Part shown: positions 1 through 64,000 of the stretch, piece after piece
How positions within the stretch are numbered: the first letter of the stretch is position 1
Layout of the letters: each line of letters starts with the position of its first letter
Sequence record: PX880101.1
Direction: 5' to 3' (one strand)
Source: a phage
Length of the DNA: 64,000 bases
The notes under the pieces: model-generated
Told to the model about the DNA's origin: nothing
Seen by the model: only the letters and a program-made list of their open reading frames with translations
The model's database searches: none
Position numbers and translations under genes: made by a program

Positions 1-1
1 T

Positions 2-1141
2 GTGTGGCAAGGTAAGAAAATTGAGTCCAGCCACACCATCTCTTTACTGATTTCTGAACTGGATTCCTCTGATAACCTACTTCAAGGTGGTGAAGAAGTT
101 TGGATCAGTATGGGCGATAAGCTGCTTAAACCGGGTCATCAAGACTCTGTCTCTGTTAAAATTGATGACAAGTGGGAAACCGTAACGCCAGGATGGATCG
201 TAAATATCCCTTTGAAGGCAAACGAGCATAACGGTAAGACCTACTACAAAGGCTCACTGGCTAAGATGGTTAAGCTGGGTGCAGGAGAGACTCCAGCAGC
301 GACTCAGCAGCAAAAACCGCAACAAGGTGCACAATCACAAGGCCAGAAGCAGAAACCTCAGCAGAATGCCAATCAGGACGTTTTACGCATCTATGGTGAT
401 GTGACTCAGATTGTTGGCAACGTGGTTACTGTTAATGACCACAAGATTGGCGAAGGTGCTATGGTTGTAACTGATGAGCAGCTTAAAGACCTGGTGGTAG
501 GTGGTCGTGTTGCAGCCATTGTTGACAAAGACACCGGAAACATTATCAGTGGTTTCAAAGCCTATCCTCCTAAGGCAGAGAACGGTACTCAAGGCTCTGG
601 TGGCAAGCGTAAATCCTCTTACGACCCTATCGGTGTGGAAACGGGGCATAGCATCAATGCGTTGCAAATCATCCTGGATCGCGGGTTTAAGGTAGACGAC
701 CCACTAGGAGTGGCTAAAACACTACACGTAGTCACTATTGAGCTTAAGAAAGAGTATGCTCAAGCCACCAACCGAACTGAAGATGAAGTAGGTGCCAGTG
801 TCGGTAATGCGGTGTTGAACGCTTGTCGCCGTATTGACAAGAAAACGAAAGTTGATGATTTTGCAGCGGCAATTACTGCAGAAGCAAAAGATGTCTTGAC
901 TAATCTGGCTGAGCCGTTGTACGATTGGATCAAGAACGGTGCTGGGTCAACTGACCATCAAGAACCTCAGGCTGCCAAACAGGAAGCAGCTCCACAGCAA
1001 AACACTGTAGACGCTCCTCCTGTAAATGATGGGGAAGATGACCCGATGGATCAGAATCCAGCACAGTATGACTTCTGTGATGACATACCTTTCGCTCCGG
1101 TAGGTCTGCAATATGGTAAAAGTAGAATCTACGCATTGTAA
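2..1141 (+). CDS. hypothetical protein, probably 5'-truncated at window edge; Gln/Pro-rich linker in middle
   Basis: Long ORF open to the window start; no recognisable catalytic motif. Confidence 0.5.
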
Positions 1142-1736
1142 GAGGTGCATCAAGTGCGGAGAGGTGAAAAACCTCTCCGAGTTCTACAAACATCCAAAGA
1201 TGGCTGACGGTCATCTTAATAAGTGCAAAGAGTGCTGTAAGAAGGCCAGCAGAGAGGCTGACCAGTTTTCCCACGACTCTTCAGAAAAAGGTGTAATACG
1301 CGTGCTGTACAAGGCTCAAAAGTGCAACAGCAAGCAAAGAGGTCACCCTCCTCCGACTTACACCAAAAAAGAGTTTAAGGAGTGGCTATACCTGAACGGT
1401 TACAAAGAGTTGTATGATCAGTGGGTAGCCAGCGGATACGACAAAAGGAAAAAGCCTTCTTGTGACAGGATAGATGATTTCAAAGGGTACTCTTTTGATA
1501 ATATCCGTTTAACAACCTGGGGAGAAAATAAAGACAAGCAGACGGAGGATATTCTGTTGCATAGAAGCACCAGCGGTAGACGGTGTAAAAATGTAAGGAG
1601 GCTGGACATGAATGGCAACGTTCTTAAAGAATGGGTATCCCACAATTCTTGTAGAAGAGAAACCGGAATATGTGTTGATTACTACATTCATGAAAAAATT
1701 CCAGCTCCCGATGGATACCTCTATGAATACTTTTAG
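1113..1736 (+). CDS. Cys-rich (zinc-ribbon-like) basic protein; start codon uncertain
   Basis: N-terminal CxxC...CxxC pattern (CKRCIKCG...CKECC); overlaps end of upstream ORF. Confidence 0.4.
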
Positions 1737-1751
1737 CACCTAACTGACATA

Positions 1752-1779
1752 GCCCTGCCCGAAAGGGTGGGGCATTTTT
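1752..1779 (+). terminator. putative intrinsic terminator
   Basis: GC hairpin ccctgccc-gaaa-gggtgggg followed by T-run. Confidence 0.5.
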
Positions 1780-1798
1780 GTATAAGGAGATCTGAAAA

Positions 1799-2215
1799 AT
1801 GACATTAGAAGATATCATTGTTAAACCTGAGAACTATGACCAATACAACCTGTCAACTCAATCTGTAGACCTTGGATGCGCCACGGTCAGTGCGTGGATG
1901 GTTAACGGAAAAGAGCTGGATAAATGCTTAGAAGCTCACATGTCTATTAACAAGTTTCTGGATGAAAATACTCACTGGCTTGAGGGTGCAGGTGTATATG
2001 CTTCATGGTTGGAGAGTATGGGATTCGACTACCAATCTGAAGAGGGGTGGTGGAGCTATTTAGCTATCTGCCCAGAGACGCTGCAATGCTTCATGAAATA
2101 TTCTGAAGATTTGGAGTACCGGGCGGTGGTTGATAGTGCTATTGCCCGTTATAGCCGTAAACCTTTTTCCCACGACATTAAAACTGTGGAAGAATTTGTT
2201 GAAGTTTTCTGTTGA
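1799..2215 (+). CDS. hypothetical protein
   Basis: ORF preceded by aaggaga RBS. Confidence 0.5.
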   Translation: MTLEDIIVKPENYDQYNLSTQSVDLGCATVSAWMVNGKELDKCLEAHMSINKFLDENTHWLEGAGVYASWLESMGFDYQSEEGWWSYLAICPETLQCFMKYSEDLEYRAVVDSAIARYSRKPFSHDIKTVEEFVEVFC

Positions 2216-2311
2216 CACAAGTTGAAAGGTGTGCAATTATAACTTCATAGAACGGGAGGACGTGATGAACGAAGAAAACTGGGATGTATAACTAACAGGA
2301 GGCCACTGCCC

Positions 2312-2509
2312 ATGATTTATCGAATCCGTGTAAGAGAAGATGCACCAGGCTGTTACTTTGACTGGCGTGGGTGGTGGTTTCTCCACCCAATGGATGGACT
2401 CACAGATAGAATGCTGGAGGCTGCCCTTTATACAGATACCGACATAGAATATAATCTTTATCTGAAGGACGGTATAGATAACGGCCTGTTTGAAGCAATT
2501 CCTGTGTAA
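2312..2509 (+). CDS. hypothetical small protein
   Basis: ORF with aggagg RBS upstream. Confidence 0.4.
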   Translation: MIYRIRVREDAPGCYFDWRGWWFLHPMDGLTDRMLEAALYTDTDIEYNLYLKDGIDNGLFEAIPV

Positions 2510-2577
2510 GAGACTATGATAGCCATGTTTTATGATCTTCCTGTAGCACCACCACCTGTTGAACCCGGAGAACTAAG

Positions 2578-3003
2578 ATGATCTATGAAATGCCAAAACT
2601 GATTCGCGACGATGCCCAAAACGCCCACACCTTTATCATGGGCAAGCGCATGGATATTATTTGTCATAAAGACTTCTGGGAAGGGAGTTACTTCACAGAG
2701 TATTTTGGTAAACTGGACAATGGTCTGCTGATCCAGTTCTACACCGATGCGGAAAACAACATTCACTGGGAGTTCGAAACTGAAGATATCCATAAACTTT
2801 TCACCTTCCTCGGTATTAAGGTTGAGGCCAAGTTTGAAGAAGGTGAGTGCGACGATTGTGGATTCTATGAGGTAACAGATTTCTACCTTCCAAGTGGTAA
2901 AAATCTCTACTACGAAAGCCACTTCGGCAACTCAAATATGCCACAGTGTTGGGATGAGTTTTTGGAAATTGCAGAAGAGGAGCTGGAATACCGTGATTAT
3001 TGA
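2578..3003 (+). CDS. hypothetical acidic protein
   Basis: ORF; no motif recognised. Confidence 0.5.
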   Translation: MIYEMPKLIRDDAQNAHTFIMGKRMDIICHKDFWEGSYFTEYFGKLDNGLLIQFYTDAENNIHWEFETEDIHKLFTFLGIKVEAKFEEGECDDCGFYEVTDFYLPSGKNLYYESHFGNSNMPQCWDEFLEIAEEELEYRDY

Positions 3004-3451
3004 TACTGTAGAGGGAGATCTAATCTCCCTTTTCAAGAAAGGGGCAGGACACATGATCCACGGTTGCAACTGCTTTCACACAATGGGTGCAGGCATAGCG
3101 AAAGATATTGCCCGTGAGTTCCCTCAAGCATTGGCAGCAGACAAAGAGACTGCTTATGGTAATCTAGACAAGCTGGGTATGTTTTCTTGTTGGGAGCATT
3201 TTGCCAAGAACAAGGTTGTATATGGAATCAACCTATATACTCAGTTCTACCCAGGACCTAATGCTGAATACTTCTCAATCATGAAAGGCTTTGAGCGAGT
3301 CAACGAGGTATTCAAAGGTATGTCATTACCGTTCTACATTCCTAAAATCGGATGCGGTATTGGTGGTCTAAAGTGGGAACACGTGGAAGACGTCATTAAT
3401 CTTGCCACCACCGACATCGATGTGATCGTGGTGGAGTACAAAAAGTGTTGA
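2993..3451 (+). CDS. macro domain (ADP-ribose binding / processing) protein; proposed GTG start overlapping upstream stop
   Basis: N-terminal GDL...HGCNCFHTMGAGIAKDI resembles the macro-domain signature (GDIT...NAAN...GGGV..AI) from memory; GIGGL near C-terminus. Confidence 0.5.
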   Translation: MIIDTVEGDLISLFKKGAGHMIHGCNCFHTMGAGIAKDIAREFPQALAADKETAYGNLDKLGMFSCWEHFAKNKVVYGINLYTQFYPGPNAEYFSIMKGFERVNEVFKGMSLPFYIPKIGCGIGGLKWEHVEDVINLATTDIDVIVVEYKKC

Positions 3452-3702
3452 CGACCATCTTCTGAGGTGATATAGTTTCCACAACAACTAAGAGAGGAGA
3501 GCACTGTGGAGACTAAAATCTTAATTCTTGCTGTGGTAGATACAACCGAAGGAGCTATATTCGAATCTGCAGGAGGGTATTTCTACCTACCATACGGAAA
3601 AAGAACTTCCGAGCCAAGTAAAGATTCAATCCTCAAAGTGTTCCCGTGTGCTTTCTGGCTGGAGATTTTGGTATAAGATTGCAGAGGATTTTGGAGAGAA
3701 TT

Positions 3703-3897
3703 ATGAGAAACAAGAAAGAGCTTTACTCTGGCGAGTGGATTAACGATCAACAGATCGGAGAGGTAACCTGCTTCCGATGTTTTACCAGGTACAATATTAA
3801 AACTGCACCAAAAAGTGTTCCAAAGACTGACGGTTATTACATAAAAGAACCTCATTGCCCAAAATGTAAATGCCGATTGTACTGGAGCAATCTGTAA
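3703..3897 (+). CDS. small zinc-ribbon protein
   Basis: CFRC...CPKC pairs; ATG with ggagag RBS; the ORF-track start further upstream lacks an RBS. Confidence 0.4.
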   Translation: MRNKKELYSGEWINDQQIGEVTCFRCFTRYNIKTAPKSVPKTDGYYIKEPHCPKCKCRLYWSNL

Positions 3898-3901
3898 GAG
3901 G

Positions 3902-3929
3902 TTGACATCTGAAAACTGCAGTGTATAAT
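3902..3929 (+). promoter_or_regulatory. sigma70-like promoter (TTGACA-N16-TATAAT)
   Basis: Consensus -35 and -10 hexamers upstream of ORF 3961. Confidence 0.55.
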
Positions 3930-3960
3930 ATACGCATAAACTAACAGAGAGTGATGTATT

Positions 3961-4152
3961 ATGGTAATTTTTAACCGGGATGGTATCATAGTTAGACAGC
4001 ACCCGTTCCTTGAATACTATCAAATTGAGCAATGGTGCTACGGGGATTGCAGTCACTCCTATGGGCAAAGTTGGGGATATCGCACAGTTTTTGAATCAAC
4101 AGACCTTGACAAAGTAAGACAGAAAGTTTTAGAACTTATTAACAACAAGTGA
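3961..4152 (+). CDS. hypothetical small protein
   Basis: ORF downstream of consensus promoter. Confidence 0.4.
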   Translation: MVIFNRDGIIVRQHPFLEYYQIEQWCYGDCSHSYGQSWGYRTVFESTDLDKVRQKVLELINNK

Positions 4153-4161
4153 GTATGATAT

Positions 4162-4494
4162 ATGGTAACATTAGAAAGACGTAAAGCTATCGCCGCCACA
4201 CTGGCAGACATCTTTTGGGATTGCAACTTAAAAGATACCAGAAATTGTGGCGCATCTGTAGATGTATTATTCCCACGGCCCACCATTGTTGCAATGGGAA
4301 ACCTGTTAAACGTAGTGTACGGAGCATGGGACAAAGAAGGTGGATTCTATATCTGGCAACCTGACTACAGAGCCTGGAAAGAGGTAAGGGGTGCGGTTGA
4401 CTTTGGGCCTGCAAGTGCTAAGATGGATGGCTGGGAAATTTATGTTGGAAACGACATGAAGCTGAAAGGCGAGATTGTTTACTGGTTACCTTAA
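4162..4494 (+). CDS. hypothetical protein
   Basis: ORF. Confidence 0.45.
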   Translation: MVTLERRKAIAATLADIFWDCNLKDTRNCGASVDVLFPRPTIVAMGNLLNVVYGAWDKEGGFYIWQPDYRAWKEVRGAVDFGPASAKMDGWEIYVGNDMKLKGEIVYWLP

Positions 4495-4514
4495 GAAAGT
4501 GCAGGAGATAAAGT

Positions 4515-4760
4515 ATGAACAAAGGGTGGACATTTGTAGACGGAGTTAAAAACATGCCTCTAGGAAAGTATATCGTAGCCATGGCTGATGAGGATGGCAA
4601 TGTAGATTTCGGAGCTTGCGAGGTTGTTCTTGCAGGATCTGGTAACTATGTGAGTAAAACCGGGATAATTAACGGTCAGTTCTACTTTGATCACAACCCT
4701 GTTGTAGCGTATATGGCTATGCCAGAGTTCAAGTTCCCAAAGGAGGGTGCAGATGTTTAA
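4515..4760 (+). CDS. hypothetical protein
   Basis: ORF with ggagat RBS. Confidence 0.45.
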   Translation: MNKGWTFVDGVKNMPLGKYIVAMADEDGNVDFGACEVVLAGSGNYVSKTGIINGQFYFDHNPVVAYMAMPEFKFPKEGADV

Positions 4761-4950
4761 GCTTAAATCTGCATGGAACATCGCTGTGGGGGACGAGATC
4801 CGTATCCCAGGTGGAAAGACCATTATGAAGATATCTCGTATTGAGTACGAAGGTGACCGTGTATTCCACATCTTCGCAGAAGATGGTCGAGAAATTTATA
4901 TACAGGCAGGTTCTCACATTTATATCCGTAAGAAAGGGGACGACAAATGA
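4747..4950 (+). CDS. hypothetical protein
   Basis: ORF overlapping neighbours, consistent with translational coupling. Confidence 0.4.
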   Translation: MQMFKLKSAWNIAVGDEIRIPGGKTIMKISRIEYEGDRVFHIFAEDGREIYIQAGSHIYIRKKGDDK

Positions 4951-5276
4951 CAGAGATCATCATTTCAACTGCAGGGTATGTGTTCCTGACAATCATTGCA
5001 CTGACTATTTTGGTGACAGTGTATGGGTTTGTTATCCTTCCTATCCTTGAGACATTTAGTTTGTGTCGGTGTTGGAGAAAAGCTTACGGTCCACAACCAT
5101 GGAAGGACTGGCCCCACCTGGTGCGCTTAGCGTTCTCTTATGCTTACGATCACTCCAGTAGTGCATGCATAACCGGATACCACGCCCACAACTGGAGCTG
5201 GGAAGGATTGAGGAAATGGAATGTTACAAAGACCATACCTCTACGCATGTACAAACCTAAAAACAAAGACAGCTGA
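4947..5276 (+). CDS. putative membrane protein
   Basis: N-terminal hydrophobic stretch AGYVFLTIIALTILVTVYGFVILPIL. Confidence 0.4.
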   Translation: MTEIIISTAGYVFLTIIALTILVTVYGFVILPILETFSLCRCWRKAYGPQPWKDWPHLVRLAFSYAYDHSSSACITGYHAHNWSWEGLRKWNVTKTIPLRMYKPKNKDS

Positions 5277-5289
5277 TACTTGAAAATTC

Positions 5290-5790
5290 CTGGCATATCA
5301 AGTGTAAGGGGGATTTCTAAAATGGATTTCCTCCTTTTGATATTTCACCGGGCTGGATATTTTAAAATTCTTAGAAAATCAGAAAATGGATCGAAAACTA
5401 AAATGGATTTTTCAGAGTAGGCGCGACAAGCTGAATAACTCATCCTATCGTTTGCACCATATTCCAGGCCACCATTATAGATTTCCCACACATGCTAACC
5501 TCCCTCTACTAGAACTTCCTCCACTTGCCCTTAACCTTCTATGGTAACAATCTAACCACTATCTTGAAGTTGCGGTGCAGCTTTCCAAGTACTCGATCTA
5601 CTTTTCATTTCATGGCTTGGATTTTCTGAAAATTTTTCTCGATAAATTTCTCAGTACTCGATCTGTTTTTCGTTTTCTGAATCGGATTTTCTGGAAATCG
5701 TTCCGGATCTCGACCTGAAATTTTTGGGGACGAAATCGATTTTTCGTTTTCAGAAATGGATTTTTAAAATTTCTATATGGGAATATTTTA
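5290..5790. repeat. AT-rich iteron-like region (repeated aaaatggattt, ggattttctg, agtactcgatct, tttcgttttc units)
   Basis: Several short motifs each occur 2-4 times in direct orientation in an ORF-free stretch. Confidence 0.6.
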
Positions 5791-5879
5791 TGGGATACTG
5801 TTTTATAGGAAATTGTTACGGAGGGTAATTAGCATGCTAATTAAATTTATTAAATGCGAGGAGTTCTCATTTAGAATTT

Positions 5880-6100
5880 TGAATGATAATCATTCTCGTT
5901 TGCAGAATAACGGGCAGGCCCGGTGATTGTCTCCCGGCCCCTGTTGCCCCGGCTTGTTATTATAGTATCACACAGGACAAAGAAAGCAAGGATTTTTTGC
6001 ATAAATTTTTAAATGATAATGATAACCGTTCTCATTTTATGCAGCGCCCATCCCCGGTGGTTGTCTCCCCCGTCACCGGTGCCTGCCGTCCTTTCGATAG
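5880..6100. repeat. two tandem ~75 bp units sharing core GGTG(A/G)TTGTCTCCC
   Basis: Units beginning aatgataat...gcag...ccggtgattgtctccc occur twice in tandem; the ORF-track reading frame here is probably spurious. Confidence 0.6.
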
Positions 6101-6293
6101 GTATATTTTGCCACCTGGCGGGGCCGCTGTCAACACTTTTCAAAAAAAAATTTCTAACCTGATGCGCTGACCGCTGCAACCTGGCGGGGCCAGCCTGGCA
6201 GGGCCTAACTGACCAGGTAGGAGATAATGAAGGCTTGCAAACCTGGTGGGCCTATGCTATAGGATAGGTAACAATTGAAGAGGAGGTACAAAA

Positions 6294-6470
6294 ATGGAAG
6301 GTAATATGATCCCCCTGGAAAATGTAGCTATTAATGACACTGAGGCTATCGCCCTGGTTGAAAAGGCTATGGCGGGAGCGTTGGAACATAAAGAAGAGTA
6401 CGAAAAAATGATGGTTAACCTGGCAGGGGCGGCGGCTGGAGAATTCTACCCAAAAAATAATTTTAACTAA
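6294..6470 (+). CDS. hypothetical small protein (58 aa, below ORF-track cutoff)
   Basis: ATG 8 nt after gaggagg RBS; hand-translated MEGNMIPLENVAIN... to TAA at 6468. Confidence 0.4.
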   Translation: MEGNMIPLENVAINDTEAIALVEKAMAGALEHKEEYEKMMVNLAGAAAGEFYPKNNFN

Positions 6471-6555
6471 TGGTTGACAGCTCGGACAGTTCTTGTTATT
6501 CTTATCCTCGCAAGGTGAACAACACCACACCAATTAACAGAGAGGATAAAAAATC

Positions 6556-6753
6556 ATGAACGCCTACGGAATTAAAGTACGTCGCAACACTCGCCAGGTG
6601 GTCACCAATCAAGTGATTTGCCGGGTGGATGTAACCATCAACAACGGGCAAGGCCTTTATAAATTTCGTCGCGGTCATAGCTATACCCTGCAGCAGCTTA
6701 ACCGTTGCGCCCTGACAAAAGGTCAGATCAACCACTGGTTTAATAAAAAATAA
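6556..6753 (+). CDS. hypothetical small basic protein
   Basis: ORF with agagagg RBS. Confidence 0.5.
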   Translation: MNAYGIKVRRNTRQVVTNQVICRVDVTINNGQGLYKFRRGHSYTLQQLNRCALTKGQINHWFNKK

Positions 6754-6817
6754 ATATTGACACGTAGTCTGACACAAAATATACTTAAATCACAAAAGAC
6801 ACTAAGAGGATAAAATC

Positions 6818-7216
6818 ATGAAAACTACAACCTTTAATTTTGACAATGCCGACTTCTCTTTTTCTGATGTTAAGAATTGCCGCCGTGATCGTGGATTTTA
6901 CAAGGCTTATAATCTGGTTGGCCTAGACGATGATAATAATTTGCACGAAGTAGCGGAGATCCGGTACTATGCCGCCGCCAGCGGTAACACTAACTACTGC
7001 GTTTTTTGGATACACGACAACAAGAATAATAAGTACGGTTATACTGGTGGCAAGGCGAGCGGTCACGGTTATGATAAGGCCAATGCAGCACTTGAGAGCG
7101 CGTTAAATGCTATGGGGATCACTGCCAACGGCTGGATCTATGAAGATGAGTTTTTGTCAGCACTTGCTGCCCACCTGGGGTATAAAAAGCACATTGTGAC
7201 ATGCGCCCACGAATAA
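6818..7216 (+). CDS. hypothetical protein
   Basis: ORF with TTGACA-N17-TATACT promoter and aagagga RBS upstream. Confidence 0.55.
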   Translation: MKTTTFNFDNADFSFSDVKNCRRDRGFYKAYNLVGLDDDNNLHEVAEIRYYAAASGNTNYCVFWIHDNKNNKYGYTGGKASGHGYDKANAALESALNAMGITANGWIYEDEFLSALAAHLGYKKHIVTCAHE

Positions 7217-7226
7217 AAAAAAATTA

Positions 7227-7254
7227 TTGACACGCTGCAAAATTAAAGTAAACT
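7227..7254 (+). promoter_or_regulatory. sigma70-like promoter (TTGACA-N16-TAAACT)
   Basis: Hexamers read directly; followed by leader hairpin and RBS of ORF 7304. Confidence 0.55.
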
Positions 7255-7264
7255 AGACACAAAA

Positions 7265-7283
7265 GGCGGGAATGTTTCCCGCC
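7265..7283 (+). promoter_or_regulatory. 5' leader hairpin GGCGGGAA-tgt-TTCCCGCC (member of a recurring leader-hairpin family)
   Basis: Perfect 8 bp inverted repeat between promoter -10 and RBS. Confidence 0.5.
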
Positions 7284-7303
7284 AACACAAAGGAAAAAAG
7301 ATC

Positions 7304-7699
7304 ATGAATAAGAACGTACGCCGCATCATGAACGAACTGGCAAACGATGAAAAAATTATTGATATGCATTTGGTAAACATTTGCCGCCGTTGTGTAACAT
7401 ATAACAACCGCGCCGCAAAAGCGCGTGAGATGAACGCAAAAGGCACCTTAAAGCCCTTTCAGGTGGTTGTAAAATCTATAACCAGTGCAGCAGACCAGGC
7501 GCATGACCACAACAACGGGAGCACTAATATTGATCCGTCTTACGTAATGAAACGGATCCGGACTTGCAAGAATAAAGAGCAGGTGTATAACGTCATAGAT
7601 TGGTTGGACTCCCTGGGCGATGTGGTTTATAATAGGTTTTCTGCAGCTATCGAGATCCAGCTTGACAGACTGGACGGGAAAGTACTGAAAACTTACTAA
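7304..7699 (+). CDS. hypothetical protein
   Basis: ORF with promoter, leader hairpin and RBS. Confidence 0.55.
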   Translation: MNKNVRRIMNELANDEKIIDMHLVNICRRCVTYNNRAAKAREMNAKGTLKPFQVVVKSITSAADQAHDHNNGSTNIDPSYVMKRIRTCKNKEQVYNVIDWLDSLGDVVYNRFSAAIEIQLDRLDGKVLKTY

Positions 7700-7710
7700 G
7701 TTTATTTTTA

Positions 7711-7734
7711 GATGGCCTTGACGCCAGGGCCATC
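7711..7734 (+). promoter_or_regulatory. 24 bp palindrome GATGGCCTTGACGCCAGGGCCATC overlapping a -35 TTGAC (operator-like), copy 1
   Basis: 10 bp arms (9/10 match) around a 4 bp centre; near-identical 45 bp element repeated at 8330 and 12068. Confidence 0.5.
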
Positions 7735-7778
7735 AATAAAGTAAACTAATCCCAGTTAAGCTAAAAGGAGGCTTGAAG

Positions 7779-7898
7779 ATGAGCACTACACGCCAGCACA
7801 CAAAGGTAACTATTATCGTTTGCATCATTGGTTATATCCTGGCGCAAATGTTGATGGGTAGCGCCAACGGTGTCGCAAAATTTTTCTTAAACTTTTAA
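7779..7898 (+). CDS. small hydrophobic protein (39 aa)
   Basis: Strong aaaaggagg RBS; hand translation MSTTRQHTKVTIIVCIIGYILAQML... Confidence 0.35.
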   Translation: MSTTRQHTKVTIIVCIIGYILAQMLMGSANGVAKFFLNF

Positions 7899-7926
7899 TT
7901 GACAAGCTAACTTAGATCGGTATACT
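7899..7926 (+). promoter_or_regulatory. sigma70-like promoter (TTGACA-N16-TATACT)
   Basis: Consensus hexamers; followed by hairpin gggaa-aac-ttccc and RBS. Confidence 0.6.
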
Positions 7927-7976
7927 AAACACATCAACGGGAAAACTTCCCAGAACACACAAAAGGAGAAAACACC

Positions 7977-8318
7977 ATGACCACTATGACCGCCGCAGAA
8001 AAAGCTATTCAGATCGCTGCCCTGAAAAAACAGATCGCAGACCTTGAGAATAAGATCGATAACTTTGAAATCGACGAGGACAAGTACGACGAAAACTATG
8101 ATGAATGGTTAGACGAGATCTACGGCGAAATTATGATCGGAAACATTTCTTTTCTTCCGTCGCGTATCCTCAAGGAGCTAGATCCTATCGCTTACCGCTG
8201 CGGATTTAGCGACTACATCGACAGCCTGGATATTGAGGACGATGAAGAATACCAGGAATTACAGACAGAGTTGGAAGAAGCAAAAGAAGAGCTTGCGGAG
8301 CTGGAAGAAAACGAGTAA
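7977..8318 (+). CDS. hypothetical acidic coiled-coil protein
   Basis: ORF with aaaaggag RBS; Glu/Asp-rich. Confidence 0.55.
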   Translation: MTTMTAAEKAIQIAALKKQIADLENKIDNFEIDEDKYDENYDEWLDEIYGEIMIGNISFLPSRILKELDPIAYRCGFSDYIDSLDIEDDEEYQELQTELEEAKEELAELEENE

Positions 8319-8329
8319 GATTATTTTTA

Positions 8330-8353
8330 GATGGCCTTGACTCCAGGGCCATC
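8330..8353 (+). promoter_or_regulatory. 24 bp palindrome GATGGCCTTGACTCCAGGGCCATC, copy 2
   Basis: Same element as 7711, including the flanking ttatttttag...aataaagtaaact. Confidence 0.5.
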
Positions 8354-8407
8354 AATAAAGTAAACTTTATACTGTTAACACTGAACTAATGCATAGGAGT
8401 TAAAACC

Positions 8408-8653
8408 ATGGCAGCACTAATCACTAAATATTACGCCCCTACCAACACCAAAAGCGCCCGTATCATGGTAAAAGGCTTCGGACGTAAAAAGGTTTACACC
8501 TGGGATTATGCCTTAGACACGGAAGACAACTACACCAACGCGATGACAGATTTTATTAATGAGCTGAACACGCGGATCTTGACAAATTATAAAATTACCG
8601 ATATTGCCTATATAGGGGAAGGCGGGATCTGTTTTGTCGGTATCGTCAAATAA
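8408..8653 (+). CDS. hypothetical protein
   Basis: ORF with taggag RBS. Confidence 0.5.
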   Translation: MAALITKYYAPTNTKSARIMVKGFGRKKVYTWDYALDTEDNYTNAMTDFINELNTRILTNYKITDIAYIGEGGICFVGIVK

Positions 8654-8666
8654 ACTGTTTTTTCGG

Positions 8667-8688
8667 TGGTCCTGGTAGCAGGGCCATC
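8667..8688 (+). promoter_or_regulatory. divergent palindrome TGGTCCTGgtagCAGGGCCA, related to the GATGGCC element
   Basis: 8 bp inverted repeat, same position relative to the downstream gene. Confidence 0.4.
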
Positions 8689-8729
8689 TATAAAGATAGT
8701 TTATCAATACAATGAAAGGAGAAAGTAAC

Positions 8730-9083
8730 ATGATCAGTGGGGCAAGTTTTATTATTGGCGCTATTGCTACGGCTTTAATTGTAAACAAGATCCAATCTAA
8801 AAACGAAAAAGAGAGCAACGCGCTCACAGAATACCCATTTTGGATATTCAACGACAATGAAGACTACATTATCAAGTACAAGAATGAGAAGGGCGACCAG
8901 GTAACACCGCGACCGATCCCGGCCTACAAGATGCAAGAAACACTATACCGCCTAAAGGCTGGAGGCGCAAAAATCGTAGACTTTTGGGGATATGATTGCA
9001 AGGATCAGGAGGTTATAAAACGGCGTATCCGGGCTATTCAGGCCAATATTGAAGTTAGCAAGGGGGGAATATATGAAGATTAA
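8730..9083 (+). CDS. putative membrane protein
   Basis: ATG after aaaggag RBS; N-terminal hydrophobic segment ISGASFIIGAIATALIV; the earlier ORF-track ATG lies inside the RBS. Confidence 0.5.
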   Translation: MISGASFIIGAIATALIVNKIQSKNEKESNALTEYPFWIFNDNEDYIIKYKNEKGDQVTPRPIPAYKMQETLYRLKAGGAKIVDFWGYDCKDQEVIKRRIRAIQANIEVSKGGIYED

Positions 9084-9270
9084 TTTTGAGAAGATTGTAA
9101 AGCGATCTCATGATTCCGAAGAGCTGCCGGAACGCCGCCAGCGTAACAATAAACTGAATAAGCCAAAAAGATTTGGGAAGATCTGGCGGAATCATTATGA
9201 TCGTAAATTGCCGGGCCTCCTTTTGGAACGTGAACGGCAGGCGGAACGATACCGCCACAAAGGCAACTAA
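9073..9270 (+). CDS. small basic protein
   Basis: Internal ATG with aagggggg RBS; Arg/Lys-rich. Confidence 0.4.
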   Translation: MKINFEKIVKRSHDSEELPERRQRNNKLNKPKRFGKIWRNHYDRKLPGLLLERERQAERYRHKGN

Positions 9271-9277
9271 CAACCAA

Positions 9278-9307
9278 CGCCCCGCCATCGTGCGGGGCTT
9301 TTTATTT
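9278..9307 (+). terminator. intrinsic terminator
   Basis: Hairpin gccccgc-catcg-tgcgggg followed by ctttttatttc. Confidence 0.6.
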
Positions 9308-9510
9308 CTACCCTACGAATAGCGCCCCTGGTTGGCCCTGTAAGCGCCAAAAAGGCCCCACCTATGCAATCGCCCCCTTTAACCTGAAAACATCGCTTAG
9401 GGCCGTTTTATGGCGTTAAAAATATCATTGACAGTGATTTTATTTAAAGCTTGACATCTTAAACAGGTTAGCTATACTAACCACATCAAAGAGAGAAAGG
9501 AGTAAACGCC

Positions 9511-9771
9511 ATGCGTAAATTAAAAAATTTTGATAAAGTTGATGTTGTCCTGAATAATTTTTACTACTGCAACAACAAGGCCATTTGGTGGCGTGATAGT
9601 TCCACCGATAAAGTCAAGGCGCGCTTTCTCCAGGGGCACTGGCAAGGCCGCCCAGTGATTAAAATCATGGGGCAATTGGTAGCGTTTAAAAATTGCCGCC
9701 GTGTTGATGACGTTGAGGAGATTTTAAACATTTTGCGCCACAATAATTTAAAAAATAGTGTTGACAAGTAA
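9511..9771 (+). CDS. hypothetical protein
   Basis: ORF with TTGACA-N16-TATACT promoter and aaaggag RBS. Confidence 0.5.
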   Translation: MRKLKNFDKVDVVLNNFYYCNNKAIWWRDSSTDKVKARFLQGHWQGRPVIKIMGQLVAFKNCRRVDDVEEILNILRHNNLKNSVDK

Positions 9772-9788
9772 ATCTCAATAAGTATAAT
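9761..9788 (+). promoter_or_regulatory. sigma70-like promoter (TTGACA-N16-TATAAT)
   Basis: Consensus hexamers; followed by hairpin ggcgg-gaaaactta-ccgcc (9799-9817). Confidence 0.6.
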
Positions 9789-9845
9789 TAAACACACAGG
9801 CGGGAAAACTTACCGCCACTAACAAAGAAAACAGGAGAAAATATC

Positions 9846-10469
9846 ATGACCACCGTTAACATTACCACAGGTTACAATTTATCTTTCGACGTGCTGACCG
9901 ACGAACAAAAAGAAAAAGCCATTGAAATGGTACGCGAAAGAGAAGAACACAGCGGGGATGACTTTTTTGCAGAAAGTGTAATTGAACACTACAAAGAATA
10001 TATCTTTCCAGAGTACGGCCTTGAAGATACCGAAGTACATTGGTCCGGCTTTTGGTGCCAGGGTGACGGCGCGTCAATCAGTGCTGAAAACGTGGATTTA
10101 GAAAAATTTTTGCGTAAAGTAAAGGCCCTGACCAAGTTCCGATCAATTCGTCACTTGTTCGGCACAATGCACGATGGCGAGTTATCAGCCAGTGTTGAAC
10201 GCGACAAGTACAGCCATTACAGCCATGAAAACACTGTAAGCGGATACATTGATACCACCTGGCTAGATCTGACCGCCAAACAAGAAAACAAAGTGGAAGA
10301 CCTGGAAGAGCTGATCACCGAGACGGTACGGGAGCTATCCCGCAAGGTTTACGTAGACCTGGAGGAGGCCTATCTAGAACAGTTCACTACCGAAAACCTG
10401 ATCGGCCTTATTGAGGCCAATGATTGGCGGTTTGATGTGGATGAATATGGAGAGATGAGTTTTTCATAA
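9846..10469 (+). CDS. hypothetical protein
   Basis: ORF with promoter, leader hairpin and RBS. Confidence 0.55.
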   Translation: MTTVNITTGYNLSFDVLTDEQKEKAIEMVREREEHSGDDFFAESVIEHYKEYIFPEYGLEDTEVHWSGFWCQGDGASISAENVDLEKFLRKVKALTKFRSIRHLFGTMHDGELSASVERDKYSHYSHENTVSGYIDTTWLDLTAKQENKVEDLEELITETVRELSRKVYVDLEEAYLEQFTTENLIGLIEANDWRFDVDEYGEMSFS

Positions 10470-10560
10470 ATAAAGTGTTGCAATAATCTAAAAACCTGCT
10501 ATATTAAAACTCAAGGGGGGGCAAGACGTTTGCCCCACACAAAACAAAGAGGAAAACATT

Positions 10561-10941
10561 ATGAAAAACACTACTAAAGCTATTGACACCGTTATGTTTA
10601 ACCTGGTTACCTTTCGCGAGGATATGAAAGATCTTCCACGTGAAACAGTGTGCGATCACATTGAAAACTATCGCAAACTAATCAAAGAGTTGCCTTTAAA
10701 ACGTGACCAGTATGCGGCTAACGCTATGCTCAACGCCATGATCAAAAAGATGATTCAGTGTGATTTAACCCTGGCCTATGATTATGCAGGTGGTCGTTTT
10801 GCAGTATACAATCAGCCCGTGCCTGGTATGAGCACCACCGAAGAATTGCACGCGTTAAATCTGAAACAAGATGTATGGGATAACATGCCCCGCGTGGTGG
10901 TGTGGGCAGAAAGCGGAAAGATTTACGGCGATAATTTTTAA
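10561..10941 (+). CDS. hypothetical protein
   Basis: ORF with promoter, hairpin gggggcaagacgtttgcccc and aagagga RBS. Confidence 0.55.
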   Translation: MKNTTKAIDTVMFNLVTFREDMKDLPRETVCDHIENYRKLIKELPLKRDQYAANAMLNAMIKKMIQCDLTLAYDYAGGRFAVYNQPVPGMSTTEELHALNLKQDVWDNMPRVVVWAESGKIYGDNF

Positions 10942-10951
10942 TCAGGTAACA

Positions 10952-10978
10952 GGCGGCATATTTGCCGCCTTATTGTTA
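10952..10978 (+). terminator. intrinsic terminator
   Basis: Hairpin ggcggca-tat-ttgccgcc followed by ttattgtt. Confidence 0.5.
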
Positions 10979-11005
10979 AACAGAACTGCAAAAGAGGTAC
11001 ATAGA

Positions 11006-11377
11006 ATGGAATTTATTATTTTGGCTGTAGTAGTTGCCTTGTTCAACGCCTGGATCGCTGGCAAGATAGGTAGATCCGCTTTTCTATGGTTTGTTATATC
11101 TATTTTCCTGGGAGTGGTTGCAACTATTGTATTGGTTATCCTTGCAATTGTTGACAAGGGCGATAATAGAAAGGGTAAAGTGTTTTCCGACCTGTATGAC
11201 GCACAAACGTTTGTCAACGCCTATTATAGTGATCTTCCAGTCTCCCTACGCTGCAGCCTGGCACAACAGGTTTTTGATGAGGCTAAAACCAGAGACCAAG
11301 CCCATGAGATATGTTTAACTGAAGCGGATCGCCTATTTGAGAGGAATAGAAAATATGTGGACCAGCCGTTTAAATAA
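11006..11377 (+). CDS. membrane protein with two predicted TM helices
   Basis: ATG after aaagagg RBS; MEFIILAVVVALFNAWIAG and FLWFVISIFLGVVATIVLVILAIV. Confidence 0.5.
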   Translation: MEFIILAVVVALFNAWIAGKIGRSAFLWFVISIFLGVVATIVLVILAIVDKGDNRKGKVFSDLYDAQTFVNAYYSDLPVSLRCSLAQQVFDEAKTRDQAHEICLTEADRLFERNRKYVDQPFK

Positions 11378-11596
11378 CGCCACGTTAATTAATCCCTTTA
11401 GTGAAGATTTGAAGCCAGCCGCCTGGCGTGACGGATTCAATAACGAACGCTTTATTTTCAGGCCTGATCTTGAGGAATTTTATAACAATGGATCGAACAA
11501 CAGCGGAGATAATTTTTCTTGTGGTGTGCGTGGTGATAGGACTCCTGGGGGCCATTGTAAACCACGTCACTACTAACAGGAGGGAAGGGGGAGACG

Positions 11597-11716
11597 ATGA
11601 CAACCAAGGATAAGCCATGCGCTGATAAGGTGCGCCGTGTTATGGTATGGCTTGAGATTATCGCCCTTGAAATATTGTTAGGCGTAGGGATGTACTTTAT
11701 CGCTGTAAGTAACTAA
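11597..11716 (+). CDS. small membrane protein (39 aa)
   Basis: Strong aggagggaaggggg RBS; hydrophobic C-terminal half; terminator follows. Confidence 0.3.
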   Translation: MTTKDKPCADKVRRVMVWLEIIALEILLGVGMYFIAVSN

Positions 11717-11720
11717 GAGC

Positions 11721-11750
11721 GGCCCCCGATCATGGGGGCCTATCTTTTAA
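11721..11750 (+). terminator. intrinsic terminator
   Basis: Hairpin ggccccc-gatcat-gggggcc followed by tatcttttaaaaaattttt. Confidence 0.6.
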
Positions 11751-11854
11751 AAAATTTTTCTTCCGGGGTGTTGCAATCCGGTCCGGAATGTGGATAATAA
11801 CAATCAACGGGGAGCTAATCCCCACCACCACAAAAACCAGAAAGGAGAAACAAA

Positions 11855-12055
11855 ATGAGCAACAATATCCGCGTTATTAACTTCAAAAAAGAAGAAAAAA
11901 TTGCCGTGCTGATTGACGGTCAAGAAATCTTCAAGGGCGACTATGAAGATCATCAAACGGCGATTAGTATCACTCGCGTGATTGGTTATCATAATTTCTA
12001 CCCCCAAGGCGCTGAGGCAGCAGTTAAACGAATCAAAGAGATTGTAGGCCTGTAA
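11855..12055 (+). CDS. hypothetical small protein
   Basis: ORF with promoter, hairpin cggggagctaatccccacc and aaaggag RBS. Confidence 0.5.
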   Translation: MSNNIRVINFKKEEKIAVLIDGQEIFKGDYEDHQTAISITRVIGYHNFYPQGAEAAVKRIKEIVGL

Positions 12056-12067
12056 AATTTATTTTTA

Positions 12068-12091
12068 GATGGCCTTGACTTCAGGGCCATC
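12068..12091 (+). promoter_or_regulatory. 24 bp palindrome GATGGCCTTGACTTCAGGGCCATC, copy 3
   Basis: Third copy of the 45 bp element. Confidence 0.5.
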
Positions 12092-12148
12092 GATAAAGTA
12101 AATTTAAACCCTGTTAAAATACCACGCAGTTAACAAGGAGTGATAGAC

Positions 12149-12448
12149 ATGTTTATCCAGGCTAATAATCTTTATTTCTTTGATGGTCAGATCGTAGATG
12201 GTGTGGAAGTGGAGATCACCGGGTGCCCTGGCGGTCAGGCTATGACTTTTCGGAATAATGCCTTTGATGATTCTCATATCGTTATGAGAATGGAAGTTAC
12301 GAAGCTGGACGACAAGAAAACACTTATTGACTATTCTGTGAAAGATCATCCAGACTACCGCATGATCCATGGTGATTTGTGCATTGTTGACCGTGACAAG
12401 GTGGGCGGCATTGTGATCGCTATTGTGAACGATGTTTTCTCAAACTAA
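12149..12448 (+). CDS. hypothetical protein
   Basis: ATG 8 nt after aaggag RBS. Confidence 0.5.
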   Translation: MFIQANNLYFFDGQIVDGVEVEITGCPGGQAMTFRNNAFDDSHIVMRMEVTKLDDKKTLIDYSVKDHPDYRMIHGDLCIVDRDKVGGIVIAIVNDVFSN

Positions 12449-12840
12449 TTTCAGCAGGCGATTTTATGAAAGTCAAACTATATTACCTTAATGAGCTTAA
12501 CCCCCTTGCCCAGGTCCGCGCCCTAGCTAATACCTTGATTTGTGAGAAATCTGTATATTGTGTTGAGCTTAACACGTCTCAAAGGTGGTTACTTTGACAT
12601 CCATGCTGCAATCAACGGCCTGAATATGGAATTTATACGCTTACGTAACAGCCGCCGGAATCTGGCAAGAATGGAACAAGATCCGGCCCACCTTCGCAAG
12701 CTGGTTATTGAAAATCATCTGATGTTTAATGCCGAGGGGGATTATTACCATTTTCACCGCAAACGCTGGTACCGTGGCGGCAATACAGGCAAGAATGCAA
12801 AATAAGGCCCCTAGCAGGGCCTGCAGCAATATAATCACAT

Positions 12841-12875
12841 AAAGGCCATGCGGTTGCATGGCCTTTATTATTTTG
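12841..12875 (+). terminator. intrinsic terminator
   Basis: Hairpin aaaggccatgc-ggtt-gcatggccttt followed by attatttt. Confidence 0.6.
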
Positions 12876-13007
12876 GCGTTACAACGGCATACGGGGCGCT
12901 TAAAAAATTTTTAAAGAAGTACTTGCATCATTCCCGACAATATGGATAATAAGAGTTGTCGAGGGGGAGGCCCCCAATCGTTGACCAGATAGATAGGAGT
13001 TAAAATC

Positions 13008-13292
13008 ATGGCTATTGTTACCGCTGGCGATGTAGTAGAAATGGAAGCAAAATACTTAAAAGCGGGTATGCACATCCTACGGAATGATCAAGAGTTATTA
13101 TTAACGATGGTTGACTATAATCACGGCCAGGATTATCCAAGCATCGACTACTTTTTTGAGTATGTTGATGAAGAGTTGAAAGAGGATGAGGCCTATTGCG
13201 GTGAGTTCTGCAACTTCTTTTGTCCTGATGAGGTTGTAAAGGTTATTTATCAACCTGGCGTAGCTTTCCCGCTGCACGCTATCAATAAATAA
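13008..13292 (+). CDS. hypothetical acidic protein
   Basis: ORF with TTGCAT...GATAAT promoter, hairpin gggggaggccccc and taggag RBS. Confidence 0.5.
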   Translation: MAIVTAGDVVEMEAKYLKAGMHILRNDQELLLTMVDYNHGQDYPSIDYFFEYVDEELKEDEAYCGEFCNFFCPDEVVKVIYQPGVAFPLHAINK

Positions 13293-13347
13293 ACCTGGCG
13301 GGGCCGAAAAGGCCCCCAATTATGAAAATAAAGAGAGGCAAATCATC

Positions 13348-13581
13348 ATGATGGAACAAATTAAACGCGCCGAGGCTATTAATGGCAACGTGATCTATTT
13401 TGTCAGCAAAAACGAAAAAGGCGTACCATATGCGGCAGTAATAGTACAACCTGACGGCGATTATTGGTTTACTGTGTACGGCGCTTATTCTTTTGGGCGT
13501 CCAGTGCATGATAAAATTTTGAAAGTAGCGAACCCTACCGGGAAGAATATCACAGCAGAAAAATTTTTTGAAAATAGTTGA
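13348..13581 (+). CDS. hypothetical protein
   Basis: ORF with aaagagagg RBS. Confidence 0.5.
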   Translation: MMEQIKRAEAINGNVIYFVSKNEKGVPYAAVIVQPDGDYWFTVYGAYSFGRPVHDKILKVANPTGKNITAEKFFENS

Positions 13582-13605
13582 CATGACCATATAAGACTGT
13601 AATAT
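13578..13605 (+). promoter_or_regulatory. sigma70-like promoter (TTGACA-N16-TAATAT)
   Basis: Hexamers; followed by hairpin ggggcaacgaacccc and aagagga RBS. Confidence 0.55.
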
Positions 13606-13656
13606 ATAAATCAAAGGGGGCAACGAACCCCACCAACTACAAAGAGGATAAAAATC

Positions 13657-13836
13657 ATGGCTATTATTGCAAAGACTGAGATCGTAGGCTTAGATTCTAT
13701 TCTCCTCGCATATGAGGAAGCTATAGAAATGTATGTGGTTTCCTATGGTGAGTATATCCGTGAATATAAATCTATTGATCTGGCTTTTGAATGTTATATC
13801 CGCCAGGTTAATAAAGCGTACGATGATTATCGTTAA
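13657..13836 (+). CDS. hypothetical small protein (59 aa)
   Basis: ATG after aaagaggataaaaatc; hand translation MAIIAKTEIVGLDSILLAYEEAIEMYVVS... Confidence 0.4.
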   Translation: MAIIAKTEIVGLDSILLAYEEAIEMYVVSYGEYIREYKSIDLAFECYIRQVNKAYDDYR

Positions 13837-13923
13837 AATAGTTTGACAACAGCCATCTTACAAAGCATAATACATAAGGCGGTGGAATGGTCCGCCACCT
13901 GGAACAAAGAAGAGGTAAACACC

Positions 13924-14169
13924 ATGAAAAGCAATAAAGGTTATAACGGTTACAAAAACAAAACTCATTGGAATGTAAGCCTTTGGATTAATAACGATGA
14001 GTCATTGTACCGGTTGGCCCAAGGCTTTATTAACGCCAATGCTAATCGTAATGATGCGGCGCGGGATATGATGCTTTTTCTGGAGCTAACCGGACAAGAT
14101 AAGACCCCGGACGGCTTCAAGTACAGCACTACGGCGATCCGTGCCGCGATGGTTGGAATGAAACACTAA
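13924..14169 (+). CDS. hypothetical protein
   Basis: ATG after aagaagagg RBS, downstream of leader hairpin ggcgg-tggaatggt-ccgcc; the upstream ORF-track start would run through the hairpin. Confidence 0.5.
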   Translation: MKSNKGYNGYKNKTHWNVSLWINNDESLYRLAQGFINANANRNDAARDMMLFLELTGQDKTPDGFKYSTTAIRAAMVGMKH

Positions 14170-14360
14170 AAGCACATAGCTGCCTTACCCTGGGGCTGTG
14201 GTAGCGGCCCCATGAATAAGGTTACTAACAGAAGAGAATAAACACCGTGAAACAGAAATTAATCGATGCAGTGATCTTGGTTATTGCCCTGGGTATTGGC
14301 CTGATTGCAACCATGTCTAATATGATCTTGTCTTCCAACGGTATCTGGTGAGGTTGGCAA

Positions 14361-14576
14361 ATGATCACTAACAAAACAGGCAAAACGGAATTTTTACGCA
14401 ACTTACAGATCGGCAAGCCTGAGATCTGGTACTGCACTAAAACACCGCGTGACGAAATGAAAGACTTCACCGCCACGCTGCAACGGGTAAAGATATCTAT
14501 CACGCAGAAAAAGGCCTTACTAGTGGTGGAAGGGGAGATCCCCCAAACCGTTGTTATAGTTGAGCGTACAGCATAG
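14361..14576 (+). CDS. hypothetical small protein
   Basis: ORF. Confidence 0.4.
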   Translation: MITNKTGKTEFLRNLQIGKPEIWYCTKTPRDEMKDFTATLQRVKISITQKKALLVVEGEIPQTVVIVERTA

Positions 14577-14667
14577 TTTAATTTATACAGATACCTGAAA
14601 ATTAACCAACAAAGCATAAACAGGCGGTTACCGCCGCCTTAAACGTAGCAGAAAGAGGATAGACACA

Positions 14668-14952
14668 ATGAAAAAGATGATCGCAGTGGTTACCCTGGTT
14701 GTTGGACTTAATGCGCCTGTAATGGCTAAAGAGCTGGCAAAAGAGGTTAATCTAACGGATATTCATGCCGTCAATCAAATCGGGGTTACTTATCGCTTAT
14801 GCCTTGCCGCTAAAACTTTTAAGGACGGCACAACAGAGTACTACGGATTCGAGGGTATCCGGTGCGGTGAGCTTGCTCGCGACCTTAAGGAAGATCCAGA
14901 CCTGGAGGAACTGCCCATAACCGTGAACGGGAAAACTTACGTGAACCGTTAA
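14668..14952 (+). CDS. putative secreted or periplasmic small protein
   Basis: Signal-peptide-like MKKMIAVVTLVVGLNAPVMA; aagagga RBS; leader hairpin ggcgg-tta-ccgcc upstream. Confidence 0.5.
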   Translation: MKKMIAVVTLVVGLNAPVMAKELAKEVNLTDIHAVNQIGVTYRLCLAAKTFKDGTTEYYGFEGIRCGELARDLKEDPDLEELPITVNGKTYVNR

Positions 14953-14954
14953 CC

Positions 14955-15089
14955 ATGAGAAAGATAATTATTACCATGGGGATCGTGGCGGCAATGTTGG
15001 CGATCTTTCCCTTTATGGTTAGGTATGTGCTGATTAATGTTGTCCTGGTAGTCAGCGATCTGGTGTTATATATTAACTCATTGTTTTAG
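14955..15089 (+). CDS. small membrane protein (44 aa)
   Basis: ATG overlapping upstream stop; hydrophobic throughout. Confidence 0.3.
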   Translation: MRKIIITMGIVAAMLAIFPFMVRYVLINVVLVVSDLVLYINSLF

Positions 15090-15097
15090 GCGCGATA

Positions 15098-15289
15098 ATG
15101 ACAGCGGAAGAAGTTAAAAAAGTACTGGCGGTACTGCGTTATCATAATCATTGCAAGGTGAAGAATGATCCTGATTATCTTGATTCATCCCTTGAAGAGG
15201 ATACACTACAAGCCATAAGCAACATGCAAGAATTGCTTAAGCGTATGACAGAGAAAAACCGACCGGACTACATAGGGGGTAAAATATGA
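15098..15289 (+). CDS. hypothetical small protein
   Basis: ORF. Confidence 0.4.
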   Translation: MTAEEVKKVLAVLRYHNHCKVKNDPDYLDSSLEEDTLQAISNMQELLKRMTEKNRPDYIGGKI

Positions 15290-15597
15290 TCGCTATTACG
15301 CCAACCGTTTTAGATTGGTATCGGCAACGCATAGCGCCTCCGCTGGCTATCTTCAAAGATGCGGAAGCAAAACAACGCCGGATCTCAATACATGAGATCA
15401 TCAACCTTAACGCTGGAGGCACACCATACCGCCCAGGACCTGGCCGTGAGATGGACAATACATTGGCGATCCTGAAGATACGCCGTAAACGGTCCTCCCT
15501 TACGCTGGATTCATTACACACAATGCAGTCTCCGTTCCAGGTGACTGGGAAACGGATCGCCAGGTCCTGGACAAAGGCCAATGACCGGACCGTATAA
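15286..15597 (+). CDS. hypothetical protein
   Basis: ORF overlapping upstream stop by 4 nt. Confidence 0.4.
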   Translation: MIAITPTVLDWYRQRIAPPLAIFKDAEAKQRRISIHEIINLNAGGTPYRPGPGREMDNTLAILKIRRKRSSLTLDSLHTMQSPFQVTGKRIARSWTKANDRTV

Positions 15598-15651
15598 ATA
15601 AAAAGTGTTTTGGTACTGATTTTGGGGTTGACTTGTTCGGCCCCTTTTGCT

Positions 15652-15707
15652 ATTCTTATTAAACGGGCGGCACTTGGGAACAGGGGGAGACAATCACCAG
15701 GCCTGCC
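15652..15707 (-). repeat. inverted copy of the GGCAGGCC-GGTGATTGTCTCCC element seen at 5913-5958
   Basis: Reverse complement caggcaggcctggtgattgtctccccctgttccc closely matches gggcaggcccggtgattgtctcccggcccctgttgccc. Confidence 0.55.
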
Positions 15708-15816
15708 TGTCATATAAGAACTATAAAAACCGTTGACATCTGCCAGGGGGGTGGGGTAACATTTATCTTGAAGGGGCAAAGGTGCCCACACAACAACCAG
15801 AAGAGAGGAAAACACT

Positions 15817-16089
15817 ATGTCAAGCTGGATTAATCAAGAAGTCGAATCACGTTTTAATGCTATTTGGGATCTCATCGAAAAAGAAGACGGCACATCAAGC
15901 CCCTACCTCAACAATTTGGAATTCCATTTTGTGGAAGCGATGAACGCAGAACATGATCACGAAGGTGGTGCGGACGAGTTCGCTAAAGGGTATGGCTTCA
16001 ATAATGCCAACGAAATGATCGAGGCGGTTGTACTCCAGGCTGAGGAAGATTATCAATTAAAAACGCTTGAATTCTGCCGCCGTAAGTAA
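15817..16089 (+). CDS. hypothetical acidic protein
   Basis: ORF with promoter, hairpin ggggcaaaggtgccc and agagagg RBS. Confidence 0.5.
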   Translation: MSSWINQEVESRFNAIWDLIEKEDGTSSPYLNNLEFHFVEAMNAEHDHEGGADEFAKGYGFNNANEMIEAVVLQAEEDYQLKTLEFCRRK

Positions 16090-16149
16090 TAGGATAATGA
16101 CACGGGCCGGGAGGCCCACTAATCAGAACCACACAAAGAGGTAAACATC

Positions 16150-16413
16150 ATGAAACGTCTTGATCAGCTTAAACTAGTTCAGTACATGGCCTACAAAGTT
16201 CTTGAAGTCCAAAAAGGTAGCAAAAAAGAGGTTTGCGAGAAAGCATATAAGATCTTTACCCGTAAAAAAGATGATTGGATGTTACGCCAGACCAAAAAAG
16301 CCGATATCCTGGGATACCTGGAAGAAGAGATCCGACTTGAAGAACAAGAAGAGATCCGCCGTAGTGAGGCAGATTATCAGGCAGCTTGGGAAAACTGGAT
16401 GAGTAACAAATAA
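16150..16413 (+). CDS. hypothetical protein
   Basis: ORF with hairpin gggccgggaggccc and aaagagg RBS. Confidence 0.5.
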   Translation: MKRLDQLKLVQYMAYKVLEVQKGSKKEVCEKAYKIFTRKKDDWMLRQTKKADILGYLEEEIRLEEQEEIRRSEADYQAAWENWMSNK

Positions 16414-16480
16414 TACAACAAGTTACATGGTCAGGGGCAATAAAGCCCCTTGATCGCATAAAAAATTATGCTATCCTTGG

Positions 16481-16509
16481 TTGACAAGGATCGTCAGTTT
16501 TGCTATATT
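16481..16509 (+). promoter_or_regulatory. sigma70-like promoter (TTGACA-N17-TATATT)
   Basis: Hexamers upstream of ORF 16558. Confidence 0.55.
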
Positions 16510-16557
16510 CTTTTTGAAGGGAAGTTGTAAGAAAATTAACTAAGAGGTAAAAACACC

Positions 16558-16977
16558 ATGAACATTAAATCTAATAATCCGGCATATAGCTTTGATAACG
16601 CTTTTTGTCACGGTCCGGCGGCGAAAGGATTCGAAATCGATGGTAAACTAATTATTGTCAATGTTGACGGGGAAGAGGTTGCAGTATATCCGGTGGCAGA
16701 CGTAAAAAGCCGTTTACAATGCCGCATTGATGTTACCGCCTATCAGCTTGATCCGGTCCGCATAGTTGCCCTGGTCCTGGAAGAAGAAATTAAAGCCATG
16801 CACCATAGCAACAGATTTATTGGTGACGCGCAGGATAATATGAAAGTATGCCGCCATAAAGTTAATGAAGTGCTTAAAGAGTACGGCTATAAAGATCTTA
16901 TGATCAAACGTGAGGAAAAATTCCGCTACCGTAACGACCTGGCAAATCGAATCTATGAAATATACGAATCATTATAA
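16558..16977 (+). CDS. hypothetical protein
   Basis: ORF with aagagg RBS. Confidence 0.55.
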   Translation: MNIKSNNPAYSFDNAFCHGPAAKGFEIDGKLIIVNVDGEEVAVYPVADVKSRLQCRIDVTAYQLDPVRIVALVLEEEIKAMHHSNRFIGDAQDNMKVCRHKVNEVLKEYGYKDLMIKREEKFRYRNDLANRIYEIYESL

Positions 16978-16994
16978 TTTCTTAACTAAACTAT

Positions 16995-17024
16995 CAGGGG
17001 CTTTAAAAGGCCCCTTTCTTTTTG
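16995..17024 (+). terminator. intrinsic terminator ending the plus-strand small-gene array
   Basis: Hairpin aggggc-tttaaaa-gcccct followed by ttctttttg. Confidence 0.6.
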
Positions 17025-17599
17025 TCTGTATTTCTCCTACCACAAACGGCCCAGCCTGGCAAGTGGAATAATTGACTAGCCATCAATCCCACACACTGTA
17101 CAAATATACATGGAAAATAACTATTGCATAATTTTTCATTGTGTGGTAGCAAGTCCATTTTTACCCGTTTTCTCTCTCAAAATTGCACGTAATGCCGCTA
17201 TTGCACAAATTTTAACCTGATGCACATCTCCAATATCTTGTCAACAACTAAAAATCTTTATAAGTCATACACTTACACAGCATCGAAAGCGTGTTCTACG
17301 CGAAAAATCGAGTATAACTATAGCCGCCAGATCTCAGAATTCACGTACGCACGCCATTCTATAGCCTGCAAAGTATTTATTCCAACCACAGAATAACGGA
17401 ATAGTCAATACCTGCATAAAATAATTATTCGTGTAAACTGCATAACATAAATCAGCTCAGGTGTCAACATTTTTCGTAAACAGTCCGAAATTATCACGAT
17501 GAGTTATCATAAACAGAGAAATCTTTAGTCGTCTAATGTTTACTGTACATTACTATACTGACTGGAATCATTAGATGACTAAGAGAAAGATAAGAAATA

Positions 17600-18020
17600 A
17601 TTAATAATGTAATTATTTTACCTGTAACAATAAGGCAACTATGCAAACGAATGGCATGGCGCGACGGAGTCGCGACATAATATAAAAGCAGTAACCATCA
17701 CCCCCGTGATAGTTTGTCTGCAATCTATTAATCAGATCATAGTTGCCTTGTATTCAGTTAATCATGACATAATAAGCAAGGCAACTATAGATCTGCTAAT
17801 AGTTGCCCTGCTTTTATATTATGTCATAGAAACACCCGAAGGGGTGACCAAAGGTCACCTGGCATGGCCAGTGAAAGATTATTAACTTGTTAATTGTTAA
17901 CTTGCTAATTGTTTTCATGCAAACGAATGTCATGGCTTATCCTATCTGTGTAAACAGTTAAGGTGTAAACTATCCAGGCGTAAACAGTCTATGCGGGAAC
18001 AATCTATACGTGAACAGTGA
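17600..18020. repeat. cluster of direct and inverted repeats
   Basis: AGGCAACTAT x4 in both orientations; catgcaaacgaatg(g/t)catggc x2; palindrome ggtgacc-aaa-ggtcacc; five copies of a G(T/C)GTAAACAG-like iteron between 17945 and 18015. Confidence 0.6.
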
Positions 18021-18629
18021 AACATGAAATAATAACAATCGTTATTGTGTCGAAAGTGTATAAGGTGTCATAGTATGTCAGACAAGTTTTTCTCCTCTTT
18101 GTCAAGTGCTGCATGAAAATTTACAAACTGGTATGGTAGCATTTTTGCGGCCCTGTTTACATTCAGTTGTGTATGTATAACCCTTGTTGTGTGGGCGTTT
18201 AGACGTCTGGACGGTTGGAAGTCTACAGGTCAATATCTAATCTATTGGCTGCTAACTATATCCCACACAAATAGTAAGAAATACAATTGTTATGTGAGTA
18301 AACGGTAACTCATGTTATCAATCCCTGTATGGATCGCCAGTGGTGCGCATAATGGGTATTATGTTAAATTGCCCGTAATGATAACTATTCTCACAATGAT
18401 AGGTATTCTCATTCACTCCCACAAGATAGGTTGCAAATGTTGTGCCACTGTGTGAACGGCCTCACCTATTAATTTGCCTCACTGCCTCGATATTTGAGAA
18501 TTGTTATAAGAATGAGAAGTATTCCCATTTCGTCCGCCTGGCAGCACTCCAGTCGCTACCGCTCATGACAGGGCAGAACTGGGTCCATTCAGATATTTCT
18601 GGCTGACTCTTCAGGTCTGTGTGGGAAAA

Positions 18630-18810
18630 GCCAACCTCTCCGGCGGGGCAGGGGTAGGTCAATTAAAAAATTTACGTGGTGTATGAAGAGCCCTTCAGGT
18701 AAGGCATGTATTATGGGATGAAACACCCTTCAGGCAATGATATTTGTGGGTGGGATATTTGCTGGAAAGCCAGATATGACGGGACTCCTGGCGGGGCAGG
18801 GGTAGTACAG
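18630..18810. repeat. direct repeats (ggcggggcaggggtag x2; cccttcagg x2)
   Basis: Two ~17 bp units about 148 bp apart, plus a second repeated unit between them. Confidence 0.55.
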
Positions 18811-19500
18811 ACAGGGGAAATATGGTGGATGTAGTTGGGTGGATTGATCAGGCAGGTAGAGTATGGAATATGTTACAAGTATGTTAAATATGGAGGATGA
18901 ATATCTGTAGGATTTGTGTGTAAAATCAAAGACTTAAGTGGTGTTGTGGTATTTTCTATAAATAATTCAAGTTTAATAGGTAATATTTGTCTCTATCCGC
19001 TTTGTGTGGTAAACAAATTCAGATGGTGTTGGTTTACAAGTGTATACATAATATACAAATTAAAGATACAAGAAACCCCCCTCCCCCTTCGGCTACCATT
19101 CACCTTTTCCTCTGACTGGTACTTAAACACTTATTCAGACTCTTCAGGTTATCACCCATATATCATATGGCAGTGACTGGTGTCCTCCGGCCCCTCTTTC
19201 GTCACCCGTCCGCTTCGCCATGCTAATGCCATAGCCAACGGTTCGGTTGTTCACCCTGTTCACTCAGGTGTATCTCCATACCCCTTCAAACCGAAGAGAA
19301 CAGAAAACCCGAATTACTCGGTAAAAGAAAAGAGAAGAACTTAATTTTATCAGGATAGGCAAGAATGTCAAGGCATGACTGCTCACTAAACAAGCAAACA
19401 GTCATGTGTGGAAGGTAAGTGATTGTGGTGGTAGGAAATTTAGTTGAAAGATGTGTTATAGGTGCGCTTCCAGCACTTTAGCCGGGCAGCTAATTGTGTG

Positions 19501-19716
19501 TCAGTCCAGCGGTTCATCCTCTACTTCACTGAAATCAATGTTCATGGTCTCTTCCCAACCATCGATCTCAGCACAAGAGTGGAGTTCTTTAGGGTTTACT
19601 CCCAAAGCCTCAGCAACAGAGTCTATATTTAACACCTCTGGCAGGTATGATTCATCGAATTCAAGGTAAATCAGGCCACGAGTGTTGTCAGCTCCACCAA
19701 ATATTTCTATCTTCAT
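19501..19716 (-). CDS. small acidic protein (N-terminus MKIEIFG resembles paralog family A)
   Basis: ORF at the distal end of the minus-strand block. Confidence 0.4.
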   Translation of the reverse strand: MKIEIFGGADNTRGLIYLEFDESYLPEVLNIDSVAEALGVNPKELHSCAEIDGWEETMNIDFSEVEDEPLD

Positions 19717-19837
19717 AAAATCTCCTCTGGAAATGAGAGTGTGAACAGGGTTTTATACGTTCTAATGCACAGGAATTATACACGTTTTCCTCTTCAGGCC
19801 ATGCTTTAGCATGAGGAACCTGTGTGGGCTCGGTGCT

Positions 19838-20050
19838 TCATAGTCTACCACCCCTGAACTCTTCGTGCTCAGGCATAATAGAGAACCAGATATCTACGAT
19901 GTCTTCCCACGTTAGGTCATCAGCCTCAGGATCTACCTGGAGCGAAGATGGAGAATCTTCAGAATCGAAGTTTTCCTCTTTCACTGGCTCAGCCAAGGGA
20001 CATATAGTCACTCCTTTGGATGTCTCTTCAGATGCATGTGTGTTTATCAT
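19838..20050 (-). CDS. small acidic protein
   Basis: ORF, Asp/Glu-rich. Confidence 0.4.
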   Translation of the reverse strand: MINTHASEETSKGVTICPLAEPVKEENFDSEDSPSSLQVDPEADDLTWEDIVDIWFSIMPEHEEFRGGRL

Positions 20051-20354
20051 GTTCCACCCGTGAGTATTCCGGCAACAGCCGCTATGGACGTAATGATCAT
20101 CAGGATCACCACTAAAACTTCGGACAATGTTCTCATTGTGTACCTCATATTCTCCAAACTATGTGTGGATACTATCACGAGAGTGGCAATGTGTCAACAG
20201 AAACGCCGCGAGGGTTTGGTTAAAATCCGAGCGTATGGTGATTTGGGTCAAAACGGACGTGCGTTCTCGCTACGCTCGAAATATGGAGTTGTTTGTAGGA
20301 AGCTCTTAAACGCTCTGTAATGAGATTATCTGTCCAAGGTATGCAATCGTGCAC

Positions 20355-20387
20355 CAGATAAAGAAAAGGACGCCACAGAGCGTCCTA
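20355..20387 (-). terminator. putative intrinsic terminator on minus strand
   Basis: Palindrome aggacgccacagagcgtcct with a T-run on the minus strand. Confidence 0.45.
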
Positions 20388-20410
20388 GGTGTCTTAAATT
20401 TGATATTTTG

Positions 20411-20722
20411 CTATACCCATGAGGGCTTATCAAGGTTGGAGTAGCTGAAAGGTGTCAAAAGGTGACTGTCAAAATCCCTCAAACTATCCAAATCTTTTTC
20501 CTCGTCCTGACACCATCTGTGCCTACATTTATTGTTGTAGTGCATGGAATGCATGGCGTTCTGCAACTTAACAGGCACAAGTGATTCAGGAGTAGATAGT
20601 ATTGTTGGGTATGCCAGAACCACCTCAAACAGTGGAAACACATCGAAACTAAAGTCTACCTCTGCAGAGGTTGATGGCATATAGGAGTATTTAGCCGCCT
20701 TTGTAGACATAATCCACCTCAC
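20411..20722 (-). CDS. hypothetical protein
   Basis: ORF. Confidence 0.45.
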   Translation of the reverse strand: MRWIMSTKAAKYSYMPSTSAEVDFSFDVFPLFEVVLAYPTILSTPESLVPVKLQNAMHSMHYNNKCRHRWCQDEEKDLDSLRDFDSHLLTPFSYSNLDKPSWV

Positions 20723-21051
20723 ACAGGTTTGATAATACCTTTACCGAATAACTCTTCGTATCTAATCTTGTCCGGATCCCACTCCTGGATAATTTCGAAG
20801 ACAATATCCAACCCAGGAACAATCACTTCTCCAGTGTCAAGCTTAGCAAGAACAAAACCGGAAGGTTGAATGGTTTCCCAGTTACGGCGATCAGAATAAA
20901 ATACTTCGAAAATATCACCAACCTCAATCCGTTTCTGTTGCTCAAGATGCTCAAGGTTCTCTTTCATACGGATGCAACGGATTTTTCGTACAGGCCATAG
21001 ACCACCTGCATCACGTTCATTCAATTCTTTTACAGTGATCGGCATACCCAT
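20719..21051 (-). CDS. hypothetical protein
   Basis: ORF overlapping neighbour by 4 nt. Confidence 0.5.
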   Translation of the reverse strand: MGMPITVKELNERDAGGLWPVRKIRCIRMKENLEHLEQQKRIEVGDIFEVFYSDRRNWETIQPSGFVLAKLDTGEVIVPGLDIVFEIIQEWDPDKIRYEELFGKGIIKPV

Positions 21052-21106
21052 CTCAAATCTCCTTCATAGATAGTAAAAAGAGGGGCCTAAGCCCCCCTCT
21101 TTGTCA

Positions 21107-21412
21107 TTATTCTACAGAGCGTTTGAACAGAATGTCTGCCTCAGACATGTGCTCAACCTCTTCTTCGATTTTAGCTCGACGTTTTTCAGCCTCATATCGA
21201 ATATCGAACTCGGTAGCCACCAAAGATTTGATGAATTTAGGAGAATACAGATGATCCTGCTTCTCAACAAGAATGATATCCTTGATGGCATCTTTCAGAT
21301 CTTTAATCTGAAGCTGGAGTTCCACCAGTTCTTCGATTGTTTTGCGAAGGCGATCACGTTCTGCAGTGTCAGAAGGAAGAGAGGTGAACAGTTCAACTTT
21401 AGATTTAGCCAT
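21107..21412 (-). CDS. coiled-coil protein
   Basis: Heptad-like charged/hydrophobic pattern. Confidence 0.45.
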   Translation of the reverse strand: MAKSKVELFTSLPSDTAERDRLRKTIEELVELQLQIKDLKDAIKDIILVEKQDHLYSPKFIKSLVATEFDIRYEAEKRRAKIEEEVEHMSEADILFKRSVE

Positions 21413-21440
21413 AGTAAGAGTCTCCTTATGTTGTTTTAAA

Positions 21441-21758
21441 TTAACGTTCTACAAAAATACCGTTCAGTTCAATAACCAGGAATTTCTGGTCTTCACTATC
21501 GTCTCGTGCCAGCACCTCACAGACGTATCGGTCATCCCCATCATCATCGCAGTCAAATACAAGACTGAGGACTTTATCATGATAAACCTTCGCCACTACC
21601 GCCTCATAAGTATTGCCGATTGTGAATCCAAGATAATCTCCGATGCATTTGACAACAACATGGTCGCCAGCATTCAAGTCAATCTTCGTCATTACTGCGC
21701 TCCTTGGGTAATAATACTGTATGTAAAACTTTAACCAGAGATGTGAATAACGCCCCAA
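21441..21758 (-). CDS. hypothetical protein
   Basis: ORF. Confidence 0.45.
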   Translation of the reverse strand: MGRYSHLWLKFYIQYYYPRSAVMTKIDLNAGDHVVVKCIGDYLGFTIGNTYEAVVAKVYHDKVLSLVFDCDDDGDDRYVCEVLARDDSEDQKFLVIELNGIFVER

Positions 21759-21847
21759 AACACACCGATAGCGCTAAAACAGACAAGGCCATCATTAAAG
21801 CTTCAGTAAAATCAGTCACTCCTCACCTCTTGTTAGTCACTATACTG

Positions 21848-22111
21848 TCATTTATCCTTGCCGTCAAGAACTTTTTTAAATCTTTCAGGAATATCACCTG
21901 TTCTTAGATAGTTCATGACCTCACAAGGTTCCCACTTGAATTTCTTACAAAGCAGGGCGGCTGAGATTGTTTCATTGCGAAAAGAAAGGATATTAATATC
22001 CCATTCTGAGAACCCCAACTTCCGAAGGGTAGCTACAGAAATCCTCACCGCAACCCAGCAGCAAAAACATGCAACAAACGCCACTGCTATAACCCACATC
22101 AGGATGTTCAT
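21848..22111 (-). CDS. small membrane protein
   Basis: N-terminal TM segment ILMWVIAVAFVACFCCWVAV. Confidence 0.45.
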   Translation of the reverse strand: MNILMWVIAVAFVACFCCWVAVRISVATLRKLGFSEWDINILSFRNETISAALLCKKFKWEPCEVMNYLRTGDIPERFKKVLDGKDK

Positions 22112-22200
22112 ACAAGCACCTCACTGAAATACAAGACACAGTGTTAAGGTTACTGACCAGCAAATAATTAACAGTACCGTTGCAACCTTGGCAAGATTTA

Positions 22201-22488
22201 TCATAGTGCCTCTAAGATTTCATATCCTTCGGGTCGGAATACAAGCCACTCCGTGGCTCCGTTTGGTCGATACGCTTTATACAGAACAACCTGGTCTCGG
22301 CACATGCACATGGCTACATAGTTTTCATCCACACCTGCAGCCTGCATTGCATCTTCTTCTCCGGCAACTGCTTTGCTTACAACTTCCTTGGTAGGCAGGT
22401 GTGCGATCAGCTCGTCACCATCATTAATTCCAAAATGGCTGAGTTCGCCGTTGGTATCTTTAATCTTAATCTTAACCAGATCTTTCAT
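22201..22488 (-). CDS. hypothetical protein
   Basis: ORF; start overlaps upstream stop. Confidence 0.5.
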   Translation of the reverse strand: MKDLVKIKIKDTNGELSHFGINDGDELIAHLPTKEVVSKAVAGEEDAMQAAGVDENYVAMCMCRDQVVLYKAYRPNGATEWLVFRPEGYEILEAL

Positions 22489-22817
22489 TAGTCTTCCCCC
22501 AGGTTCAAAGGTCCTAAGATTTCATATGCCAGATTAGAAGTTACAAGAGGGTCTTCTGCGTCTTTAGTATTATACCACCCGTGAATAACCAGAGTCCCAC
22601 TTTGTTTCATGTCCAACTGGAACTCTTCTGCCGTTTCCTCATCCAGCTCCAAGATTTCCATAAGGTATTTGATGTTAGGGAGGTATGCAGCTGTTACAGT
22701 CCCCTCTACCAGACCTTCAGGCCAACCTACATCTGGATGACAAGTAGGAACCAGGTTGGTCAGCTTAATGGTGTACGCTTTTTCTGCACGAGCCTTCAGT
22801 AACGGGTCAATCTTCAT
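22488..22817 (-). CDS. hypothetical protein
   Basis: ORF; coupled to neighbours. Confidence 0.5.
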   Translation of the reverse strand: MKIDPLLKARAEKAYTIKLTNLVPTCHPDVGWPEGLVEGTVTAAYLPNIKYLMEILELDEETAEEFQLDMKQSGTLVIHGWYNTKDAEDPLVTSNLAYEILGPLNLGED

Positions 22818-23167
22818 TATTCGTCCTCCTCTTCGGTACCTGCTTCCAGTAATAAGTTAAGAATATCTTCTGCACAAGGCTCATAGAACTCTTGGCCTTC
22901 ATTATCGATGATTTTATAGTCATCTCCACGAATAATCAGGGGATCACTCTCAAAATTATCGAGACCTTTAACAACGACAACACGATCGATTGCCATCATT
23001 GTAAGAACTTTATCGACATCTTCCTCTGCTACACCATACTGCAGCAGAATGTCTTTGGTAGGAGGAACAGCATCCACCACAACACCGTTACCAAAACCTT
23101 CCGGGAGTTTAGCTAAAATATCTTCCGGAACCACATTCACATCAAAACCAGTAATTTCTACTTTCAT
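22817..23167 (-). CDS. small acidic protein (family A-like MKVEITG N-terminus)
   Basis: ORF; acidic C-terminus. Confidence 0.5.
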   Translation of the reverse strand: MKVEITGFDVNVVPEDILAKLPEGFGNGVVVDAVPPTKDILLQYGVAEEDVDKVLTMMAIDRVVVVKGLDNFESDPLIIRGDDYKIIDNEGQEFYEPCAEDILNLLLEAGTEEEDE

Positions 23168-23428
23168 TTACAGCACCTCTTCGTCAACTACTTCATAAAA
23201 ATGGCTTGGGATTGCAATAGCGTTCTCACCTTCACCCAAGAACACTGTCCCACTAACGATTAACATTAGAAGAACGTCTGCGATACCTTCCTCGGGGACG
23301 TTGCCAAAACCTTTGATCAGCTCGTAGGTTGGAATATTTACCTCTAAGATGTCACCATCTTTAGAACGGAAATCAACACCGTCCTGAATCTCTGCCGTTT
23401 CAAGGTTTTTCAATTTAATCTTCATCAA
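23168..23428 (-). CDS. paralog family A small acidic protein
   Basis: N-terminus MMKIKLKNL and C-terminus YEVVDEEVL shared with other family members. Confidence 0.5.
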   Translation of the reverse strand: MMKIKLKNLETAEIQDGVDFRSKDGDILEVNIPTYELIKGFGNVPEEGIADVLLMLIVSGTVFLGEGENAIAIPSHFYEVVDEEVL

Positions 23429-23504
23429 TCGGTCTCCTGTCTTGTTAAGATGAAGGTATTATTTCACACAGGGTTGGCGTTGTCAACACCTGTGTGCAAG
23501 AAAA

Positions 23505-23900
23505 TTACTGAAACAGTGCAGATAAATTACCTTCTGGTGGGAACTTATCTGCCAAAAACGGTGTTAGCACAGTAGCCTTCTGAAGATCTGGGGTCCACTC
23601 GTTGTTCAGAACATCCCAGTAGTACGCAATATTGCTGTGTGGGTGCCGCATTACGAACTTTTTCCCTTCGTAGTCATCTGAAACCTCTACAGAAGAAATA
23701 ACAACAGAATCTTCAAGGGTTTCTTCATAGAAAGATCCACCTTCAAATTTCCAACGAGATGCAAGAGCCCCTGCCTTGAACGCTGCAGATAACGGACTGT
23801 CGGCAAGAACATACATTTCTTGCACTCTGTCGCTGCGATCTTTGCTTCTTACGTTGTATACAGTATCTGAGCTATACTCAACACGGTATAGGCTTACCAT
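23505..23900 (-). CDS. paralog family B protein
   Basis: Shares AFKAGALASRWKFEGG and HPHSNIAYYWDVLNNEWTP with ORF 25712-26110. Confidence 0.5.
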   Translation of the reverse strand: MVSLYRVEYSSDTVYNVRSKDRSDRVQEMYVLADSPLSAAFKAGALASRWKFEGGSFYEETLEDSVVISSVEVSDDYEGKKFVMRHPHSNIAYYWDVLNNEWTPDLQKATVLTPFLADKFPPEGNLSALFQ

Positions 23901-24259
23901 TACCGCACCTCCTCAATAACTTCCACATCTGAACCTACCACAAATGCAAAAGGACAGGTTTCATGAAAGATATCCGGATCGCCGCCAAGCTTGCTAACAA
24001 TTTCTCCACCACTAATAAACACAAGCTCACCGATATTCATCAGATTGCTGAAATAGTACCCATAATGATTAAAGAATGCAGCAGGGTCAGGTAGACTAGT
24101 AGCCTCAAGCACTACATCGGTTGAGGTTACTTTCTTATCATAACCTCTCGCCTTTTGAGATGCAAGATCTGCAGAATCCTCAGGAGACCGGAGATGCACA
24201 GGAATTGTTTCACCAATAAAGCGTACTTTCATATTATCACCCAACAACCATAGCTTCAA
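23900..24259 (-). CDS. hypothetical protein with family A-like C-terminus (VGSDVEVIEEVR)
   Basis: ORF; C-terminal motif shared. Confidence 0.5.
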   Translation of the reverse strand: MKLWLLGDNMKVRFIGETIPVHLRSPEDSADLASQKARGYDKKVTSTDVVLEATSLPDPAAFFNHYGYYFSNLMNIGELVFISGGEIVSKLGGDPDIFHETCPFAFVVGSDVEVIEEVR

Positions 24260-24500
24260 AAGGAGTCATGAACGAATAAACGGCATCATCATCTGCTTCA
24301 GGGAATGCTCCCAAAGACTTCATGTCTGAGCCCTTGACAAATACAAGGTTTTGATCAAAAGCTTCTTGGGGGTCAATCCGATACATATTTCGTAGAATAT
24401 CGCTTACCTCCTCATCAAGAGGTGAGTATGCTGTGCACGTTTTTCCGATCAAGCTTTGAGAATCAGGGTAGCCACCTGAAGTTTTAAAATAAACAATCAT
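24237..24500 (-). CDS. hypothetical protein
   Basis: ORF. Confidence 0.45.
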   Translation of the reverse strand: MIVYFKTSGGYPDSQSLIGKTCTAYSPLDEEVSDILRNMYRIDPQEAFDQNLVFVKGSDMKSLGAFPEADDDAVYSFMTPFEAMVVG

Positions 24501-24591
24501 ATAGTATCACCTCTGGTAAGAGATTGGGATTCCTTTCCCATAAATAATTACAAATCTTCCTTAGCGAGGAAGTATGCTAATCCAAGCAGGA

Positions 24592-24861
24592 TTATTCCTC
24601 TACAATCTCATACACATCAGGAGTTACAATCAACTCTTCTCCATTACCAGGTGCAACAAACACCACCAAACCCTCAGGTGTGTGCTTTTTAGCCATCTCG
24701 ATAACATCTTCTCGCAGAGCTGGCTCCATCAGATCAAAACCTTCACCCAGGGCATCACGAACCACCTTCATATAGTCCACTGGTTGTGCTTCAACAATCA
24801 TGCCTTCAACCAGACCACAATTTTTGTCTGCCAGCTCAGTTTTGAATAATTTAATTTTCAT
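24592..24861 (-). CDS. paralog family A small acidic protein
   Basis: MKIKLFKTEL...PDVYEIVEE. Confidence 0.5.
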   Translation of the reverse strand: MKIKLFKTELADKNCGLVEGMIVEAQPVDYMKVVRDALGEGFDLMEPALREDVIEMAKKHTPEGLVVFVAPGNGEELIVTPDVYEIVEE

Positions 24862-24998
24862 TTAGAGGTCTCCTCAATTATTTGATATTAATAGCCGTAA
24901 CCTAACACATTAACTACAACTGCGATTGCAAACATAATTTCAAAGCATGCAATCTCTACATTTGGGACTAATTTCTTAATCACACCCATTGTAGCACC

Positions 24999-25319
24999 TC
25001 ATTCTCCAAAGTCAATCTTTACTTTGCCTTTCCCCTTACCTTTCTTTCCACCGCATTTAGCCAGCTGACGTGCTGCAACATCTACCATACGGTCAGTTGC
25101 CTCGTAAGCATCACTGCCTTTAGCCTTGGCAATAACTTCTTTTCCAGAATTGTCAAAAATGAACGCCATAACTTCCTGGTGATCATTTTCAACTTTTACA
25201 CTCACACGTGCATAGTTAACAGAGGGATGTAAACGCTCCAGCTTGGACATTTTGCGGGAAATAAAAGATACCATACCTTCTGTGATTTCTACATTGTTGC
25301 CAGTGATTTCAATTTGCAT
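24999..25319 (-). CDS. hpf: ribosome hibernation promoting factor / RaiA-like protein
   Basis: MQIEITGNNVEITEG...KLE...VSVKVE...AKG.DAYEA.D...ARQL closely resembles the E. coli HPF N-terminal signature as recalled from memory; Lys/Gly-rich tail. Confidence 0.65.
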   Translation of the reverse strand: MQIEITGNNVEITEGMVSFISRKMSKLERLHPSVNYARVSVKVENDHQEVMAFIFDNSGKEVIAKAKGSDAYEATDRMVDVAARQLAKCGGKKGKGKGKVKIDFGE

Positions 25320-25403
25320 AACGTGTTCCTTTTAAGGAAGAGGGAATAACTATCTCTCTTTGAAAACAATGATACTAAATCTGAAGCGTTGTGTCAACAG
25401 TTT

Positions 25404-25694
25404 TTACAGCTTGTTGTCGATAGTTTTTAAAATATCCACAGCAAGATCTGCCATTTTTCGAACATACTCTGCAAACTCAACAGGATCCTTGATCAAAGAA
25501 TTCACAGGGTCGTACCCTAGAGCGTTTAAAATGGCTGCAGCATCTACAACCTTCTCATCATTTGCGAAGATCTCTCCGTCAAACTTGTAGGTCCATTTTG
25601 AGTCAACCTTAGCAGAGCAGGGTTTGTCCATGCTTGTTACACCATCGTCTTTAAACTCTCCTGCGTTATCAATATTTAGAATTAAATCCATCAT
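25404..25694 (-). CDS. hypothetical protein
   Basis: ORF. Confidence 0.45.
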   Translation of the reverse strand: MMDLILNIDNAGEFKDDGVTSMDKPCSAKVDSKWTYKFDGEIFANDEKVVDAAAILNALGYDPVNSLIKDPVEFAEYVRKMADLAVDILKTIDNKL

Positions 25695-25711
25695 GGTGAC
25701 ACCTCACTGTT

Positions 25712-26110
25712 TCAGTTTAGCTTTTCTTCAACAACCCCATAACTTGGGGCAGAGTCAAGAGCTTTCTGGTTTAAAAGTGGCGTAGCAGAATCTGCAAACG
25801 GTGTCCAAGTTTTTGTTCTGGCATTCCAGTAATGCTTCACTCTGGAATCTGGATGCACTATAACAAAAACTTTTTCACTTGTCAACACATTAATTTCTTC
25901 TACACCCTTGCTGATAATTTCTCCGTCATAGCCCCCAGTCTGGTATCCTTCGTACCAGGTTCTTGCATAGGCATAGCCAGCCTGCCAGCATGCAGCCTCC
26001 TCCGAGGTGGAGACTACGTAGAAGTCTTTCTCAAATTCCGGAATACGCCCTTGCTTTACGCTCCAAGCTCCGCGAATTTTCATTGTTACTTTGAAAAGCT
26101 TGTTCTTCAT
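25712..26110 (-). CDS. paralog family B protein
   Basis: Shares CWQAGYAYARTWYEGY and HPDSRVKHYWNARTKTWTP with ORF 23505-23900. Confidence 0.5.
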   Translation of the reverse strand: MKNKLFKVTMKIRGAWSVKQGRIPEFEKDFYVVSTSEEAACWQAGYAYARTWYEGYQTGGYDGEIISKGVEEINVLTSEKVFVIVHPDSRVKHYWNARTKTWTPFADSATPLLNQKALDSAPSYGVVEEKLN

Positions 26111-26111
26111 A

Positions 26112-26366
26112 CTACCGCTCTACAATCTCTACGTCTGTTCCTACACCGAAGGCATAGTAATGTTCTTCCCCAAAGTAATACTTGGGGACACCCGCTTTGA
26201 TCAGATCTAACCCGCGAATAAATACCACACCGTGTGATACAGTGGAATGCTTCTGACGCACAGGATCGTTGTCAGGCAACCATTCAAAGTACACCGCAGG
26301 TACAACCTTTCCCTTCAGGAAGGATTGTCCCAAGTAGACGTTAGAATCAAGAATTTTAACCTTCAT
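26112..26366 (-). CDS. paralog family A small acidic protein
   Basis: MKVKILDSNVYLGQ...GTDVEIVER. Confidence 0.55.
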   Translation of the reverse strand: MKVKILDSNVYLGQSFLKGKVVPAVYFEWLPDNDPVRQKHSTVSHGVVFIRGLDLIKAGVPKYYFGEEHYYAFGVGTDVEIVER

Positions 26367-26583
26367 TCTCGTCCTCCACTATCTCTACATCCTCACCAAG
26401 GGCAAAGTTGTAGGTCCACTGGCTGTCAAAGCAGTCCTGAGATGCACCAGCGGCAATAAGATCTGCACCTTTTATTTTTAAAAGGTCAGGATAATCTTCG
26501 TTAGGGATAGCGGTAAACACTTTCCCCACTAAGGGCTCCTGACCAATATAGAAGCTTGAATCTAAAACTTTAACTTTCATCAA
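26356..26583 (-). CDS. paralog family A small acidic protein
   Basis: MMKVKVLDSSFYIGQ...GEDVEIVEDENEG; tandem with 26112-26366. Confidence 0.55.
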   Translation of the reverse strand: MMKVKVLDSSFYIGQEPLVGKVFTAIPNEDYPDLLKIKGADLIAAGASQDCFDSQWTYNFALGEDVEIVEDENEG

Positions 26584-26867
26584 CGGTCTCCCTCAGGCGG
26601 TTGTGGGACGTAAACACTGTTACGAATATCGTCAGCAGTGTAGTAATAAGTGGTTCCAACCCTATCTCGGGCTGCAATGTACTCTGCTATACCAACAAGT
26701 GCCATTGATTTGGTGGCGTATCTTCCCCACTCGTTAGCTCCCCAGTAGAATTTAGACCAGTAGGGAATAAGACCGAACAAATATACCTTTTGACGAACTT
26801 CCCAGTAAGTGCCTTTTCCGACAAGTTTAAACTCTACTTCACTACTGTTAATCTTTTTCATTATCAA
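26580..26867 (-). CDS. hypothetical protein
   Basis: ORF; 4 nt overlap with neighbours. Confidence 0.45.
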   Translation of the reverse strand: MIMKKINSSEVEFKLVGKGTYWEVRQKVYLFGLIPYWSKFYWGANEWGRYATKSMALVGIAEYIAARDRVGTTYYYTADDIRNSVYVPQPPEGDR

Positions 26868-27160
26868 TCTCCCTCTACCGTGGTCGGATTGTCAGTAAGA
26901 AATTGAGCATTGGCTGGAGGCACGCCTGACATTTTCCACACAACCATAAGTTTATAACCAGGCACTCTATTAAGTGCAGATCGAGTAGAGTTTGTGCACG
27001 TATACTTTCGCTTTCCAAACCCGTTCTCCATCATAATCCAGTACCCAGTATCTTTGTCACCAGGTATCGGTAGACCACCTTCATCAACCCACTGAATTGA
27101 CCACGGCACGATGGCTACAGCTTTATATTTAAACTTTTTAAACCACTCAAAAAGTTTCAT
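26864..27160 (-). CDS. hypothetical protein
   Basis: ORF. Confidence 0.45.
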   Translation of the reverse strand: MKLFEWFKKFKYKAVAIVPWSIQWVDEGGLPIPGDKDTGYWIMMENGFGKRKYTCTNSTRSALNRVPGYKLMVVWKMSGVPPANAQFLTDNPTTVEGD

Positions 27161-27255
27161 AATTCAGCCCCGCATAGACATAATCACTATAAACAGGCAA
27201 ACAATGAATCCGAATGCCACGCCACCCATAAACGTTAATATTGATGCAATCATAG

Positions 27256-27519
27256 TCAATCAGCCTCGCCTGGCAACTCTTCTACCTTAACATGCCGAAA
27301 AGTGTTACCGTAATGGTTGATCCATGACATCAGCTCACTTTCTTGCTCTTCCTCTGGGATGAACTCTCGAATACTGACAAGTTTTAAGAAAACCCAATCA
27401 CAATCTGCACCCATTCTACCAGACAGACAATAGTGCTTCATAAAAACCCTCCCGCCCGGTTTAGAATATTGCTTCTTCCATTGCGCCTGAGAGCAACAAA
27501 GAGGCAATCTGGCTAACAT
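27256..27519 (-). CDS. hypothetical protein
   Basis: ORF. Confidence 0.4.
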   Translation of the reverse strand: MLARLPLCCSQAQWKKQYSKPGGRVFMKHYCLSGRMGADCDWVFLKLVSIREFIPEEEQESELMSWINHYGNTFRHVKVEELPGEAD

Positions 27520-27651
27520 TCATCTCAGACTCTACTTCCTCCCCTTTGAAAGGTTCGCGGCAGAATAGGACTGTTTCAGGACTTTTACTTCGAACAATAT
27601 AATACAAATCATTCAATGTGTTGTAGTAATAAGTGTTAAAACGTAAGTTTT

Positions 27652-27939
27652 TCATTTTCTAGTCCCCTTCTTAGATTTTTGTGCAGAAACGCTTTCTGCA
27701 ATACGAGACAGGCGTTCTTCTGAAGCTTTACCTATCCCAGGTTTCTTGAGCGGGTTATCTTTATGACCGCAATCCAATTGGATATTGGATACCTCCCCAA
27801 TCTTGTAAGTCAATTCTAGCAAAAGGTTGTCGTCCTTGTCAAATGTTTTTACGATAAATTTTTTATCGTTCTCCTGAACTTCATATCTGGTACCTGCAGT
27901 ATACAGCATGGTGCCATCAGCATAGGATATCCAGATCAT
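27652..27939 (-). CDS. hypothetical protein
   Basis: ORF. Confidence 0.45.
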   Translation of the reverse strand: MIWISYADGTMLYTAGTRYEVQENDKKFIVKTFDKDDNLLLELTYKIGEVSNIQLDCGHKDNPLKKPGIGKASEERLSRIAESVSAQKSKKGTRK

Positions 27940-28283
27940 TGAGCCTCCTTTTGCTGCAACAGCATTAACTCTTTGTTAGAGATCTTTACTGCTGTTTTTA
28001 TTGTTCCATCTTCACGAAACCACGACCAGAACTCTACAGTGTCACCACTATCAAGTAAAGCATACCCATGGTAAAAATCTTTGTCCTTAGACAGTTTCTC
28101 ATCGATATCTGCATCGACACATTCGTGATCCATAGCATTTTGCCTGAACGCATCGGTTATGCCAATGCACGCCTTGCTCTCAAGACTGGTATATCCGATA
28201 TCTTTTAATTCAGTTTCCCAAGTCCAGTACCCTATAAAAGCTAAAACAGCTACCCACAGTAATAACGTTTTAATCTTTGGCAT
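27936..28283 (-). CDS. membrane-anchored or secreted protein
   Basis: N-terminal signal/anchor IKTLLLWVAVLAFIGYW. Confidence 0.45.
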   Translation of the reverse strand: MPKIKTLLLWVAVLAFIGYWTWETELKDIGYTSLESKACIGITDAFRQNAMDHECVDADIDEKLSKDKDFYHGYALLDSGDTVEFWSWFREDGTIKTAVKISNKELMLLQQKEAQ

Positions 28284-28345
28284 TCTCTCTACCTCTTTCT
28301 TAGTTTATTTCACTATGGCACATCCTTTGTGCCATATCTCAACTA

Positions 28346-28816
28346 CTACTTAAATAGTAGTTCAAAATAGTGCAAAATTAACAGAAGTTGAACTACACCT
28401 AGTGCAACGGCGAGTATGTTAATCTTAGAATCGAAAAACTTCTTAACTTTTACTCTAAAAGGTTCCTTAATGTCCTTTACGATCCTATCTATAGATGACC
28501 TCATATCCCTGATTACCATCCTGAACATTAAAGACGGATGCTCCCCCATCTCTGTAACGGAATCGAAAACATACTCTCTTCGGTCATAAGGGCCGCCAGC
28601 TCTGCGTATTAACCTCTCCACAGAGACCTCGAACGTCACACCTGTAACGTAATCATCTATAACAAGTCGTGACGGGTCTTTACCTTTACTATCAAGAGGT
28701 ATCAAAGTTATCTTTCCAGATTTTGTTAAAATTTCCCCTTTTTCAAGCAAGGTGTACCAATGCTCTCTGCCAAGACTGTTGAGGCACGTTTTTACATATT
28801 TAACAAACATCGTCAC
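28346..28816 (-). CDS. hypothetical protein with C-terminal TM segment
   Basis: ORF; hydrophobic C-terminus NILAVALGVVQLLLILHYF. Confidence 0.45.
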   Translation of the reverse strand: MTMFVKYVKTCLNSLGREHWYTLLEKGEILTKSGKITLIPLDSKGKDPSRLVIDDYVTGVTFEVSVERLIRRAGGPYDRREYVFDSVTEMGEHPSLMFRMVIRDMRSSIDRIVKDIKEPFRVKVKKFFDSKINILAVALGVVQLLLILHYFELLFK

Positions 28817-29016
28817 CCCTCATCGCACGTCTGATATAACCACTCTATAAAATCTTGATACCATTCGCCCTCTGAGCGCTCCGTAGGCCAATAATCTTCA
28901 CCCTCTCGTGCATTAAAATCTGAGTATTCAACTTTCCACTCCTTTACCAGCTCGTGGAGAAGGTTTTCAGCCTGCTCTAAAGATTTATTTTTTACCATTG
29001 CTGTCTCCTTTTTCAA
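28813..29016 (-). CDS. hypothetical small protein
   Basis: ORF. Confidence 0.4.
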   Translation of the reverse strand: MKKETAMVKNKSLEQAENLLHELVKEWKVEYSDFNAREGEDYWPTERSEGEWYQDFIEWLYQTCDEG

Positions 29017-29217
29017 GATAGTTATACATCAGAACTGCACCACCTAAGATGGCTACCAGTAACAATATCCCAGATAGCATCTCAATAAACATGGCTTGAA
29101 ACACTGGAAGGTCTCCCTAAATTAACGCACCATTTTAAATACATGCTCTTTTCCCATAAAGGTGCCTGGCTAAGATCTGCGTAGAACGCAATCTCTTTAA
29201 GAACAGTATAGATAGTT

Positions 29218-29445
29218 TTAGGTGCGGTCTCCATCCCTACTCTCCTTCCTGATATTCTTGTAGTAATCAACTAGGCACATTATTACGATGAAGATAACAA
29301 CAGGCCAAAAAGGTGCAGCAGTGATGATGGTGATAAAATCATCAAACTTCACCCTTCGTCTGGACACGATGCATACACCTGTCAAGAATACCGCTGTTAT
29401 AACGGACATTACCAGGTAACCTATTAGCACAACATTTATACTCAT
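29218..29445 (-). CDS. small membrane protein (two TM segments)
   Basis: VVLIGYLVMSVITAVFLTGVCIV and ITAAPFWPVVIFIVIMCLV. Confidence 0.4.
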   Translation of the reverse strand: MSINVVLIGYLVMSVITAVFLTGVCIVSRRRVKFDDFITIITAAPFWPVVIFIVIMCLVDYYKNIRKESRDGDRT

Positions 29446-29475
29446 TGGTCCTCCCTTTGTAGGTTAAATTGTATA

Positions 29476-30009
29476 CTACAAATGGTCGCTGAGGGTGTCA
29501 AGAAAATTATCCCGTTCTTTCTCAGAGTTTTCATGTGTGTAGCTGAAAAACATATCGAGAATAACCTTATTGATATATTCCAGCTCCTCTGTGTTCAGAT
29601 GCTTAGCAGGATCTACAATGACATCCCAAATATCATACAGACCACACTCATGATACCCATAACGCCACTCAATTGTCAAGCTGAGCGGCAAATCTTTACC
29701 TTCACAAACAACCTTCCATCTACATATGTTGGTATCTGGTCGTACCTGTGCACGGTACACCTGCACAAAATCCAATTTGAATTTGAGGTACTCGTCATAC
29801 AATTTAAGCACAAAGCTCTCGATTTGTGGAGACACTTTTGCAGCAAACTGTGCGTATTTGTACTTGCACTGGATGATCTTTCTGCGTTTTGCAGTTAAAT
29901 TTTTTGCCGCCAGTTGTTCTTCAGTGTATCTCCACCTACGATCAACAAACGCAACAGGGTCTTTGTCCCCATATAGGTCTTCCCAGTTAATCAGAAGCAT
30001 ACCTGTCAC
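29476..30009 (-). CDS. hypothetical protein
   Basis: ORF. Confidence 0.5.
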   Translation of the reverse strand: MTGMLLINWEDLYGDKDPVAFVDRRWRYTEEQLAAKNLTAKRRKIIQCKYKYAQFAAKVSPQIESFVLKLYDEYLKFKLDFVQVYRAQVRPDTNICRWKVVCEGKDLPLSLTIEWRYGYHECGLYDIWDVIVDPAKHLNTEELEYINKVILDMFFSYTHENSEKERDNFLDTLSDHL

Positions 30010-30239
30010 TCCTCCACAACTTCAAGGCCTTTACCGCCTCGCTCTGGCAGATTACTTAAAGATAGGTAATACATATAATCAGGAGAGATCCTGCCAGACT
30101 CTGCACCTGCAGCTAGTAAATCCTTCCCTTTAACCAGGACAACATTCTCGTTTGCAGATAGCCGTTTTGCTTCCACAATTTTACCAACACAGTCAACCAA
30201 GGAAGGGTACCCTAAATCTGTAAGAAATTTAACTTTCAT
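30006..30239 (-). CDS. paralog family A small acidic protein
   Basis: MKVKFLTDLGY...GLEVVEE. Confidence 0.5.
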   Translation of the reverse strand: MKVKFLTDLGYPSLVDCVGKIVEAKRLSANENVVLVKGKDLLAAGAESGRISPDYMYYLSLSNLPERGGKGLEVVEE

Positions 30240-30276
30240 GCTACCTCCTACCTACCGTCCCTGGTAAGATAAATTA

Positions 30277-30675
30277 TTACTGAACAGAGCGCGGTGCTGG
30301 GAAGGATAACTCTTCTAAAGAGAAGATTTCATTTCCTACCACCCAAGTTGCTGGGTCATCTGGATCAACAGGTTGGATAATCATTACCTCATCCGCCTCG
30401 CACACACGTTTCCCACCCATAGTAGCGTCAGCCACTAACATACGCGGCTCTTCAGAAATGCACAGGTAGCCACCTCGGCCCACTGTTCCTTCCACGGGAT
30501 CCTGCCCTTTGACCACAATGAATACCTTCTCTCCTGTGGCGATATTACTTTTCACACTAACAGTTTGACCAACTTTAGATGTACCGATCTTGGTGGCTTC
30601 AAACATTAAATCCCGAATTACTGTTGCATAGTTGCCGGACACTTTCTTACCTTCTTTAGTAATCTCAATCTTCAT
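30277..30675 (-). CDS. hypothetical protein
   Basis: ORF. Confidence 0.45.
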   Translation of the reverse strand: MKIEITKEGKKVSGNYATVIRDLMFEATKIGTSKVGQTVSVKSNIATGEKVFIVVKGQDPVEGTVGRGGYLCISEEPRMLVADATMGGKRVCEADEVMIIQPVDPDDPATWVVGNEIFSLEELSFPAPRSVQ

Positions 30676-30947
30676 AATCTAGGCTCCTTAAATGAATCTA
30701 TGTAATCAATTAAATCCCAAGCATCGCGATGGGCTGTCAGAGGGTATACTTCTCCGAGAGGGATCATAGCAATAAGTCTATCAAAAACCCAGTCTGGACG
30801 CAACATTTTATGGTGATATTCCCACTCACCTTCCACAGATTTTTTCTCAGTGATCAGGATCTCTGTGTAGTGTTTCGCCTGTCTTGAGTAGATTGAAAAT
30901 GACTTGTACATAAATGACCCCCTCTTGTTGAAAACAACAATACACAA
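30672..30947 (-). CDS. hypothetical protein
   Basis: ORF. Confidence 0.45.
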   Translation of the reverse strand: MCIVVFNKRGSFMYKSFSIYSRQAKHYTEILITEKKSVEGEWEYHHKMLRPDWVFDRLIAMIPLGEVYPLTAHRDAWDLIDYIDSFKEPRL

Positions 30948-31262
30948 CTACCAGGTTACTGTCAAGTAGGCAACCGTATTATTTTTCTCTGGGGAGATGC
31001 CAACAACATCTACCTGCAGACCTCCTGCCCTTAAATCTCCAACAATGTGCGGGAAGTAATCTGAGAGATGCGAGGGTAGATTTATCGAAAATCCGCACCC
31101 CAGAAAGCCTGCTAACGCTTTATTTTGTATCTCCCCTACAATCGCATCATAAATGGAGTTAAGCTCGTCAGGGAGCGTTACAGGACGTTTTAGCGCTAAC
31201 TGGTGTAATTTGTCCTTAGCACTCATTTTCATTTCAGGTCTACCTCTGGTGGTGCCAACCAC
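30948..31262 (-). CDS. hypothetical protein
   Basis: ORF. Confidence 0.45.
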   Translation of the reverse strand: MVGTTRGRPEMKMSAKDKLHQLALKRPVTLPDELNSIYDAIVGEIQNKALAGFLGCGFSINLPSHLSDYFPHIVGDLRAGGLQVDVVGISPEKNNTVAYLTVTW

Positions 31263-31762
31263 ATAAATGGCGGCAAGCCTAAACGGTTTTTCTTATCCCA
31301 CACAAAATATGCATATGCTTGCCCGTCAGTTCTGCCATTTGATTGAAAAGATGGACGCTTAGATATTGTGATCACAGTGGTAGGTGCATTATCAAGCCAC
31401 CATTCAAATCTGGCTTTGCTTTCCAGAAAATTAAGACGCAAAAGCATAATAACTACGTCAGCATCTTTCAACGCCTTGTCTACAAACTCACGAGCCAAAC
31501 TGTATGGTGGGTTGGTGATAATACAGTCAACATGGTTGTATTCTGTATTCAGATAGTCAACACCTTCTTGGATTTCTCCCCATGCAGATCCTAACGGCAT
31601 ACGGGAGTAGAACACACCTGAGGCACTATTCCTGCAAGGCTCTAAGTAGGTCCAGTCTTCTGGGAACGGAATAAGGTCATACAGCCCTTCTGCACACCAC
31701 TCCGGTGTCACATACTCATCGTAGGCGTTACGTTGTTCATCAGGTTTTCGAGCACAAGTCAT
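31229..31762 (-). CDS. putative small DNA N6-adenine methyltransferase
   Basis: NPPY tetrapeptide (IITNPPYSLAREF), the catalytic motif IV of amino-methyltransferases. Confidence 0.5.
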   Translation of the reverse strand: MTCARKPDEQRNAYDEYVTPEWCAEGLYDLIPFPEDWTYLEPCRNSASGVFYSRMPLGSAWGEIQEGVDYLNTEYNHVDCIITNPPYSLAREFVDKALKDADVVIMLLRLNFLESKARFEWWLDNAPTTVITISKRPSFQSNGRTDGQAYAYFVWDKKNRLGLPPFMWLAPPEVDLK

Positions 31763-31775
31763 GCAAATCTCCAGA

Positions 31776-31802
31776 TCATAAAAGCCCTCCGAAGAGGGCT
31801 TT
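31776..31802 (-). terminator. putative intrinsic terminator or attenuator on minus strand
   Basis: Hairpin agccctc-cgaa-gagggct with flanking T/A runs. Confidence 0.45.
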
Positions 31803-31813
31803 AGAATTAATGT

Positions 31814-32863
31814 TTAAGCTTCTTCGACAATCCCTGCACCCAGGATTTTTTCATTGAGCTCTTTTGCTGTTTTAATAATATTGTCCACCAGACGCTTGCG
31901 AGTCTTATCTTTTACCTTAACCTCTTCACCGCCGTTCAGGGTTGTCTTCAATTGGGACAGAATGTCTTGAAGTTCAACGACAGAGAATCGCTGCAGATCT
32001 TCTGAGGTAATCTCGCCTAAGGCAATCTTAACGGTCTCACCACTTTCCATCTGCAGGTTCAGGAACACAGTGTGAACATCACCTTTCGAACCACCCGCTT
32101 TTGCAGATTCAACAGCATGAACTAGCTCATCTAAAGAGGTGCACTGGTGAATCTCCGGAAGACCTGCTTCACCTAGCACACCTTCTTCATCACCTTTTGC
32201 CAAAAGCTTTTTAGGTTTTTGTCCGTTCTGGATGCGTTGTATGTTGCCTTCATCCAGAATGATAGCTCCAGTTCGAGCTGCCAGCTCCTCTCCGTCCAAC
32301 CACACTTCGCCACCAGCTGTGATGGATGCGATCTCATCTTCTGTCAGCACCCAACCGTAGTATTTTTCGATCAGGCGTTCGAAACGTTTTTTCCAGTAGC
32401 TGACCTGAGTATTCATGTTCACACCATTGCCATAAGTGCCGCCTTGATAGTAGTGGAACATAAACTCTGTGTCCGGAGCCACAGTGCGTTCTTTGCAACC
32501 CAGCCATAGGATTGTTCCAGCAGAGCAGCACATCCCTTCAGCATGTGCAACAACGCTTGCCTGAGACTCGCGGAATGCCTGTAGATAAGCCATTGCAATG
32601 TGCACGCAACCCCCAGGGCTATTGATGATCACACGAATGCTTTCTTCCGGCTGAGCCATACGGATCGTCTGCAGACGAGACATATGATCCTGCAGGTCCT
32701 CCAAATCGTCGATATAAAGAACGTGGTCAACAACAGGTGTTGGGTAGCTGTATGTTTCCATAATACCACCCGGCATACCAAACATTTTATTACTCATAGG
32801 TTCGAAACCGTTCTGTTTTTCTTTCATGCCGTGTACCATGGTGCTGCGAGGTGTTAAATTCAT
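31814..32863 (-). CDS. ClpP-family (S14) serine protease homolog with ~150 aa C-terminal extension
   Basis: INSPGG motif and GMCCSAG active-site-serine context typical of ClpP and prohead proteases; C-terminal region charged, predicted helical. Confidence 0.6.
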   Translation of the reverse strand: MNLTPRSTMVHGMKEKQNGFEPMSNKMFGMPGGIMETYSYPTPVVDHVLYIDDLEDLQDHMSRLQTIRMAQPEESIRVIINSPGGCVHIAMAYLQAFRESQASVVAHAEGMCCSAGTILWLGCKERTVAPDTEFMFHYYQGGTYGNGVNMNTQVSYWKKRFERLIEKYYGWVLTEDEIASITAGGEVWLDGEELAARTGAIILDEGNIQRIQNGQKPKKLLAKGDEEGVLGEAGLPEIHQCTSLDELVHAVESAKAGGSKGDVHTVFLNLQMESGETVKIALGEITSEDLQRFSVVELQDILSQLKTTLNGGEEVKVKDKTRKRLVDNIIKTAKELNEKILGAGIVEEA

Positions 32864-32923
32864 GAGAAATCCTTAATATTGGAAGTTGAAAGCTATTTAT
32901 TTAAACCTGATTCACATTTACCT

Positions 32924-33235
32924 TTATTTAGCAATCACTATGGAATACTTACGATTGTCAGAAGCATCACAACTCAATGATTGCCAGTCTACCACATACC
33001 ACGTATCATTGTCAACAATTACTTTATCGCCTGTTCTGTAGCAGATGCTGCTTTCAATAATTCGAGACTCGATAAAGAATCTGTGTCGGCGCTCACGTAG
33101 CAACGCTAAGTTGATTATGTTACCACCGCTGTCCTTGATCCACACATTCTTGGATCCTTTATTTGCCAAAATTGTCTCGCCGTTATAGACAAACAGGCAG
33201 TATATTTTATTCAGTTTCTCTTGTATTGTAGCCAT
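32924..33235 (-). CDS. hypothetical protein
   Basis: ORF. Confidence 0.45.
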   Translation of the reverse strand: MATIQEKLNKIYCLFVYNGETILANKGSKNVWIKDSGGNIINLALLRERRHRFFIESRIIESSICYRTGDKVIVDNDTWYVVDWQSLSCDASDNRKYSIVIAK

Positions 33236-33336
33236 ACTGTCCTTCTCTCTGTTTTGTCCGATAATAATATCTAAAGTTTACCTATTTGTCAACAACTGTT
33301 TTAGATATTTAAGGGTGGAATAACCACCCTTCTGTA

Positions 33337-34125
33337 TTACTCGGAAACAGGGGTCCAAATATGATTTGCACGATCCTCAATAAGATTGAGTGCGATCTGA
33401 CGACCCAACCCAGAACGAACGACATCGTCTGGACTATCAAAGCTGATCATTCCAACCTCAGGATCTGGATGACGAGTAAAGAAATCCGTCACCCATGCAA
33501 GGCCAGATTTACCAGGGATGTCACGTTGGCTATTATCACCCATAATTACAAGGGTGGCTTGATCAGAGATCCTTGTGATAATTGACAACATTTCTTCAGG
33601 GTTAGTTTGCTGTGCCTCGTCAATCAGGACAAAGCATCGCTCATCGAAACTACGACCACGAATGCTTTCAACTTCACAAATCTCGATACGGCTGTTCTGA
33701 CCGTCTCCCAGCATTGCGGCAAAAGCACCTTTGCCAACACGACGACAAATCGTGTCCATCATGCTTCGAAGATAGGGCCACAGTTTCTGCATTGCATTTC
33801 CAGGTTTAAATCCTGAAGTCTTTCCTGTCTGAACGTAAGGACGTGCAACAATAATCTTATCAATCTCGTTCTTACGCAGAAGATCACCTGCATATGCAGA
33901 TGCCATGAATGTCTTACCGGATCCAAACACACCGTTTACAATAATAATCTTACGTGACCCTAGATAATCAAGATACTTTTGCTGCTTCTTATTCATTGGT
34001 CGGAGAGCTGGAGCGGTGTGCTCTCTTTCGTCAGCAAATTTCTCAGCAGCCTTACGCAGGCGATCAGATTTGCGAGCCTCTCTAGCTTCATCACGCATGC
34101 GCTTTGTTTCTTTAGCTCGACCCAT
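33337..34125 (-). CDS. phoH: PhoH-like ATPase
   Basis: Walker A GVFGSGKTF, Walker B VLIDEAQ, overall PhoH-like arrangement. Confidence 0.8.
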   Translation of the reverse strand: MGRAKETKRMRDEAREARKSDRLRKAAEKFADEREHTAPALRPMNKKQQKYLDYLGSRKIIIVNGVFGSGKTFMASAYAGDLLRKNEIDKIIVARPYVQTGKTSGFKPGNAMQKLWPYLRSMMDTICRRVGKGAFAAMLGDGQNSRIEICEVESIRGRSFDERCFVLIDEAQQTNPEEMLSIITRISDQATLVIMGDNSQRDIPGKSGLAWVTDFFTRHPDPEVGMISFDSPDDVVRSGLGRQIALNLIEDRANHIWTPVSE

Positions 34126-34163
34126 GTTGGGACTCCTTTCAGATTGAGATGTGCCAAGTACTT

Positions 34164-34514
34164 TTACTGCAACAGTTTTTCAATAGCCGCTTCCATGCTG
34201 CTTGCAACAGCCTGAACTCGGATATTCATCTCTTCTTGGTGGATCAGCTCCTTAAGCTCTTTAATGGTAAATTCTTTAGAGAAACCTTCCACCATAATCT
34301 TGTGCAAGGCTTCTTGCGTGTCTACTTGCAAGAACTTTTCCAGTTTGTTGGCAGAGGCTTCTAAATCAGCCCGAATACGAGGGTCATCTGTGCGATTCAG
34401 CATTAGGCGTAAGCCATCAAGATTAGTAGAAATAGCATCTGCATGTTGAGTAACTAACCGTGGCAAAATGAGATCTACAAACTTATTAGCCAAATCGATA
34501 CGTTCTTGTGTCAC
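34164..34514 (-). CDS. hypothetical protein
   Basis: ORF. Confidence 0.45.
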   Translation of the reverse strand: MTQERIDLANKFVDLILPRLVTQHADAISTNLDGLRLMLNRTDDPRIRADLEASANKLEKFLQVDTQEALHKIMVEGFSKEFTIKELKELIHQEEMNIRVQAVASSMEAAIEKLLQ

Positions 34515-34686
34515 TGTTGCACCCCCTCTTCATCTTCATGATGTTTCTTTTCACGCTTGTGTTTTTTCTTAAGCTCAAGCGCAATCTCTTTCTTGTACGC
34601 CTTCTTCAAGGCTTTTTTAGCCATTTGGCACCTCCTCTGCTTTCATTACGGCAATTATAACCAACTCAACAAAGCTTTGTCAACAA

Positions 34687-35160
34687 CTAGTCTACCTGAA
34701 CCCAACCGCCTGATACTTTTTTAAACATTCTTTGGTTATCACTGCCTCGGAACGGTTTCTTGGTTGGTAAATCTTTTACATACTTACCGTCAATGATGAT
34801 ATCAGCCAGTTTAAGAACATCACTAGAGATATGGTCAAATGTGAACCCAGTATATACAAGAATAGTTTTCTTGTCACCAAATTTTTCCTTAATTTTCTCC
34901 ATCAGGCTAATAATATCTGGCTCATTATAGTATGCTAAGGGTTCTCCACCCAGTAGAGAGATACCGCACACAGACGGGTTATCTAAATCTGACAAGATTT
35001 TTTGCAAGTCTTCTTCAGTGAACTTCCTCCCCTTATCTTTTGACCAAAATGCCTGATTAAAGCAACCAGGGCAAGCGTGTGGGCACCCAGATACCCACAA
35101 GGCAGTTCTAATACCTGGTCCTTCGGTGTAAGATATTTCTGTGTATCCAGCAATGTTCAT
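34687..35160 (-). CDS. nrdG: anaerobic ribonucleotide reductase activating protein (radical SAM)
   Basis: Cys cluster GCPHACPGC near N-terminus, size ~157 aa, adjacent to nrdD. Confidence 0.8.
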   Translation of the reverse strand: MNIAGYTEISYTEGPGIRTALWVSGCPHACPGCFNQAFWSKDKGRKFTEEDLQKILSDLDNPSVCGISLLGGEPLAYYNEPDIISLMEKIKEKFGDKKTILVYTGFTFDHISSDVLKLADIIIDGKYVKDLPTKKPFRGSDNQRMFKKVSGGWVQVD

Positions 35161-35273
35161 AGATACTCCGCATCACATTTAGGGCAATGCCAAATAAAAT
35201 CGTCTAGTGCCTTGCACCAACGAAGATTACAACTACAGCCGCACTTGCAAATTTTATAAATACCTGATGACAT
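35157..35273 (-). CDS. small Cys-rich zinc-ribbon protein (38 codons) between nrdD and nrdG
   Basis: Hand translation MSSGIYKICKCGCSCNLRWCKALDDFIWHCPKCDAEYL; stop overlaps nrdG start (ATGA). Confidence 0.35.
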   Translation of the reverse strand: MSSGIYKICKCGCSCNLRWCKALDDFIWHCPKCDAEYL

Positions 35274-35336
35274 ACTGCACCTCCTAGCTCACTGTGTGTC
35301 AATAATATGCCACATCCTTGTGGCTTTTGTCAAGAA

Positions 35337-37460
35337 TCAGCAACCACAACTTCCGTAGTGCTTAACTCGCTCGATAACTTCCGCTTGCTTACCTTTATTG
35401 TAAGGACGGGAGTTAGGACTGGAAAGGTATCCAGACACACGTCGAATTACACTGATCGTTCCCTCTTCATGGTTTCCACACTCTGGGCATACAAAGCCTT
35501 TAGCTGTTGCACTGAACTCACCAGAGAAACCACACTTGAGACATTTATCCACAGGTTGGTTAATACCAAAATACATAATGTGTTTATACCCGAAGTCAAC
35601 AAGAGCCTCTAAAGCATCCAGGTTGTTTTTCAGGTTAGGTGTTTCTACGTATCCGATGTTGCCACCAGAGGAGATCATAGCAAAACCTTCCTCATACTCC
35701 CACTTATCAAAAGGAGAGCTATTTATCCATACTGGCTGATGGAAACTGTTGGTGAGATATTCATGCTCGTGCTTCAACACTTCCGGATATTCACGATCCA
35801 GACAGGTTGCAGCTTTATAGCATAGACTCTCAGAAGGAGTGCCGTACAAGCTAAATGCTAGTCTACTTTCCTTCTTGTATCGCTCACAAGCATCTCTCAT
35901 GTGCTGAAGGATTCCAAGAGCTAAAGCCTTGTCACCCTCTCTGCCCAAAATCTGACAGGTTTCATACACACCGATATACCCAATACTGATGGAAGCGTAC
36001 CCGTCATAGAAGAGTTTATCAATACTCTCTTCAGGATCCAGGCGAGCAAGAGCGCCTTCACACCACATGATGGGGTTCTGCCCTGCCTTTGTTCCTTTTA
36101 GACGATTAACCCTTACAAGGTGAGCCTCGTATGCAAGATCCAAGTATTCGTCAAGAACTGCAAAGAAATCAACACCTTCCGTCTTGGCTTTTGCCGCAAT
36201 CATTGGCAGGTTAAGGCTAACAACGCCTAAGTTAAATCTGCCAAGGTATTTCTCCTCGCCTGTTTCCAAGTCATTGTATTTGCTAAGAAAACTCCTGCAA
36301 CCCATGCTAGTTACTTTGCCATCTGTCGAGCCTGTCACTTTTCTATTTAGTGGTACAGATACGAAGTCAGGATAGATACGTTCTGCACAGCATTCCAGAG
36401 CTAATCGTTTCAAATCATAGTTAGGATCCCCAGGGTTCATGTTGACACCCTCTTCCAGGAAGAACAGCACTTTAGGGAACACAGGTGTGATACGTTCTTC
36501 ACCAAGACCCATTTTGTGGACTTTCAGGTAGTTTTTGGTAATCATTCTACCAAAGACCGAGGTATCCAGTCCTAAACTCAATGTGATGAATGGAGTTTGC
36601 CCGTTGACAGAAGTTAACGTGTTGATTTGATAGAGCAAAGTCTGCATGCTGTCAAATACGTCTTTATCTGTCATTTGCATTGCAACAGTTTCAGCATCCG
36701 GCAACCAATGTTCCTGGCAAAATTTAAGGTTCTTCTCATAGGTTGCTTCAGCATACTGTGCCAGATAATGATCAATATGGCTCATAGTCTGACCACCATA
36801 TTGAGCACTAGCTACCGCACTAGAGATTTGGCTAAGGATTGTTGTTGCAACCCCTATTGACTTCGGCTTACTGACATAGGCGTTACCAATGTTGAATCCG
36901 TTTTCCAACATATCTGGATAATTTACCAAACAACAGTTTGTTAACGGACTGATCAAGTAGTCAAGATCATGCACATGGATGAATCCTTTATTGTGCTCTT
37001 CGGAGACACGGTCTGGCAGGATCTGTGTTGATGCAAGGTGTTTGCTAAGAATACCTGCAAGCAGGTCGCGATGAGTGTGTACATGATTAGTAGGCTTATT
37101 TGCGTTTTCTTTTGTAAATTCATCACAAGTTCGATCCAAGAAGCCACTAATATCTGCAAGCAGTTTTCCACCTGCCTCTCTGTTATTATCTCTTGTCTGT
37201 CTATACTGGATGTATTCTCTGGCTGCACATTTTAAACCCATATCCATAAGAGCATCTTCAACAAGGATATGGATATTTTTTACAGAGATCGTGCACTGGT
37301 CGGTTGGTAGATTGTTAGCAACAACTTCATTAACCGCGCAGGCGATCCGGTAAGCTTCTTCTTCAGTATGTCCAGACTCAAGTAAGGCGGACTCTGCCGC
37401 CTTGATCACCTTAATTCCGTTATAGAACTCTTCTCTACCGTCCCGTTTTACAACTTTCAC
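35337..37460 (-). CDS. nrdD: anaerobic ribonucleoside-triphosphate reductase (class III)
   Basis: C-terminal glycyl-radical motif RRVSGYL, zinc ribbon CLKCG...CPECG, N-terminal ATP-cone, 707 aa. Confidence 0.9.
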   Translation of the reverse strand: MKVVKRDGREEFYNGIKVIKAAESALLESGHTEEEAYRIACAVNEVVANNLPTDQCTISVKNIHILVEDALMDMGLKCAAREYIQYRQTRDNNREAGGKLLADISGFLDRTCDEFTKENANKPTNHVHTHRDLLAGILSKHLASTQILPDRVSEEHNKGFIHVHDLDYLISPLTNCCLVNYPDMLENGFNIGNAYVSKPKSIGVATTILSQISSAVASAQYGGQTMSHIDHYLAQYAEATYEKNLKFCQEHWLPDAETVAMQMTDKDVFDSMQTLLYQINTLTSVNGQTPFITLSLGLDTSVFGRMITKNYLKVHKMGLGEERITPVFPKVLFFLEEGVNMNPGDPNYDLKRLALECCAERIYPDFVSVPLNRKVTGSTDGKVTSMGCRSFLSKYNDLETGEEKYLGRFNLGVVSLNLPMIAAKAKTEGVDFFAVLDEYLDLAYEAHLVRVNRLKGTKAGQNPIMWCEGALARLDPEESIDKLFYDGYASISIGYIGVYETCQILGREGDKALALGILQHMRDACERYKKESRLAFSLYGTPSESLCYKAATCLDREYPEVLKHEHEYLTNSFHQPVWINSSPFDKWEYEEGFAMISSGGNIGYVETPNLKNNLDALEALVDFGYKHIMYFGINQPVDKCLKCGFSGEFSATAKGFVCPECGNHEEGTISVIRRVSGYLSSPNSRPYNKGKQAEVIERVKHYGSCGC

Positions 37461-37735
37461 TTTTTCTCTCCAAAACCATTCTTAACAAAAGAGATGAAAT
37501 CGTCGGCACCGCCTATATGGACACTGTCAAGATCGCTTTCTAAGAAGATCTGCGGCAACGTTCTGGGGACAATTGGACTGCACTTCTCAATAAGCTCTTC
37601 TTTTGTGTAGCCCTCGCCAAGTGTCTTATATACAAAAGGCAGACCTTTGCTGATTGCAAATTCTTTTGCTCTGACACAATGTGGGCAGTTATCCTTACCG
37701 TAAATGATGATGAAAAAAGATTTTTCGCAGCTCAT
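37457..37735 (-). CDS. glutaredoxin / NrdH-like redoxin
   Basis: CPHC active site in thioredoxin-fold context (IIIYGKDNCPHCVRAK); overlaps nrdD start by 4 nt. Confidence 0.7.
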   Translation of the reverse strand: MSCEKSFFIIIYGKDNCPHCVRAKEFAISKGLPFVYKTLGEGYTKEELIEKCSPIVPRTLPQIFLESDLDSVHIGGADDFISFVKNGFGEKK

Positions 37736-37738
37736 ATA

Positions 37739-38827
37739 TTAAAACTCCCAAATTTCTTCTTCAGCGTCGTTAACAGTTGTGTTGACGCGGTAGTCAGTGT
37801 TCGACATTTCTTGGTTCGCCGTCTGTTGTAATGAAGGTTTCATCCACACCTGCATGAACGGTAGCGGGTCCTTTGTTGGCGGCACAAAGTCTTTGTCGAT
37901 GTCGTAGTAATCATAAATCGGTGAGCAGTTATAGTCAACCCACTCTTTAAGCAACGGTGAGTTAAGACCTATAATCGCTCTTCCTTCGCTGAAAATATAG
38001 TCACTCCAACCGTACTCTTTGGTTCGTACTTCATCAAAAATCTCTTTTAACTCCCCCTTTATCTCAAGGAAGCTTTTCTCCCATGCGGGATCATTAAGCA
38101 AGATATCAATGATGGCAAAATCACCTTTCGAATGTAGCATTTCGTCAAGCATGATTTTTTGAACAAGCTGCGCCACCTGAACAAAGATACCCTGTTCAGC
38201 TACTGCGAAAGTGCATGCAAAACTTGCAATAAACTCAATACTTTCCAGAGCTAAAAGCGCAAAAAGCGCTCTAAGAATGCATTTCCGCACAATATCTTCT
38301 TCAACACTAGAAGGATCCAAGCGGTATTTTGCACCAATAACCTCAAGCTCTTGCATGTATTTGACAATAACGCCGGATCTGCTCAGAACGTTTTGGTTTT
38401 CCTGAATCTCTTCTATAATCTCACGGGCATTGGGGAGGCATTGTCTAACAATCTCTGAGTAAGTTAGTGCGTGAAGAACTTCAATCTCTGACTGTTTCAT
38501 CAATAGAGTGAAAAGCTCACTATTAGTGATGAATGGTGAAAAGAGGCAGATGATCGATCTTGCCGCAACGCTATCAGCCTCCCATTGCCACATCAAGGTC
38601 TGCACCATCACGTCATAAGTTGACTTTGAGCATGTTACAAAATCTGAAATAGATTGCGACAAATCCACTTCATCCTCTGCCCAATCTTGCTCTTTTTGTT
38701 TTTTGTATAGTTCAAACAGTTGTGGATATTTTTTGTTGATAGAGTCGTACATACCCATTTGCTGTCCCAGAAACAGCGGATAGTCACCAGTTTTATGAGC
38801 GGTGTTCTCAGCATTAAATACAGCCAT
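37739..38827 (-). CDS. nrdB: ribonucleotide reductase class Ia small subunit
   Basis: Ferritin-like R2 pattern with conserved E/H residues; start set at ATG after agaggtag RBS rather than the upstream M that would overlap nrdA. Confidence 0.85.
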   Translation of the reverse strand: MAVFNAENTAHKTGDYPLFLGQQMGMYDSINKKYPQLFELYKKQKEQDWAEDEVDLSQSISDFVTCSKSTYDVMVQTLMWQWEADSVAARSIICLFSPFITNSELFTLLMKQSEIEVLHALTYSEIVRQCLPNAREIIEEIQENQNVLSRSGVIVKYMQELEVIGAKYRLDPSSVEEDIVRKCILRALFALLALESIEFIASFACTFAVAEQGIFVQVAQLVQKIMLDEMLHSKGDFAIIDILLNDPAWEKSFLEIKGELKEIFDEVRTKEYGWSDYIFSEGRAIIGLNSPLLKEWVDYNCSPIYDYYDIDKDFVPPTKDPLPFMQVWMKPSLQQTANQEMSNTDYRVNTTVNDAEEEIWEF

Positions 38828-38844
38828 TATTCTACCTCTAAAAT

Positions 38845-38858
38845 GGGGCCGAAGCCCC
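38845..38858 (-). promoter_or_regulatory. intergenic hairpin between nrdA stop and nrdB start
   Basis: ggggccgaagcccc perfect stem-loop. Confidence 0.4.
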
Positions 38859-38865
38859 TTTAAAA

Positions 38866-41181
38866 TTATAGTGCACAGCTTTCGCAATACGGATCTTCAA
38901 CTGAACTATCTGCAATCAAAGGATAGTTCTTTCTGGTTTCATCTTCAGCCTGTTTCTTGGCATGAAGTTCCTCTGCCAAGGAGTCACCAGCACCAACCCT
39001 AGAGTTTAAATAATACCATGTCTTCATCCCGAATTTAGTGGCACGGATAAGGTACCCTAACTGCTCCTTCATTGAAATTTTACCATCTTTCAACTTGGTG
39101 TAGTCTATGTATAAATCCGCGCTGATTGCCTGACCTGTGAATTTTTGAATCACGGCATACATATCGATCATGTCGTTAGTATCAACGTCCCAAGCCGAGG
39201 TGTAATACTCTTTCAACTCATCATAGTCAGGAACGATAAACAGCACCTGCCCTTGTGGCGACTTTTTAAAGATAATGTGCTCACGGACAGGATAAACCCC
39301 GTTAGTGGTGTTTGTTGCCAGCGAAGAGCTTTCATTAGGCATATATGCTTCAAGAACGCTATTACGTAGCCCACCATTCTCAATGATTTCTTTACGTAAC
39401 CCTTCCCAATCCTGTTTAAGAGAAGGATCTTTCACCACGCTATCGACCTCTTTGTTATAGGTGTCGATTGGTAACCAACCTTCTGGATATTTTGTTTTAT
39501 GCATCCACTCGCAGACACCACGCTCTTTTGCCAACCGTAAACTTGCCTTATGCAAGCTGTAGCTGTGAAGTTCTGCAAGATCGTGAACGAGCTGTTTACT
39601 TTCAGGAGACCCGTAAGTAACCTTGTGGCTGGCAATAAAATGTGCAACATTGGTAAGGCCAACCCCGATGGATCTGCGTTTTTTAACTGTGCTTTCCATA
39701 TTTTCATACGGATATGTCATGATTTCCATAACATTGTCAATCATAAGCACCGTATAGTATGCAACATCCTCATACTCCTCTGGAGTAACCCTCCCAGCTA
39801 CAAGAGATGACAGGAAGCACAATGCAACCTCTCCATCATCAGCATCGTACTTGAAGATATTACGCATATCTGAATAGCCTTTTGTCGGGAGGGCTATTTC
39901 TGCACACAGGTTGCTTGAATAGATCACATCTTTAAAAGGTGTATGTCTATTCATCTCATCTGTCCAGTATACGTACAGCCTTCCCACCTCAGTGCGCTGC
40001 GTGATCAGTTCAACAGCAAGATCTCTAGCTCGGATCCATGTTTTAGGAATACTGTCATCTTTAGCAATACGATCAACCTCTGCATCAAACTCCTCCATAG
40101 ACATGGTGAAGATACCCTCATGCAGTTGAGGCGCGTGCTTATAAGAAACAAGCATCCAATCTAAATTCTTAGCCACACGGTTGATAAACGACCTATTAAT
40201 ACCGATGGAGTAGTCCATGGTGTTGATTCTTTTTGAAGCAACAGTCATAGGGTTTCTCAAACGGATTAGCTCATCAATCTGCGGGTCCAGTGCAAGGAAT
40301 GATACTGTTGCAGAACCACCACGTGATTGTTGTCTGTTCTCCTTAACCCCAGCATCAATACCTCGATAATATGGAATCTTACCCATATGTTTAATAGTGT
40401 TACCACGAACACCATCGCCTGCAGATCTTGAGGATAAGTAGTAGCCGATACCTGCTTGGTTAACCGTCATTGTGTACGCAACTTCACGTGCCACACCAAT
40501 AGATTTTGCTGTATCGTCAGCTTTTATTACACAACAAGATGCATACCCTGTCTTACCTGTGCGCAGCCCGTTTAAGTACGGTGTTGGGGCATTGATCTTT
40601 AAGTCGGACAGATAAGTGTATAATTTTACAACATCGTTGATACGACGTTCTTTCGGCATATTCTTCATGACAGCCATTGCTATCCCCATAAACATCATCT
40701 GGGGAGATTCAAACAAGGTGTCTTTAAGAGTATCCTTGATCCCGTATTTGTCGCGAAACTGTTTAAGGACTGCATAGCCATAACCGAGATCTTTACTGTG
40801 GTCAATAACAGCGTCTAAAGTGTTTAGCTCGGTAAAGCTATAACCCATATCCTCCCAATAACCTTTCTCAACCATGTCATTGTAAAATGATGGTAAGGAA
40901 GGGATCTTTGTAAACCCTCCAAAAGCCTCTTTATAGATCTGACCAATAAGAACACGACCAGCCATACGGGAATGTGCTTCGTCTTTACGGCTAACACAAG
41001 AGTCTATAATAGCTTGGTTAACTTCTTTGGTTGTACATCCATCATACAACCGCTTGTAGGCATCCAGTGCAATATGTGACCAATTGCCGTTACCATCGTC
41101 ACCGAAAATAGCTGCCTTATTTAAACGTTCTGGATCGAATGCCACTTCACATCCGTTGCTTTTAATTACCTTGGTGATCAA
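38866..41181 (-). CDS. nrdA: ribonucleotide reductase class Ia large subunit
   Basis: N-terminal ATP-cone, active-site NLCAEIALPT motif, 771 aa. Confidence 0.9.
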   Translation of the reverse strand: MITKVIKSNGCEVAFDPERLNKAAIFGDDGNGNWSHIALDAYKRLYDGCTTKEVNQAIIDSCVSRKDEAHSRMAGRVLIGQIYKEAFGGFTKIPSLPSFYNDMVEKGYWEDMGYSFTELNTLDAVIDHSKDLGYGYAVLKQFRDKYGIKDTLKDTLFESPQMMFMGIAMAVMKNMPKERRINDVVKLYTYLSDLKINAPTPYLNGLRTGKTGYASCCVIKADDTAKSIGVAREVAYTMTVNQAGIGYYLSSRSAGDGVRGNTIKHMGKIPYYRGIDAGVKENRQQSRGGSATVSFLALDPQIDELIRLRNPMTVASKRINTMDYSIGINRSFINRVAKNLDWMLVSYKHAPQLHEGIFTMSMEEFDAEVDRIAKDDSIPKTWIRARDLAVELITQRTEVGRLYVYWTDEMNRHTPFKDVIYSSNLCAEIALPTKGYSDMRNIFKYDADDGEVALCFLSSLVAGRVTPEEYEDVAYYTVLMIDNVMEIMTYPYENMESTVKKRRSIGVGLTNVAHFIASHKVTYGSPESKQLVHDLAELHSYSLHKASLRLAKERGVCEWMHKTKYPEGWLPIDTYNKEVDSVVKDPSLKQDWEGLRKEIIENGGLRNSVLEAYMPNESSSLATNTTNGVYPVREHIIFKKSPQGQVLFIVPDYDELKEYYTSAWDVDTNDMIDMYAVIQKFTGQAISADLYIDYTKLKDGKISMKEQLGYLIRATKFGMKTWYYLNSRVGAGDSLAEELHAKKQAEDETRKNYPLIADSSVEDPYCESCAL

Positions 41182-41486
41182 TTTGCTTCCTCCACTTCAC
41201 TAACGTATTTATCAAGGCAGGTATCAGTATCTTGCTGGATAAAAGTATCCTCTTCTACAGAGATATTTATAATTTTACCTGTATACTCGTCATAATAGAC
41301 ATCATCATACATTTTAATATCGTTTGTCAGGCCATTGAACCAAAGCCAACCAACATACTCTGCCCGACTTGCAAAACCAAGATCCTTCCACTTGGAGTTA
41401 TGACTCATCTTCACCACCTTAGCTTTCAATACCGAATAATTTTTCCAGGCGATGCAGATCTTCAAAATTGAAAGGTTCATCAACAA
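41178..41486 (-). CDS. hypothetical protein
   Basis: ORF; 4 nt overlap with nrdA. Confidence 0.4.
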   Translation of the reverse strand: MLMNLSILKICIAWKNYSVLKAKVVKMSHNSKWKDLGFASRAEYVGWLWFNGLTNDIKMYDDVYYDEYTGKIINISVEEDTFIQQDTDTCLDKYVSEVEEAN

Positions 41487-41919
41487 TATGAATATCTTCA
41501 GCCTTTTCAGATTGTTTTGTATACTTTCTTACATTAACACGATCCTCTACAGGGATATCATACGGGAGATCTTGAACAAGCATTGCCTCACCAGGTGCTT
41601 TATCTACATCTAAAATATCTACACCGTTATACATTTGTGGGTATCTAAAGTCTGCACGCATGACACCAGCAAATACATCTGCCTTTCGATAATGTGTTGG
41701 CTTATTTTTGCATCGAACGTTTTTTCCACGAAGAACATCAATACTTTTTAAATCAAACCCTACGGCAAAGAGTGCAGCTCGGAGACCGTTTCGTGTGCGA
41801 ACGTTAAACCCGGGGACGGTAGATAGAAAATCTAAAGTAACTGAAATAAATGTCTTTTTAGGAATCATAACATTACTCATATCTGTCTCCATTTCTGGCT
41901 CACCAACAAAGTGAGCCAT
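41419..41919 (-). CDS. hypothetical protein
   Basis: ORF. Confidence 0.45.
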   Translation of the reverse strand: MAHFVGEPEMETDMSNVMIPKKTFISVTLDFLSTVPGFNVRTRNGLRAALFAVGFDLKSIDVLRGKNVRCKNKPTHYRKADVFAGVMRADFRYPQMYNGVDILDVDKAPGEAMLVQDLPYDIPVEDRVNVRKYTKQSEKAEDIHIVDEPFNFEDLHRLEKLFGIES

Positions 41920-41978
41920 TATTATAGATTATCTAATACTATTAGTCAACACAAAAGTTACCTATCGCTGTGATAGGA

Positions 41979-42962
41979 TTAACCTTTCACGAAGTGGTTA
42001 TTAAGCAGTTGTCTGTGCTGAACCCACCCACAAAAGTTGGCAGACCAGAATTTACCATCACGGTCTTGATGGGTTACACCTTCCTGCCAAGTACTGATGT
42101 CTTGTGTGATTTCACATGAAGACAGGTAGTAGTTTAAACGTTCCATTGCGTTATCGTGATCCATAGGTGTTGCCTGGTGCTCGTAAGGGCTTGCATGAAT
42201 ACGATCCCCACCAATCAATTTTTTAGCCACACTATCTGCCTTTTCAAACGTGCTGTCAATATTTCGATAAGATACTTGTGCACAGCAACTAGCACTGATA
42301 GACAGAGCTTCTTTAGTATCGAGAATGCAGAGCTTTCCTTCTGTGTCACGTACAGCGTAGTTAAACTCTCCGTCCAAATAAACGTGCTCTACATATGGGG
42401 TGTGCCATTGACCCGGTTTAAGGATTTCAGGAGTGCTATTCTCAAGAGCCTCCCACATACAATTAGCTAACATCTGAATCGTAGGATCCGCATCGTGCCA
42501 GCAACGGAGGTGGAAAAAATTATTCCACTCGGTGCTTGTTACAACTGTTTTCATGCGCTGGAACGGCTCCACTAAGCGGTTACATACTTGCTTATGGTAA
42601 CCAGCAAGGGCGAACTTCTCTGCATGCCAAGCGGCGTTTTTTGCAGCTTCTTTCCAAAACTCTTCAGGAGTTAGCTCCATGTCAGTGTACTCTACACGGA
42701 TCTTTTGATCGTGTTCCCCACCATCTTCCATTCCTCGCTTATTTACACCGAAGCGAACTGGCATTGCCGGATTCTCCACAATCTGTTGCAGCATCTTGCC
42801 GACAGGTACTGCACGGGAAGACATGGCGTTTCGGCTGAACACTCGGTGCGTCATAAGCTCTGAGTGAATAATTCGAGGGTACTCTAGTTCAAAAGTGGTG
42901 ATACGCTTACCTTTCTCGGAAATGCTGTCAGCAATAATCTTTGCAGTGCACAGTTTTAGCAT
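41979..42962 (-). CDS. putative flavin-dependent thymidylate synthase (ThyX-like, divergent)
   Basis: THRVFSRNAMSS fits the ThyX RHR-x7-S signature with T in place of the first R; longer than typical ThyX. Confidence 0.4.
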   Translation of the reverse strand: MLKLCTAKIIADSISEKGKRITTFELEYPRIIHSELMTHRVFSRNAMSSRAVPVGKMLQQIVENPAMPVRFGVNKRGMEDGGEHDQKIRVEYTDMELTPEEFWKEAAKNAAWHAEKFALAGYHKQVCNRLVEPFQRMKTVVTSTEWNNFFHLRCWHDADPTIQMLANCMWEALENSTPEILKPGQWHTPYVEHVYLDGEFNYAVRDTEGKLCILDTKEALSISASCCAQVSYRNIDSTFEKADSVAKKLIGGDRIHASPYEHQATPMDHDNAMERLNYYLSSCEITQDISTWQEGVTHQDRDGKFWSANFCGWVQHRQLLNNHFVKG

Positions 42963-43162
42963 TATTTAGCTCTCCTTGTTTTAATTTTGGAAATTTCGTC
43001 TGGGTTTATGTTGGCCTTAAATGCAAGGTATCTGTTGAACATGTCAGAGCACATATCTTGGGTGATCCTAGAGGCATACACTAGCTTACCTCCTAGATCA
43101 TACACCTCTAGCCAGTCACCGTATCTGACTACAGGATCGCCACCTTTAGAACATCTGCCCAT
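42962..43162 (-). CDS. hypothetical small protein
   Basis: ORF. Confidence 0.4.
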   Translation of the reverse strand: MGRCSKGGDPVVRYGDWLEVYDLGGKLVYASRITQDMCSDMFNRYLAFKANINPDEISKIKTRRAK

Positions 43163-43163
43163 T

Positions 43164-43757
43164 TCAAATACCTTCTAAAAATTTTCCTATTTTATACCAG
43201 CTATTAGCGGTATAGTCAACACTGACCTTTAACTCCTCGAATTGCTCATAAGGCGTATCTTTTAGGATTTTAATAACTTCAGGTCGTGAAGCGAATTGGT
43301 TCAGGTATTCATGCCTGTCGTCAATTATAACATCTACAGCCACATTCCCTTTGAAATGTGTGGCGTAGAAGCCGTGGCCCTGGGTGTGATCGTCCAGATC
43401 CATAAAATCACTGGTCCAACGCTTTAAGAACCTTGATTTAGATGCAAGGTGACCTTTCTTGCATACCGAGATAAATGCAAGCTTGTGACCACGAGCCACC
43501 AAATCTTTCATAACCTCAATAGCCCCCTCTTCAGGCTTAAGGAAGTCGTAGAGGAACGGATCACTCCAGAAATCAAAAGGTCCTATGATGTTTTCTTTGG
43601 GACGATCAGGCCAATACTTTGACAGATCGTAATACATTAGCCCATTAGAAGGTTTAGCCACTGTCTTACTGGCTGGACCATACAAACGCTCCAACCACTC
43701 CCACCATGCTGTTCCTGAATCTACCAGTGTCAGATCTACATCAATTCCGATTAACAT
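43164..43757 (-). CDS. HAD-superfamily 5'(3')-deoxyribonucleotidase-like protein
   Basis: N-terminal DxDxT motif (IGIDVDLTLVD). Confidence 0.55.
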   Translation of the reverse strand: MLIGIDVDLTLVDSGTAWWEWLERLYGPASKTVAKPSNGLMYYDLSKYWPDRPKENIIGPFDFWSDPFLYDFLKPEEGAIEVMKDLVARGHKLAFISVCKKGHLASKSRFLKRWTSDFMDLDDHTQGHGFYATHFKGNVAVDVIIDDRHEYLNQFASRPEVIKILKDTPYEQFEELKVSVDYTANSWYKIGKFLEGI

Positions 43758-44368
43758 TCTTCTTGGGCCTCTTTAGCATCAATATACTTGCACACAATCT
43801 CCGATGCACACTCCCAAGGTGCACCTTCAGGGTTTACAACATCAAACTCAACCCCTTTTATTCCGTTCTTTTCCAGACTTAGATAGGTTCTGGAATCATT
43901 TCCCCAGTCATATCCTACACGGTGAATACGGAACAACAACAGATCTCCACCTGTGCTGTATGCGTACTCGCTAAGGCATGCCAGCTCCTCTTTGAATCCC
44001 CCATCGGAGTAAACAATAACCCCTTTACCTTCAGGGAAATCTTTCTTCAAAGATGCGACTGCGGCTTTACCGAAAGCATCTTCACCAAAGATAGGTTTAA
44101 TCAGATTTTCACTACAATGGATCATCCATTCTCGCGGAGAAACATGCTTGCCGTCTATCATTAAGAAAGGGCAAGGCTCTTCTTTGTAGTGGCGGTCATA
44201 AAGTGCATTCCAGAGTTGAGGAGTTACACCAGCTGCCTTAATTGCCACGCTGAAGAGCATCTCCTTAACCTCACGGTGGTGTGAGTTAGGAATAGCTTCC
44301 AACAAGAGATCTGCAATGTGATCCTTACCACTGCTGGGTGGGGCGTTAAGAACAATAATATCCATCAA
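43751..44368 (-). CDS. P-loop nucleotide (dNMP) kinase-like protein
   Basis: Walker A NAPPSSGKD at N-terminus; located within the nucleotide metabolism cluster. Confidence 0.5.
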   Translation of the reverse strand: MMDIIVLNAPPSSGKDHIADLLLEAIPNSHHREVKEMLFSVAIKAAGVTPQLWNALYDRHYKEEPCPFLMIDGKHVSPREWMIHCSENLIKPIFGEDAFGKAAVASLKKDFPEGKGVIVYSDGGFKEELACLSEYAYSTGGDLLLFRIHRVGYDWGNDSRTYLSLEKNGIKGVEFDVVNPEGAPWECASEIVCKYIDAKEAQEEC

Positions 44369-44568
44369 AAACCTCCGTGGTATTCTTCAACTGCATCAAT
44401 AATACTTTTACACTTATCTACCAGCTCGTTAGCCACTACAGCATCGTCTTCCCAAACAGCTTCCTCAATCTGATCAAGCAATGATCGCATCTTACCCATC
44501 ATTTCTGGGATAAAGTTTTCTGAAAAGCTGTCTGGAATTGTTAACTTTAGTGTCATTGCGGTCTCCAA
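44365..44568 (-). CDS. hypothetical small protein
   Basis: ORF. Confidence 0.4.
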   Translation of the reverse strand: METAMTLKLTIPDSFSENFIPEMMGKMRSLLDQIEEAVWEDDAVVANELVDKCKSIIDAVEEYHGGF

Positions 44569-44583
44569 TCATACTATGCGTTA

Positions 44584-45042
44584 TTAGAAGTTTGTTTTTA
44601 CACGTCCCTTTTCATCAACTTCGTTGTTAGCTAAAAGCGTTACAAAGTCTGTGAAACGGACATGAAGAACTCTTTTCTTGTCAAGGTATCCTAAAGCCAC
44701 CCCTGAGAAATTTAGCATCAAAGGGGCTAAAGAAGCTCTAGCACTGAAATGCTGTTGTTCTACCCTTCCAACACCCTTAGTATAGGATGGGTTGAGATTG
44801 TAAGTTCTGAATCCAAGTTTTGTTGGAGCTTTAGAATTAAAAACAACTTTGTAGCGTTTCTTACTCAACTTATGCTCCAGGATAAGCATTCCCTTATCGC
44901 CCTTGATAAGTTGAAAATCTGTAAAGTGCTCTTTTAAGACGAAAGGTAGTGCCAGTCCCATCGCCTGCCCCCTTTGTACCGCTGTCTCACCAAAAGCTTT
45001 TGCATCAGTAAGTTCTTTGGTCAAGTCTATGCTTTTGATCAT
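44584..45042 (-). CDS. hypothetical protein
   Basis: ORF. Confidence 0.45.
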   Translation of the reverse strand: MIKSIDLTKELTDAKAFGETAVQRGQAMGLALPFVLKEHFTDFQLIKGDKGMLILEHKLSKKRYKVVFNSKAPTKLGFRTYNLNPSYTKGVGRVEQQHFSARASLAPLMLNFSGVALGYLDKKRVLHVRFTDFVTLLANNEVDEKGRVKTNF

Positions 45043-45853
45043 ACCTAGTCTCCAAAATGTATTGTAGTTCTTTCTTACCTATACTCTTCATTCCGGCAGT
45101 CTTACCTGCTTCTTCTTGAAAGGAAGAATAGCATTCAGCAAACACTCTGTCAACACCGTCAACTAAAGATTTTATGAAATATGTTGATTCTTCAGATTTT
45201 GGGTCATCCTCCCCCAATACTTTTCCAGCATTATACCCAACACGTCTTACACAGAAGTCGTAGTCATCTGGAGTGCTAAAAGAAAATAACCTATTCTCCC
45301 CAATCTCTACAGGATCCCTATTGCACTCCTTTTTCTCCCAAATTTGGAAAACACATGGCACGTCATAAGGTTTGCCATTAAGTAAAAACGAATTCTTAGG
45401 GCACCTTTCGCTGTAGACAAGGTGCATCGACATGTCCAGTTTGTTTGCAAAAAATATTTTTTCAAATGTCCGTGGCAAGATGAAGGCTATAGCCCCTCCA
45501 AGCTCTAGCAATGATGCACAATGGTTGAAGAATTTGCAAGCTAAAGATGAATTCTTGCCAAATGGTGGGTTACCTATGAAGACATCTGCCTTGGGATGAA
45601 CCTCCAAGAAGTTTGCCTGAATGCACGGTGTTGGTCCTTCAAATTCAGGATCTGGTACTAAATCGTACGACAGTATCTCTGAAAATAGTTTTGAAAAAGA
45701 ACCCCTTCCAGCAGAAGGCTCAACGTATGCACAATTCCCATACTTATCTTTTACTTTACCAACAAGATATTCTGCATACTCAGGGTTTGTGTAATATTTG
45801 TCGTTGGACTCTTTCTTGCTCAAAGTGCCTCCAAAAGGAAAAGGGAGGCGCAA
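45005..45853 (-). CDS. DNA N6-adenine methyltransferase
   Basis: SAM-binding-like EPSAGRGSF and catalytic NPPF (FIGNPPFGKN). Confidence 0.6.
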   Translation of the reverse strand: MRLPFPFGGTLSKKESNDKYYTNPEYAEYLVGKVKDKYGNCAYVEPSAGRGSFSKLFSEILSYDLVPDPEFEGPTPCIQANFLEVHPKADVFIGNPPFGKNSSLACKFFNHCASLLELGGAIAFILPRTFEKIFFANKLDMSMHLVYSERCPKNSFLLNGKPYDVPCVFQIWEKKECNRDPVEIGENRLFSFSTPDDYDFCVRRVGYNAGKVLGEDDPKSEESTYFIKSLVDGVDRVFAECYSSFQEEAGKTAGMKSIGKKELQYILETRYDQKHRLDQRTY

Positions 45854-45868
45854 GCCTCCCTATAATTG

Positions 45869-46852
45869 TTAGATTATCTGAATCAGGGTGTTTTTCATTT
45901 CTTCTCTGGTACGGATGTTGTTACGGTCACGAACAACAGATCCACAACCTTCGCAGCGGTATGTTTTAAATGCACTCAGCTGAGTATATGCCAAAGCTTC
46001 TTCCTCGTGAAGGTGTTCTCCACCACAGCGTGGGCAACGAACCTTTGGCTCCTCGTCCTGGTAGTACAATGACATGTTTGGGTGCTGCTTAGCAAACGGG
46101 CGAGCCAGCAAATACAGTCCTTCCAGAGACAGGATATCACCAACATTATACTCCCGCATCTGTTTAAATGCCTCAAGATCGCCATGGACACACTTGATCC
46201 ACATTTCAAATGTGTGATCAATCAGTTTCTGTCTGGCCAGTTGGAAGTATTTGCATGCATACTCCAAAGTGTTTGCATTCAAACGGAATGCCTTCTTGAT
46301 CATTTTAAGGGTGTCAACCTCTTTGTAGGGGCTTGTTGGAGGCAACCCGTGAAATGCAAATCGTTGGTTGGCCCACCCGCAGTCAAAACCTGAATTGTGG
46401 GCTACTGCGACATCGCATTTATCCAGATAATACCACAAATCCTGAATCAATTCGAGATCATTGTGAATATCCTCATCCCACATTTTGTAATCGGGAAGAG
46501 CGCAGTCAACCACACTAGGGCTGTCTAACCACTTACCTGCGAAAGTTAGCATATAAGGCATAACTTCAATACCACAGGTTTGAATGTTGGTCTTATAGTG
46601 CCCAAAGAACCAGCCGTTTGTTGGGGATGTCTCTGTATCATACACCCAAACTTTAGCGCCTTTGTGCTCTTCAAGGAAGCGCTCCGTTGCTTCTCCTACA
46701 ATCTCTGACATATTCTCTTGTGCACGTTTAAGCTGTAGTCGGATCCAGCTCTCACGTGACTCACGGCCTAAAAATTCACGAGCAATTTGTCTATTAGTGT
46801 ATCCCTGTTGCTTTAGTGTTAAAATTTGCTCAAGAGTTAACTTTGTCATCAT
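45869..46852 (-). CDS. DnaQ-like (DEDD) 3'-5' exonuclease with N-terminal HTH and C-terminal zinc ribbon
   Basis: Exo I VWVYDTETS, Exo II HNSGFDCGW, N-terminal LTLEQILTLKQQGYTNRQIAREF, C-terminal CPRCGG...CEGCG. Confidence 0.5.
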   Translation of the reverse strand: MMTKLTLEQILTLKQQGYTNRQIAREFLGRESRESWIRLQLKRAQENMSEIVGEATERFLEEHKGAKVWVYDTETSPTNGWFFGHYKTNIQTCGIEVMPYMLTFAGKWLDSPSVVDCALPDYKMWDEDIHNDLELIQDLWYYLDKCDVAVAHNSGFDCGWANQRFAFHGLPPTSPYKEVDTLKMIKKAFRLNANTLEYACKYFQLARQKLIDHTFEMWIKCVHGDLEAFKQMREYNVGDILSLEGLYLLARPFAKQHPNMSLYYQDEEPKVRCPRCGGEHLHEEEALAYTQLSAFKTYRCEGCGSVVRDRNNIRTREEMKNTLIQII

Positions 46853-46864
46853 CGTTAAGATTCC

Positions 46865-47086
46865 TTAGTAAAACTGAAGAATGTCTTTTAAAGCGAAGTC
46901 ACGATATTCGCCCTTGTCTACATCGAAGGCACGCATCAACCACTGCTCTTCTTTATGATACTCTGTAGAGCCAAACCATAAATTAGGCTCAGTAACGCAG
47001 CGATCTGCAACAACACCTTTCCAGTTACGGTATTTCATCCTGATCAGGACTGAGTCGCAAGGATTGAATACCTTTTTCATCCCCAT
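46865..47086 (-). CDS. hypothetical small protein
   Basis: ORF. Confidence 0.4.
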   Translation of the reverse strand: MGMKKVFNPCDSVLIRMKYRNWKGVVADRCVTEPNLWFGSTEYHKEEQWLMRAFDVDKGEYRDFALKDILQFY

Positions 47087-47630
47087 AGAAATCTCTCTCC
47101 TCAGTTTTCTTTATAAACTCCTGCATGTAGAACTCAATAGCCTCATGCTTGGTGCACTCCGGATTAATGACAAGATTGAGATCTGATTCTGCTCGTGCAA
47201 TGATCGTAGCTTTAGAGCATCTCCTCAAGAACTTTGTCATATCATCTCTGTAGTTTTTGTGGAGCGGGAAGTCGCTGTAGTCTTTCTCCAAATAGTCAGC
47301 CATCCGGCGCAACGCCTCTGATAAACTGCAATCTGTATACTCGTTACAGTATTTCATCCAGTATTTAAGCACATACCCCTCAAAGGTATTAGTGCATTGA
47401 GACAAAACACCCCTGCAACGACCAGTCAGATGATCATGATCTAAACAAGGCTTACGAAGTGGCTCGCACAAGATTGGATCAAGACCATCCTGCTCCTCTG
47501 ACAATTCTTTTCGAAAGTTGGCTATGTCCTTAGAATCTTTTAACCACCCGTTATGAACGGGAGCTTTGACAGCTTTCTTTCTTATTTTACGCTTTGCGAT
47601 AATCCCTCCAGATGCGCCCTGCCTATCCAA
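47025..47630 (-). CDS. endonuclease VII-like (T4 gp49 family) junction-resolving nuclease
   Basis: CLDHDHLTGRCRGVLSQCTNTFEG resembles the endo VII HNH-type core (C..C...DHDH..G..RG.LC..CN..EG) as recalled. Confidence 0.6.
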   Translation of the reverse strand: MDRQGASGGIIAKRKIRKKAVKAPVHNGWLKDSKDIANFRKELSEEQDGLDPILCEPLRKPCLDHDHLTGRCRGVLSQCTNTFEGYVLKYWMKYCNEYTDCSLSEALRRMADYLEKDYSDFPLHKNYRDDMTKFLRRCSKATIIARAESDLNLVINPECTKHEAIEFYMQEFIKKTEERDFYGDEKGIQSLRLSPDQDEIP

Positions 47631-48211
47631 TAAGCATCTGCAAGATCGGCCTTACCTTGTACCAAATTGATCCCATCTAGGAACCCAGGTTCAGATACTT
47701 CGCAGGCCTTAACCATCAACTTTTTATCCATCGTAACAGGTTTCTTCACAGTATGCTCTTTACCTGTCCTTTTGTCAAGCTTTTTCTTCTCCTCAAAAGC
47801 AAGTTCCTCAGGAAGATGACTACGAGCAAACTTTTTGGCAGTTGTTGGTGTCACTGTGTGAACCTTAAACAGGCCGTCATTTTCACAATCAGCTAAAGCA
47901 TCCCAAAGCATAACTTCGAGACCGTAAAACAACCCAGCCAGTTCACGTGTGGCATCCCCGCGTGATCCAAAGGAAAGCCCTTCCATAACCACGGTGTCAA
48001 CGTGGTGCGTGTGGATATAATATCTGACCTGTTTGCAGATCCAGTCAATACGCTCAGCAGCTGTTGCAAAAGAAACCGTCCCTGGTTTCTTCTCTTTTGC
48101 AGATGAGCTTTGAGTTCGTAACACAACCTTGTGAACAGGCTTTCCATCGTCCCATACAACGCAAGCTGTGTGTGTCAACGACTGGTCTATGGATAATAGA
48201 CGCTCTCTCAT
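47582..48211 (-). CDS. putative RuvC-like Holliday junction resolvase
   Basis: N-terminal LLSIDQSLTHTACVVW resembles the RuvC start ILGIDPG..TG.GV; candidate acidic residues VVMEGLSFG and ADLADAYW. Confidence 0.4.
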   Translation of the reverse strand: MRERLLSIDQSLTHTACVVWDDGKPVHKVVLRTQSSSAKEKKPGTVSFATAAERIDWICKQVRYYIHTHHVDTVVMEGLSFGSRGDATRELAGLFYGLEVMLWDALADCENDGLFKVHTVTPTTAKKFARSHLPEELAFEEKKKLDKRTGKEHTVKKPVTMDKKLMVKACEVSEPGFLDGINLVQGKADLADAYWIGRAHLEGLSQSVK

Positions 48212-48543
48212 GCTTCCTCATCCTCCTCTCCTTCATCAGGAGCATAAGCCTTATCTTTGAACAGGACGAGAGAGCAAAGCTTAACATCTGTTTCCACACT
48301 GGTGAACATGCATAACCGCTCGCCCTCAATCAGCTCACAATCCTCTTTTAAAACAGCAGACCATACACGGTCATCTGCGTAATCATCCGTGTACAGGATG
48401 TATGAAATGGTGTCATCTTCGTACAACCGCCACATACCTGTGGCAACAATAAATGTATTTTTTGTTTTAATGGTCCCTGTTGTATGATCATCCTCAAAAA
48501 CAGCTTCCATAATTGCATTATCTACAGAATTTTTAGTCATCAA
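48208..48543 (-). CDS. hypothetical protein
   Basis: ORF. Confidence 0.45.
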   Translation of the reverse strand: MMTKNSVDNAIMEAVFEDDHTTGTIKTKNTFIVATGMWRLYEDDTISYILYTDDYADDRVWSAVLKEDCELIEGERLCMFTSVETDVKLCSLVLFKDKAYAPDEGEEDEEA

Positions 48544-49679
48544 ATTGCTCCAACATTTCTAAGAACGTTAACAAGTTTTGTTTGATCATTGAATGTTCGC
48601 TTCATATACAAACAGTCAAAAATTATACTCATCCATTGACCTACGGAAATTCTACGATCAACACCATTGAAGTCAGTATACTTAACAACACCTTTCGGGA
48701 ACCACTTCTTGTACTGATCAATAATAGCCACCCACATCTCCTTTGGAGTGCTGCACTGAGACAGTAGGTAGAATGCTGAGGCATCCCCGAACTTACCCTT
48801 ACCGATAAGTCCTTGATACGGCTTGATATTGTCAGCAGAGTCACCACACAGCATTTGGTATCCGAAGAACAGCATTCCGTAACCACCAACCTCTCCATTA
48901 GGCTTCATGAAGATGTTCCCCATACCGTTATCGATCAGCATAGGGGTTTCCCTTACAAAATCTCCCTTATCGTTTCGCATGGGATCGAACACAAGCCCCG
49001 GTAGTGTTCTTTGGTCCTTATCAATAGAGATAATAAACTTGTTGAACTTACCTGTTTTTTGGTAGTGGTTCCAACCTTCAAATTGCTGAATAGCTAACCA
49101 GTCGTCAGCCTCGATACCGTTGATCACTTGAGCATTATACTGCTTTTGGAGATACTGTCTTGCATCTCCAAGCAGCAGTGGTCGAAGAGTATTGTTACGG
49201 TTGGCCTTGTATCTTTCCGGCATTGGAAGATCTAGTCTGAAGTTACCTGTGCCTCCCAACACCCCGACACATCGCTCTTCCGGAATACCCAGATAGTTAA
49301 GAACTGCATTAGCTTTACACTTAATTGTGTGTAAGCAGTTCTCTACAGGATCAGGGGTTTGGATATCCAAGACATCGAAATCTTCTCGTGTCCACGGAAT
49401 AAACTCCTTGCCAGCCTTTTTACATGCAGCTTCACGGTTGGTATTCTCAGCTTTTAACCAACCACCAACGGTGTTCTTCTGCCGCCCCCAGAACTCTGTT
49501 CGTGTTTTAAACATCTTCTTACGTCCGGAGGCTTTGTGTGTTACCTCAATTGTCCTTTTTTCACAACTTGCTGCAGCTTGATATGCAACCTGATCGAAGT
49601 CATAATAAACTATAGCGTCAGGTTCAAGAAGATCAGCCAGACAATCTATGGACTCAATAAGTGGATATTCTCTACTCAA
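48540..49679 (-). CDS. 5'-3' exonuclease / flap endonuclease (FEN / RNase H family)
   Basis: GIEADDWLAIQ and SIDKDQRTL motifs characteristic of the 5' nuclease family. Confidence 0.6.
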   Translation of the reverse strand: MSREYPLIESIDCLADLLEPDAIVYYDFDQVAYQAAASCEKRTIEVTHKASGRKKMFKTRTEFWGRQKNTVGGWLKAENTNREAACKKAGKEFIPWTREDFDVLDIQTPDPVENCLHTIKCKANAVLNYLGIPEERCVGVLGGTGNFRLDLPMPERYKANRNNTLRPLLLGDARQYLQKQYNAQVINGIEADDWLAIQQFEGWNHYQKTGKFNKFIISIDKDQRTLPGLVFDPMRNDKGDFVRETPMLIDNGMGNIFMKPNGEVGGYGMLFFGYQMLCGDSADNIKPYQGLIGKGKFGDASAFYLLSQCSTPKEMWVAIIDQYKKWFPKGVVKYTDFNGVDRRISVGQWMSIIFDCLYMKRTFNDQTKLVNVLRNVGAI

Positions 49680-49980
49680 AGACCCTCCTGTTAGTTATTC
49701 TGCAAGATGGTTGGATGCTGTAATGGAATGCATCATCACTCTCTGCAATAAGTGACTCAACATCCCAATACTTTTCAAAAAGGAACGGATTAGACCCCCA
49801 GTGGTGGGTTATTTTCATCAAGGAGTCTGGTATCATATAACCACAGATCTTAATTACATCGCCAGGTTGAATTGTGTTTTCATGAAGGTTGCTTGCCTTC
49901 TTCAGAATCATACCTTTATGATTCTCGTTTGCATACAACTGGACAATATCTTTATCTTCAACAATAAAAATTTTAAGCAT
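49672..49980 (-). CDS. hypothetical protein
   Basis: ORF. Confidence 0.4.
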   Translation of the reverse strand: MLKIFIVEDKDIVQLYANENHKGMILKKASNLHENTIQPGDVIKICGYMIPDSLMKITHHWGSNPFLFEKYWDVESLIAESDDAFHYSIQPSCRITNRRVFE

Positions 49981-50039
49981 ATCTAGTTCTCCTAGTTTAT
50001 AGATATCTGACCGATAATATCAGATTAATAACACTTTTG

Positions 50040-50333
50040 TCAAGACTTTTTAGTCTTTCTTGGAGAGCTTTTTGTTGATCTTTTCCTTTTGTGGTAGATT
50101 CCAAGTGCAGCGTTTTCTTGGGCGCACGTTTTAACAGTTCTCAGACAAGAACTTTCAGCTTTAGGCAGGTTTAACTCCCACCAACCAAGCCAGTAAAGTT
50201 CTGATTCAGACAACTGCTCAGATTCAGCCTTCCGATACAGGGCTTGCATACCTCTGATGATATCGTCCAGAGGTGTATCGAATACAAAAGCTGTCTTATC
50301 AAATTTCTCTTTTGCAGGTTTCTTAGCCATCAA
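50040..50333 (-). CDS. small basic protein
   Basis: Lys/Arg-rich termini. Confidence 0.4.
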   Translation of the reverse strand: MMAKKPAKEKFDKTAFVFDTPLDDIIRGMQALYRKAESEQLSESELYWLGWWELNLPKAESSCLRTVKTCAQENAALGIYHKRKRSTKSSPRKTKKS

Positions 50334-50787
50334 GGTAACCCTCTATCCACGAAAAGTCAGTCTTCCATTCTGGAACTTTACTAAGCTCACGCCACTCTGC
50401 AAAGCAGTCTCGGTAATACGCCTCTGCCATACCTTTGGTGATCTTATTCACCTTAGCCAACTGATTAACTGCTTGAGCATACTTTCCACGGATATTTGCT
50501 AACCCAGGATGCACAGATGTGTGACAATCTGGGCACAACGCTATCAGTCCGACAAGCCGGATCACTCCCTCTTCGAAAGTGTAAAGTTCATGACACTCCA
50601 CTGGATGTTTGCTGCCTTTACCTCCGCACACCTCACAAGTGTAGTTGGCTTCTCTGTAGCACTTCTTACGGATCTTATCCCACTCACTCTTCTTCACAGC
50701 GTTTCGTAGGTTATTATACCAAGCTGTTTCTGGGATCAGTTGCACAATAAGCCTGCGTTCAGACTTCATTAAACGTCCGTCTTCCAC
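50323..50787 (-). CDS. Cys/His-rich putative zinc-binding protein (HNH-like assignment not supported)
   Basis: CEVCGG...ECHEL...CPDCH cluster. Confidence 0.4.
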   Translation of the reverse strand: MEDGRLMKSERRLIVQLIPETAWYNNLRNAVKKSEWDKIRKKCYREANYTCEVCGGKGSKHPVECHELYTFEEGVIRLVGLIALCPDCHTSVHPGLANIRGKYAQAVNQLAKVNKITKGMAEAYYRDCFAEWRELSKVPEWKTDFSWIEGYLDG

Positions 50788-50796
50788 GTATTCTCC

Positions 50797-51003
50797 TCAT
50801 TCAAAGAAATGGGTGCGAGGACAAGATCCAGCCTCGCCTTGTTTCACAAGCTCGTAGAGCTCACCTTGACTTGTCTCATAAAGGCAAATACGTTTACCAT
50901 TGTCCCGATATACATCGACAAGATACGCTGTTTCACCTGCAAACACGACACCACAGGCCAGACATGCTGCCATGAACAAAATTGCCAACAGAAAATCTTT
51001 CAT
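50797..51003 (-). CDS. small secreted or lipoprotein-like protein adjacent to endolysin
   Basis: N-terminal signal-like LLAILFMAACLACGVVFAG. Confidence 0.4.
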   Translation of the reverse strand: MKDFLLAILFMAACLACGVVFAGETAYLVDVYRDNGKRICLYETSQGELYELVKQGEAGSCPRTHFFE

Positions 51004-51066
51004 GGTTAAACCCTCCTAAACATTTTATGAGGCAACAATACCACGTCCGTGTGGTTATGTCAATGA

Positions 51067-51537
51067 TCAATCAAGGACAACACCGCCTGCCTTTTTAAAC
51101 ACCTCGATCAACTTCTCAATCTTCTGTTCATGCTGACCATATCCAGCACCAGGTAACGAAGCCCAGCGGGAACGGCATTTATGGATAGCCTCGTGGATAC
51201 GCCCTTCGTCAATGTCGGCGAGAGCCTTGCACTCACGGATCAGTTGCAACGCAATCTTGTCCTGACTGGCAGGGCCAAAATCTGGCAATCCTAACTGTTC
51301 CATGTAGTGTTTAGCAAACTTCTCCAAAACCTGGTAACGCCCAGCAGCGGAGGAGGTAAGTTTAGCATTTAGCTTAACGTACACACCTGGATGCTTGCTG
51401 TAATCGCTAAACAGCTTGCCACCAACTATGACATCATAGCCCCGATCCTTGGTGGGTTGTCTACCATTATCTGTGCCTTCTGAATATGCGATCATATCCA
51501 AGAAAGCTTTTCGTTGAACATTTTTATCAAGTTTCAT
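51067..51537 (-). CDS. endolysin, lambda R-like lytic transglycosylase
   Basis: MIAYSEGTDNGRQPTKDRGYDVIVGG...ASLPGAGYGQHEQ matches phage lambda R sequence recalled from memory. Confidence 0.8.
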   Translation of the reverse strand: MKLDKNVQRKAFLDMIAYSEGTDNGRQPTKDRGYDVIVGGKLFSDYSKHPGVYVKLNAKLTSSAAGRYQVLEKFAKHYMEQLGLPDFGPASQDKIALQLIRECKALADIDEGRIHEAIHKCRSRWASLPGAGYGQHEQKIEKLIEVFKKAGGVVLD

Positions 51538-51661
51538 TTTTCATACTCTCCAGTTTACTCATAACTAACCAGATCAACAACACTACACAGTGTGGTTATG
51601 TAGGTGCCAATTGAAAAACCATCATTCGATTGGCTACCGTTACCTACTAAACCTTCCTACA

Positions 51662-52945
51662 TCATTCCAGAACCTCCCAAGTGTCTGGGTCAACATTTCG
51701 GACGCATATACCGACAGGGAATTGGTAGTTGTTGTCTTCTGTCCTTGATTGATATTTGAAGGTGACAAACTTGCCGATCATTTCCTGCATCCTGTCATAG
51801 CTACGCTCCTCGTGCGTGCCTTTCATCTTCATTTTAACAATAACACCTTCCTTGTCAACACAGATAAGAACACCTTCATCATTCTTATCTTTCTCAACGT
51901 CAATAACTTTCACCTCTGCGTCGTTGAACTTTTTCCATTTCAATGCTTCAGATGTTCGCTGACCGTACTCGTATTTACCGCAGAAATTACGCATGATAGT
52001 ACCTTCATATCCTTCGGACATGAATATACCAACAGATTCTTCGCAATGATCAACTGTGTACGCAAGCTCTGCGTCAACAACCTTGATATGGTCAAGCATC
52101 AGAGTGGTAACGGTATCCTCTGCATCCATAAGATCCTTGCAGCGTCCAGACTCTGTTTCTGGATCCCACCACACCTTGTCGCTAGGAATATCAAAAATGT
52201 GATACTCCAGATCGTAGCTACAGTACCCACCGTAACGCAAATCATCACGAACAGGCTCAACATCGACAGGAATATCTACCTTGTTGAAGTTTTTGTATGT
52301 TGATAAGCCTGCCTTAATTGCTGCATGACGGCGTTTTTTATCTGCCTCATAGTCTTTATCGATCTCGGCCTGAATCTCTTCCTGTGTGCGCCACCGTTTA
52401 GCAAGAGACACTATTTTCTGCAAAGGAAGACCATGAATGTATAGTTCCCCATCAAGTTGTTTAATCCCAGTGGTAGAATGGAAAGAACGAAGTTGCTCTA
52501 AAAGCTTTCCTTGAATAGGGTAGGACTTATTACCACGGGAAATAAATTTAGGCTCACCATTTTGGAAAACAACAAGCAGACGAAGGCCATCTAACTTACG
52601 CAAGATCCAGCAAGGTAATTTAAGTGCCTTGCCACGCTTCAGGTAGTCATGCACCAGCATGGGTAAAAGATCAACACCCTGCTCGCAATCTTCCATGTTT
52701 TCAACATACCCCAGACGGACTTGTTTTTCCCACTTGCTGATAGCCTCAAGCTCGGCCTGTTGCTCAGCTGTAGTCTCGTTGGCACGACCTACGTTCTTAG
52801 GTGTGCATACCGTCTCTTTGTACTGCAGTTTACCATCAAGCTTGCCAAACTCTACGATAACCTTATCACCATCCGTGAATACTTTCCACTGTTGGTAGCT
52901 GCCATCTTTATTCAGTGCGTACAGTGTTGTTTTGATCTGATGCAT
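51662..52945 (-). CDS. ATP-dependent DNA ligase
   Basis: Nucleotidyltransferase motifs: I LRKLDG, III LDGELYIHG, IV EGYEGTIMRN, V LKWKKF. Confidence 0.6.
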   Translation of the reverse strand: MHQIKTTLYALNKDGSYQQWKVFTDGDKVIVEFGKLDGKLQYKETVCTPKNVGRANETTAEQQAELEAISKWEKQVRLGYVENMEDCEQGVDLLPMLVHDYLKRGKALKLPCWILRKLDGLRLLVVFQNGEPKFISRGNKSYPIQGKLLEQLRSFHSTTGIKQLDGELYIHGLPLQKIVSLAKRWRTQEEIQAEIDKDYEADKKRRHAAIKAGLSTYKNFNKVDIPVDVEPVRDDLRYGGYCSYDLEYHIFDIPSDKVWWDPETESGRCKDLMDAEDTVTTLMLDHIKVVDAELAYTVDHCEESVGIFMSEGYEGTIMRNFCGKYEYGQRTSEALKWKKFNDAEVKVIDVEKDKNDEGVLICVDKEGVIVKMKMKGTHEERSYDRMQEMIGKFVTFKYQSRTEDNNYQFPVGICVRNVDPDTWEVLE

Positions 52946-53214
52946 TACTCGGTCTCTTCCTTAAAAATTTTAAACATCTCTTCTTTACTCATTACCAACC
53001 AGTCTCCCATAAAGTCAACTAGCCAATCTCCCTGGTACAAGACAAGGTTACCAAAAGGCTCGACAAGCTCACACATGCGACGAAGATCTCTGGTCCGAAC
53101 AGGTGACGATGTAAACACACCTGTATCAATCCACCGTTGCAGATCAGATACTGATGAAGAGCTTCCGTCAAACTGATGTGCTTCTACAGGTTTAGCAAGA
53201 TTAAATAACGGCAT
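52945..53214 (-). CDS. hypothetical small protein
   Basis: ORF. Confidence 0.4.
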   Translation of the reverse strand: MPLFNLAKPVEAHQFDGSSSSVSDLQRWIDTGVFTSSPVRTRDLRRMCELVEPFGNLVLYQGDWLVDFMGDWLVMSKEEMFKIFKEETE

Positions 53215-53509
53215 TGCAGTCCTCCTTCTGTAGTAGGTCTTTTATAGGATAAACAAGTAAGTGTGGGTCGTAATAACGTATAGTCCTATTCTGCCACACT
53301 ATGAACTTTATTACAACCAAATTTACAATATCTTTATCACCATGTAGCCCAACACACACATTTGTCCATATTTTGTGGTTGAAGACCTTGCTATCGATGT
53401 AGATTTTAGTGTCAAACTTATCTTCCATTCTACCAATAAGTTTGATCAGCTCCTTCATCTGGTCGCCAAACACAGCATCTTTTTCAAGATCTCTGGAATG
53501 CTTGTACAT
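53201..53509 (-). CDS. hypothetical protein
   Basis: ORF. Confidence 0.4.
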   Translation of the reverse strand: MYKHSRDLEKDAVFGDQMKELIKLIGRMEDKFDTKIYIDSKVFNHKIWTNVCVGLHGDKDIVNLVVIKFIVWQNRTIRYYDPHLLVYPIKDLLQKEDCNAVI

Positions 53510-53571
53510 AACTGACTACCTCACTGCATACTTTCCATAATAAGTAAAGCCGGGTAATCCCGGCTATGTTG

Positions 53572-54285
53572 TTAAATATACTCTGTTACATCCTTGAAGC
53601 TCGAAGGCTTCATAATCTTACCTTTACTGTCAAGGAATATAATAACTTTATTGCCGTTGTAGAACTCCTCTTTAGCAACGAAACCTTCGTAGCGACCACC
53701 AAAACGACGCTCAAGATCTTTAATCTCCAACTCGATGAGTTGTTCAGCAGGCATATCTGCACTGGCACCGTGTGAATGCCGTAGATGGTTGATCCGTGCA
53801 AACTTACTGTCATTAGATTTTAGAACCTTCCGCATCATCCCACACACATCCCCGCTAAGCTGGAACAGCAAAGCTGTTGATAACTCCGCTAGTCGGTAAG
53901 ATGACGCTCTTTGCTTGGATGTGTTTTTCGCAGCGATCAGTGTATCATAGAACTCACCGATCTTGAACTTAAGACCTCGCGGATTATCAAACAGGTTTGA
54001 CCACTTTTCGTGGTTATCATTAACAAGATAAGCTGCATAACTTGTGACAACGTGAAGATCGCAGGCCTCTTTTAGCAGGTGATCTCCACCATCACCTTTC
54101 TCCAGCTCTTCCAAAACCTCATTGAACTCTTCCTCAATGAAGCTAAGCTGTAATTCGAATGGTGTGTATGATTTTTTCACTTTAGCTGCCACACGGTTCC
54201 AGTTTTCCACCCAGTTGGCAGACCAAAGGTAGTTTTCAGGCTGGGACAGTTTTTCCAGGTTGTCGATCAGTTTAGTATTCAGCAT
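53572..54285 (-). CDS. hypothetical protein, possibly MazG-like NTP pyrophosphohydrolase
   Basis: EEEFNEVLEELEKGD...LLKEACDL resembles the MazG EExxE...D pattern; weak. Confidence 0.3.
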   Translation of the reverse strand: MLNTKLIDNLEKLSQPENYLWSANWVENWNRVAAKVKKSYTPFELQLSFIEEEFNEVLEELEKGDGGDHLLKEACDLHVVTSYAAYLVNDNHEKWSNLFDNPRGLKFKIGEFYDTLIAAKNTSKQRASSYRLAELSTALLFQLSGDVCGMMRKVLKSNDSKFARINHLRHSHGASADMPAEQLIELEIKDLERRFGGRYEGFVAKEEFYNGNKVIIFLDSKGKIMKPSSFKDVTEYI

Positions 54286-54298
54286 TAAAGGTCTCCTT

Positions 54299-55060
54299 TT
54301 AAAGTTCCATAAAGTTTTCTACAGTTTCAATAAATGCTTTATCAGAGAAAGCGTCAACAGCACCGTTAAACCATACAGGGATCCCGCGATCCTCATATTG
54401 ATAAAGGTCGCTACGTGAAATGCCACTTCCATCTGCACTCTGCGAATCATACTTGTTTACAATCAGCAGTTTTGTGCCTTTACAAGTAGCAGGAAACAAT
54501 TCCCAGTTAAAATTAATAACTGTGTTAGAACAACCTACCAGGATCACCATATCATTGCTTGTGAGAGATGTCAACAGGTCATACATGTCTGTATACTTAG
54601 GAGCAACCTCACCGAAGAACACTACATTGGGCTTAACCCAGGTATACTTGCCTGTATCTACCTCCGTGTATCCGATATTTTTAATTACATCATTACCTTC
54701 AGCATCTTCGTAGGTGATTTCAGGCAAATACCCGTGGACATGTAAAATATCTTCATGTTTTACACCAGCACGCTCCAGCAAATCATCTACATTGGTAGTA
54801 AGGTTGATCACACGACCAGACCAGCGGGAATACCACTCAGCGATCCGAAGATGTGCAAGGTTAGGATCAACACTGCCCAGAGCTACACGACGTGCATTGT
54901 AAAAGTCATGCACCTTATAGTAGTTCTTGGCAAAGGTGTGGATGTTGCACACCTCATCGATGCTGAAATTCTCCCACATTGCAGTGCTACCAGATCGGAA
55001 AGTGGGAATACCAGATTCAGCGCTCAAACCAGCACCGGAGATAATAATCAGTCGTCGCAT
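54299..55060 (-). CDS. Sir2-family (sirtuin-like) NAD-dependent enzyme
   Basis: GAGLSAESGIPTFRS and NVVFFGE match sirtuin signatures; no CxxC zinc ribbon seen. Confidence 0.7.
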   Translation of the reverse strand: MRRLIIISGAGLSAESGIPTFRSGSTAMWENFSIDEVCNIHTFAKNYYKVHDFYNARRVALGSVDPNLAHLRIAEWYSRWSGRVINLTTNVDDLLERAGVKHEDILHVHGYLPEITYEDAEGNDVIKNIGYTEVDTGKYTWVKPNVVFFGEVAPKYTDMYDLLTSLTSNDMVILVGCSNTVINFNWELFPATCKGTKLLIVNKYDSQSADGSGISRSDLYQYEDRGIPVWFNGAVDAFSDKAFIETVENFMEL

Positions 55061-55068
55061 AAGTGTCC

Positions 55069-55449
55069 TCAGTAGATGTTTTGTTTAATCTCTATTCCAA
55101 ACTTCTTGAATGAGTCAGCAGCAAGCATAAATTTACGAGCTGCCGATGGATTAGAAGTATGCACGAAAATAATCACGTTGTCAATAAGTGGTGGCTTTCC
55201 GAATACAAGTTTCTCCTCTAGCGCAGAGAAGCAGTCGTACCCTTCAAGCACTTCACCTAGATCATTGTCAAAATGCCACTCAGAAACGCGCCTGTAGAGC
55301 TTTCTATTATCGTTAATAAAATCCATGAACTCAGAAGAGTTCTTCAGCCAAAGAGCATCTTGGATTCCGTAATTTGACGGATCTCTCAAGTCATCTAGCC
55401 ACACAATCAACTTCTTCATTGCATATAGTCCTCGTTGTGAAAATAGCAA
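55069..55449 (-). CDS. hypothetical protein
   Basis: ORF. Confidence 0.4.
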   Translation of the reverse strand: MLFSQRGLYAMKKLIVWLDDLRDPSNYGIQDALWLKNSSEFMDFINDNRKLYRRVSEWHFDNDLGEVLEGYDCFSALEEKLVFGKPPLIDNVIIFVHTSNPSAARKFMLAADSFKKFGIEIKQNIY

Positions 55450-56333
55450 TCAAGTATCTCACGGCGTTCCTGCTCCAGGAGGCAGTTCCACACATCTTCT
55501 GTGTAATTGCTACGAATGAAGTTTACCATGCCATAAAACTCTTCGTCAATACGTTTAAAGATATCATCATCCCAAATCTTCCAAGCTTTACCCCTCATTA
55601 CGGCCTTCCGTGCCAAATAGTATGGAGACTTGATCTTCAGCTGCAGGTCATAAGGGTAGTAAGGCTTACGGATCATATACCCTTCGCCCCTTGTTTCTGC
55701 AGCTAATTCTTTTGCATAGCTGAACGGGATTTCACGCACAGTGTGAGGACGTTTTGCACCAAGGTATTTGGCAATCCCATCTAAAGCTGCTTCTGGTAGC
55801 ATTATTCCAGAATCATTATATCTGCAACCTATCAAATATGCGCCATGGTCTTCTTGAACAATATGCGGATCTGAAGGGTGACAAATTTCAAACATGAATG
55901 TCATGTTTTCATTGCCCATAACCTTCTTGATAAGATCTAAATTACCACATTGCTCTTGGATGGTTTCCTTTGCAAGGTTACAATATGGAGAATCAAGAGA
56001 CCCGGTTGTTGAGAACAATAGGTCACCTTTATGAGATGATACCACACCAAGGAATCCGTTCTTTTTCTCTACCGCAGTCACAAGCTTATTGTCAGGCAGG
56101 TTGGTGGAGTTTTCTCCCAAGTTAAACACTTTTGTGAAGGGCCATGCCACAACATTTCCTTCATTACCTACAACAATGCCTCGGCACTCCAGTAAACGAG
56201 GGGACAAATGCCATAAATTGTTGTAAAATACTTTTCTAGCATATTTATAGATCTTTAACCCGAGATCTGGGTAATACCTACTGGTTACAAGACCTTTGTC
56301 AACTAGGTCGTCTGCATTAAAATACTTCATCAT
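55416..56333 (-). CDS. putative RNA ligase (Rnl2-like nucleotidyltransferase)
   Basis: Candidate motifs I EKKNG, III FMFEI, IV EGYMIRKP, V LKIKS; no DNA-ligase OB fold evident. Confidence 0.45.
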   Translation of the reverse strand: MMKYFNADDLVDKGLVTSRYYPDLGLKIYKYARKVFYNNLWHLSPRLLECRGIVVGNEGNVVAWPFTKVFNLGENSTNLPDNKLVTAVEKKNGFLGVVSSHKGDLLFSTTGSLDSPYCNLAKETIQEQCGNLDLIKKVMGNENMTFMFEICHPSDPHIVQEDHGAYLIGCRYNDSGIMLPEAALDGIAKYLGAKRPHTVREIPFSYAKELAAETRGEGYMIRKPYYPYDLQLKIKSPYYLARKAVMRGKAWKIWDDDIFKRIDEEFYGMVNFIRSNYTEDVWNCLLEQERREILDCYFHNEDYMQ

Positions 56334-56395
56334 ACGTTCCTCATTTGTCGTTTTGTCAGTCTATCCTGTCACACAAATAACCTAGTGTCAACACT

Positions 56396-56424
56396 TGAAA
56401 TTAACAAAACAGTTAGATATACTA
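56396..56424 (+). promoter_or_regulatory. sigma70-like promoter (TTGAAA-N17-TATACT)
   Basis: Hexamers upstream of the kinase gene. Confidence 0.45.
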
Positions 56425-56451
56425 TCGTTGAAATTAAAACGGAGGGTCACT

Positions 56452-56862
56452 ATGTCTAAAATGCTATATATCGTGCGTGGTCTACCAAGGTCTGGCAAAT
56501 CAACACTGGCAAATGCGCTATCTTTAGAGGGTCTGTATCCACATTTTGAGAACGACATGTTCTGGTATGACGATGACGGCAATTACAACTGGGATGCAAG
56601 TAAAGTAACACTCGCAGCGAAATGGTGCAAAGATAACGTAGAAGATATGATGCGTATGGGATACGACCGTATCGTGGTAAGTAATACGTTTACAAAAGAA
56701 AAACATGTGCAGGAATATGTTGACATGGCAATCAGTCATGGGTATAGTTATACCGTGATCGTGGTTGAAAACCGCCACGGTAATAAAAGCATTCATGATG
56801 TTCCAGACAAGGTTGTGGATCGTATGGAACGCCAGCTTAAAAACTGCATTAAACTTAAATGA
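56452..56862 (+). CDS. P-loop polynucleotide-kinase-like protein
   Basis: Walker A GLPRSGKST at N-terminus; start set at ATG after ggaggg RBS. Confidence 0.5.
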   Translation: MSKMLYIVRGLPRSGKSTLANALSLEGLYPHFENDMFWYDDDGNYNWDASKVTLAAKWCKDNVEDMMRMGYDRIVVSNTFTKEKHVQEYVDMAISHGYSYTVIVVENRHGNKSIHDVPDKVVDRMERQLKNCIKLK

Positions 56863-56869
56863 GGAATGT

Positions 56870-57424
56870 ATGAAATACTTTGTAACAAGCGACACACACT
56901 TTCTCCACCAGCGGGTCATGGAGTTTGATTCATGTCAAAAACACAGATCTCAGTATGATCACAATCTTGACAGTATGAATGCGGGAATCATCGCCGAATG
57001 GAACTCTGTTGTGTCACCTGCAGACACTGTGTTCCACTTGGGAGATATTGCGTGCACTAATGATAAGAATATCAACAACTTACTTCCAGATATTCTAAAT
57101 ATGTTGAACGGACATATTATTCTTGTTCGTGGCAACCATGACACAAGGACGACTGTCAGAATTATGAAAGAGTTCGGTCATGAGGTTGTAGATTATTACG
57201 AGCTTCGCCACAACAAGAATTTGATCTGTATGAGCCATTACCAATTTGCAAAGTGGAACAGAAAGCCTCACGGATCAGTCCAACTGTTCGGTCATGCTCA
57301 CGGAACCACACAACAGTTGTTTGGCAGGCAGCTTGATGTCGGTTGGGATGTGTGGGGGAGACTCTTACCATTAGAAGAGGCATACCGTATTGCAATGAGT
57401 TTTGCTATTGACAGCGGGGAGTAA
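56870..57424 (+). CDS. calcineurin-like metallophosphoesterase
   Basis: SDTHF, GDIA and GNHD motifs; start set at MKYFVTSDTHF rather than the upstream in-frame M inside the kinase gene. Confidence 0.6.
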   Translation: MKYFVTSDTHFLHQRVMEFDSCQKHRSQYDHNLDSMNAGIIAEWNSVVSPADTVFHLGDIACTNDKNINNLLPDILNMLNGHIILVRGNHDTRTTVRIMKEFGHEVVDYYELRHNKNLICMSHYQFAKWNRKPHGSVQLFGHAHGTTQQLFGRQLDVGWDVWGRLLPLEEAYRIAMSFAIDSGE

Positions 57425-57471
57425 TCCCTGCTATTTTAAAGAAAATTGCCACACAAGGAGAATCAGGAGAT

Positions 57472-57822
57472 ATGAAAGATGGGGATAAGCTGCTATATCT
57501 TAAAGTCCCCCTTGAAATACTGTCTATGTCAAAAGTTTTGAATGACACAACTGGAGAGGTTGTTGTTCTTGACTTGTATGACAAGATCGTATACTGCTAC
57601 CTGCACAACTGGTATAAGCTTGGAGGAAATTCACGCTTCACACCCAGCACAAGGAAAATTGCAGCAGATGTTGGGATAAAGAAAACAAAAGCAGCAGCGT
57701 GCGTTAAAACTTTAGAGTGTGCAGGGGTGGTTGAAATATCCACACAAGGGAGAGGTAAAAGATGCACATTTTCCAAAGTTTTGCCACCAGAAGAAGTTAT
57801 TCGGATGTCAACAACTGGTTAG
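57472..57822 (+). CDS. hypothetical protein, possible HTH DNA-binding
   Basis: C-terminal STRKIAADVGIKKTKAAACVKTLECAGVV resembles a helix-turn-helix; lies just upstream of the palindromic iteron array. Confidence 0.4.
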   Translation: MKDGDKLLYLKVPLEILSMSKVLNDTTGEVVVLDLYDKIVYCYLHNWYKLGGNSRFTPSTRKIAADVGIKKTKAAACVKTLECAGVVEISTQGRGKRCTFSKVLPPEEVIRMSTTG

Positions 57823-57896
57823 ACCAGTAAAAACTTAAATATCTGTACTATAAGGATTCGTATGTTTTATGTTCGCTCTAGAATAGAGGTCAGTAA

Positions 57897-57979
57897 CTGT
57901 CCGTGATACGGACACTACTGTCCGTCACGCGGACACATCTGCCCGTAATACGGACACTAACTGTCCGTGATACGGACAC
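57897..57979. repeat. four tandem ~19 bp units each containing inverted repeat GTCCGT-N-ACGGAC, ~21 bp period
   Basis: ctgtccgtgatacggacac at 57897, 57918 (variant), 57938 (variant), 57961. Confidence 0.7.
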
Positions 57980-58120
57980 ATAAAGAATATAACTAAAATA
58001 ACTAAATAATAAAAAAATAAAAGATCTAGTACTTATGGTACTAAAGTACATATACTTAACTTATGTAGAATATACCAGATCCTAAGTACCATGTTTTAAA
58101 TTTATTACTTACTATAGGTA

Positions 58121-58370
58121 GTGTCGGCCCTTCATTGGCACTCGCCTACGAGGGGCGAGATGCCGGGCCTCCATAGTGCACACATGCAGGTCTGTTAACA
58201 TGTGTGGGAGCGAAGCGATAGAGCAGGCCAAAGGCCGAGCACTAATGTGGACCACCGACGAAAGCTTGCCAGCGCCGTAAGGAGTCGGTTGAGAGCCTCC
58301 CGCGCGAGTTTGGATAAAGTTTATGTGTGGAAACGGACAATGAGGCCCCTAAATCGCTCCACAGCCATAT
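58121..58370 (+). other. GC-rich ORF-free island, candidate structured non-coding RNA
   Basis: Sharp GC-rich island without a long ORF between an AT-rich stretch and gene 58467; several local inverted repeats. Confidence 0.3.
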
Positions 58371-58466
58371 AAACTATACCAAGTAAGGCAATCGCACCAG
58401 TTCGATAGAAAAGCTCGTTACAAAGCGATACAGTGAGTTTTTCTATAACTTGAAGAGGAGGCAGCT

Positions 58467-59045
58467 ATGAGTCCACGCAAAGATGACCGTGAAAAGATTG
58501 CAAAACGTTATCAGAATGAAGAACAGATGGAGAAAACTTTCAAGTGGAAGCCAGGTTTCCAGCGTAATCATTCTAACGCTCGTGATCGTAAGCATCCGGA
58601 TAAGTGGCTAACACCGCCAAATGATGGCATACAGGTTGGTAATGAGAAGGAGCTGTCACCAGGAAAAGATGGCAACTACATTCGCACTAAGGAAGCAGGT
58701 CCAAAGGATGACAGCTATCTTGTAGATAAGGTTCTTGATGGTATTGATGTAGATGTTGACACTTCACGAAACCTTTTTCTTGGTTGGTATCGTACAGGGT
58801 TTTTCGACATCAAGGCTATTCGTCGTGTTTGTGATATTAAAAAGTCTGCCTATGATGATGACTCTCTACATCGCACTCTGAGACAATACTCAGAGAGATA
58901 CGGTCATCCAGTTATCACTCTTGACGATATTAACGAAGTGATGTATCATGCAGAGGTTGTTGCAGGTAGATTCGGTGATGCATATCTCGGTATTCTTTCT
59001 GCAAAAGATGAGGTAATGTTAAATAAAATTTACTATGAACGCTGA
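58467..59045 (+). CDS. hypothetical protein
   Basis: ORF with gaggagg RBS. Confidence 0.5.
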   Translation: MSPRKDDREKIAKRYQNEEQMEKTFKWKPGFQRNHSNARDRKHPDKWLTPPNDGIQVGNEKELSPGKDGNYIRTKEAGPKDDSYLVDKVLDGIDVDVDTSRNLFLGWYRTGFFDIKAIRRVCDIKKSAYDDDSLHRTLRQYSERYGHPVITLDDINEVMYHAEVVAGRFGDAYLGILSAKDEVMLNKIYYER

Positions 59046-59244
59046 GGGGCGCTTAATGAACAACCCGGTAGCAAAGAACTGTAATAAGTTCAACAAGTCT
59101 GCAATTCACACTGACAGGAAAAAGAGCTGGTCTCCTGACATTGACGAGGAGCTTGAGAGTTACTTTGAAGACCTGGTCACCAATGCAGATGAGGTTGCGA
59201 TTAAAGAATACGCAGACAGGAAGGATAAGGCCGGAATCTGTTGA
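59035..59244 (+). CDS. hypothetical small protein
   Basis: ORF; start uncertain. Confidence 0.35.
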   Translation: MNAEGRLMNNPVAKNCNKFNKSAIHTDRKKSWSPDIDEELESYFEDLVTNADEVAIKEYADRKDKAGIC

Positions 59245-59320
59245 CAAAAATAGTGTTACCTGATAAGATCTGCAATATGATGTGATGCAATTTTAACTTA
59301 CGAGGTCTACAGGTAATGCT

Positions 59321-59563
59321 ATGTTTAAGGTTAAGCTCGTTTTTCGTTCCATGAATGAGGATTATTTAGAAGATGAAGGTGAATTTCGTGCACTGGATGA
59401 TGCAATAGATTTTGCCAACGACTTAGCTTGTATGAATACAGGTTATGGGCTATGTTGTTGGGATGGTGGTGTTCAGATCGGTGATAGCAAGATCTTCTAC
59501 TTCTACCCTGAGCCTGATAACAAACAAATTAAGTATGTTTTATTTATTTGTGCTTTACAATGA
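59321..59563 (+). CDS. hypothetical protein
   Basis: ORF with TTGACA...-10 promoter-like sequence upstream. Confidence 0.45.
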   Translation: MFKVKLVFRSMNEDYLEDEGEFRALDDAIDFANDLACMNTGYGLCCWDGGVQIGDSKIFYFYPEPDNKQIKYVLFICALQ

Positions 59564-59852
59564 GGTTGTTTTCGTGTATCATGATGAATATCCAATTTAA
59601 AGATGAATTTGATGGCTTTATCTCTGGATGCTTTGAAACAGGGTTCAGAGAAGACTGAGTTCCCCTTAGAGGGCTTGATAGTGCACCACACTTAAAATGG
59701 TAGGGGCAGCCAGCACATGACGATGTGACCCCAGCCAACCTGTAACAAGGTCGAGCCGAAGCGCGGGTAATAGGCCTCTGGTAACCCACTTGTTGGGTCT
59801 TGCTGGTCCAGGACGCTGGACAAGTCGCAGGGAATACCACCCTGCGGCGAAC

Positions 59853-59881
59853 TTGACAATCAGTATTTGCTATGATAAAAT
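59853..59881 (+). promoter_or_regulatory. sigma70-like promoter (TTGACA-N17-TAAAAT)
   Basis: Hexamers upstream of ORF 59910. Confidence 0.5.
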
Positions 59882-59909
59882 CCACCTATCACGTGATAAT
59901 GGAGGAAAC

Positions 59910-60248
59910 ATGGCGGATACAACTAAAAAGCGTCGCCGTAGAGGCAGACCTCTGAAAGAGGAGTCCAACGCCATTCAGCTAGAGAAGAACATCCTTGATA
60001 TGAAGGAATCTTTTATAGCGATGGTTCCAGAAGCTCACAAAGTTTTAAGAGAGCTGATGTTGGACCCGAAAACCAAACAAAATATTCGTCAAAGCATTGC
60101 AGAGTATGTTCTTGATAAGGCAGACCGAATGCAGGAAGAATATGATGAGATGTTTGGTGAAGAGGAAGAGGTGGTAGTGGAAGAGGCTGAAAAACCAGCA
60201 CCTTTTATGCCATTTACTACAGAAATACAGCCTGTTAGCAATAGCTAA
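59910..60248 (+). CDS. small DNA-binding-like protein (RRRRGRP N-terminus, acidic C-terminus); possibly terminase small subunit
   Basis: ATG after ggagga RBS; KKRRRRGRPLKEE; the ORF-track start further upstream lacks an RBS. Confidence 0.4.
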   Translation: MADTTKKRRRRGRPLKEESNAIQLEKNILDMKESFIAMVPEAHKVLRELMLDPKTKQNIRQSIAEYVLDKADRMQEEYDEMFGEEEEVVVEEAEKPAPFMPFTTEIQPVSNS

Positions 60249-60257
60249 AATATTTTC

Positions 60258-60286
60258 TTGACAAACTTTGCTTAACAGTGTAATAT
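60258..60286 (+). promoter_or_regulatory. sigma70-like promoter (TTGACA-N17-TAATAT) for the tRNA cluster
   Basis: Consensus hexamers ~60 bp upstream of the first tRNA. Confidence 0.55.
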
Positions 60287-60344
60287 TGTAAACATGGTCT
60301 CCCACCTTTTCTGGCGGCTAAGGTGTAAAAGAAAGCCACCCAGT

Positions 60345-60419
60345 GCCCTGTTAGCTTAGTGGATAAAGCAGCGGCCTTCTAAGCCGTTGACACTGGTTCG
60401 AGTCCAGTACGGGGTGCCA
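60345..60419 (+). tRNA. tRNA-Arg (anticodon TCT)
   Basis: Hand-folded cloverleaf: acceptor GCCCTGT/ACGGGGT with G-U pairs, loop CTTCTAA, T-loop TTCGAGT, encoded CCA. Confidence 0.75.
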
Positions 60420-60423
60420 AATT

Positions 60424-60510
60424 GGGGAGTTATCCCGTAGAGGTAGCGGTGTAGACTGTAAATCTATTGTCATTGCGACTCGGGTGGTTCGACTCCACCA
60501 CTCCCCACCA
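60424..60510 (+). tRNA. tRNA-Tyr (anticodon GTA)
   Basis: Acceptor GGGGAGT/ACTCCCC, loop CTGTAAA, long variable arm, T-loop TTCGACT, CCA. Confidence 0.8.
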
Positions 60511-60624
60511 AATTTATATTTTTAGATGCATAAATAATACAGATAATGGCATTGATATTTATCGTCGTTTATACTAGTCACTAACTGCTCGAAAATCAGT
60601 GTCATTATCAGTATAATTTATAAA

Positions 60625-60715
60625 GGAGGGTAGGGAGCAATGGTGCTCAAGCGGTCTTGAAAACCGTCCCGTTGGGTATGACTCGATGATGGTTCGATTC
60701 CATTACTCTCCGCCA
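60625..60715 (+). tRNA. tRNA-Ser (anticodon TGA)
   Basis: Acceptor GGAGGGT/ACTCTCC, loop CTTGAAA, long variable arm, T-loop TTCGATT, CCA. Confidence 0.7.
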
Positions 60716-60813
60716 CATTGTTGACCTTGTAATTAAGCGAAAGCCGGAAGCAGAACCGGATTATCAAATGTTACAGTCGTCATCGCCGACTAGCAACATG
60801 GTCAACATACTGA

Positions 60814-60912
60814 GCTAGGTAAGCCCTTTGGCAAGGGCGAGGATTTTTAATCCTGAAAATAGACGAGGTAGTAGTTGAATACATAGGTGGTTCGATTCCA
60901 TCACCTAGCACC
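60814..60912 (+). tRNA. aberrant tRNA-like element (possible Lys-TTT loop) with ~29 nt insertion before the T-arm
   Basis: Perfect acceptor GCTAGGT/ACCTAGC, D-arm GCCC-TTTGGCAA-GGGC, T-loop GGTTCGATTCC, but oversized variable region and imperfect anticodon stem; no encoded CCA. Confidence 0.35.
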
Positions 60913-60917
60913 TTTTT

Positions 60918-60993
60918 GCTGATGTAGCACAATCGGTAGTGCAATTGATTTGTAATCAATAGGTTGTAGGTTCAAGTCCTGCCATCAGCACCA
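60918..60993 (+). tRNA. tRNA-Thr (anticodon TGT)
   Basis: Acceptor GCTGATG/CATCAGC, D-arm GCAC/GTGC, loop TTTGTAA, T-loop TTCAAGT, CCA. Confidence 0.8.
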
Positions 60994-60994
60994 A

Positions 60995-61069
60995 GGCCCT
61001 GTAGCTGGAAGGTTCAAGCAAGCGACTCATAATCGCCAGACGGTGGTTCAATTCCACCCAGGGCCACCA
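60995..61069 (+). tRNA. tRNA-Met (anticodon CAT; could be Ile-lysidine type)
   Basis: Acceptor GGCCCTG/CAGGGCC, loop CTCATAA, T-loop TTCAATT, CCA; no initiator-type features. Confidence 0.7.
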
Positions 61070-61080
61070 AATAATAAATA

Positions 61081-61157
61081 CTCCGCGTAGCTCAGCTTGG
61101 TAGAGCGCCTGATTTGGGATCAGGAGGTCGAGTGTTCGAATCACTCCGTGGAGACCA
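61081..61157 (+). tRNA. tRNA-Pro (anticodon TGG)
   Basis: Acceptor CTCCGCG/CGTGGAG (C1:G72), D-arm GCTC/GAGC, loop TTTGGGA, T-loop TTCGAAT, CCA. Confidence 0.75.
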
Positions 61158-61205
61158 CTTTCAGTTATACTTTAAACATATATATAAACAAAAGGAACCT
61201 TTAAA

Positions 61206-61475
61206 ATGTATACACTTAAAATTGTAGAGCGTGTAAATCCAACCCATACCGTAGATTTTCGTGACGATTTCAATCCTCTGGCTGTAAATCTTCGAGAGTC
61301 ATATCATGAACTCAGCTGCGATGCAGTGGTGGTCTTTTTTGAAGACAACTCTGAAGGGGCGGTAGCTTGTGTTGTTGATAGTGAGCAGAAGTTTTATATT
61401 TACAGAGATGTAGATGCATACTTGATGAATGAAAACGCAGTTACTGTTAGAATCATCCACCGAGTGCCTCGATAA
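61206..61475 (+). CDS. hypothetical protein
   Basis: ORF with aaggaa RBS just after the tRNA cluster. Confidence 0.45.
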   Translation: MYTLKIVERVNPTHTVDFRDDFNPLAVNLRESYHELSCDAVVVFFEDNSEGAVACVVDSEQKFYIYRDVDAYLMNENAVTVRIIHRVPR

Positions 61476-61580
61476 GTATTAGTCTCCTTTTAGTTAGTTT
61501 CGATCTATTTAGGTTACTCAATTTTAACCCGCCCCGTTAGCTGTATAGCTGCGGGGTTTTTTCGTTTCTGGAGCCTTAAA

Positions 61581-61979
61581 ATGATTTCAGGTTTAACATG
61601 GCTGAGTAGGTATAGAGGGATCATAAAAGGTTTAGTTTTTGCAGCGGCTATAGGTACAGCTTATCTTGGGGCCGTGTATTGGTTTAACTCTAAGCTTAAT
61701 GAAGCCTACCAAGAAGGTGTGTTAGCAACAGAGTTGAAGTGGGAACGGATCCTTGATCAGCAACAAAAGCAGGCCGACAAAATTAAAATGGGCCACGCAG
61801 AGGAGGTTAAAAACCTTGAAAAATCCCTTTCTGATCTACAGGATAAATTAAATATAGCTGAGAGGGCAGGTAGAGAAAAGCAGATTATCTACCTCCAATC
61901 ACCTGAAGGTAAGAAGTCAACACTTCCTGATCAGCTTATAGATATTTATAATGAGAGTATCAATCAGGAGGATCGATGA
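61581..61979 (+). CDS. putative i-spanin (Rz-like)
   Basis: N-terminal TM segment GLVFAAAIGTAYLGAVYWF followed by charged coiled-coil; next gene is a Pro-rich lipoprotein. Confidence 0.5.
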   Translation: MISGLTWLSRYRGIIKGLVFAAAIGTAYLGAVYWFNSKLNEAYQEGVLATELKWERILDQQQKQADKIKMGHAEEVKNLEKSLSDLQDKLNIAERAGREKQIIYLQSPEGKKSTLPDQLIDIYNESINQEDR

Positions 61980-62263
61980 GAGTTGCCACACTGTTTATTG
62001 CGTGCTTGTTATTATGTGGGTGTGCAACCAGCGTTGAGAGAGAATACAAGATTGACCCTCCGGATGTAGGAAGGTTGATTGTTAAACCCCCAGAAGGTGC
62101 CATGAAACCACCTGCTAAAGCTATGCCTTTGAAGAAAGGTGCGCCAGATGCAGTGAATTCTGGCATTATGAGGGATAATAATCTGTCTTGTAGCAATGAT
62201 AGAGCTAAATTGATCATTTTGCAAGACTATATTAGAACACTGTTTCCAAAGGAGAGAGGTTAA
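61976..62263 (+). CDS. putative o-spanin (Rz1-like outer-membrane lipoprotein)
   Basis: Signal peptide with lipobox-like LLCGC, proline-rich mature part; start overlaps upstream stop. Confidence 0.5.
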   Translation: MRVATLFIACLLLCGCATSVEREYKIDPPDVGRLIVKPPEGAMKPPAKAMPLKKGAPDAVNSGIMRDNNLSCSNDRAKLIILQDYIRTLFPKERG

Positions 62264-63810
62264 TGTCTAAGATTTACGGACCGTGTTCTGAAAAGCAGAA
62301 GATGATCCTCGAAAACGATGCAGATATCTTGGTAATCGGCGGTGCCGCAGGGTCTGGCAAGTCGTTCCTCTTGCAGTTGATGCCACTTAAAATTATTGAT
62401 GACCCCCACAGCTCTGTGGTTATGTTCCGAAGAACAACCCCACAGTTGGAAGGTGAGGGTGGACTATGGCCTAAAGCAGTAGCTATTTATAGTGATCTGC
62501 CTGAAAACATTAAGCCAAAGTTCAGAGAGAAGGATCATAAGTTCATTTTTCCACGGTTTGATCCGAACACTGGTAAGTGGGATAGAAGCAAAAAGGGAGC
62601 TGTTGTAAAATACTGCCATATGGAGTATGTGCAAGATAAGCTTAACCATCAGGGGCTTGAGTACACCATGGTTTGCTTCGATGAGGGCACGCAGTTCGAA
62701 TGGGAGCAGATAGACTACCTGATGTCTCGTCTGCGATCTCAGTCAAAGTATCCATCAAGAATGGTTATCAGCTGTAACCCCGATTCAGAACACATGCTTG
62801 CCAAACTGGTTAGATGGTGGTTGGACGATGAAGGGTATCCAGATCCGGAGAAATGCGGTAAGAAAAGATATTTTATCCGACGCGACGGGGAATTTATCTG
62901 GGGAGATTCTAAAGAAGAGTTGATAGAGAAATACACCACGGTTAACGGACTTGGTGTAGAGATCAAGCCAAGACCGTTGTCATTCTCGTTCATAGGCGCA
63001 ACAATATTCGATAATCCTGTCTGTTTGAGAGACAACCCAGAATACCTTGCTTTCCTCGAAGGTCTACCAGAGCTGGAAAAAGCTCAGCTTCTCCATGGTA
63101 ACTGGTTTGCAAAGCCTGAGGGTGCAAACTATTTTCAAAGATCTTTCCTTCGTGATGCCGATAGAGTACCTCTTGGGTCAGTATCTTGCAGGGCATGGGA
63201 TAAGGCAGGAACCGAGAGAACTTCCGGTAATAAATTTCCTGACTTTACTGCCAGTATTAAGGTAAGTAAAGATAGCGACGGCTTTTATTACCTGTCCGGT
63301 GATTATTGTCCTGAGAACGTGGATGACGGGAGGTATTCCACAGGTCTGGAAGGCAAGTTCTGTAAAAAGGCTGGTGAACGAGATGTGATCATCAGGAAAC
63401 AGGCGCAGTTCGATGGTGATGATTGCATAATCGTCTTCTCTGTAGACCCAGGGCAGGCAGGTAAGAGTGAGTTCTTAACCTCCTCCAGATCCTTGCTTGC
63501 CGAAGGGTTCAGGGTTGAAGAAGACCCAATGCCTTCCAACAAGTCTAAACTGACAAGGTTCTCACCTTTTGCCAATCTTGCCCAACAAGGAATGGTGAGG
63601 ATTGTAAAATCCAGTTTCCATCCTGATACTCTGGAAGCATTTCTGACTGAACTTGAAAAATTCAACGGGGAAAGATCAACATTTAACAGAAAAGACGACT
63701 GGGCCGACTGCGTAGCTTCTGCGATTAATTTCCTGGAGAAAGAGGAGGTAGCACTTCCTTGTGTGATTCCATCAATCTCATCACCTTCTATGTTCAAGCG
63801 TTTTATCTAA
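62263..63810 (+). CDS. terminase large subunit
   Basis: Walker A ILVIGGAAGSGKS, Walker B MVCFDEGTQ, C-terminal nuclease-like acidic residues, 515 aa. Confidence 0.8.
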   Translation: MSKIYGPCSEKQKMILENDADILVIGGAAGSGKSFLLQLMPLKIIDDPHSSVVMFRRTTPQLEGEGGLWPKAVAIYSDLPENIKPKFREKDHKFIFPRFDPNTGKWDRSKKGAVVKYCHMEYVQDKLNHQGLEYTMVCFDEGTQFEWEQIDYLMSRLRSQSKYPSRMVISCNPDSEHMLAKLVRWWLDDEGYPDPEKCGKKRYFIRRDGEFIWGDSKEELIEKYTTVNGLGVEIKPRPLSFSFIGATIFDNPVCLRDNPEYLAFLEGLPELEKAQLLHGNWFAKPEGANYFQRSFLRDADRVPLGSVSCRAWDKAGTERTSGNKFPDFTASIKVSKDSDGFYYLSGDYCPENVDDGRYSTGLEGKFCKKAGERDVIIRKQAQFDGDDCIIVFSVDPGQAGKSEFLTSSRSLLAEGFRVEEDPMPSNKSKLTRFSPFANLAQQGMVRIVKSSFHPDTLEAFLTELEKFNGERSTFNRKDDWADCVASAINFLEKEEVALPCVIPSISSPSMFKRFI

Positions 63811-63910
63811 GTGTTGCCAATCTTAATTAGATGTGGTACAATAAAGTAATTGGAGATACTAGCCCTCTGACGAGGGCTATTTTGTTATACTGTTTTGAGG
63901 GGTAAAGCTT

Positions 63911-64000
63911 GTGTCCAAAAAGAACCGCAGGAAACACAACGCCACAGCCAAAACTGTGAATAAATCTGGGAACGCAGGCGCACCAACTCATAATGTTCGT
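63911..64000 (+). CDS. start of downstream gene, 3'-truncated (possibly portal)
   Basis: GTG after gagggg RBS; open to window end. Confidence 0.3.
   Translation, partial: MSKKNRRKHNATAKTVNKSGNAGAPTHNVR

Follow-up and report, generated by a model that had tools for sequence, protein, structure and literature searches.

A candidate iteron-type replication origin adjoining a winged-helix gene in an rV5-like phage genome

Where does an rV5-like phage begin to replicate its genome, and could a short array of palindromic repeats beside a helix-turn-helix gene be that site? The question is raised by a locus in sequence record PX880101.1, of which one stretch of 64,000 nucleotides (designated here as the window) was analysed. 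No description of an origin or of iterons in the Vequintavirinae was found in the literature. In the rV5 genome paper, an origin was sought by skew analysis, the observed changes being attributed to the direction of transcription and the outcome being inconclusive (PMC3606486). The repeats are likewise unmarked in the annotated records of rV5, Murica, SYGMH1, JEP1, 10C2 and phage 206.

The region from 57400 to 58500 was shown to be 100% identical to Escherichia phage A6-1 and 96–98% identical to over 100 further Vequintavirus genomes besides those of rV5 and Murica, which assigns the window, as judged by these identities, to a virulent, rV5-like myovirus infecting E. coli (genus Vequintavirus). 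The identity to A6-1 is not kept throughout the window. As the window was also found not to be identical to PQ510733 (88% in one stretch, with the far end offset), genome-wide counts were performed on a hybrid genome of 135,100 bp, consisting of the window and the remaining A6-1 sequence. The array and AT tract of the window (57.9–58.1 kb) correspond to about 65.1–65.3 kb of the rV5 record. The features of the locus, in window coordinates, are as follows:

57408..57437, plus strand: sigma-70-type promoter-like site upstream of the winged-helix gene (TTGACA-18-TATTTT with TG)
57472..57822, plus strand: winged-helix gene, candidate origin-binding initiator (116 aa, DNA-binding domain only)
57898..57914, no strand: iteron 1, TGTCCGTGATACGGACA (TGTCCG-TGATA-CGGACA)
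57919..57935, no strand: iteron 2, TGTCCGTCACGCGGACA (TGTCCG-TCACG-CGGACA)
57940..57956, no strand: iteron 3, TGCCCGTAATACGGACA (TGCCCG-TAATA-CGGACA), with one arm mismatch
57962..57978, no strand: iteron 4, TGTCCGTGATACGGACA (TGTCCG-TGATA-CGGACA)
about 57979..58110, no strand: AT-rich tract, candidate DNA-unwinding element (131 bp, 80% AT)
58014..58026, minus strand: oriC 13-mer match, GATCTTTTATTTT, perfect to the E. coli consensus GATCTnTTnTTTT
58064..58071, plus strand: possible -10 element, TGTAGAAT, read from the sequence and without a good -35
58111..58345, plus strand: GC-rich element of conserved non-coding DNA, immediately following the AT tract (235 nt, G-skewed)

The array was shown to comprise four 17-bp dyads with start-to-start spacings of 21, 21 and 22 bp, corroborating the four tandem palindromic repeats, about 21 bp apart, of a preliminary description of this DNA. 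That description was also correct in regarding the repeat unit as an inverted repeat, but the form which it gave, GTCCGT-N-ACGGAC, did not hold, the conserved unit being TGTCCG-N5-CGGACA. Imperfections are present in unit 2 (at the 7th position) and unit 3 (at one arm position), and the array begins 75 bp past the stop codon of the gene at 57472–57822. When the dyad pattern was searched with up to three mismatches, eight matches were observed in the window against 1.42 expected, a number reached in none of 100 shuffles. Across the ~135 kb hybrid genome, no further dyad site with fewer than two mismatches was detected, and the half-site hexamers were not enriched elsewhere in the genome (15 and 22 copies, compared with 23 expected). 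Such a single site counts in favour of an origin, since a factor controlling many promoters would be expected to have many sites.

Conservation was assessed in an alignment of 15 relatives, the winged-helix (wHTH) proteins of which are 86–100% identical to the window protein. Absence of the motif from related phages, named beforehand as evidence that would count against the proposal, was not observed, as each of the 15 relatives examined carries the motif. Among these, variability was seen at 1 of 48 arm columns and 4 of 20 centre columns, compared with 40 of the 117 third codon positions in the gene (Fisher p = 2e-6 for arm versus third-codon-position variability). Iteron 2 has invariant arms and centres reading TCACG, CCACG, CTACG or TAATA; the iteron 3 arm of phage JEP1 reads TGTCCG, and phage A135 carries an exact 21-bp deletion and is without iteron 1. 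The AT tract exhibited a mean pairwise identity of 96% (13 relatives), compared with 84% at the third codon positions of the neighbouring gene, and the 27 nt just before the array a mean identity of only 71%. The motif also extends, in at least one complete unit, to a metagenomic relative with a protein 71% identical, in which TGTCCGTCACACGGACA is present and a second unit starts 21 bp on before the contig ends, the DNA around the units being otherwise diverged.

These comparisons show purifying selection on the iteron arms and the AT tract, and they identify the functional unit, in terms of conservation, as TGTCCG-N5-CGGACA with 6-bp arms and a variable 5-bp centre. Because the arms are conserved and the centre is free, the pattern resembles the footprint of a dimeric DNA-binding protein and not an RNA hairpin. 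A 21-nt inverted repeat flanking the array (57832–57852 and 58042–58062) was rejected as a candidate feature, as substitutions in one of its arms are uncompensated in the other.

The AT-rich tract, put at about 140 bp in the preliminary description, represents the most AT-rich 130-nt segment of the ~135 kb genome, the runner-up reaching 75%. It contains A-tracts, two GATC sites and four GTAC sites (at 58029, 58038, 58046 and 58086; 0.25 expected), GTAC-based palindromes having been noted earlier. The match to GATCTnTTnTTTT is the only one genome-wide on both strands (0.12 expected from base composition), and is treated as a lead because it was tested after the sequence had been seen. The unwinding element of E. 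coli oriC contains three 13-mers in tandem, whereas one perfect 13-mer is present here; 'GATCT plus T-run' elements similar to the 13-mer were observed by eye in the AT tracts of phages 4MG, Mydo, Ro1 and pEp_SNUABM_01. A promoter scan returned nothing at the possible -10 element (58064–58071). At the edge of the AT tract, phages 4MG and Ro1 each possess one rightward promoter that resembles the consensus and terminates in TAGAAT.

The GC-rich element that follows has a GC content of 58–60%, compared with 44% for the genome, and is one of the genome's two windows of highest GC content. Its fold z-score is -1.7; no Rfam match was obtained, RNAalifold revealed no compensatory pairs and no covarying RNA, and no counterpart was visible by eye in the intergenic regions read in the sister genera. 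The element may or may not belong to the origin. Within 57300–58600, neither a perfect DnaA box nor an IHF consensus was detected, and one-mismatch DnaA-box-like 9-mers were limited to three (57480, 57736 and 58309).

The small HTH-like gene of the preliminary description is a real open reading frame, the 116-aa product of which displays helix-turn-helix matches. Its upstream promoter-like site (57408–57437) is annotated as P76 in the rV5 record, and no terminator-like site was found in 57300–58600; as none precedes the next gene, transcription probably extends across the repeats and the AT tract. The product was shown to match PHROG 12838, 'replication initiation protein' (E 2.5e-80), and, weakly, the other initiator PHROGs 8102, 428 and 270, where PHROG names represent annotations and not tests. 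The Pfam HTH_36 score is 24.5 bits against a cut-off of 25, and that for DUF6945 (PF22182; the family of PDB 4RO3) lies just under the gathering cut-off. The RefSeq gene name is 'replication initiation protein'. At BLAST level the protein is confined to Vequintavirus; a protein-seeded search of IMG/VR returned no relatives, and a word-indexed protein search retrieved only five near-identical clusters. An exhaustive HMMER search yielded 15 proteins (E up to 0.001); nine of them were scanned, of which seven match HTH_36, DUF6945 or both. With a profile of the family, PDB 4RO3 was matched at an E value of 1e-12. Some distant homologues carry acidic, SSB-tail-like C-terminal tails ending in PF or NF, which the window protein lacks. 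The distant homologues viewed in their genomic context (L016–L022) occur in early operons beside hairpin-rich regulatory DNA with no clear iteron arrays.

Structure prediction using AlphaFold2 with a 20-sequence alignment (pLDDT 82) suggested a winged helix with an N-terminal β-hairpin and a long first helix, accompanied otherwise by only short flanking elements; a model from a 5-sequence alignment (pLDDT 47) was set aside. Fold neighbours covering most of the chain were the RepA_N plasmid initiators and the N-terminal domain of DnaD, and the winged-helix fold is equally close to the MarR, LexA and CodY repressors. The predicted fold thus leans towards initiators, without deciding function. 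No match to lambda O was obtained with hhalign.

A 105-aa homologue of the wHTH protein was identified in the sister genera of the Vequintavirinae, i.e. in Seunavirus phages 4MG and KE22, Mydovirus phage Mydo and Henunavirus phage pEp_SNUABM_01 (hhalign probability 98%, E 1e-14; also found by tblastn), where it is located at the divergent early intergenic region, beside NAD-salvage genes. Near its start, two 18-bp repeats occur 23 bp apart (AGCCTAtaCTCAAATTGA); beyond these lies an A-rich tract containing two or three GATC sites and 'GATCT plus T-run' elements, and then a set of consensus-like back-to-back promoter sites. Raoultella phage Ro1, which belongs to the genus of Mydo, encodes a different small wHTH protein (PHROG 186, 'DnaD-like helicase loader', and 8102) together with different, palindromic repeats of the ATTCCCGATTAGGAAT type, in three copies 24–59 bp apart; starting midway through the AT tract, its DNA is ~97% identical to that of Mydo. 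This pattern indicates that gene and repeats are swapped as one cassette, and marks them as a cognate pair. The gene-to-repeat orientation in Vequintavirus differs from that in the other genera, but the repeats adjoin the AT tract in all of them, and an origin therefore fits better than an autoregulatory operator, as adjacency to the AT tract is required by the former and not by the latter. As a separate observation, the synteny of the neighbouring phosphoesterase gene, the loci of which are rearranged in 4MG, Ro1 and phi92, brought to light, in 4MG and Ro1, the module of wHTH gene and repeats located at the divergent region.

When IMG/VR was scanned for exact pairs of adjacent TGTCCG-N5-CGGACA dyads, 18 unrelated viral contigs with tandem dyad arrays and GC contents of 40–70% were retrieved. 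The arrays consist of three to seven copies in 17 of the 18 contigs and of two copies in L041, with a period of mostly 20–25 bp, 22 bp being the commonest. A stop-to-stop ORF of 160–590 codons encloses the array in 17 of these contigs (in L039, the only such ORF); in L042, only a 65-codon ORF spans the array, which was for this reason treated as intergenic. The array-covering ORF was scanned in eight contigs, one per contig, and six of these ORFs (L036, L037, L038, L040, L043 and L048) match initiator PHROGs, defined as 'replication initiation protein', 'replication initiation O-like' and 'DnaD-like helicase loader', with L037 and L038 also passing the Pfam HTH_36 cut-off; the covering ORFs of L035 and L041 gave no match in the PHROG scan. 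An array embedded in an initiator gene corresponds to the arrangement of lambda, and the array comes after the wHTH-coding part. A lower-GC stretch is located past the array, away from the wHTH-coding part, in L036, L043, L045, L048 and L051, and in the L037/L038 group the array is situated at the 3' end of a short gene. The 169-kb contig L042 reproduces the layout of the window, i.e. a small wHTH gene followed by an intergenic array in very AT-rich DNA: its array is directly 3' of a 120-aa ORF matching PHROGs 186 and 270, with flanks of 18–32% GC.

The HTH_36-type initiator genes of these uncultured phages (L036, L037/L038, L040, L043/L045/L048/L051 and L042) share with the window an identical iteron consensus, a similar two-turn period, the order of wHTH-coding DNA, array and lower-GC tract, and a PHROG neighbourhood of 270, 391, 428 and 8102. 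Unlike in the window, most of the arrays lie inside a longer ORF (160–430 aa), and the protein similarity to the window family is weak, with hhalign probabilities of 80% for L038, 26% for L036 and 1% for L042. In bacterial genomes, the dyad pair was found at 37 loci, 26 of which have two copies only; in these, the copies are most often 20 bp apart, and the loci derive mainly from high-GC Myxococcota and Burkholderiales. Credible initiator-like ORF matches were obtained by a quick search at just two bacterial loci (L059 and L060), and the dyad motif is therefore not exclusive to origins. Several apparent bacterial 'homologue hits' were discarded, being wrong-frame translations of the repeats themselves.

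Taken together, we consider it fairly likely that the locus represents a lambda-type replication origin, in which the initiator would be reduced to its DNA-binding domain and the iterons would lie just after the gene. The preliminary description had leaned towards an origin from the layout alone, and that leaning is strengthened here: the unique array adjoins the most easily melted DNA of the genome; sequence, and in part fold, place the adjacent protein in phage initiator families; the protein changes together with the repeats between Vequintavirinae genera while the AT/GATC tract persists; and the same dyad, with the same two-turn phasing, recurs in unrelated phages, six of the eight scanned array-covering ORFs being O-like initiators. 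From these observations, we infer a possible course of initiation. The early gene at 57472–57822 would give rise to the 116-aa winged-helix protein, dimers of which may occupy the four TGTCCG-N5-CGGACA dyads, all on one face of the DNA because their spacing corresponds to two helical turns. The resulting nucleoprotein complex could stress the adjoining 131-bp tract, predicted to be the least stable DNA of the genome, and help it to open, with read-through transcription from the gene's own promoter possibly assisting. The phage's T7-gp4-like primase-helicase and DNA polymerase, both of which are annotated in the related A6-1 record, would then enter the opened DNA.

Some observations count against an origin of this type. 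The protein possesses nothing like the C-terminal half of lambda O, which contacts the helicase loader. In phages with a T7-like replisome, replication can begin at promoters and need no initiator protein. The position of the array is in part favourable: it lies 1.5 kb from the divergent-transcription point, at which a skew change was reported by the rV5 authors (PMC3606486), and the cumulative GC skew has a local minimum near 55–56 kb of the window. That minimum, however, is at the strand switch and not at the array, which counts against an origin there.

Of the other explanations, an operator or roadblock array, though unlikely, survives best. Dimers of the winged-helix regulator would here coat the four sites and block or modulate read-through from the 57408 promoter into the genes downstream or, as a variant of the same explanation, control a weak promoter in the AT tract. 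The array does lie within a transcription unit that shows no terminator ahead of the following gene, but no promoter-like site was found to overlap it in a consensus scan, which weak or non-sigma-70 promoters could escape. In 4MG and Ro1, the repeats are positioned between a consensus-like promoter and the wHTH gene, where self-repression by the protein would be possible, whereas the promoter of the window gene is without a half-site and the repeat-to-gene orientation varies between genera, with only the adjacency of repeats and AT tract being kept. Many repressors are found among the fold and PDB sequence neighbours of the protein (MarR/SlyA, LexA and CodY), depositors frequently label it 'putative transcriptional regulator', and the bacterial two-copy dyads look more operator-like; an operator nevertheless leaves unexplained both the conserved, AT-richest tract beside the array and the dyad arrays in the middle of the O-like initiator genes of other phages. 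The operator explanation is thus weakened by the evidence that points to an origin, and the two functions could coexist, by analogy with plasmid Rep proteins.

A hybrid form of initiation, which we regard as rather improbable, would combine lambda-type, T7/T4-type and ColE1-type elements: a minimal initiator consisting of a DNA-binding domain, unable to recruit a helicase by itself, would act on a 'universal' iteron, and opening and priming would proceed from the iteron–protein complex together with read-through transcription and the GC-rich element at 58111–58345, the latter serving as an R-loop or primer-RNA region. TGTCCG-N5-CGGACA would in that case be widely shared and read by very divergent HTH_36-like initiators of phages with hosts of 40–70% GC.

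A role in packaging or DNA handling appears very improbable. The array would be the pac site of a small terminase-like protein, or an anchoring or partition-like site, of a headful phage. Vequintaviruses are reported to be circularly permuted and to package by a headful mechanism (PMC8407724, PMC13211470), and a pac site must for this reason exist somewhere in their genomes. The large terminase gene is located ~5 kb downstream of the array, yet neither Pfam nor PHROGs revealed any resemblance of the winged-helix protein to a small-terminase family, its gene has a sigma-70-type, early-looking promoter and is positioned among early metabolic genes, and the homologous module of the sister genera lies beside NAD-salvage genes in a divergent early region. 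Lambda Nu1 is itself a winged-helix protein that binds repeated R sites, but the arrays of other phages occur inside replication-initiator-like genes. In four independent assemblies (L007, L008, L015 and GenBank MG065672), the sequence stops within the array or at its edge; contig ends at short repeats are, however, common assembly artefacts. Least plausible of all is an element acting in RNA, in which the four palindromes of a transcript probably reading through from the 57408 promoter would form hairpins for processing, stability or protein binding: a stem of 6–7 bp is possible in each unit, but a C-A mismatch would interrupt unit 3 on the plus strand and unit 2 on the minus strand, substitutions at position 7 in the relatives are not accompanied by a compensating change, no Rfam match was obtained, and a dyad with conserved 6-bp arms around an unconstrained 5-bp centre is characteristic of binding by a dimeric protein to DNA.

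A lambda-type origin, the reading preferred here, would be of practical interest, as phage collections for therapy and biocontrol commonly include rV5-like members (Vequintavirinae). A 230-bp candidate origin with a named putative binding protein makes the origin question directly testable, and could provide an engineering handle in the form of origin-carrying plasmids amplified on infection and of replication-defective mutants. In addition, one iteron motif links a small gene, annotated as 'transcriptional regulator' or 'hypothetical' in several genera, to initiator genes of uncultured phages, a link which could improve the annotation of origins and initiators in phage genomes generally.

Among known systems, the fold neighbours of the protein are the RepA_N initiators of Gram-positive plasmids (RepA of pSK41 and pTZ2162) and the N-terminal domain of DnaD. 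Plasmids P1, F, R6K, pSC101 and RK2 carry tandem iterons of 17–22 bp, with a phasing of ~21–22 bp, beside an AT-rich unwinding element, and the rep gene of such plasmid origins is located outside the iteron array. The plasmid repeats are asymmetric, are recognised by Rep monomers and are usually accompanied by DnaA boxes, whereas the window units are dyads, with no perfect DnaA box in 57300–58600. Phage lambda, included as a control, was shown to have four dyad iterons of 18 bp, at spacings of 20, 24 and 23 bp, with an A-rich tract after them. The window shares with ori-lambda four dyad iterons of 17–19 bp placed about two helical turns apart, an A/T-rich tract immediately on one side of them, an adjacent gene for a winged-helix (here putative) initiator and transcription, predicted in the window, from an upstream early promoter. 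Gene O of lambda contains the iterons, and the C-terminal domain of the O protein (299 aa) recruits P-DnaB. The window protein, in contrast, is 116 aa in length and ends after the winged helix, without detectable sequence similarity to O; its iterons are located past the stop codon, the AT tract is ~3 times longer, and the phage encodes its own primase-helicase. We file the locus as a candidate iteron origin with a cognate winged-helix initiator, in a variant layout in which the initiator consists of the DNA-binding domain alone and the iterons follow just past its gene.

The inverted repeat around the iteron array (four TGTCCG-N5-CGGACA dyads) and the other features considered here are located in the window as follows:

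57832-57852 / 58042-58062: arms of a 21-nt inverted repeat, 81% complementary
58111-58345: GC-rich element 1, non-coding, ~60% GC
59650-59850: GC-rich element 2, non-coding, ~60% GC
About 62.9-64.0 kb (8859 onward in L001, the rV5 record): large terminase gene

The inverted repeat was shown to enclose the iteron array together with the AT tract up to its midpoint. Among the relatives, one clade carries changes in the left arm of this repeat, with no compensation in the right arm. Furthermore, four independent assemblies terminate within or at the border of the array (L007 at 3519, L008 at 1839 and L015 at 1392, and the end of GenBank MG065672), for which the source could be variation in copy number, loss of coverage related to the palindromes, or genuine DNA ends.

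The two GC-rich elements, both with the winged-helix gene on one side and the tRNA cluster on the other, represent the top two 150-nt windows by GC content of the whole genome, and neither matched an Rfam entry. Alignment of relatives revealed high conservation of element 1 within the genus, with a fold z-score of about -1.7 to -1.9 and no compensatory pairs; 'ORF78', annotated within this element in rV5, is disrupted in phage 206 by a 1-nt deletion. Within the tRNA cluster, a tRNA-like gene of 99 nt (60814-60912) was assigned a four-base anticodon (atcc) by ARAGORN, and is entered as 'tRNA-OTHER' in the Murica record. In the rV5 annotation, three pieces (ORF64ABC) are joined to give the large terminase gene, which suggests that the gene contains intervening sequences.

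In Raoultella phage Ro1 (L028), the swapped wHTH-plus-repeat cassette is adjoined by a gene (1512-2075) encoding a winged helix and a T5orf172/MUG113 nuclease-like domain, the product of which could be a homing endonuclease acting as the mover of this cassette. Beyond phages, TGTCCG-N5-CGGACA pairs with a spacing of exactly 20 bp recur among bacterial genomes (L053-L089), in many high-GC genomes of Myxococcota (Kofleriaceae) and Burkholderiales. No initiator-like ORF was detectable near these bacterial pairs, which may represent a different, operator-like use of the dyad.

Upstream of distant homologues of the winged-helix protein, 0.7-kb divergent regulatory regions (L019 3950-4600 and L022 3900-4600) were observed to be dense in short GC hairpins with 3-nt loops (GCCGCTTAGCGGC, GCGCTTGCGC and GCGCATATGCGC), dispersed at a spacing of 130-290 bp. 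Four distant homologues (P0009, P0016, P0017 and P0019) possess long acidic C-terminal tails with ...APF, ...PPF or ...ENF ends, a type of tail that is absent from the winged-helix protein of the window and that resembles the partner-binding tail of SSB.

Follow-up and report, generated by a model that had tools for sequence, protein, structure and literature searches.

The closest described counterparts of the element reported here are the boxB-boxA-boxC leaders of the rRNA (rrn) operons and the nut sites of phage lambda. In the rrn leaders boxA is necessary and sufficient for the antitermination complex, and boxC, which reads UCUGUGUGGG, has a role in E. coli that has been described as unclear (PMC10250234). 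The boxA sequences used here for comparison (UGCUCUUUA or CGCUCUUA, expected to be single-stranded and upstream of boxC) were taken from PMC2724277. Further points of comparison are offered by origins of the iteron type (ori-lambda and theta plasmids), by the BIME/REP repeats and by bacterial RNase P RNA. Another is the group of immunity RNAs that satellites and plasmid prophages derive from leaders, namely P4 CI and P1/P7 C4.

The DNA analysed, referred to below as the window, is a stretch of 64,000 nucleotides from Escherichia phage A6-1 (PX880101.1), an rV5-like Vequintavirus; such phages are isolated widely and are applied in therapy and biocontrol to combat E. coli strains, O157 among them. 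Positions 58121-58370 hold a non-coding element that is real and, among the rV5-like phages of E. coli, strongly conserved. Diverged copies of it are found in E. coli on circular plasmids of 13 kb with genes for capsid and tape-measure proteins. A preliminary description of this island had proposed a candidate structured non-coding RNA with a resemblance to RNase P RNA, to be checked by an Rfam covariance-model scan and by folding against shuffled controls.

The element shares with the rrn leaders and nut sites an exactly reproduced boxC (UCUGUGUGGG, extending to a 13-mer, CAAUCUGUGUGGG), sense orientation of this motif within an untranslated stretch and, in some copies, adjacent boxA-like cores, and, as in the rrn leader-trailer helix, its boxC is predicted to pair with a CACA-rich strand in helices that contain G.U pairs. 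It differs from them in having no consistent boxA, no boxA-boxC spacing of 18-19 nt and no rRNA, and in that its boxC-like motifs are repeated 2-6 times with unrelated hairpin cassettes between them.

Results

No 250-nt stretch of the 64 kb has a higher GC content than positions 58121-58370, at 0.568 (across such windows the mean is 0.428 and the sd 0.035, and 0.02% reach 0.568), in agreement with the preliminary description, which was also right in placing the island between an AT-rich tract (57980-58115, 19.9% GC, directly 5') and the gene at 58467, in quoting the stretch gccgggcctccatagtgcacacatgcagg (58163-58191) and in seeing no credible open reading frame, the longest being of 56 aa (GTG start, 58202-58372) and 47 aa (minus strand). 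Conservation begins at 58121-58123 (GTGTCGGCCC) and is tight in a core reaching to about 58308, after which a less conserved leader extends to the start of gp073 at 58467, so that the functional bounds differ slightly from those first proposed. Between the window and the relative L004, identity in the core is 92.5%, compared with 70.5% at the fourfold-degenerate sites of gp073, and is comparable to that at codon positions 1 and 2 (89-95%); in the leader it is 80.9%. These values indicate that the core (58123-58308) is under purifying selection.

Upstream lies gp075 (57472-57822, plus strand), encoding the element's protein partner, a winged-helix DNA-binding protein of 116 aa that is 99% conserved across 119 phages. 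It matches PHROG 12838, 'replication initiation protein', with an E-value of 2.5e-80, and scores slightly below the cut-offs for Pfam DUF6945 and HTH_36; its best PDB match is an unnamed protein of 120 aa, its matches to CodY-type HTH domains are weak, and it also resembles transcription regulators. The HTH_36 class recurs in a 143-aa protein of L018 and in the proteins of about 300 aa encoded by the plasmids. The gene is followed by four 17-bp palindromic repeats, TGTCCGTGATACGGACA (57898-57978, spacing 21-22 bp, at most one mismatch each), which may be iterons or operators and have only two further matches in the window, each with two mismatches (0.09 expected); in L004, L018 and each plasmid they are replaced by other sets of palindromic repeats. 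The AT-rich tract, a candidate DNA-unwinding element and/or promoter region, contains a -10-like TACTAT at 58110-58115 and no scoring consensus sigma-70 promoter. An ATAG(G/A)TA-type motif stands immediately 5' of the element in the phage, in plasmid L019 and in the other plasmids. The reading of TACTATAGGTAG (58110-58121) as a promoter of the T7 class was dropped, since its critical positions vary among relatives.

The phage, L004, L018 and 8/8 plasmids all preserve this order of modules, in which the HTH_36 winged-helix gene is followed by its own palindromic repeats, the AT-rich tract and the hairpin array, and L019 carries a tandem double unit. A synteny check of two sister genera (Salmonella phage SEW_6S and Klebsiella phage Iguana) found the whole module to be absent, and in phage L017, which has a 50% identical homologue of gp073, no such element lies upstream of that gene. 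The first gene downstream is gp073 itself (58467-59045, plus strand; 192 aa, PHROG 12226, no Pfam match). No sigma-70-like promoter with up to two mismatches is present between 57408 and 58921, nor any terminator-like site in 57400-58900, and several sigma-70-like promoters are found downstream of gp073.

The 5' domain of the phage copy is predicted by RNAalifold to form a long hairpin (58126-58169, plus strand) with the stems GGCCC/GGGCC, GGCA/UGCC and CUCGCC/GGCGAG, two of which each show one compensatory double change, G-C to U-A, relative to plasmid L019. It is followed by a middle hairpin, CACACAUG/CAUGUGUG (58179-58208, plus strand), the loop of which includes UCUGUUAACA and which overlaps the boxC-like UGUGUGGG (58201-58208). 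One-sided C-to-U and A-to-G changes retain pairing in this hairpin as G.U on the plus strand, and most relatives have at its 5' edge an insertion of 18-21 nt that forms a hairpin of its own (UGCAC...GUGCA with an ACAG/CUGU stem).

In the 3' part of the core (58249-58298, plus strand) the helix ACCGAC/GUCGGU (58254-58259 with 58284-58289) encloses an invariant loop, GAAAGCUUGCCAGCGCCGUAAGGA, itself containing a GNRA-type hairpin, CC-G(U/G)AA-GG (58275-58282), and is flanked by GGAC/GYCU pairing (58249-58252 with 58295-58298). All six pairs of the helix are formed in 100% of 11 distinct sequences and three of them are changed on both sides, the phage having ACCGAC/GUCGGU and the plasmids GCUGCC/GGCAGC; the covariation score is 0.302, against 0.153 in shuffled data (0/500) and at most 0.079 with the partners slid, and the covariance model R1 detects exactly one copy per element. 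The adjoining CUCCCGCGC (58297-58305, plus strand) is kept in all phage and plasmid copies. By MFE and alifold it would pair as the 3' strand with GUGUGGGAG (58201-58209) in a closing helix, which we regard as predicted and not proven because its pairs are either invariant or changed on one side only (G.U in L004 and LL12, A.C in naam).

The 3' leader (58309-58466, plus strand) contains a second, degenerate boxC-like motif, UAUGUGUGGA (58322-58331), a CCCCUAAAU motif that the plasmids have as well, a nearly invariant 12-bp hairpin (58405-58446) and the ribosome-binding site GAGGAGG preceding gp073. Pairing of the invariant loop with AAGGCAA (58385-58391) into a pseudoknot found no support, as it comprises just 5 bp and is broken in four relatives. 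Among the loops there are C(UUCG)G tetraloops and a GNRA loop with variable N (GUAA or GGAA), which are signals of RNA type and speak for a leader. Many others have three nucleotides (GAA, UAC, AAA), as is commoner in hairpins of DNA, and count against one.

Folding statistics for the phage copy are modest: the single-sequence fold of the island has z = -1.6 on either strand, which is not significant, and RNAalifold on 14 phage sequences returns 0 compensatory pairs, these sequences being too similar. The 3' structure it proposes is at odds with the helix that covaries against the plasmids, and one-sided changes on its pairs give A.C about as often as G.U, leaving no clear strand signal. An Rfam scan of the phage island and the plasmid array at E<=10 and of five plasmids at the gathering threshold found nothing relevant, the only matches being a spurious one to rli43 in AT-rich sequence and, on the iterons, palindromes of miRNA type; no curated RNA family is matched by the element. 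By the rule set out in the preliminary description, which named the lack of an Rfam match, of a fold more stable than shuffled controls and of a discrete transcript as grounds for giving up a structured RNA, the idea would have been dropped here. It is rescued by comparative evidence: purifying selection, the strong fold of the plasmid array (z = -5.5) and compensatory changes relative to the plasmids, of which two fall in the 5' hairpin, three in the core helix and one in hairpin 2 of cassette A, with 0 broken pairs there. The general proposal of a structured non-coding element is supported, though not by the tests first suggested, and the comparison points clearly to selection on base pairing.

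In the plasmid copies, compensatory changes are found in at least three helices, and the element is developed into a modular array of hairpin cassettes, one to four per array, joined by (UC)UGUGUGGG. In two instances, the core of L230 and hairpin 1 of cassette A, a hairpin has been swapped for a different one in the same place. None of 100 shuffles is as stable as the fold of the plasmid array. The opposite strand folds equally well (z = -5.6), an observation that counts against a leader. The element heads the main operon of this family of phage-like plasmids, with sigma-70-like promoters between array and operon. The plasmid capsid operon has a consensus TTGACA-17-TATAAT promoter followed by CCACACAG...UCUGUGUGGG as an 8-bp helix, an arrangement conserved in five plasmids with no repeats nearby. 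No plasmid ORF has a protein homologue in the window. The plasmid core had also been considered as an SRP 4.5S RNA (CCGGAAGGAGGCAGC), an idea that was given up since the bases in question belong to another helix, one that covaries.

IMG/VR pattern scans, one metagenome and one GTDB scan with GAAAGCTTGCCAGCGCCG and blastn searches of phage, plasmid and E. coli genome sequences revealed no element outside the Vequintavirus phages and the 13-kb plasmid family, about 190 other loci being chance matches in GC-rich genomes. A literature search on rV5 satellites, Vequintavirus non-coding RNA and the rV5 transcriptome found nothing relevant.

The motif at the cassette junctions is identical to rrn boxC, reading UGUGUGGG in the phage, where the exact 8-mer occurs once; the plasmid versions are UCUGUGUGGG or CAAUCUGUGUGGG. 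Exact matches to the rrsH leader of E. coli extend over 10-13 nt, and CAATCTGTGTGGG is the longest of them. In the arrays of the phage and of 8/8 plasmids the motif invariably has the orientation of the downstream genes. The results show a modular element without coding function that purifying selection maintains and base pairing holds together, with boxC-identical motifs in sense orientation. The search for boxA gave a less regular picture. A boxA-like core stands beside the boxC-like motif in plasmids L019 and L231 (CGCUCUUU-GUGUGGG) and in the other plasmids (CUCUUUAGGCAAUCUGUGUGGG), where, as (A/C)CUCUUUA, it is buried in a perfect 10-bp stem. In the phage GCUCGUUA (58413-58420, within the 12-bp hairpin) has one mismatch to the 8-mer, lies downstream of boxC and is partly in a stem, and UCUGUUAACA (58190-58201) matches boxA at 7/12 positions. 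The Nus-recruiting boxA is therefore not consistently present, which counts against a leader. T7-primase-like sites (GTGTC/GGGTC/TGGTC) after the junction motif were judged to be due to chance, and GCTCTTTA is not enriched in the window. The complement of the repeated short motif, CCCACACA(ACAA), stands at the 5' end of several early leaders of the phage and also occurs in non-coding parts of the plasmids.

Discussion

Of the readings considered we favour, with a probability of roughly 35%, the one in which the element is a transcribed, cis-acting structured leader that serves, by analogy with rrn and nut, as a signal for elongation or processing. From the features described we infer that it is transcribed, that the plus-strand RNA would be the active form and that it would affect elongation or processing. 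A structured modular RNA would be produced from the core (58123-58308), continuing to 58466 and rightward on the plus strand into gp073, with its start either in the AT-rich/operator region just 5' or further upstream by read-through from the gp075 promoter at 57408; since the phage has no promoter-like or terminator-like site between element and gp073, the element would belong to the gp073 mRNA. The nascent RNA would fold into defined helices in which the boxC-like strands pair with CCCACA or CCCGCGC strands, host factors for elongation or processing (Nus-type factors, RNase III) might be recruited, and the polymerase would traverse an untranslated stretch of about 350 nt before it reaches the downstream genes, the RNA being processed to ends capped by hairpins. 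The presence of a boxC-like motif in the sigma-70-driven capsid leader of the plasmids speaks for such a leader. Given the promoters between plasmid array and operon and those downstream of gp073, the downstream genes would not depend on it solely.

The main rival, itself doubtful, is that the element is a single-strand element associated with an origin of replication, in which the repeats and the AT tract would form a lambda-ori-like origin served by the HTH_36 protein and the adjacent array would act in replication. This could occur by two routes: hairpins in single-stranded DNA exposed by unwinding might be a loading signal for primase or primosome, of the G4-type ssi kind (the G4-type ssi 'G site' of plasmid R1 is located downstream of oriR), or the transcript of the array might activate the origin or prime replication, as an R-loop or primer like ColE1 RNA II. 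The likeness to iteron-type origins lies in the spacing of the four palindromic repeats, which is close to two helical turns, in the AT-rich tract beside them, in the initiator-like winged-helix protein encoded next door and in a GC-rich hairpin segment beyond the AT tract; the winged-helix, Rep-like protein, the iterons and the AT tract are equally origin-like, which weighs against a leader. The constant order of the modules, kept even where the repeats differ (L004, L018) and in the tandem double unit of L019, points in the same direction, as does the PHROG assignment of gp075. The plasmid proteins of about 300 aa, with weak matches to PHROG 428 and 391 'replication initiation O-like' and to HTH_36, are the sole candidates for a replication initiator on these plasmids. 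The triloop hairpins and a GCGAAGC mini-hairpin (58210-58216) would fit hairpins in DNA, both strands fold equally well, and the 5' domain of most plasmids is rich in G-runs on the non-template strand, which favour R-loops. The cumulative GC-skew minimum of the window, at about 56 kb, is some 2 kb from the element, but coincides with a point of divergent transcription and is therefore not specific evidence for an origin. Against this reading, no exact DnaA box is found in 57000-59000 of the phage, the phage protein has merely 116 aa and consists of the DNA-binding domain alone, and the hairpin segment, unlike those of known origins, is modular, measures 190-420 nt and carries rrn boxC-like motifs. 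A cassette number varying from one to four would be odd for a precise priming site, and the occurrence of boxC-identical motifs in the repeat-free capsid leader suggests use at the RNA level.

It is unlikely, in our estimation, that a non-coding RNA with a role in trans arises from the array, as a whole or in pieces released by cutting at the UGUGUGGG junctions. Such an RNA might control immunity or copy number after the fashion of P4 CI or P1 C4, serve as a decoy or sponge for a host or helper factor, or be antisense to 5' UTRs containing CCCACACA; the core common to phage and plasmids would then mediate cross-talk between helper and satellite. The near identity of this core in a genus of virulent phages and in small capsid-encoding plasmids that otherwise have no detectable sequence in common with the window speaks for such a role, together with the 'beads on a string' layout with its repeated short motif and the CCCACACA(ACAA) sequences noted above. 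The position of the plasmid array, 5' of the promoters that belong to the operon, would allow it to be transcribed separately. As with P4 CI and P1/P7 C4, a phage-like, extrachromosomal replicon would have a structured RNA in the leader of its main operon, with short repeated motifs and complements of these nearby; the element is much larger than those RNAs, modular and without evident terminators, and the Rfam C4-type model gave no match at E<=10 (phage island and plasmid array) or at the gathering threshold (five plasmids), nor was any CI-type or other sRNA family matched. Moreover, the phage copy has no terminator-like end, no target complementarity beyond 8-12 nt was found, and one exact and one degenerate copy of UGUGUGGG would make the phage RNA a poor sponge.

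Less probable by far is an array of protein-binding sites in double-stranded DNA, with TGTGTGGG and the inverted repeats bound by a phage or plasmid protein or by a host factor (a nucleoid, gyrase or partition-type complex, as at BIME/REP or pSC101 par) and with the apparently compensatory changes reflecting co-evolution of symmetric half-sites. TGTGTGGG is over-represented on both strands, occurring 13 times in the window (1.7 expected) and 9-11 times per plasmid (0.4 expected), and, as it is frequent outside the element too, could be a site at the DNA level; the equal folding of both strands would fit this as well. Like BIME/REP, the element lies in untranslated DNA and combines palindromic units, variable in number, with short linkers that are conserved, in the manner of a mosaic. 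It differs from them in being present once per genome at a fixed position, under strong purifying selection that includes the loops, and in showing no similarity to E. coli chromosomal repeats (0 chromosomal places by blastn). Arms of 5-7 bp, an invariant spacer of 24 nt, UUCG and GNRA loops, nested multi-hairpin cassettes and changes that preserve G.U pairs would not be expected of sites bound by dimers.

The 56-aa frame at 58202-58372, the sole ORF annotated in the island (as gp074/ORF78 in rV5 and in some relatives), is scarcely credible as a small protein gene. It begins with GTG without a ribosome-binding site, has no match in PHROG or Pfam, is interrupted by stops in two relatives (at codon 2 in phage naam and prematurely in L004) and is destroyed by the cassette changes in the plasmids; substitutions among 16 relatives fall evenly on codon positions 1, 2 and 3 (15/18/17).

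The resemblance to RNase P RNA on which the preliminary description had remarked did not survive, and a minimal RNase P-like ribozyme serving the phage tRNA cluster 2 kb downstream of the element has next to no probability: GCCGGGCCUCCAUAG locally resembles the P4/J4-5 segment of M1 RNA, a likeness confined to 15 nt, but the element fails each defining feature tested. Scanning with cmscan, of the whole window at the gathering threshold and of the 701 nt at 57800-58500 at E<=10, matched no RNase P family, be it type A, type B, archaeal or the minimal type T. The CCATAG of the 'UCCAUAG' stretch is among the most variable parts of the element (CCTTGG, CCGTAG, CCCGGG and CTTTGG in close relatives, CCTGTG in plasmid L019), the consensus fold has GGGCC (58165-58169) in a local helix with GGCCC (58126-58130) instead of a long-range P4, and the sole candidate 3' strand, GAGGCCC (58343-58349), changes to GAAGGCC, GAATGCC or GAAGGAC with the 5' strand unchanged. 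The plasmids have the element and no tRNA genes.

Conclusions

The most GC-rich and most constrained intergenic segment of rV5-like phages has thus been left unannotated or mis-annotated as a protein of 56 aa. If it is a leader, phage and plasmid would both re-use the boxC of rRNA operons and would offer a simple and non-essential system for its study; should the element instead belong to an origin, the start of replication would be defined for a whole phage genus. A hairpin array situated beside origin-like repeats and an AT-rich region, and common to phage and plasmids, may be a portable regulatory or replication signal.

We also regard as improbable that the element is a portable modular RNA 'handle' common to a virulent rV5-like helper and an undescribed family of capsid-encoding plasmid satellites. 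Its hairpin cassettes and boxC-like junctions would be a signal, in cis or trans, by which the satellite couples its replication or the expression of its structural genes to the helper or interferes with the helper, possible routes being titration of a factor that reads the helper's copy or pairing with early leaders that bear CCCACACA. If true, this would be an RNA-level interface between helper and satellite of a new kind. Whether it is a leader or part of an origin, the fact that 13-kb plasmids with capsid and tape-measure genes carry the element hints that virulent myoviruses may have a satellite of plasmid type, and the shared element provides a specific sequence with which the interaction of helper and satellite can be probed.

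Composition and coding potential of the island

The element is NEVERTHELESS functional and non-coding. Escherichia phage A6-1 (PQ510733) shows 100% identity to the surrounding sequence (57800-58500), which is matched over its full length in 119 rV5-like (Vequintavirus) records. At 56.8% GC the island at 58121-58370 ranks first among all 250-nt windows of the 64 kb (mean 42.8%, sd 3.5%), and it adjoins a tract of only 19.9% GC at 57980-58115. All open reading frames inside the island are of 56 aa or less, and the 56-aa GTG frame at 58202-58372, the gp074/ORF78 of the rV5 annotation, behaves like non-coding sequence: across 16 relatives, codon positions 1/2/3 have 15/18/17 substitutions, the frame meets a stop at codon 2 in phage naam and a premature stop in the divergent contig L004, and it has no Pfam or PHROG match. 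The preliminary description of a GC-rich island with no credible ORF is therefore confirmed, and a protein gene at this place is effectively excluded.

The same description had noted a likeness to RNase P RNA, and here the outcome was negative. Scanning the window with cmscan at gathering thresholds returned six tRNAs and nothing else, no RNase P family of any type was matched in a sensitive scan of 701 nt (E<=10), and neither the phage nor the plasmid versions of the element correspond to an Rfam family. The likeness is a matter of chance, since the 'CCATAG' motif is among the most variable spots in an alignment of 13 relatives (CCTTGG, CCGTAG, CCCGGG, CTTTGG; CCTGTG in one plasmid copy), the adjacent GGGCC pairs locally with GGCCC at 58126-58130, closing a hairpin, and its sole possible long-range partner, at 58343-58349, mutates without compensation; RNase P RNA can thus be set aside with near certainty. 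Folding of the island alone was no better than that of shuffled sequences (z = -1.6 on either strand), so that the tests proposed in that description would by themselves reject any structured RNA.

Conservation and compensatory change

The non-coding element is under purifying selection. Conservation sets in sharply at 58121-58123, also in the divergent L004/L018, in which a different set of repeats and DNA-binding gene stands upstream in place of that of the window. Between the window and L004, identity is 92.5% in the core (58123-58308), matching that of codon positions 1 and 2; it is 80.9% between 58309 and the start of the downstream gene gp073, and 70.5% at the fourfold-degenerate sites of gp073. 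Most relatives carry an insertion of 18-21 nt at ~58179, itself a hairpin.

The hairpins are maintained by compensatory change, as comparison with copies on plasmids makes apparent. In the 5' hairpin GGCA/UGCC of the phage becomes GUCA/UGAC and CUCGCC/GGCGAG becomes CUCUCC/GGAGAG. The core helix reads ACCGAC/GUCGGU in the phage and GCUGCC/GGCAGC in plasmid copies, and it encloses an invariant loop of 24 nt, GAAAGCUUGCCAGCGCCG(U/G)AAGGA, in which the variable U/G is the N of a CC-GNAA-GG tetraloop. The core helix is 100% paired in 11 distinct sequences, with three pairs altered on both sides and a covariation score of 0.302, against 0.153 for shuffles (0/500) and at most 0.079 with slid partners, the compensatory changes amounting to roughly one phage-versus-plasmid split and hence to few independent events. 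In plasmid CP134895 the entire core hairpin is exchanged for UCCGGAU...AUCCGGA with the flanks unchanged, and a covariance model built on the core matches exactly once in each element and nowhere else in 226 kb. A 388-nt plasmid array folds with z = -5.5 relative to shuffles. The proposal of a structured non-coding element thus holds through purifying selection, the compensatory changes and the fold of the plasmid array, and not through Rfam or the folding of the island alone.

Copies on small phage-like plasmids

Blastn searches of E. coli genomes and PLSDB located the core, with 83-86% identity, on a set of 'plasmids' that are circular, non-mobilizable and 13.2-13.7 kb in size; a 39.6-kb record matches it at three places, consistent with a trimer, and a metagenome scan yielded two further contigs of 13.9 and 15.5 kb. 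The plasmid family (NZ_CP020521.1, here L019, with L021, L022, L230, L231, L020, L048 and L068) comprises circular E. coli molecules of 13.2-13.9 kb, of which we found no description in the searchable literature. These plasmids encode HK97-type major capsid, tape-measure, baseplate/tail-fibre-like, Neck1-type and ~300-aa HTH_36 proteins, with no terminase, portal or integrase annotated; the longest matches of the tape-measure protein are Vequintavirus tape-measure proteins, at 25-26% identity.

The plasmid versions of the element consist of hairpin cassettes in an array, with the loops UAC, CAU, AUAC, UUCG and GAA; subset and order vary from plasmid to plasmid (D only; A,B,D; C,D; B,C,D; A,B,C,D; B',A',F), and homologous cassettes differ by pair-preserving changes such as UUUAGCU/AGCUAAA versus UUAAGCU/AGCUUAA. 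The 5' domain exists in two alternative types, the phage type occurring also in L019. In that plasmid the minus strand at ~13100-12690, together with the preceding ~500 nt, is a mosaic of two units. The first combines repeats and an AT tract with a truncated type-2 5' domain; in the second, different repeats and an AT tract accompany a 5' domain of the phage type. Recombination thus appears to move the module as a block.

boxC-like junctions

The element is modular, and its junctions, in sense orientation, are identical to rrn boxC. The cassette junction is (UC)UGUGUGUGGG, and the boxC of enterobacterial rrn leaders is UCUGUGUGGG (PMC10250234). Exact 10-13-mers are common to the plasmids and the E. 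coli rrsH leader, the longest being CAATCTGTGTGGG, and the phage has UGUGUGGG in common with it at 58201-58208, with a degenerate copy at 58322-58331. The motif, constant in orientation within arrays, could form a helix with CCCACA or CUCCCGCGC strands, comparable to that of rrn boxC with the 16S trailer. A boxA-like core adjoins it in L019 and L231 (CGCUCUUU-GUGUGGG), this adjacency being inconsistent elsewhere; the phage has only a one-mismatch copy of that core, at 58413.

The boxC-like decamer recurs in a second plasmid leader, before the capsid operon, ~200 nt 3' of a TTGACA-17-TATAAT promoter and preceded by its complement CCACACAG, an arrangement kept in five plasmids. This leader is ~480 nt long with a perfect consensus promoter (L019 2560-3070; equivalents in L021, L022, L048 and L230). 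A perfect DnaA box, TTATCCACA, overlaps CCACACAG in the five plasmids, with its potential pairing partner UCUGUGUGGG 20 nt downstream.

The window has 13 copies of the rrn boxC core, the octamer TGTGTGGG (5485, 10534, 15785, 17088, 18188, 18262, 18618, 19821, 23636, 31297, 53839, 57349 and 58201), against 1.7 expected, with 0/100 shuffles reaching 13; each 13.5-kb plasmid (L019-L230) has 9-11, on both strands, against ~0.4 expected. In several early leaders of the phage the complement of the octamer, CCCACACA(ACAA), comes just past a sigma-70-like promoter or past a 5' hairpin, ~20-25 nt ahead of the start codon.

Genomic context of the module

The element has a fixed place in a module common to a virulent phage genus and small phage-like plasmids: in every lineage palindromic repeats, an AT-rich tract and the element follow in the same order, with an HTH_36-class winged-helix gene nearby. 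The phage repeats are four TGTCCGTGATACGGACA copies spaced 21-22 bp apart and found nowhere else in the window. The winged-helix protein is 116 aa long in the phage, where its PHROG is annotated 'replication initiation protein', and 143 aa long in L018; the plasmid version, of ~300 aa, has weak O-like initiator matches. Protein and repeats co-vary across lineages, and L019 has two units in tandem. Sister genera lack the module, as does a phage with a 50%-identical gp073; the module is therefore accessory and probably exchanged.

The cumulative GC skew of the window reaches its minimum at ~56 kb, where transcription diverges. The element is followed on its 3' side by gp073, several small genes that have one sigma-70-like promoter apiece, six tRNA genes and, beyond these, terminase and structural genes. 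No promoter-like or terminator-like site was found between the element and gp073; on the plasmids the array is separated from its operon by sigma-70-like promoters. Directly upstream of the module, 3 kb from the tRNA cluster, 54299-57424 holds genes typical of RNA repair (Rnl1-like RNA ligase, AAA_33 kinase-like NTPase, metallophosphoesterase and Sir2-type deacetylase).

Other features of the window and of database records

At a convergent strand switch, ~2.5 kb (16980-19450) are devoid of ORFs of at least 60 aa and contain four or five copies of GTAAACAG (~17950-18010), inverted copies of AAGGCAACTAT (17630-17800) and two copies of CGGCGGGGCAGGGGTAG (~18640 and 18790), while 19462-19500 resembles plasmid cassette A' and 18609-18625 the end of cassette C; this may be another regulatory or origin region, or it may encode several clustered non-coding RNAs. 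At 59600-59850 a further patch, poor in ORFs and rich in GC (up to 0.536) and equivalent to an unannotated gap in L018, lies just 5' of a sigma-70-like promoter (TTGACA-17-TAAAAT, 59853) and a gene starting at 59910. The large terminase (61974-63810; PQ510733 15925-17759) is annotated as two adjacent CDS in A6-1, and its tblastn match in rV5 (58030-60872) consists of three pieces grouped around an HNH homing endonuclease; the pattern suggests that terL is polymorphic for an intron, intein or homing endonuclease. Among the database records, eighteen labelled 'Campylobacter phage' (MG0656xx, UNVERIFIED) are near-identical rV5-like coliphage genomes, and the 137.6-kb 'plasmid' CP057073.1 is an rV5-like phage genome; all are probably mislabelled.

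Interpretation

The two strands fold to an equal degree, and one-sided changes on predicted pairs give A.C about as frequently as G.U. Judging from sequence, RNA is favoured as the active form, because boxC-like motifs recur in a plainly transcribed sigma-70 leader with no repeats nearby, because UUCG and GNRA loops are present, and because motif orientation is constant within arrays. The best single reading, at a probability of roughly 35%, is a candidate cis-acting structured leader which, by analogy, would work like an rrn leader or the lambda nut region. The putative leader RNA would form defined helices and may recruit Nus-type or RNase III-type factors, the effect being that transcription would cross a long untranslated stretch, giving processed ends.

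Repeats, AT tract and winged-helix gene have the anatomy of a lambda-type origin and equally that of an operator-controlled promoter. The strongest rival, possible if rather unlikely, is accordingly an origin-linked role as a primase/primosome ssDNA signal or as a primer or activating transcript, for which the iteron, AT-tract and initiator context speaks. It is improbable that the element acts in trans as an immunity, decoy or antisense RNA. A purely dsDNA protein-binding array is an explanation to which we attach very little weight.

By kind the element is most likely either a boxC-bearing leader or an origin-adjacent structured element. Literature searches returned no description of it, of an rV5 transcriptome or of rV5-associated satellites, and its cassette modularity and its sharing between phage and plasmids are features that fit no described system. 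From their gene content, the L019-type plasmids look like plasmid-borne satellites or mini-phages, for which rV5-like phages are possibly the helpers.

Follow-up and report, generated by a model that had tools for sequence, protein, structure and literature searches.

Evidence for a conserved structured RNA family with a three-way-junction core in rV5-like, T4-like and other phages

The locus and its neighbouring genes

The DNA analysed here, referred to as the window, is a stretch of 64,000 nucleotides (PX880101.1) from an rV5-like coliphage (Vequintavirus). A first-pass annotation of its sequence had singled out positions 59600-59880 as a GC-rich intergenic segment with inverted repeats, situated just upstream of the promoter for gene 59910 and overlapped only by a spurious minus-strand ORF, and had proposed that it could be a small RNA, a leader or a regulatory structure. 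The relevant features of the region are as follows.

59241-59269, plus strand: promoter P75, TTGACA-17-TAAGAT, annotated in the rV5 record
59544-59885, minus strand: spurious ORF of 113 aa, present in the window but not conserved
59560-59658, plus strand: small ORF of 32 aa, whose start codon overlaps the stop codon of the upstream 80-aa gene (ATGA); annotated in phage A6-1
59659-59852, plus strand: predicted structured RNA of the rV5 type, whole, 194 nt, running from GUUCCCCUUAGAGGG to GCGAAC
59853-59881, plus strand: sigma-70-type promoter of gene 59910 (P74 in the rV5 record), TTGACA-17-TAAAAT; borders the RNA and lies outside it
60345-61157, plus strand: cluster of seven tRNA genes, beginning 575 nt downstream of the core of the RNA

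It is apparent that the segment is indeed GC-rich, with a G+C content of 0.505-0.535 at 59600-59899, compared with 0.355-0.40 just upstream and approximately 0.42 downstream. The interval originally proposed was correct in part: 59659-59852 corresponds to the RNA, whereas 59600-59658 is the 3′ part of the small ORF and not RNA. The peptide KDEFDGF encoded by that ORF is retained in L048 with synonymous changes only, and in a second rV5-like lineage as an 8-aa ORF. The promoter reported ahead of gene 59910 is present as described; it matches the consensus at 11 of 12 bases and carries a TG extension, and the ATG of gene 59910 is in place.

Over the 1 kb surrounding the RNA, the window shows 100% identity with Escherichia phage A6-1 and 95-99.9% with 118 further rV5-like phages (Vequintavirus). 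In the records of Gotham and rV5, no feature is annotated between a small gene that ends at 59563 and the promoter of the 112-aa gene that starts at 59910, and several deposited records carry a hypothetical protein over the RNA segment. The minus-strand ORF had rightly been regarded as spurious. In L006 and L092, both close relatives, a 1-nt indel moves its N-terminal half out of frame; stops interrupt it in the second rV5-like lineage, where the longest open stretch is 44-57 aa in three of four members and 95 aa in L072.

Searches of Pfam and PHROGs gave no function for the neighbours of the window copy. Gene 59910 has a weak resemblance (E = 0.06, one PDB chain) to a small terminase subunit. 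The 192-aa ORF at 58467 is unrelated to Vs.8, so that a Vs.8 homologue beside the window copy was rejected. At a distance of 1.8 kb upstream of the RNA there is a gene resembling a replication initiator, with iterons. A link to the first GC-rich segment of the window (58100-58400) was likewise rejected, as that segment gave no covariance-model match and does not occur outside rV5-like phages.

Limits and parts of the RNA in the window

The limits of the RNA were set by alignment of 14 rV5-like sequences from two lineages, the second of which is known from metagenomes only. The 5′ limit, 59659, is based on the promoter TTGACA-17-TATACT of the second lineage, which lies approximately 7 nt upstream and is positioned to start transcription at the first bases of the RNA. 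The place of that promoter is occupied in the window's lineage by the end of the small ORF. The 3′ limit, 59852, is based on the next promoter, which begins at 59853. The following parts were distinguished.

59659-59692, plus strand: 5′ module specific to rV5-like phages, hairpin CCCU-UAG-AGGG plus CUUGAUAGUGC
59703-59732, plus strand: P1/P2 domain, GGGG (CAGCCAG) CACAU-GACG-AUGUG (A) CCCC
59728-59780, plus strand: family-defining three-way-junction core, from the covariance model and covariation
59785-59797, plus strand: hairpin CCCA-CUUGU-UGGG, from the predicted consensus fold; variation uninformative
59806-59821, plus strand: hairpin GUCCAG-GACG-CUGGAC, with compensatory changes
59826-59846, plus strand: 3′ hairpin CGCAGGG-AAUACCA-CCCUGCG, not followed by a U tract; exclusive to the window's lineage

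The 5′ module is almost invariant across both rV5-like lineages. It occurs once in the window, and the RNA of the second lineage contains a further copy in its 3′ half. Both of the inverted repeats noted previously were found, namely CACAU-GACG-AUGUG at 59714-59727 and GUCCAG-GACG-CUGGAC at 59806-59821. The first of these is P2, and it is flanked by the paired GGGG (59703-06) and CCCC (59729-32) of P1. Compensatory changes were observed between the rV5-like lineages in P1 (GGGG/CCCC to GGAAC/GUUCC) and in P2 (CACAU/AUGUG to CUACG/CGUAG), and the P1/P2 layout is shared by the T4 and Vibrio types, with different sequences. The second inverted repeat reads GCUCAG/CUGAGC in L048 and contains a G-U pair in L006.

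The predicted folding energy did not differ significantly from that of shuffled sequences, either for the two strands (z = -1.36 and -1.09) or for the refined interval (z = -1.48). The inverted repeats by themselves are therefore unconvincing, and the evidence that the segment is more than a chance arrangement comes from homology and covariation, not from thermodynamic folding.

Core structure and covariation

The family is defined by a core of approximately 45 nt, in which a closing helix, Pa (four pairs and one bulged purine), carries two further helices, Pb and Pc. The family Pb is ACCU-GUAANA-AGGU, and Pc is a mini-hairpin of 2-3 bp that opens with an invariant G-C pair. Little or no variation was seen in the joiners C-R-A-G and (C)GGUAA or in the one bulged purine. 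Most members were, however, retrieved with a sequence pattern (described below), which accounts in part for the constancy of Pb and of the joiners in them. In the window, Pa is formed by 59734-37 with 59771 and 59773-75, A59772 being the bulged purine; Pb (59738-51) reads ACCU-GUAACA-AGGU and is followed by the joiner CGA, Pc (59755-64) and the joiner GGGUAA.

A scan of the 64-kb window with the covariance model of the core (R1) gave a single match with E < 0.01, at 59728-59780 on the plus strand (53.6 bits, E = 3e-16), and the second-best match scored 15.5 bits. This family match and the compensatory base changes are supportive of the proposal, made in the first-pass annotation, of a small RNA, leader or regulatory structure.

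The core structure was derived by hand from the variants and then tested. In the seed alignment of 33 sequences, 96.1% of cells were paired, compared with 77.6% in shuffles, and the covariation score was 0.446, compared with 0.104. Slid partners gave at most 0.073, and none of 500 shuffles reached either the pairing or the covariation value. A larger set, comprising 102 model-aligned matches, of which 72 are distinct, gave similar values: in the distinct sequences 95.6% of cells were paired (77.8% in shuffles), the covariation score was 0.432 (0.109 in shuffles, none of 500 reaching the observed value; slid partners at most 0.062), and both sides change in seven of the ten pairs. Pa pairs are seen as CG, GC, AU and UA, one of them with the counts CG 44, GC 14 and AU 13, and a Pc pair is found as CG (47), UA (17), GC (3) and AU (1).

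Copies recovered by the model alone, outside the search pattern, vary in Pb in a compensatory manner. Pb is GCCU/AGGC in the second tandem copy of L036, ACCU/GGGU in phage fEg-Eco19 and ACCA/UGGU in Vibrio phage 1.012.O, and in L093 it is ACCA-GUAA-UGGU, with a GNRA tetraloop. The plus strand was assigned to the RNA because 19 G-U cells would become A-C mismatches on the other strand. It is very likely that these sequences represent a real, conserved and strand-specific family of structured RNAs. The extreme conservation of approximately 25 unpaired or junction bases suggests that the RNA adopts an exact tertiary fold by which a conserved partner is recognised.

The possibility that there is no RNA at all, and that the segment is instead a DNA-level signal, such as an origin or a packaging site, or a genuine minus-strand protein gene, was also considered. 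The nearby replication-initiator-like gene with its iterons, the terminase-like resemblance of gene 59910 and the hypothetical protein annotated across the segment in some records could be taken in this sense. The compensatory changes, however, include G-U pairs that are workable on the plus strand only, the same core is found at unrelated positions in unrelated phages, and the minus-strand ORF is frame-shifted or broken by stops in relatives. This explanation is thus regarded as extremely improbable.

A candidate pseudoknot

A pseudoknot is proposed between the 5′ hairpin domain and the bases just 3′ of Pa. Its two candidate strands in the window are as follows.

59709-59713, plus strand: candidate 5′ strand, GCCAG, in the internal loop of P1/P2; would pair with 59778-82
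59778-59782, plus strand: candidate 3′ strand, CUGGU, directly after Pa

Sequences that are complementary and vary in concert occupy these positions in several lineages: GCCAG/CUGGU, GAGG/CCUC, UGAGG/CCUCA and GAGGG/CCCUU in the rV5-like lineages; GGGUA/UACCC, GGGAG/CUCCC and ACAAGAA/UUCUUGU in the Vibrio lineages; CGGAA/UUCCG in the KpCHEMY26-like lineage; and CGGUU/AGCCG in the L019-like lineage. A generic test, in which the complementarity within each RNA was compared with that across lineages, gave 12.5 versus 11.4, a difference that is not significant. The pseudoknot is accordingly treated as a proposal.

Distribution of the family

A sensitive blastn search with 59570-59900 as the query identified 585 records, including 119 rV5-like and approximately 460 T4-like phages. 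The part shared between the two groups is a single block of 43-48 nt (window 59727-59774) with 85-90% identity. A hairpin precedes the block in both T4 and rV5, with a different sequence in each. When the T4 copy was used as the query, 1,128 phage records were found. The core is situated in the denV-vs.8 spacer in T4 and approximately 1,000 T4-like phages; in T4, Bp7, S16, JS10 and CBH8 the spacer that contains the block immediately precedes vs.8, and the block is on the gene strand.

Sequence collections were also scanned for the exact pattern ACCTGTAANAAGGTCRAG-N6-12-GGTAA, which yielded 51 loci in IMG/VR and 49 in metagenomes. The same scan of 185,579 bacterial and archaeal genomes gave two loci, both of them chance matches at 24-25 bits, and nothing similar to the element was found in 5,426 complete E. 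coli genomes. An origin from the host, or mimicry of a host-encoded RNA, was rejected in view of these results, with no match in E. coli and essentially none in the 185,579 genomes. Judged by the sequences searched, the RNA family is phage-restricted.

The loci group into approximately 20 sequence clusters with unrelated flanks, and approximately 20 lineages are metagenomic. Beyond the T4-like and rV5-like phages, the cultured members include the Kagunavirus fEg-Eco19, Klebsiella phage KpCHEMY26, and Vibrio phages of 60 kb and of 132-137 kb. Named hosts of the member phages are Escherichia, Klebsiella, Salmonella, Serratia and Vibrio. Everything outside the core varies between lineages.

Comparison with known RNAs

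Six Rfam 15 scans of the window and 32 related loci, run at the gathering score or, in four cases, at permissive thresholds (E up to 5 or 10), gave no match on the element; matches elsewhere in the scanned loci were confined to tRNAs, one group I intron and abiF motifs. An Rfam scan had been suggested in the first-pass annotation as a check; no Rfam 15 family matches it, and the structured-RNA reading is based instead on homology and covariation. ARAGORN and the Rfam tRNA model found no tRNA or tmRNA within 59500-59900. Literature searches by gene name, topic and literal sequence returned no description of the element. A catalogue of viral RNA motifs holds approximately 10,000 unnamed candidates, among which the element may already be listed anonymously (PMC10690425). 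The family is rated as new, and is placed among the orphan structured phage RNAs associated with tRNA islands.

Among the RNAs considered in this connection are ROOL and GOLLD, phage RNAs of unknown function that are often found near tRNA islands (PMC12286853). Like the present RNA, they are phage-encoded, often situated by tRNA islands and highly structured with pseudoknots, although in the present RNA the pseudoknot is only proposed. ROOL and GOLLD have no known protein partner (PMC12286853), and for the present RNA a search for a partner encoded close by in all lineages found none. In contrast, ROOL and GOLLD are 500-800 nt or more in length, form homo-oligomeric cages and occur in bacterial prophages too. 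The RNA described here is 100-200 nt long and has a different core; the phages that carry it infect E. coli, Klebsiella, Salmonella and Vibrio, bacterial genomes lack it, and neither the ROOL nor the GOLLD model matches it. ROOL and GOLLD are its nearest relatives by context, and three-way-junction ribozymes and aptamers are those that it resembles by layout, but it is a member of none of these groups.

T4 itself encodes species 1 and 2 (RNA C and RNA D), small stable RNAs of unknown function that are co-transcribed with the T4 tRNAs. Identity with these was rejected, as a search of the T4 tRNA region with the core model gave no match and the T4 copy of the element lies approximately 6 kb away, between denV and vs.8. 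Resemblances to ribosomal RNA were noted as well. The GUAANA hexaloop on a short helix in a three-way junction is presumably comparable to GUAAUA of 23S rRNA helix 44, in the L11/GTPase-associated centre, but helix order and joiner sequences differ, and the resemblance is one of motif, not of homology. There is also what we take to be a resemblance to 16S rRNA (GUAACAAGGU), with differing layouts.

The element's loop CUGUAA reads like positions 32-37 of tRNA-Tyr. In the Retron-Eco7 system tRNA-Tyr is cleaved in the variable loop (PMC12673091). Mimicry of the tRNA-Tyr anticodon loop against this system was therefore reduced to a weak lead.

Small ribozymes often occur in phage settings that are rich in non-coding RNA, and this is also the setting of the present element. 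A new class of small self-cleaving ribozyme, which would process tRNA-containing or polycistronic phage transcripts, was considered by analogy. The compact junction with invariant joiners, the covarying stems and the peripheral tertiary contact proposed here correspond to the layout of hammerhead-type ribozymes, as well as to that of three-way-junction aptamers. However, there is no sequence or model match to these RNAs, no Rfam ribozyme family is matched, the joiners CRAG and GGUAA are distinct, and a Pb stem of nearly invariant sequence would be unusual in a ribozyme. A self-cleaving activity of this kind is considered quite improbable.

Transcription context and proximity to tRNA genes

Wherever a fetched locus includes tRNA genes, the one closest to the element shares its strand. 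In most loci outside the T4-like phages, 38-600 nt separate the two, with the tRNA on either side, and the smallest gaps from an upstream tRNA to the element are 38-60 nt. On the plus strand of Vibrio phage 1.012.O, a promoter-like site is followed by tRNA-Tyr, by the element 114 nt further on and, approximately 90 nt past the core, by a bidirectional terminator. This unit opposes the flanking minus-strand structural genes, and after the terminator there is no ORF on the strand of the unit, a convergent gene following instead. The record of this phage (L113) gives the tRNA-Tyr on the opposite strand, but both ARAGORN and Rfam place it on the strand of the element.

Terminator-like sites were also found 130-180 nt downstream of the element in L034 and L045, and both L079 and the second rV5-like lineage have a promoter where the RNA begins. 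For the window copy, neither a promoter of its own at the 5′ end nor a terminator of its own was found; no terminator-like site was detected between P75 and the RNA, at the 3′ hairpin or before gene 59910. Transcript ends, abundance and stability were inferred for all members.

These arrangements bear on whether the RNA acts in cis on the gene that follows it. As a 5′ leader resembling a riboswitch, it would sense a ligand or a protein and control gene 59910 in the window and vs.8 in T4-like phages. The T4-like element spans the distance from the upstream stop codon to the vs.8 ribosome-binding site, directly 5′ of which it lies, and it fills this spacer whatever the upstream gene; its invariant junction and covarying stems resemble an aptamer, and in the window no terminator separates the RNA from gene 59910. 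A full promoter does separate them, however, and no protein family was found as a neighbour common to all lineages. The features downstream of the element are unrelated genes, tRNAs, promoters or a terminator, depending on the lineage, with tRNA or non-coding DNA in many of them; in 1.012.O it is followed by the terminator and then by the convergent gene. JD18 has an extra gene between the element and the probable vs.8 homologue, the latter recognised by position and size only. The family thus has the conserved, aptamer-like core of a riboswitch, but neither an expression platform nor a consistent class of downstream gene was found. The lack of bacterial copies also argues against a leader, and this explanation appears improbable.

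A second cis-acting role would be played in the nascent transcript, either in processive antitermination of the type mediated by HK022 put and lambda nut, or as a nuclease-resistant or processing structure acting on stable-RNA and early transcripts. The element, like nut and put, is a promoter-proximal phage RNA in several lineages. It is always co-oriented with tRNAs, the rV5 arrangement is without a terminator, and boxA-like sequences (UGCUCUUU..GUUGUG) precede each unit in the KpCHEMY26-like cluster. In addition, Pb resembles what we take to be the lambda boxB hairpin (CCU-G.AA.A-AGG), with its GNRA-like loop. These similarities must be set against the size of the RNA, which with its three-way junction and proposed pseudoknot greatly exceeds put and nut in size and complexity, and against its position, which in several lineages is 3′ of the tRNAs and not 5′. 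It is the last element before the terminator in 1.012.O, and the downstream terminator-like sites in L034 and L045 are similarly at odds with antitermination. A role of this kind is considered unlikely.

The co-orientation with tRNAs, the 1.012.O unit, the terminators in L034 and L045 and the lack of a shared neighbour all fit a stand-alone RNA better than the leader of one gene. A cis role is nevertheless conceivable in the window and in T4-like phages, where the element adjoins the vs.8 ribosome-binding site, and so is a role at the level of the transcript in antitermination, processing or protection. With respect to gene 59910 in particular, a small RNA is favoured over a leader because there is at least one phage in which the element is the last part of a non-coding tRNA transcription unit. 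Taken together, the data make it reasonably probable that the RNA acts on its own and not as a cis element. The explanation that is preferred here, and that is considered somewhat likely to be correct on the basis of the sequences compared, is that it is a stable phage RNA, co-expressed with tRNAs and released by processing, which acts in trans.

A possible course of events is as follows. In the window, the RNA would be transcribed from the sigma-70 promoter P75, as its likely source, through two small genes; in the sister lineage it would be made from its own promoter, exactly at the 5′ end. Processing would then free a stable RNA alongside the phage tRNAs. The RNA would act in trans, through a rigid tertiary fold that binds a partner conserved over γ-proteobacterial hosts, possibly a macromolecule of the host or of the phage, possibly a small ligand. 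The company of tRNA islands and accessory early regions suggests that such a partner would most likely come from tRNA, translation or host-defence biology. More speculatively, the core may be the heart of a new class of phage RNA effectors, serving as a decoy or sponge against tRNA-directed or nucleotide-signal defence, or of a new self-cleaving ribozyme; this is put forward as a tentative suggestion.

Significance of the family

A strongly conserved, covarying RNA fold is present in T4, in the rV5-like phages used in therapy and biocontrol, in one Kagunavirus and in marine Vibrio phages, and is missing from the RNA database scanned (Rfam 15). Its recognition corrects the annotation of those genomes in which several records place a hypothetical protein over the segment. 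The family would extend, by a tractable member, the few orphan structured phage RNAs that accompany tRNA islands, which so far are mainly ROOL and GOLLD. As the RNA is short, has a sharply defined core and is encoded by genetically tractable E. coli model phages, the function of such RNAs becomes directly testable. If the effector or ribozyme reading is true, an RNA with such an activity would have gone unnoticed in T4 and in more than 1,000 sequenced phages.

Putative replication origin and adjacent sequences

The DNA upstream of the structured RNA contains three features that together have the appearance of a replication origin, as judged from sequence:

57472-58100, region with the gene for a replication-initiator-like protein of 116 aa (PHROG 12838; resemblance to HTH_36)
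57890-57980, iterons ACTGTCCGTGATACGGACAC, at least two copies, downstream of the 116-aa initiator-like gene
57980-58100, very AT-rich stretch, following the iterons

The 'first' GC-rich segment, 58100-58460, follows; it has a G+C content of 0.53-0.555 and is without an annotated feature in most records. It is confined to the rV5-like phages, in which identity across it is approximately 91%, a variation greater than that of the flanking DNA, and it has no kinship with the three-way-junction core. This segment may represent another non-coding RNA or a portion of the origin region.

Coding sequences and tRNAs of the studied region

A small ORF and a hairpin within it were observed at the following positions:

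59560-59658, small ORF of 32 aa, overlapping the end of the upstream gene at ATGA
59621-59652, hairpin UCUCUGGA...UUCAGAGA, within the small ORF

The KDEFDGF sequence of the ORF is retained, with synonymous changes only; in the second rV5-like lineage, which is known only from metagenomes, KDEFDGF is present as an ORF of 8 aa. The hairpin shows a compensatory change, U-A to C-G, in two rV5-like relatives (L006 and L048).

The product of gene 59910 (59910-60248) has an N-terminal KKRRRRGRP sequence, resembling an AT-hook or arginine-rich motif, and an acidic tail at its C-terminal end. Its match to the small terminase subunit 7joq_I is weak (E=0.06). The large terminase gene is located as follows:

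62263-63810, large terminase gene, 2 kb downstream of gene 59910

ARAGORN called a tRNA-Ser(tga) at 60625-60715 that was unreported by Rfam at the gathering score and is unannotated in Gotham, an annotated rV5-like relative. At 60814-60912 ARAGORN called a tRNA of 99 nt whose anticodon has 4 bases (atcc), annotated in Gotham as a 97-nt tRNA-Lys(TTT). This tRNA may contain an intron, or its anticodon loop may be unusual. The CAT tRNA at 60995-61069 is named tRNA-Ile2 in Gotham.

Deposited records

Across the studied region, 18 'Campylobacter phage' records (MG0656xx) are 96-99.8% identical to rV5-like phages of E. coli, and the names or hosts in these records look doubtful. For the tRNA-Tyr at 1809-1882 of L113 (Vibrio phage 1.012.O; MG592397.1), the GenBank strand is opposite to that given by ARAGORN and Rfam.

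Arrangement of the core in other phages

In L036, a T4-like metagenomic phage contig of 177,643 bp, the core is present in two tandem copies (5091-5253, minus strand) approximately 110 nt apart, the second of which carries compensatory changes in the Pb hairpin. Vibrio phage 184E37.1 (L015; MW824371.1) has approximately 1.2 kb without an annotated gene (L015 990-2173), downstream of a tRNA-Gly, and its core is situated there:

1506-1536 of L015, core, inside the stretch 990-2173

In this phage the element may belong to a non-coding RNA of much greater length.

Four contigs of 46-70 kb (L021, L026, L039 and L043) that resemble Klebsiella phage KpCHEMY26 contain repeated boxA-like boxes, UGCUCUUU(C/U)CGUUGUG, upstream of successive non-coding units and tRNAs, with adjacent units connected by long stems. 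This arrangement resembles antitermination signals of the rrn type, here in a phage stable-RNA array.

Matches to the abiF RNA motif (Rfam RF03085) were found in three phage contigs from marine metagenomes, all belonging to the lineage designated Vibrio-type, namely L093 (220-251), L027 (3624-3655, minus strand) and L078 (541-614). The score was 45 bits in L093 and L027 and weak in L078; in L093 and L078 the motif lies immediately 3′ of the element. These matches may represent phage copies of a defence-associated RNA.
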